Assembly: GCA_043816185.1 (NCBI GenBank)
Contig: JBDRIG010000081.1
Span: 1-13,436, forward strand
Direction of reading: 5' to 3'
DNA: 13,436 nucleotides
From: Elusimicrobiota bacterium
GTDB taxonomy: Bacteria; Elusimicrobiota; UBA8919
Part shown: positions 1-13,436 of the stretch, piece after piece
Position numbering within the stretch: the stretch's first letter is position 1
Layout of the letters: the number at the start of each line of letters is the position of its first letter
Notes under the pieces: model-generated
The model's database searches: none
Told to the model about the DNA's origin: nothing
The model's input: the letters and a program-made list of their open reading frames with translations, nothing else
Program-made: the position numbers and the translations under genes

Positions 1-2
1 TT

Positions 3-154
3 ACACCTTTATTATTGGTGTCATTTACAAATTTATATTCGTTTATCTCCACCCGTTTAGCGGGAAGGAAGCGTGTCAAAAGATACTGATTTTTGACAAA
101 GGGGATGCTATTTTCTACTTGACATGCTTTTCCATAGATGATGAACAAAGGTGT
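3..154. repeat. Long imperfect inverted repeat (REP/MITE-like palindrome), possibly truncated by window edge
   Basis: Nested arms: ACACCTTT 3-10 / AAAGGTGT 147-154; AAGCGTGTCAA 69-79 / TTGACATGCTT 119-129 (one G-T); internal hairpin CCCG-TTTAG-CGGG 52-64; no ORF. Confidence 0.55.
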
Positions 155-189
155 TCACAACAACGACTAAGTCCGTAGTTGCAACAAGG

Positions 190-277
190 TGTCATTGCAG
201 GCGAAGCGAAACAATCTCGAAAACATTTCTCGTCGGAAAGAGATTTCAGCGGCTTTCTTCGAAAGCCTCGCAATAAT
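190..277. repeat. REP-like palindromic element of the GTCATTGCGAG-GCGAAGCAATCTC...GAGATT-TCGCAATGAC type (decayed)
   Basis: TGTCATTGCAGGCGAAGCGAAACAATCTC ... GAGATTTCAGC GGCTTTCTTCGAAAGCC TCGCAATAAT; arms ATTGC/GCAAT and AATCTC/GAGATT, side hairpin 251-267. Confidence 0.65.
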
Positions 278-322
278 CAAAAGTAGAGTTATGACATAGT
301 CTGTTTGTTGGGTGATTATTCT

Positions 323-643
323 TCATGCTGTTTCCAATCTCGGGATGTTTATTCTCAGTTTTTGCGAAATCTCATCCAGATTCCCTGATTCAACGGACTT
401 GGCTTTGAAACCAGAACCAATCAGGTCTTTGATGTACAACTTATTATAAATGAACATAAATACTAAACTACTTAACCCAGAAGTAATCAATGCCAACAGC
501 AACATAACGATTCCCCATTTCCAATCTCCTCTGAAAAACGGAGGGAAAAACACAAAGAAAGACACTGTCCAAGAAAATCCAACCGGCGCTTTTTTGATAT
601 GTCCAGTGTTAGGATTTTCAAATACTACTTTTGTGTATGCCAT
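323..643 (-). CDS. Small membrane protein, HrgC/DUF2628-like
   Basis: 106 aa; APVGFSWT..FF..FPPFFRGDW and YNKLY motifs, hydrophobic central segments. Confidence 0.7.
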   Translation of the reverse strand: MAYTKVVFENPNTGHIKKAPVGFSWTVSFFVFFPPFFRGDWKWGIVMLLLALITSGLSSLVFMFIYNKLYIKDLIGSGFKAKSVESGNLDEISQKLRINIPRLETA

Positions 644-654
644 TATATTCTGGT

Positions 655-700
655 ATAATAAAAAGAGTGGGGATTTTTATTAATAATGCTCGCTCTTTTG
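655..700 (-). terminator. Possible intrinsic terminator / inverted repeat downstream of ackA
   Basis: Minus strand AAAAGAGCG...CACTCTTTT followed by TTATT; large loop, so weak. Confidence 0.3.
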
Positions 701-786
701 TATATACTGCCCCCTTTTGTGATATAATTGCTGACTAACGATATTACAAGTTCAATGTGTTAGTGCAACACCGCTGACGCTGGATT

Positions 787-810
787 GAAAATCTGCTATA
801 GTAGGCAGAT
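787..810 (-). terminator. Hairpin ~40 nt after ackA stop, putative terminator
   Basis: Minus strand ATCTGC-CTACTATA-GCAGAT followed by TTTC. Confidence 0.4.
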
Positions 811-852
811 ATGAAAAAAACATATAAACATTTAACAAAAGCAGAGCGTAAA

Positions 853-2157
853 TCAAGTGGCAAGATCAAGAAGTTTTTTTGTTTCTTTTGCTATTATAAT
901 TGTCTCATTGGTTGGAATTACATAAATTTTTATTTTTGATTTTTCATTAGATATATCTAACTCGCAATCAACACATTTTGAGTTTTTTTCTTCATCAATA
1001 ATTATTCCAAGTGCTTCTAATCCTGATAAAATCTTTCTACGTATTATTGGCGATCTTTCACCAATTGCTGCTGAAAAGATAATATAATCACATCCATTGA
1101 GAACGCCGATATAAGATGAAATATATTTTTTTACTCTATAGCAAAACATTTCAATTGCAAGTGTTGCTTGCTTGTCCGCTTCCTCCGATTTTTTTATAAT
1201 TGCCCTCATATCGCTACTTATTTGTGATATTCCTAAAAGTCCGCTTTGTCTGTTCAATATTGTTTGTATATCACCAATCTTCATCGATTCTTTTGACACA
1301 AGATAAAGAGGAATAGATGCATCTATATCGCCGCATCTTGAACCCATCATAAGCCCTTCGAGAGGCGTAAACCCCATTGATGTCTCAATTGATTTGCCAT
1401 ACTTTACAGCAGTTATGCTTGCACCGTTTCCAAGATGACAGTTGATGGTTTTAAGTTTTTCTGTTGGTATTTTTGTAATTTCAGAAAGTCGCTCGGCTAT
1501 ATATTGGTTAGAAATACCGTGAAAACCATATTTTCTAATACCAAATTGTTGATAAAATCTATACGGGAGTGCATATAGGTAGGCAAACTCTGGAATTGTT
1601 TGATGGAACGCTGTGTCAAAAACTGCCACCTGCTTAACACGAGGGAGAAGTTTCTTGATCGCCAAAATTCCTTTTACATTATGAGGATTGTGAAGAGGTG
1701 CAATATCGTAACATTTTTCAAGATTTTCTATTACCGATTGGTCAATAATTACTGGTTTTGTAAAATATTCACCACCATGAACTATACGATGCCCAACTGC
1801 TGAAATTTCAAACACATTTTTGATAATTCTGTTTTCAGGTAAAATAAGAATCTTTAGTATTTCGCTAATTGCTTCTGTATGGTCTGTGGCATCTATCGGT
1901 TTTTTTATGTTATTAAAAAAACTATCACTATCAAAGACCTTGTTTTCTATAACATCATTTTTATCAGGTGCTAAATTGTTTTCTCCGACAGAATTGTTTT
2001 TCTGCTGGTAATTTTTCTGCCAATGATAAAGCATTGAAGATTGTGCTCCAATTGCTTCAATCTGTCCTTTAGCAAGAGTAGAATATCCTTCCTTGTCAAT
2101 ATTGCATAATTCATATTTTACTGACGAAGACCCACTGTTTAATACTAGAATTTTCAC
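853..2157 (-). CDS. ackA: Acetate kinase (divergent, with N-terminal insertion)
   Basis: MKILVLNSGSSSVKY, GHRIVHGG, APLHNP, FDTAFH, CHLGNGAS, SMGFTPLEG..MGSRCG, VIPTNE motifs; GTG start preceded by CAGGTG SD-like sequence. Confidence 0.95.
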   Translation of the reverse strand: MKILVLNSGSSSVKYELCNIDKEGYSTLAKGQIEAIGAQSSMLYHWQKNYQQKNNSVGENNLAPDKNDVIENKVFDSDSFFNNIKKPIDATDHTEAISEILKILILPENRIIKNVFEISAVGHRIVHGGEYFTKPVIIDQSVIENLEKCYDIAPLHNPHNVKGILAIKKLLPRVKQVAVFDTAFHQTIPEFAYLYALPYRFYQQFGIRKYGFHGISNQYIAERLSEITKIPTEKLKTINCHLGNGASITAVKYGKSIETSMGFTPLEGLMMGSRCGDIDASIPLYLVSKESMKIGDIQTILNRQSGLLGISQISSDMRAIIKKSEEADKQATLAIEMFCYRVKKYISSYIGVLNGCDYIIFSAAIGERSPIIRRKILSGLEALGIIIDEEKNSKCVDCELDISNEKSKIKIYVIPTNETIIIAKETKKLLDLAT

Positions 2158-2333
2158 CCAATCACCTGCTTAAAGCCCAAAGGACTTTGGTTTTTTGTTA
2201 AAGCACATTTTTTAAATAAAAATTTCATTTTAAATTGTATTTTAGCGTTCTTATGTAGTTTTATTTGTATATATTCTGTGTTTTATATATACCGTCACAG
2301 AACATATCATTAGCCAACAATCAGGCGGTGGAA

Positions 2334-2783
2334 TTATTTTTGCAACTCTCGCCAATCGCCGTCATCAAAACTGTAAACTTCTGATTTGTTAAAGAAATAA
2401 CTTATTTCAAGTTCGGAGGTTTCTGGTGAGTCGGATGCGTGGATTATATTTCTTCTATCATTTAGACCATATAGATTTCTAATGGTTCCTGCTTGTGCTT
2501 TTTTTGAGTCGGTATTACCTATTATCTTTCTAACATCACTTATTGCGTTTTTTCCTTCTAATATGCATAGAACGACTGGTGCAGATAACATAAATTCTTT
2601 GTACGGTTCCCAAAAAAATTTTTCCCTGTGCGATGTATAAAATTCATTATACATTTTTTCTGTAAATTTTAGCATTTTTAATGCAACCGCCTTAAATCCT
2701 GCTTCTTCAAATTTTGAGAGTATTCTCCCTACCAATTTTTTGCATACTCCGTCGGGTTTTATAATAACGAGTGTTTTTTCCAT
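2334..2783 (-). CDS. ndk: Nucleoside-diphosphate kinase
   Basis: EKTLVIIKPDG, GTIR and RNIIHASDS (phospho-His) motifs; 149 aa. Confidence 0.97.
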   Translation of the reverse strand: MEKTLVIIKPDGVCKKLVGRILSKFEEAGFKAVALKMLKFTEKMYNEFYTSHREKFFWEPYKEFMLSAPVVLCILEGKNAISDVRKIIGNTDSKKAQAGTIRNLYGLNDRRNIIHASDSPETSELEISYFFNKSEVYSFDDGDWRELQK

Positions 2784-2794
2784 ATATCAATATA

Positions 2795-3850
2795 TCAACT
2801 GCATTTCAATTTTTTTATTATCTCGTCAGCCATTTCGGAAGTTTTCGCAAACCCTCCTAAATCGTAAGTTACAACTTTCCTTTCTGCAATTACTTTTTTA
2901 ACAGCATTTTCTAATTTTTCCGCTGCCTTTTCTTCGCCAATATATTGAAGCATTAAAGCACCAGATAAAATCATCGCTGTTGGATTAACTTTATTTAAAC
3001 CTTTATACTTTGGTGCAGAACCATGAACGGGCTCAAAAAGTGCAATACCCTCTCCAATATTTGCACCTGGAGCAATTCCTAACCCACCAATAAGTCCCGC
3101 ACACAAATCTGAAATAATATCGCCATAAAGATTGGGGAGAACGAGCACGTCGTAGAGTTGTGGCTTTTGCACTAATTGCATACACATATTGTCCACAAGT
3201 CGTTCCTCGTATTTAATATCGGTGTATCTTTTTGCAACTTCGCTGGCGACACTCAGAAAAAGACCGTCGGTAAATTTCATTATATTTGCTTTTGTAACAA
3301 CCGTAACTTTTTTTCTTTTGTTTTTCACAGCATATTCAAACGCAAATTTTACAATTCTTTCAGACGCAAATTTGGAAATTGGTTTTATACTTATAGCAGA
3401 ATTATCTCTGATTTTTCCAGACGATAGTTCGATTATTTTTTTTGATTCTTCAGAGCATGGCGGAAACTCAACCCCCGCATATAAATCCTCAGTATTTTCC
3501 CTTACAACTACAAGATCTATATTTTCATATTTTGATTTTACGCCTTTATACGATTTGCAAGGACGTAGACAAGCATACAAATCAAGCTCTTTCCTTAACG
3601 CAACATTTATAGAACGAAAACCACTACCAATTGGTGTTGTAATGGGTCCTTTTATCGCAACCTTATTTTTTCTTATCGACGCAAGAACATTTTCTGGAAG
3701 AGGTGTACCATATTTTTCTATGATATCACTTCCAGCAAAAACAGTTTCCCAATCAATTTTTACGCCCGTTGCATCGAGGACCTTTTTTGTTTCCTCTGCA
3801 ATTTCCGGTCCAGTTCCATCGCCAGGTATGATAGTAATTTTATAACTCAT
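2795..3850 (-). CDS. icd: Isocitrate dehydrogenase (isocitrate/isopropylmalate dehydrogenase family); HGSAPKY suggests NADP preference
   Basis: [19 protein letters not shown] (isocitrate S-x-N-x-x-x-R motif), [39 protein letters not shown]. Confidence 0.85.
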
Positions 3851-3869
3851 AAATTTTAGTTGTGCATAC

Positions 3870-5585
3870 TTAAAGGTGTGAAAAAATTTGCAATAACTCC
3901 TTTATATCCATTGTGGTTGTTTCTTTTTCTCCATATAATCTTACGGCAACTTTGTTTGACGATTGTTCTTTTTCCCCCAAAATTAAAAGGTACGGGACTT
4001 TTTCCATCTGTGCTTCGCGGATTTTGTAATTTAATTTTTCATTTCTTGCATCAATTTCAATCCGCAAATTTCCAAGTCCATTTTTTACTTTTTTTGCATA
4101 TTCAATTTGTGCATCCGCTATCGGTAAAATTTTTATCTGAACAGGTGCCAACCAGAAAGGGAACGCTCCGCCATAATGTTCAATCAAAACACCGAAAAAT
4201 CTTTCTAATGAACCAAAAATCGCACGGTGAACCATAATTACTTTTTCGTCTTTACCTTCGGAATTTCGAAATGTAATACCAAACCTTTCTGGAAGATTAA
4301 AATCAAACTGAATTGTAGAACACTGCCAACTTCTGCCTAAAACATCTTTTACTTTTAGGTCGATTTTTGGTCCGTAAAATGCGCCACCACCTTCATCAAT
4401 CTCGTATTTGTAACCAGTTTTTTCAAGTGTTTCTTTAAGAGATGTTGTGGCTAAATCCCATTTCTCAATTTCTCCAACATACTTTTCTGGACGGGTTGCA
4501 AGAAAAATTTCAAACTCTGAAAATCCAAATTTTTTCAGAAAATTTATTGTAAAATTAAAAATGGAAACTATTTCATCCTTAACCTGTTCTTTGGTACAAA
4601 AAATATGTGCATCGTCAATAGTAAATCCGCGAACCCTCATGAGTCCGTGCAGAACACCCGACAATTCGTGGCGATAAACAGCACCCATTTCAGCAAAACG
4701 GATGGGAAGTTCCTTGTAAGAATGAAGTTTTGTTTTGAAAATCAGAATATGCCCAGGGCAGTTCATTGGCTTAACCCTGAAAGGCTTTCCGTCAATATCC
4801 ATTGGTGAATAAATCATATCGGAATATTTTTCAAGATGACCACTGATTTTGTAAATTTCTTCGCTCGCTATGTGAGGTGTGTAAACAATTTGATAATCGT
4901 TTTTTGAGTGCTCTTTTTTCCAAAAATCCTCAAGTATCTGACGAACAATTGCACCTTTCGGATGCCAGTGAACTAAACCAGCACCGATTTCTTCGTGCAT
5001 AGAAAATAAATCCAACGATTTTCCAAGCACACGATGATCTCTTTTTTTTGCTTCTTCAAGTTTTTTTAGATACTGTGTGAGTTCTTCTTCTGCCGAAAAA
5101 ACGGTTCCATAAATTCTCTGAAGCATTTTGTTTTTTTCATTGCCACGCCAATACGCGCCAGCAATCGACAAAAGTTTGAAATGCTTTATTTCCTTCGTAT
5201 TTTCAAGATGTGGACCACGACATAAATCGATAAAAGTACTCTGTTGATAAAACGAAACATTTTCGTCCGTTATATCATTTATCAATTCAATTTTGTACGG
5301 CTCATTTTTTTTTCTGAAAAATTCAATCGCATCTTTTTTGGATATCTCTGTCTTAATAAATTTATGATTACCTGCAACGATTTCTTTCATCCTGTTTTCT
5401 ATTTTTTCGAGGTCTTCTGGGGTAAATGGTTTAGAAGTGTCGAAGTCATAATAAAAACCATCTTCTATGGTAGGACCTATTGCAAGTTTTACGTCAACAA
5501 AAAGTTCACAAACTGCCTGTGCCATTATGTGGCTGGTTGAATGACGGAGTATTTCAAAATCAATATTTGCATTTTTATCGCTCAC
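3870..5585 (-). CDS. thrS: Threonine--tRNA ligase (short form lacking N-terminal TGS domain)
   Basis: RHSTSH and DLCRGPH editing motifs, [46 protein letters not shown] start with AAGGAG SD. Confidence 0.97.
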
Positions 5586-5650
5586 TATTTTCTACTCCTT
5601 ATTTAATTATTCAATTGGCAGAAAACGAAAAATAATTCTTTTGTATTTTT

Positions 5651-5736
5651 TATGATTTATGGTTTGCGATTAACGATTTAGGGCTTACGCTTTATAATTC
5701 GCGGTTCACGATTTACACGTTTAGGACTTATGATTT
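5651..5736. repeat. Degenerate heptamer tandem repeat, consensus TAYGATT, ~12 units
   Basis: tatgatt tatggtt tgcgatt aacgatt tagggct tacgctt tataatt cgcggtt cacgatt tacacgt(t) taggact tatgatt. Confidence 0.7.
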
Positions 5737-5754
5737 CCTCGTCCGAGCTTTACT

Positions 5755-5828
5755 TGGGCGGTACAGGATTCGAACCTGTGACCCCTTGCGTGTCGAGCAA
5801 GTACTCTAACCAACTGAGCTAACCGCCC
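5755..5828 (-). tRNA. tRNA-Val(GAC)
   Basis: GGGCGGTTAGCTCAGTTGGTTAGAGTA CTTGC-TCGACAC-GCAAG GGGTC ACAGGTTCGAATCCTGT ACCGCCCA; full cloverleaf; CCA not encoded. Confidence 0.95.
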
Positions 5829-5900
5829 ATCAATATCAATCGATGACTGAGGATTGAGAATTAGAAATTTGTTTTGTCTCTCGGTTCTCTATTTTTAATA

Positions 5901-5972
5901 AGCGGGAGACGGGGCTCGAACCCGCGACCTTCTCGTTGGCAACGAGACATTCTACCACTGAACTACTCCCGC
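5901..5972 (-). tRNA. tRNA-Gly(GCC)
   Basis: GCGGGAGTAGTTCAGTGGTAGAATG TCTCG-TTGCCAA-CGAGA AGGTC GCGGGTTCGAGCCCCGT CTCCCGCT; U73 discriminator; CCA not encoded. Confidence 0.97.
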
Positions 5973-6047
5973 ATTTACGACGAGATTGAATATCCAAAGT
6001 TAAAAATCGGTGCTAAATATTTTAATTTTCTTATTTTTAATTCTCTG

Positions 6048-6152
6048 TCTTTCTTGCTGGGGACGAGACTTTTCTTGATAGAGACGAAACTTTTCCTGCT
6101 GGGGATGAGACTTTTCTTGATAGAGACGAAACTTTTCCTGCTGGGAGCGGGA
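6048..6152. repeat. Tandem repeat, five 21-bp units with 42-bp higher-order period, overlapping the tRNA-Leu 3' end
   Basis: Units at 6048, 6069, 6090, 6111, 6132; 6069-6089 and 6111-6131 are identical (cttttcttgatagagacgaaa). Confidence 0.9.
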
Positions 6153-6220
6153 CTTGAACCCGCATTCCTTACGGAACACGCCCCTCAAACGTGCGCGTAT
6201 GCCAATTCCGCCACCCCAGC
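6139..6220 (-). tRNA. tRNA-Leu(GAG)
   Basis: GCTGGGGTGGCGGAATTGGCATACGCG CACGT-TTGAGGG-GCGTG TTCCGTAAGGAAT GCGGGTTCAAGTCCCGC TCCCAGCA; long variable arm; typical position downstream of secG. Confidence 0.96.
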
Positions 6221-6315
6221 ATAAAAAAATCAATCCACAAGTTGAGAATTGAAATTTAAGAATTATAAGAGGCAATCGAGGGTTGAAGATTAAGAGATTG
6301 TCTGTTCTCACATTC

Positions 6316-6347
6316 TTGCTTTATTAAGTAGACCTGTGATAAAGCAA
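6316..6347. repeat. Inverted repeat between secG and tRNA-Leu
   Basis: TTGCTTTAT 6316-6324 / ATAAAGCAA 6339-6347; a second IR AAAGATTT/AAATCTTT at 6358-6383. Confidence 0.45.
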
Positions 6348-6396
6348 AACAGTGGAGAAAGATTTAATAAATCAAAAATCTTTAATTCTTACATCA

Positions 6397-6687
6397 CTAT
6401 TGCGGTTGTGTTTGTACAGGTGTCATCGGAATTCTTTCAACCAAAGACCTCATTTTTAATCTCGAACCGAATGCTGTCAAAAGTAACGATGTTACCATAA
6501 AAACAATGGCCATTGTTGTTGTAGCTTTTTTTATGATGATAGGTGTAGTGTTGCCACCAAACACGGCTTCGTTCCCACCTCCACCAAAAAGCCCTGAAAA
6601 ACCAGCATTCTTTCCAACCTGCAAAAGTACAACCAAAATTAAACCACAACTTACGATAATGTGAATAATCAAAATAAATCCATACAT
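6397..6687 (-). CDS. secG: Preprotein translocase subunit SecG
   Basis: Likely start is the internal ATG (MYGFILIIHIIV..LILVVLLQ.GK.AG.SG.FGGG); two TM segments; precedes tRNA-Leu. Confidence 0.93.
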   Translation of the reverse strand: MYGFILIIHIIVSCGLILVVLLQVGKNAGFSGLFGGGGNEAVFGGNTTPIIIKKATTTMAIVFMVTSLLLTAFGSRLKMRSLVERIPMTPVQTQPQ

Positions 6688-6699
6688 AATAAAATCAGT

Positions 6700-6780
6700 G
6701 GATAGAGGATGAATTATGAATAATGAATTATTCATAATTCGTTTCTTTCATTTATTCTTCGCCTTTTTTGTCCTCTATCC
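6700..6780. repeat. Nested inverted repeats between apgM and secG
   Basis: Perfect 14-bp IR GAATTATGAATAAT 6711-6724 / ATTATTCATAATTC 6727-6740; outer perfect 10-bp IR GGATAGAGGA 6700-6709 / TCCTCTATCC 6771-6780. Confidence 0.75.
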
Positions 6781-6796
6781 CTATCCTCCACCCCCT

Positions 6797-8029
6797 CTAT
6801 GCTCCGTATTTTAGTAATTTACCTGCATTTGAAAGTGCTAATGATATAACATCACGCGCATTTATCCGACCCAAACCACCAGCAATACAATCAATTTCCG
6901 TGAACCTTTCAACCTTATCAAATCTACATTTTTTTGAATAAATCAGAACTGGAACAGGATGCCACGAGTGTCCAGAATGTACCGCAGGCGTTGAATGATC
7001 ACCTGTGATTATTATAACATCAGAATTCAGATTTGTCAACAATGGAATTAAGGTGTCAACCTGCTCGATTACCTTTACTTTTCTCTGAAAATCTCCATCT
7101 TCACCAGAAGAATCTGTCTGTTTTATATGAAAATAAAAAAAATCATAATTGGAAAAATTCGTTTTCAATGTTTCAAATTCCGACTCAATCGTGCCACCAG
7201 CATTTAGGACTTCCATTCCACAAAGCCGAGCAAGCCCTCTATACATCGGATAGATTGCTATGCATGCAGGCGTAAGTTTGTAGACATCTTGAAATTTTGG
7301 AAGATTTACCATTTTTGAAAACCCTCGTAATAAAATCATATTTGCTTTATGTTCATTTTTACTGTCTATCACTTCGCTTTGGCAGGTGGAAAGAATCTGT
7401 TCAGCTTTTTTTATAAATTTATTAGCAATTTTTGCAGAATTTTCGGCCGACTTATCTGTTGTCACCACTTCAAGTGGTTTTAGACCTTCTTTTTGCGGGT
7501 CACTGTCTAAAAGTTTATCGGAAAGGTTTTGTCCTCTGAAAATCACTGAAAACCTGTGCTCTTTTACTGGCATTACAAAAATTTTTACACCGTCAATTTC
7601 CATACCGTCAAGTTTTTTACACAATGCAATATTTTTTTCTGTTGGAATTCGCCCTGCCCTTCTATCGGTAATTACTCCACTATCATCGACTGTACAAAAA
7701 TTTCCTCGCGCCGCTAAATCACCAGATATGAACTCAAAATCAATTCCAAGCGTGTCCAAAAGTCCACGACCAATTTCGTATTTTAATGGATCATACCCGA
7801 AAAGCGAGAGGTGTGCTGGGCCGCTTCCAGGGGTAATGCCTGCTGAAATCGGATCGGATAATCCACAAATGGATTTTTTTGCAAGTGCATCCATATTCGG
7901 ATGGTTCGCCATTTCAAGTTCCGTTTTACCAGATTCATTCTGACAACCACCAAGCCCATCCATTACGATTAAAACTATTTTGCTGTCCGTTTTCGTCGCC
8001 AACTTTTTTATAAATTCTTGTTCAATCAT
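6797..8029 (-). CDS. apgM: 2,3-bisphosphoglycerate-independent phosphoglycerate mutase, ApgM type
   Basis: LIVMDGLGG, TELEMA..PNMD, TPGSGPAHLSLFGYDP, AARGNF, DRRAGRI, TGDHSTP, HSWHPVP motifs. Confidence 0.95.
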   Translation of the reverse strand: MIEQEFIKKLATKTDSKIVLIVMDGLGGCQNESGKTELEMANHPNMDALAKKSICGLSDPISAGITPGSGPAHLSLFGYDPLKYEIGRGLLDTLGIDFEFISGDLAARGNFCTVDDSGVITDRRAGRIPTEKNIALCKKLDGMEIDGVKIFVMPVKEHRFSVIFRGQNLSDKLLDSDPQKEGLKPLEVVTTDKSAENSAKIANKFIKKAEQILSTCQSEVIDSKNEHKANMILLRGFSKMVNLPKFQDVYKLTPACIAIYPMYRGLARLCGMEVLNAGGTIESEFETLKTNFSNYDFFYFHIKQTDSSGEDGDFQRKVKVIEQVDTLIPLLTNLNSDVIIITGDHSTPAVHSGHSWHPVPVLIYSKKCRFDKVERFTEIDCIAGGLGRINARDVISLALSNAGKLLKYGA

Positions 8030-8038
8030 AATATTTCC

Positions 8039-8995
8039 TTACCTTCTCCTCATTTGATTAAAATGTTGTACCCGTTGCTGTGCTCTTTGCACAATATTTT
8101 TACTAAACGGGTAATCCTTGATTATTCTTATGTATGATTCTCTCGCTCTTCTGATGTCACCCTCAGATTCACTCGCTCTTCCTATAATAAACAATGCGTG
8201 TGCTGCTATAAGCGGTTTATTTTGATTATTGTGAAAAACATTTTTTGCTTCATTTATAGCATCCTTGTATCGTCTCTCTTTCAACGAACGATAACTTTGT
8301 TTTAGTTGTGGTGGAATAGAAACAGCAGAATCTCCCTCTATTTCCGAACCTGCTCTTGCCCTCGCTCTTGGCCCAATTTCAATTATTTCCGACTCTGATG
8401 GTTGTGGCGATGACATTCCATGCTCTATTTCTTCCACTGGTAATTGTTGTGGTTTTTCTTCCGGCGTTCCAGATATTGATGGTTGTTCTGTTTCAGTATA
8501 AGGTTCATCTTTCCAAGTTTTTTTTATTTTTTTAGATACTGCCACTAATATATCGCCTGTCTCTATTTTTATAACTCTGGTATTGATATCAACTTTTTTT
8601 GTTTTTTTCGAATTTCTACGTTCGCTTTCTTCTATCAGAACTCCTGTTACTATTGCATCGACACCTAAAATCTTGCCCAACTCTTTTGTTGTCTCTTGGT
8701 CAATAATACCTGATTTTCCAAGTTTCATTTCATCCATAATTTTATTTAGCAATGTTCTTTCTACAACCTGCAGTTTTCCTCGTTCTACAATTTTTGTTGT
8801 TAGATATTCGGCGACTATTGTTGAACCGGGTGATCTTCTACCGTCGTAATATTGAAACGGTAGAATGGCAATTTTTTTATTTGTTAATTGTTTTGCACTT
8901 TTTGATATTTTTTTAGCAAGGTAATTGTAAGTGTCAGCAAAACTGAAAGATGCACCGAAAAACAACAACCCAATTATTAAAACAATTTTTCTCAT
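8039..8995 (-). CDS. Secreted protein: signal peptide, FlgO/CsgG-like domain, Pro/Glu linker, C-terminal TPR-like helices
   Basis: MRKIVLIIGLLFFGASFSFA signal; KIAILPF, QVVERTLLNKIMDEMKL, ELGKILGVDAIVTG, INTRVIKIETG; C-terminal AHALF.IG..SE..GD...A...Y..II.DYP. Confidence 0.75.
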   Translation of the reverse strand: MRKIVLIIGLLFFGASFSFADTYNYLAKKISKSAKQLTNKKIAILPFQYYDGRRSPGSTIVAEYLTTKIVERGKLQVVERTLLNKIMDEMKLGKSGIIDQETTKELGKILGVDAIVTGVLIEESERRNSKKTKKVDINTRVIKIETGDILVAVSKKIKKTWKDEPYTETEQPSISGTPEEKPQQLPVEEIEHGMSSPQPSESEIIEIGPRARARAGSEIEGDSAVSIPPQLKQSYRSLKERRYKDAINEAKNVFHNNQNKPLIAAHALFIIGRASESEGDIRRARESYIRIIKDYPFSKNIVQRAQQRVQHFNQMRRR

Positions 8996-9019
8996 TTTAC
9001 AACTCCTTTAATATCACAT

Positions 9020-9496
9020 TTATACCATTGCCAGAATAACAGTATAATTCTTACCGTAAATTTTTGCACACTTAGGACAAGCCGTGTACCAGAAATACAT
9101 TTTTTTTATTTCTTTACCTTTTGATTTAACATAACAATCCATTTCTTTCGCCCACTTCCCTGCATTTTGATAAGAACCTTCGAAAACTTTGGTTAGAAAA
9201 TTACCGGAGATTTTCTCGTTTTGTGCATCAGAAACTTCTTTGTCAACAGCGATATAAAGGTCAGAACACCAGAGTGATTTTTCGTCCGATAGCATAATGT
9301 TTTGCGAATTGTCCGTGCCTGCAAACTTAATTTTTTCAATATTTCTTACGATAACCTTTCCGAAATTGAGCGGAATATGAAAAAAACTTTTGACTGAATC
9401 TTTAATAAATAATTTGTCTTTCCAAGTTATTTCTTTATTATCCCACGACTCCGGATTAAACTTCGGACAACACCCTGTCTCCATTTTTTCATCCAT
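9020..9496 (-). CDS. Conserved hypothetical protein (often annotated 'hydrolase'), terminal Cys motifs
   Basis: 158 aa; N-terminal TGCCPKF.P..WD, FLTKVFEG, C-terminal YTACPKCAKIYGKNY; GGGGGTG SD. Confidence 0.75.
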   Translation of the reverse strand: MDEKMETGCCPKFNPESWDNKEITWKDKLFIKDSVKSFFHIPLNFGKVIVRNIEKIKFAGTDNSQNIMLSDEKSLWCSDLYIAVDKEVSDAQNEKISGNFLTKVFEGSYQNAGKWAKEMDCYVKSKGKEIKKMYFWYTACPKCAKIYGKNYTVILAMV

Positions 9497-9556
9497 ATCA
9501 ACACCCCCTATTATTTTATTTTTTTCTGTCTTTTGAATGCTTCTATAACAGCATTT

Positions 9557-9742
9557 TTAATTTTTTGTTGTATCTTCATTTTGAGCGGAGAATAATTCTT
9601 CCCCATATTTATGGATTATTTTTTCAATTTCTTTACTGCTTTTTGAGGTTAAAAACCCCGCTCCGACCTCCTTTCTAATCGCATAAACAATTTGAGCAAC
9701 CATTTCATTTAATGTAAGTTGTACCCATTCTCTAATTGCCAT
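9557..9742 (-). CDS. Small hypothetical protein, possibly frameshifted (intact end may be 9511)
   Basis: ATG at 9742 preceded by AGAGGG; helical-looking sequence; alternative frame continues KIKNAVIEAFKRQKKIK* after an A6 run. Confidence 0.45.
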   Translation of the reverse strand: MAIREWVQLTLNEMVAQIVYAIRKEVGAGFLTSKSSKEIEKIIHKYGEELFSAQNEDTTKN

Positions 9743-9759
9743 GAAAATACCCTCTAATT

Positions 9760-10248
9760 TCAAAACTTTAATTTCAACTGTTTTTGATATACATTTATTC
9801 TTTTTTCTGAAAGTTTTACATATTCTTTGTTTGTTTCAAAGCCAATATATTTTCTATCGGATTTTAATGCCGAGATTGCTGTTGTACCACTTCCTATAAA
9901 TGGATCCAAAATAATATCTTCCTTAAAAGTGTATAATTGAATAAGACGATACGGTAATTCTTCCGGAAACGGCGCAGGATGACCAATCCTTTTTGCCGAC
10001 TCGGTATTCATCGTCCAAACCGATTTCGTCCATTCCATAAACTGTTCTTTCGTAATAGTATTTTTATGATTTTCGGTATTTCTTTTATATTCGCCTTTTG
10101 AAAAAATTAAAATATATTCGTGTACATCACGCAACACGGGATTGGATGCTGACTGCCAACTTCCCTAAGCCATTGAAGTCCCTGCACTTGAGCCCTTATT
10201 CCAGATTATTTCTCCTCTCATATTAAAACCGATTTTTAACATTATTTT
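9760..10248 (-). pseudogene. Beta-class N4C/N6A DNA methyltransferase, 5'-truncated with in-frame nonsense codon
   Basis: Frame reads MLKIGFNMRGEIIWNKGSSAGTSMA*GSWQSASNPVLRDVHEYILIFSK...HPAPFPEELP...LDPFIGSGTT; TAG at 10165-10167; catalytic (S/D)PPY region absent. Confidence 0.9.
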
Positions 10249-10295
10249 TATTCGAATTGCAAAGCCAACTTCTTCAAAAATTCCTGCTCTGTCGT
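10237..10295 (-). pseudogene. Remnant of a second, diverged apgM 5' end
   Basis: ACG ACA GAG CAG GAA TTT TTG AAG AAG TTG GCT = (T)TEQEFLKKLA versus apgM MIEQEFIKKLA; GGAG SD upstream. Confidence 0.7.
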
Positions 10296-10297
10296 TC

Positions 10298-10654
10298 TTA
10301 TTTCTCCGCATTTATGTCTTTCAAGATACTTTTTATTTTAGGTTTTACTTCAACAATATCTTTTTTTATAACTTTCCAAAGTATTTCAGTATCCGCACCC
10401 GAATAATCGTGAATTAATTTATCACGCATCCCTGCCATACCTTTCCAATTCACATTGCTATATTTTTGTCTAATTGATGCGGGAATGTTCTTTGTGTCTT
10501 CTCCAATAATTTCAAGTTTTCTTACAACAGCACTGACTGTTTTATCATCTTTCAAAAAATCTTCATAACATATCCCCAAAACAAATTCTTCAATTTTATT
10601 TATGCTATCCCAAATATCATTAATAAAAATTTTATAATTTCTTTTCACTTTCAT
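10298..10654 (-). CDS. HEPN-domain (DUF86) ribonuclease toxin, HepT-like
   Basis: DDKTVSAVVRKLEIIGE, W..MAGMRDKLIHDY (R-x4-H-x-Y); start overlaps upstream stop (ATGA). Confidence 0.9.
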   Translation of the reverse strand: MKVKRNYKIFINDIWDSINKIEEFVLGICYEDFLKDDKTVSAVVRKLEIIGEDTKNIPASIRQKYSNVNWKGMAGMRDKLIHDYSGADTEILWKVIKKDIVEVKPKIKSILKDINAEK

Positions 10655-10944
10655 ATAAATACGGTTTCCTCTAATATATTATCCCGTAATTCAACTCTTA
10701 ATGCTTTTTTTCTAACAAGATCTACTTTAGTCTTTAAAACTTTTTGCAGATAATCTTCCAAATCCATAAATTTGAAAATTCCTGGTATTTTACTAAATTC
10801 AACAAGTATATCTATATCACTTCTTTTCCTCGCTTCATTGTGAACGAACGAACCAAAAATACCGATTTCCTTGACACCGAATTTACTTTTCAAAATCGGC
10901 TTATTTTTTTTAAGAATTTGTTTTGCCTCATTTAAGGTTTTCAT
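10651..10944 (-). CDS. Minimal nucleotidyltransferase antitoxin, MntA-like
   Basis: IGIFGSFVHNEARKRSDIDILVEF (GS-x10-DxD), KVDLV; 97 aa; coupled to HEPN gene. Confidence 0.92.
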   Translation of the reverse strand: MKTLNEAKQILKKNKPILKSKFGVKEIGIFGSFVHNEARKRSDIDILVEFSKIPGIFKFMDLEDYLQKVLKTKVDLVRKKALRVELRDNILEETVFI

Positions 10945-10983
10945 AAACCATTATCCCAAATCATCCCCGACTTATCATAAATT

Positions 10984-11013
10984 AGTATATCAATTATTTT
11001 TTATTTAAAGCAA
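10984..11013 (-). promoter_or_regulatory. Putative sigma70 promoter for the MNT-HEPN operon
   Basis: TTGCTT-18 nt-TATACT with extended -10 TG, ~40 nt upstream of the MNT start. Confidence 0.45.
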
Positions 11014-11076
11014 TCTAACAAAACCAACTACAGATTGTTATATGTTGGCTAACAGTTATGCGATGCAGCATTAATT

Positions 11077-11955
11077 TTATTCTTTAGTAGTTTTTCCAAA
11101 AGCCATTTTTAATAAATTTACAATTAAATCCCTGTTTTCCGATAAATCTTGCTTTGAAATTCTTATTCTATATCTATTCCATTTATTATCATATTCCATT
11201 AAGTCTAATTCCGCATCTTCTATTAATTTATCTATTTCGTTTGTTTGTTCTAATCTTATTTCCATTGTTGTGTTTGTTTTTTTAGGTCTAAATATTACAA
11301 AATTATCTGGTTGTCCGTCCTTTGCAAGTCCTATATAAAACTTATTATATTTAAGTTCATATCCGATAGTAAATTCATTTATCAACCCGACTAATTCATC
11401 TGCTAAAGCAACTGTTTTTGAAGTTCTTCTTTTTTCCCAATAATTTCTATCAGTTACTTCTTTAATTTCATCTTCTTCAACCATGCCTAAACTAATCTCA
11501 TTCAAAACAGTGGTGAAAGTTAGCCAGTGATCATTAGCATTTTTGTAAGCTTCCATTTTCATAGCAATCAATGGGATTGAACCATTAAAAATGTTTATTA
11601 CATTTAAGAATCTATTTGTTATGTCTTCGGCAATTATAACAGCACAATGATCATATTGCGGGTATCTTTTTTTCTCTATATCCCAATATTCAATTGTTCT
11701 AATAATGTGACTTTCATCTACTTTTCCAAGCTGGATTTCAACTTCGTATCTTCTTTCCGAATCAGAATCTTGTAATAATAAATCTAATCTGCCAGCTTTA
11801 TGGTGAATTCTTTCCGTGTCCTTTAATATTAAATCGCCCAAACCTAAAATAGACGGGTCATTTGCAATAATTGTTTGCACCCATTTCTCATTTAAGACAG
11901 GGTGGTTTAATAGATTAACTTTTTCTGGTCTAATTAGATTTATTTTGTCATTCAT
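11077..11955 (-). CDS. Putative PD-(D/E)xK-fold (NucS-like) endonuclease with C-terminal DUF5655-like domain
   Basis: NEKWVQ..I..DPSILGLG, GRLDLL, YEVEIQLG..DESHIIRTIEYW, AVIIAE; C-terminal YELKYNKFYIGL...NFVIFRPKK. Confidence 0.7.
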   Translation of the reverse strand: MNDKINLIRPEKVNLLNHPVLNEKWVQTIIANDPSILGLGDLILKDTERIHHKAGRLDLLLQDSDSERRYEVEIQLGKVDESHIIRTIEYWDIEKKRYPQYDHCAVIIAEDITNRFLNVINIFNGSIPLIAMKMEAYKNANDHWLTFTTVLNEISLGMVEEDEIKEVTDRNYWEKRRTSKTVALADELVGLINEFTIGYELKYNKFYIGLAKDGQPDNFVIFRPKKTNTTMEIRLEQTNEIDKLIEDAELDLMEYDNKWNRYRIRISKQDLSENRDLIVNLLKMAFGKTTKE

Positions 11956-11957
11956 AT

Positions 11958-13145
11958 TTATTTCTCTTTCAATGCGGCTATGCCGGGGAGTTCGATGCCT
12001 TCAAGAAATTCCAGCGAGGCTCCGCCACCGGTAGAGATATGAGAAACCTTATCTGCAACACCAGCTTTTTTTACCGCCGATACACTGTCGCCGCCACCGA
12101 TAATTGAAATTGCACCATTTGATGTTGCCTCTGCGATTGCTTTAACAATTGCGTTTGTTCCTACGGCAAACCTGTCAATTTCAAAAACACCCATCGGGCC
12201 GTTTAGGATAATCGTCTTCGCCGATTTGATAACACTGCTATATTTCGTTATGGTCGCCGAACCAATGTCCACACCGAGCCAACCGTCTTTTATTTCAGTG
12301 CTTTTTGTTTCTTCAACGGTTGCATCTGGATTCACTTTGTCGGCTATAATATGGTCGGTGGGCAACAAAAATTGTATTTTTGAAGTTTTTTTAAGAAGCT
12401 CTTTAGCGAGATCAAGTTTGTCGTTTTCAACGAGCGAGTTTCCGACGGAAGTTCCAATTGCTTTCAAAAAAGTATACGCCATCGCACCACCAATTAAAAT
12501 TGAATCTACTTTTGTTGAAAGGTTTTTAATCACTCCGATTTTGTCTGAGACCTTAGCACCGCCCAGAATTGCAATAAAAGGTCTCGCAGGATTTTGAAGT
12601 GCATCGCCAAGATATTTTATTTCTTTTTCAAGCAGAAAACCTGCTGTCGACGGTAAAAACTTATTTACTCCGGCAGTTGATGCGTGGGCACGGTGAACAG
12701 TGCCGAATGCATCTTGAACAAAAAATTCCGCCAGTTCCGAAAGTTGCTTAGCAAACTGCTCGTCATTTTTTTCCTCTTCTTGATGAAATCGCAGGTTTTC
12801 AAGAAGCAAAATTTCCTTCGGCTGCAAGTCGGTGGCAAGTTTTTTTATTTCATCACCAATACAATCCGTCGCGAATTTAACATCTTGCTTCAAAAGTTCT
12901 GATAACCGCTTTGCAACCGGTTTCAACGAAAACTCTGGCGACACTTTTCCTTTCGGTCTGCCCAAATGGGAGCACAAAATAATTTTGCAGTTCTGTTCAA
13001 GCAGATATTTTATCGTCGGGAGTGATTCTTTTATCCGCGTGTCATCGGTTATGCTCTGCGATTTATCAAGGGGCACATTGTAGTCAACCCGCACCAGAAC
13101 CTTTTTACATTTCAAATCAACATCACGAATAGTAAGTTTAAGCAT
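11958..13145 (-). CDS. pgk: Phosphoglycerate kinase
   Basis: [60 protein letters not shown]; true start is ATG 13145 with AGGAGGAGGT SD. Confidence 0.98.
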
Positions 13146-13168
13146 AAAAAAACACCTCCTCCTTTTAC

Positions 13169-13277
13169 CGGGAAGCGAAACAAGAAGTTTCTGCAGAGCC
13201 TCAATTTGCGACTTATTCGTTCCAGGAGCAAATTGCAGAGCGAGTTCTGACGAGCGTCTCAAAGAAACTTATTCCCG
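13169..13277. repeat. Bulged palindromic element A upstream of pgk
   Basis: CGGGAA/TTCCCG, AAGTTTCT/AGAAACTT, CAGAGC/GTTCTG, CAATTTGC/GCAAATTG nested arms. Confidence 0.75.
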
Positions 13278-13320
13278 AGCGCCCTTTAATGCCTTTCACC
13301 TTATATCATCGCAGAGCGAG

Positions 13321-13436
13321 GGGGTTGCTGAGAGGAACCTCACGGAGCACCGCATACACTATTATTTTTCACCTTATGACTTTTAGCGGTGCGAGTGAGA
13401 GCCCGCCCTCAAAGGCGAGGCGTTTCCGCGAAGCAA
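13321..13436. repeat. Bulged palindromic element B (runs off window)
   Basis: TTGCT/AGCAA, GGAAC/GTTTCC, CTCAC/GTGAG, GCACCGC/GCGGTGC nested arms; side hairpin CGCC-CTCAAA-GGCG. Confidence 0.75.

Follow-up and report, generated by a model that had tools for sequence, protein, structure and literature searches.

How does the start of a housekeeping gene come to stand among toxin and defence genes? The window (the whole 13,436-nt stretch analysed here) is contig C81 of the Elusimicrobiota genome G000 (1.44 Mb, 94% complete). On its minus strand, just behind a toxin gene, a short segment resembles the first codons of apgM, and the working apgM lies 2.3 kb further downstream. A preliminary description of this DNA took the segment for a diverged apgM allele and proposed microhomology recombination at an integrase-free anchor. 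The first entry of stand-alone toxin–antitoxin (TA) islets between two core genes is called poorly characterised in the accessible part of a recent report (PMC13617665). Double recombination in the flanks explains how TA islets spread, not how new junctions form. Recurring gene-end copies of this kind, here termed scars, hint at how TA modules enter chromosomes without an integrase of their own. Relatives from the same family or order are labeled G001–G011, and L and C numbers denote individual loci and contigs.

Organization of the pgk–apgM Interval

The minus-strand order is pgk, a 292-aa orphan, MNT, HEPN, the scar, a methyltransferase fragment, a small ORF, a PF20603 gene, a CsgG/TPR gene, apgM, and secG. 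The features, all on the minus strand, are as follows.

11958–13142, minus: pgk, the upstream core gene of the hotspot (PF00162, E 1e-164); upstream flank in 9/11 family/order genomes with that side seen
11077–11955, minus: cargo, a 292-aa ORF that matches no known family (nothing in Pfam, NCBIfam, or PADLOC); not found in the relatives' intervals
10651–10944, minus: MNT (minimal nucleotidyltransferase), an antitoxin-type gene (PF01909, PF18765; PADLOC PDC-S09)
10298–10654, minus: HepT-like HEPN toxin gene (PF01934); its 3′ end and the scar are in register with G001
10304–10307, minus: GGAG, a Shine–Dalgarno-like motif 8 nt ahead of the decayed start; 10314–10264 matches the apgM leader and start of G010 at 78%
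10264–10295, minus: scar, corresponding to apgM nt 1–32 with the start codon decayed to ACG
10250–10263, minus: 14 nt between scar and methyltransferase, matching neither parent
9760–10249, minus: 3′ half of a type II DNA methyltransferase gene, 5′-truncated (PF01555, MTase_II); 88–92% aa identity to the intact 297–303-aa genes of G005 and G008
9557–9745, minus: small ORF common to the interval of G010, at the position expected of a restriction enzyme gene; 73% aa identity to G010, DNA match from 9745
9510–9582, minus: second remnant, the final ~20 codons of a type II restriction enzyme gene (in G005, the gene after this methyltransferase); 83–85% DNA identity to the 3′ end in G005, G008, and L061
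9020–9496, minus: 158-aa PF20603 gene, cargo; its counterpart in G001 is 5′-truncated at the scar of G001
8039–8995, minus: CsgG/TPR gene, cargo directly before apgM; same placement in G001 and G003
6797–8029, minus: intact apgM, the downstream core gene of the hotspot (TIGR00306 and PRK04135 above cut-off)

The inserted block measures 2.2 kb (below 20 kb), carries no mobility genes, and is a mosaic of the methyltransferase 3′ half, the ORF shared with G010, and then the last 20 codons of the restriction enzyme gene. The G005 restriction enzyme gene matches REase_II (E 7e-49), and the remnant at 9510–9582 joins the small ORF at a 6-nt shared word. The methyltransferase fragment carries an in-frame TAG (10167–10165, minus). 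No integrase was found in the pgk–apgM interval or elsewhere in the window; in G008, an integrase-like fragment lies beyond secG. Two further observations concern the surroundings. Pieces of the 292-aa ORF (11077–11955) are covered at high depth by contigs of other organisms in sequencing run X1, and the 3′ end of a tRNA-Leu (6056–6139, minus) is followed by two further copies of its last ~16 nt with a 36-nt period.

The apgM-Like Segment

The minus strand from 10295, 2 nt past the HEPN stop (10300–10298), reads as first described, from ACG ACA to TTG GC. The last codons of HEPN contain the GGAG (10307–10304, 8 nt upstream) that served the displaced apgM start. The reported EQEF(L/I)KKLA match (8/9 residues) and the four silent differences from the window's apgM (GAG/GAA, CAG/CAA, AAG/AAA, GCT/GCG) are likewise present, and the nucleotide match to that gene is 24/33.

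Compared with its own genome alone, the scar gives only a weak match (blastn E 0.22; tblastn E 0.81). The apgM genes of Elusimicrobiota relatives are 78–86% identical to that of G000, and a weight matrix was built from nt 1–33 of ten family/order apgM genes with G000 left out. Over 2,889,056 scanned positions, the true apgM scored 40.8 bits, the scar 35.7 bits, and the next best position 17.6 bits. The scar is 96% identical to the apgM start of G008 (26 nt) and 93% to that of G001 (28 nt); over 33 positions, it agrees with G001 at 28 and with G008 and G004 at 27. The apgM start occurs only twice in G000. The segment 10295–10264 (minus) is a real 32-nt copy of the apgM start, as first proposed. 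Chance likeness or a chimeric assembly, to which the weak within-genome match and a scar-to-methyltransferase join seen only in G000 would be congenial, is barely credible given the gap between 35.7 and 17.6 bits, the HEPN-to-scar join standing in register in the separately assembled G001, and decay mutations in both the start codon and the methyltransferase. Sequencing run X1, the only one found, contains a fraction of 0.05 of the words, and its contigs do not cross the join, which speaks neither for nor against a chimera.

The extension of the apgM likeness to “QFE-KIML” was mistaken. Likeness ends at nt 32 (10264), 10263–10250 match neither parent, and homology to the intact G005 and G008 methyltransferases begins sharply at 10249/10248. 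A continuation of apgM through codons 12–20 was rejected since ~5/15 bases agree, which is inconsistent with 3–4 changes in the first 32 nt. The idea that the scar simply belongs to the natural 5′ part of the methyltransferase gene, in one frame or the other, was discarded since nothing in G005 or G008 matches upstream of 10249. Read in the alternative frame (MRRNKNDRAGIFEEVGFAIRI), which continues open into that of the methyltransferase, the segment matches the intact homologs at neither the nucleotide nor the protein level. A 48-codon frame (10312–10165, minus) begins at an ATG in the tail of HEPN, runs through the scar into the methyltransferase frame, and ends at its TAG; upstream of the join, this frame has no homolog. 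For the 14-nt filler, G000 offers one 1-mismatch match (shuffles give 0–4), and the other loci compared offer only 1-mismatch matches, all in one distant locus.

Scars in Related Genomes

The pgk–apgM interval was compared across G001–G011 and five more distant genomes. Eleven family/order genomes are counted, including G008, which lacks the pgk side, and G004, whose interval is on two contigs; G009 is not counted because its apgM contig begins inside the gene. The flanks pgk and apgM are conserved at 76–87% aa identity across family and order, and the cargo is different in each of the 11 genomes, drawn from one pool of MNT–HEPN, HicBA, restriction–modification (R-M) pairs, RhuM, PF20603, and CsgG/TPR genes. 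The interval is a cargo hotspot in this Elusimicrobiota family.

Scars of the apgM start recur in four of the 11 genomes, with different cargo and different lengths: G000 (32 nt), G001 (40 nt), G007 (30 nt), and, twice, G004 (27 and 28 nt). The relatives with similar apgM-start scars and other cargo that the preliminary description had hoped for therefore exist; the apgM beginning MTEQ that it had also envisaged was absent from the starts examined (MI/MVEQEF). In six close metagenome loci, L061 shows a new scarred arrangement (26 nt), L065 repeats that of G007, and L066 repeats that of G004, with no scar in L062, L063, or L067 within the <400 nt of upstream sequence present. These six scars continue into five or six different cargo starts. 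L066 carries pgk–scar–MNT–HEPN–scar–HicBA–apgM on one contig, that is, two stacked scars. In mirror image, G005 has a pgk 3′ scar of ~80–90 nt after a HicBA pair. Neither apgM-start nor pgk-end scars were found in G002, G003, G006, G008, G010, or G011, and with a 15-nt matrix for shorter apgM scars, matches were inseparable from background. In distant lineages, one of 126 loci carries an apgM-start scar at ≥20 bits (control 0/126); therefore, apgM as such is not a general target. The distant locus L125 (7624–7660) has an apgM-start copy 377 nt upstream with no intervening gene, and L175 has a weaker one at the same distance.

The scars of G000 and G001 stand in the same register behind the same HEPN end and are therefore not independent. 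Their joins differ: in G001, the scar enters the middle of the PF20603 gene via 8–9 shared bases. The G007 scar enters an MNT leader via 9 shared bases. At least 8 shared bases at a random join have P about 2e-4. Of the three apgM scars whose parents could be compared, those of two relatives thus show the microhomology foreseen by the preliminary description, but the window's own scar-to-methyltransferase join has no continuous microhomology and 14 intervening bases that match neither parent; it may be a later deletion join rather than the original one. Both parents of the window's arrangement have living counterparts, since HEPN stands directly before an intact apgM in G007, of another genus, and CsgG/TPR stands before apgM without a scar in G003. 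Two further features were noted in G001: the RhuM and CsgG/TPR genes form one 632-aa frame (L045:8631–10529), and the HEPN gene (L045:7904–8260) is a mosaic, mostly G005-like and G000-like at its 3′ end.

The Same Design at Other Genes

The ends of G000 genes were scanned for repeats, the raw genome self-BLAST being noisy and therefore filtered. The 3′ ends of a YifB/ComM-type gene (77 bp) and of wzz (36 bp) are each repeated around an MNT–HEPN pair, that of trpG (59 bp) around an ORF6N gene, and that of purN (49 bp) around a small nucleotidyltransferase pair. A GmrSD/HNH gene has its 5′ start (56 bp) repeated before RhuM, and an 86-bp intergenic repeat surrounds a ParE-type pair. Two of the four PF18765 genes of G000 are flanked by repeats, a third is followed by the present scar, and at the fourth MNT pair, before eno on C107, no flanking repeat was found.

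For a family-wide sample, 30 of 73 PF18765 matches were taken, and one was dropped for its short flank, leaving 29 MNT loci. Direct repeats of 28–99 bp (≥35 bits) flank 11 of the 29. At the same threshold, controls give 0/29 for inverted repeats, 0/143 for cross-genome pairs, and 4/150 for random small genes, two of these four being scarred cassettes already found in the G000 scan. Two flanking direct repeats in the random-gene control, at G000 C61:24767–25166 and C110:14352–14931, score 147 and 52 bits. Eight of the 11 MNT repeats are gene ends (3′ of PorA-like, ArfB-like, wzz, and, twice, YifB; 5′ of ddl, apgM, and a ThaI-type enzyme), and the remaining three are repeats of a terminator or leader; neither the two YifB cases nor the leader repeats count as independent. 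One more case (G009 wzz, 77 bp, a different cassette) comes from seven additional HepT loci of the family. Other Elusimicrobiota families show direct repeats at 3/19 loci and inverted repeats at 1/19. The pattern, on which the preliminary description had focused at the apgM 5′ end, is thus special neither to apgM nor to 5′ ends. Throughout, cargo precedes 3′ scars and follows 5′ scars, as gene intactness requires under any model. Similarity defines the scar boundaries, and scars with less than about 70% identity escape detection.

Three single-locus observations belong here. At L221:2190–2270 (G000 C30), the leader of the cassette itself, as far as the ribosome site, forms part of the downstream YifB/ComM-type copy; this looks like the trace of a second cassette copy since lost. 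In G005 (L048:8400–9420), MNT–HEPN is preceded by a second copy of the ThaI-type enzyme gene's start, fused to a 66-aa frame. G002 C2 (L235, L240) holds two YifB/ComM-type genes ~6.6 kb apart.

The recurrence of one cassette at one place raises the question of a circular intermediate. A cassette together with a gene end could be excised as a circle between the repeats and enter the genome of a relative by one crossover, or a trans-acting recombinase could recognise these gene ends. The same MNT–HEPN cassette (89–91% DNA identity) does stand behind the YifB/ComM-type gene in G000, G008, and G010 with its scar starting at the same base, four of the six apgM scars end at codons 9–10, and G000 encodes a serine recombinase and a fragment of one elsewhere. 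This route is nonetheless quite improbable, given that lengths and cargo vary at one site (26–40 nt at apgM; 36 and 77 nt with different cassettes at wzz), the duplicated ends of about ten genes have no common motif evident by eye, a recombinase would not cut cargo in mid-gene, Cas1 occurs in only two of 11 genomes, and no reverse transcriptase was found in G000. Circles would moreover account for spread and not for first formation.

A large merodiploid (pgk–cargo–apgM…pgk–cargo–apgM, with two alleles), trimmed by microhomology deletions to short ends, would yield both two alleles and microhomology joins. It is highly improbable: the 11 intervals contain neither a join of an apgM start to a pgk tail nor a long remnant, and single cassettes inside operons (purN–purB, trpG–trpD) bear scars of the same kind.

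Allelic Differences between Scars and Working Genes

Fourteen scar/gene pairs differ by 52 silent and 31 amino-acid-changing substitutions (pS 0.52, pN 0.07), comparable figures for the apgM orthologs of G000 and G001 being pS 0.61 and pN 0.04. Three non-independent pairs were dropped, and in the 11 pairs taken as independent, 42 of 67 differences are silent. Under a null in which an identical copy decays neutrally beside a selected gene, 23–29 would be silent, and none of 2000 simulations reaches the observed value; without the pgk pair, 28 of 47 are silent (P 0.0005–0.006). Since the differences are mostly silent, the copies were mostly already different alleles when they came together.

The window's scar taken alone has a silent excess of P about 0.10, which is not significant. 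For seven of its nine differences from its own apgM, one or more orthologs show the scar's state, and three of the seven states are each found in a single ortholog of the 10; its two Thr codons occur in none of the 10 and are private decay. The diverged allele of the preliminary description is therefore favored by the closeness to a sister allele and by the shared differences, but the silent excess is significant only in the pool. Later recombination inside a shared cassette could also uncouple the copies and so produce a silent excess, and the mosaic HEPN gene of G001 is a case in which such recombination could be seen.

A further rival is true long target duplication. A break at the apgM start, made for example by an incoming restriction enzyme, would have led to 30–40 nt of the host's own sequence being copied on both sides; the block would have held an intact R-M pair that was later eroded by deletions, and the working copy would have changed by drift or allele swaps. 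This explanation is unlikely, though the most probable of the rivals. The block has remnants of both a methyltransferase and a type II restriction enzyme gene, the class has been described for R-M genes in the text available of PMC2853133, and G000 and G001 share the scar position and not the join, as expected of a single event followed by deletions. Elsewhere, several repeats consist of near-identical host alleles (the comM-type end of G000, 47/48; also G009 wzz and G012 L279), and these fit true duplication or later amplification better than the explanation favored below. Set against it are the pooled silent excess (42/67 versus 23–29), the lack of a DNA nuclease in most scarred cassettes (MNT–HEPN, HicBA, ORF6N, RhuM), and the wzz scar of G000, which ends NPL like the allele of G009, unlike the NTL of its own gene.

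A Proposed Route of Insertion

The explanation favored here, and held to be somewhat probable, is homologous recombination anchored in a core gene together with a microhomology join near the gene end, by which the resident end is left behind. The scar would be the resident apgM start, left when a DNA fragment of a related species entered. On that fragment, the donor's apgM would have been linked to a different set of hotspot cargo (methyltransferase, small ORF, PF20603 gene, CsgG/TPR gene). General recombination of the RecA/DprA type would pair donor and host inside apgM, and the non-homologous end of the donor would be joined to the host strand ~30–40 nt inside apgM, rather than outside it, via microhomology or a few filler bases. 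The product would consist of the old MNT–HEPN cargo, the old leader and first 10–13 codons, new cargo cut at its far end, and a working apgM. Such a join would be of the homology-facilitated illegitimate type, duplicating rather than deleting, and addictive modules in the old or new cargo would favor additive events over clean two-sided replacement. We infer the roles of transformation and RecA, the assignment of donor and host copies, and selection by addiction from this arrangement of sequences.

Counting against this route, experimental homology-facilitated illegitimate recombination (HFIR) mostly deletes host DNA, and ComEC was not found in G000 (94% complete). In its favor, ComEC is present in all 10 family relatives, and G000 itself encodes DprA and the YifB/ComM-type gene. 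The recombinases of G000 (two tyrosine recombinases, both XerD-like, and one serine recombinase plus a fragment) all lie on other contigs. Cas1 and reverse transcriptase were considered as agents and rejected on the distribution given above. No fixed att core is apparent, as scar ends vary over nt 26–40 at apgM and the target genes are many and unrelated. The integrase-free anchor of the preliminary description is borne out in that the interval holds no integrase, but the scar is what one event left behind and no site dedicated to exchange. Overall, the earlier interpretation is partly supported.

Relation to Known Systems

Insertion with long target duplication has been described for R-M genes by Furuta et al. 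2010 (PMC2853133), citing Nobusato et al. 2000. In the accessible portion of that report, the repeats are mostly 90–100% alike, and DNA cutting by the R-M system is proposed as the cause. The arrangements share small cargo without mobility genes between direct repeats of ~25–100 bp and more, which vary in length, are unique in the genome, and in some cases overlap gene ends; the hosts there are mostly naturally competent, and the window's block holds an R-M remnant. They differ, as far as that portion of PMC2853133 extends, in that most cargo here is TA or other nuclease-free genes, many copies differ silently like alleles of different species (the window locus is 73% alike), cargo is cut in mid-gene, and scars are stacked at both hotspot ends. 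Set against the criteria of Furuta et al. 2010, near-identity is lacking at the window (24/33) and present at some other loci (e.g., 47/48); for the requirement of both R and M genes, the window has only remnants, and most other scarred cassettes have neither; for repeats >30 bp, the window's 32-nt direct repeat is borderline, and four scars of relatives measure 26–30 nt; for an empty site, there is the HEPN–apgM arrangement of G007, but in another genus. The arrangement resembles long target duplication in its workings and departs from it in the missing near-identity and in mostly lacking R-M cargo. These scars also suggest that a restriction enzyme may be dispensable for “long target duplication.”

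The displacement arrays of T6SS effector–immunity genes in Vibrio cholerae and of Rhs orphan modules are explained by HFIR in the available text of Kirchberger et al. 2017 (PMC5361080); HFIR is summarised in the part of PMC6382021 that could be consulted. The likeness to PMC5361080, within that text, lies in pairing a conserved anchor at one end with an illegitimate join at the opposite end, in displacing old material without losing it, and in stacking of rounds. In those arrays, the toxin locus itself supplies the anchor, and effector ends and immunity genes are what is displaced; here, unrelated housekeeping genes serve as anchors, with either the 5′ or the 3′ end involved, and no more than 26–99 bp is displaced.

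Hotspots lacking an integrase exchange their cargo through double homologous recombination in the core genes at their flanks (Oliveira et al. 2017, PMC5635113), and TA islets likewise by double recombination (Belot et al. 2026, PMC13617665), both according to the accessible sections. Variable cargo between conserved pgk and apgM, the lack of a mobility gene, and competence genes in the family agree with the account in PMC5635113. Unlike the events here, double recombination as those sections describe it swaps cargo cleanly and without scars, spreading an arrangement and creating no new junction (PMC5635113, PMC13617665).

Integrative elements such as SXT/R391 at prfC and those with dusA-associated integrases enter the 5′ end of a gene and supply a new start. 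As in SXT/R391, the old 5′ end remains upstream, and the working gene is completed from the element side; unlike in such elements, which have an integrase and a fixed crossover, there is no integrase here, and lengths vary. A full-text literature search covering few subscription papers gave no description of allele-diverged gene-end duplications around TA modules, and the supplements of PMC2853133 (Figure S7) may hold such cases.

Implications

A broader proposal is offered tentatively and with less than even confidence. Host recombination alone may install gene-sized TA and defence cassettes at housekeeping-gene ends across species, in this family and probably far beyond, by one-sided invasion of a core gene and a join 25–100 bases inside its end, with addiction selecting additive outcomes. 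Arrays resembling integrons would then build up at core-gene ends, stacking without any integrase, and the end of the previous allele would mark each round. If true, this would explain about a third of the MNT modules sampled. The scars preserve both parents' alleles and the join and so form a countable record of each event. A single scar is modest; the added value lies in the family-wide frequency (11/29 loci), the allele signal, and the stacked two-sided hotspot.

The scar starts themselves are in two states. Before intact cargo (L051:3000–3040, L066:1449–1491, and G000 C82), 5′ scars keep their ATG, and the short frames end 5–13 nt before the cargo start; before broken cargo (G000, G001, and L061), the ATG is lost or an early stop is present. 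Retention of the ATG before intact cargo could reflect translational coupling or just age.
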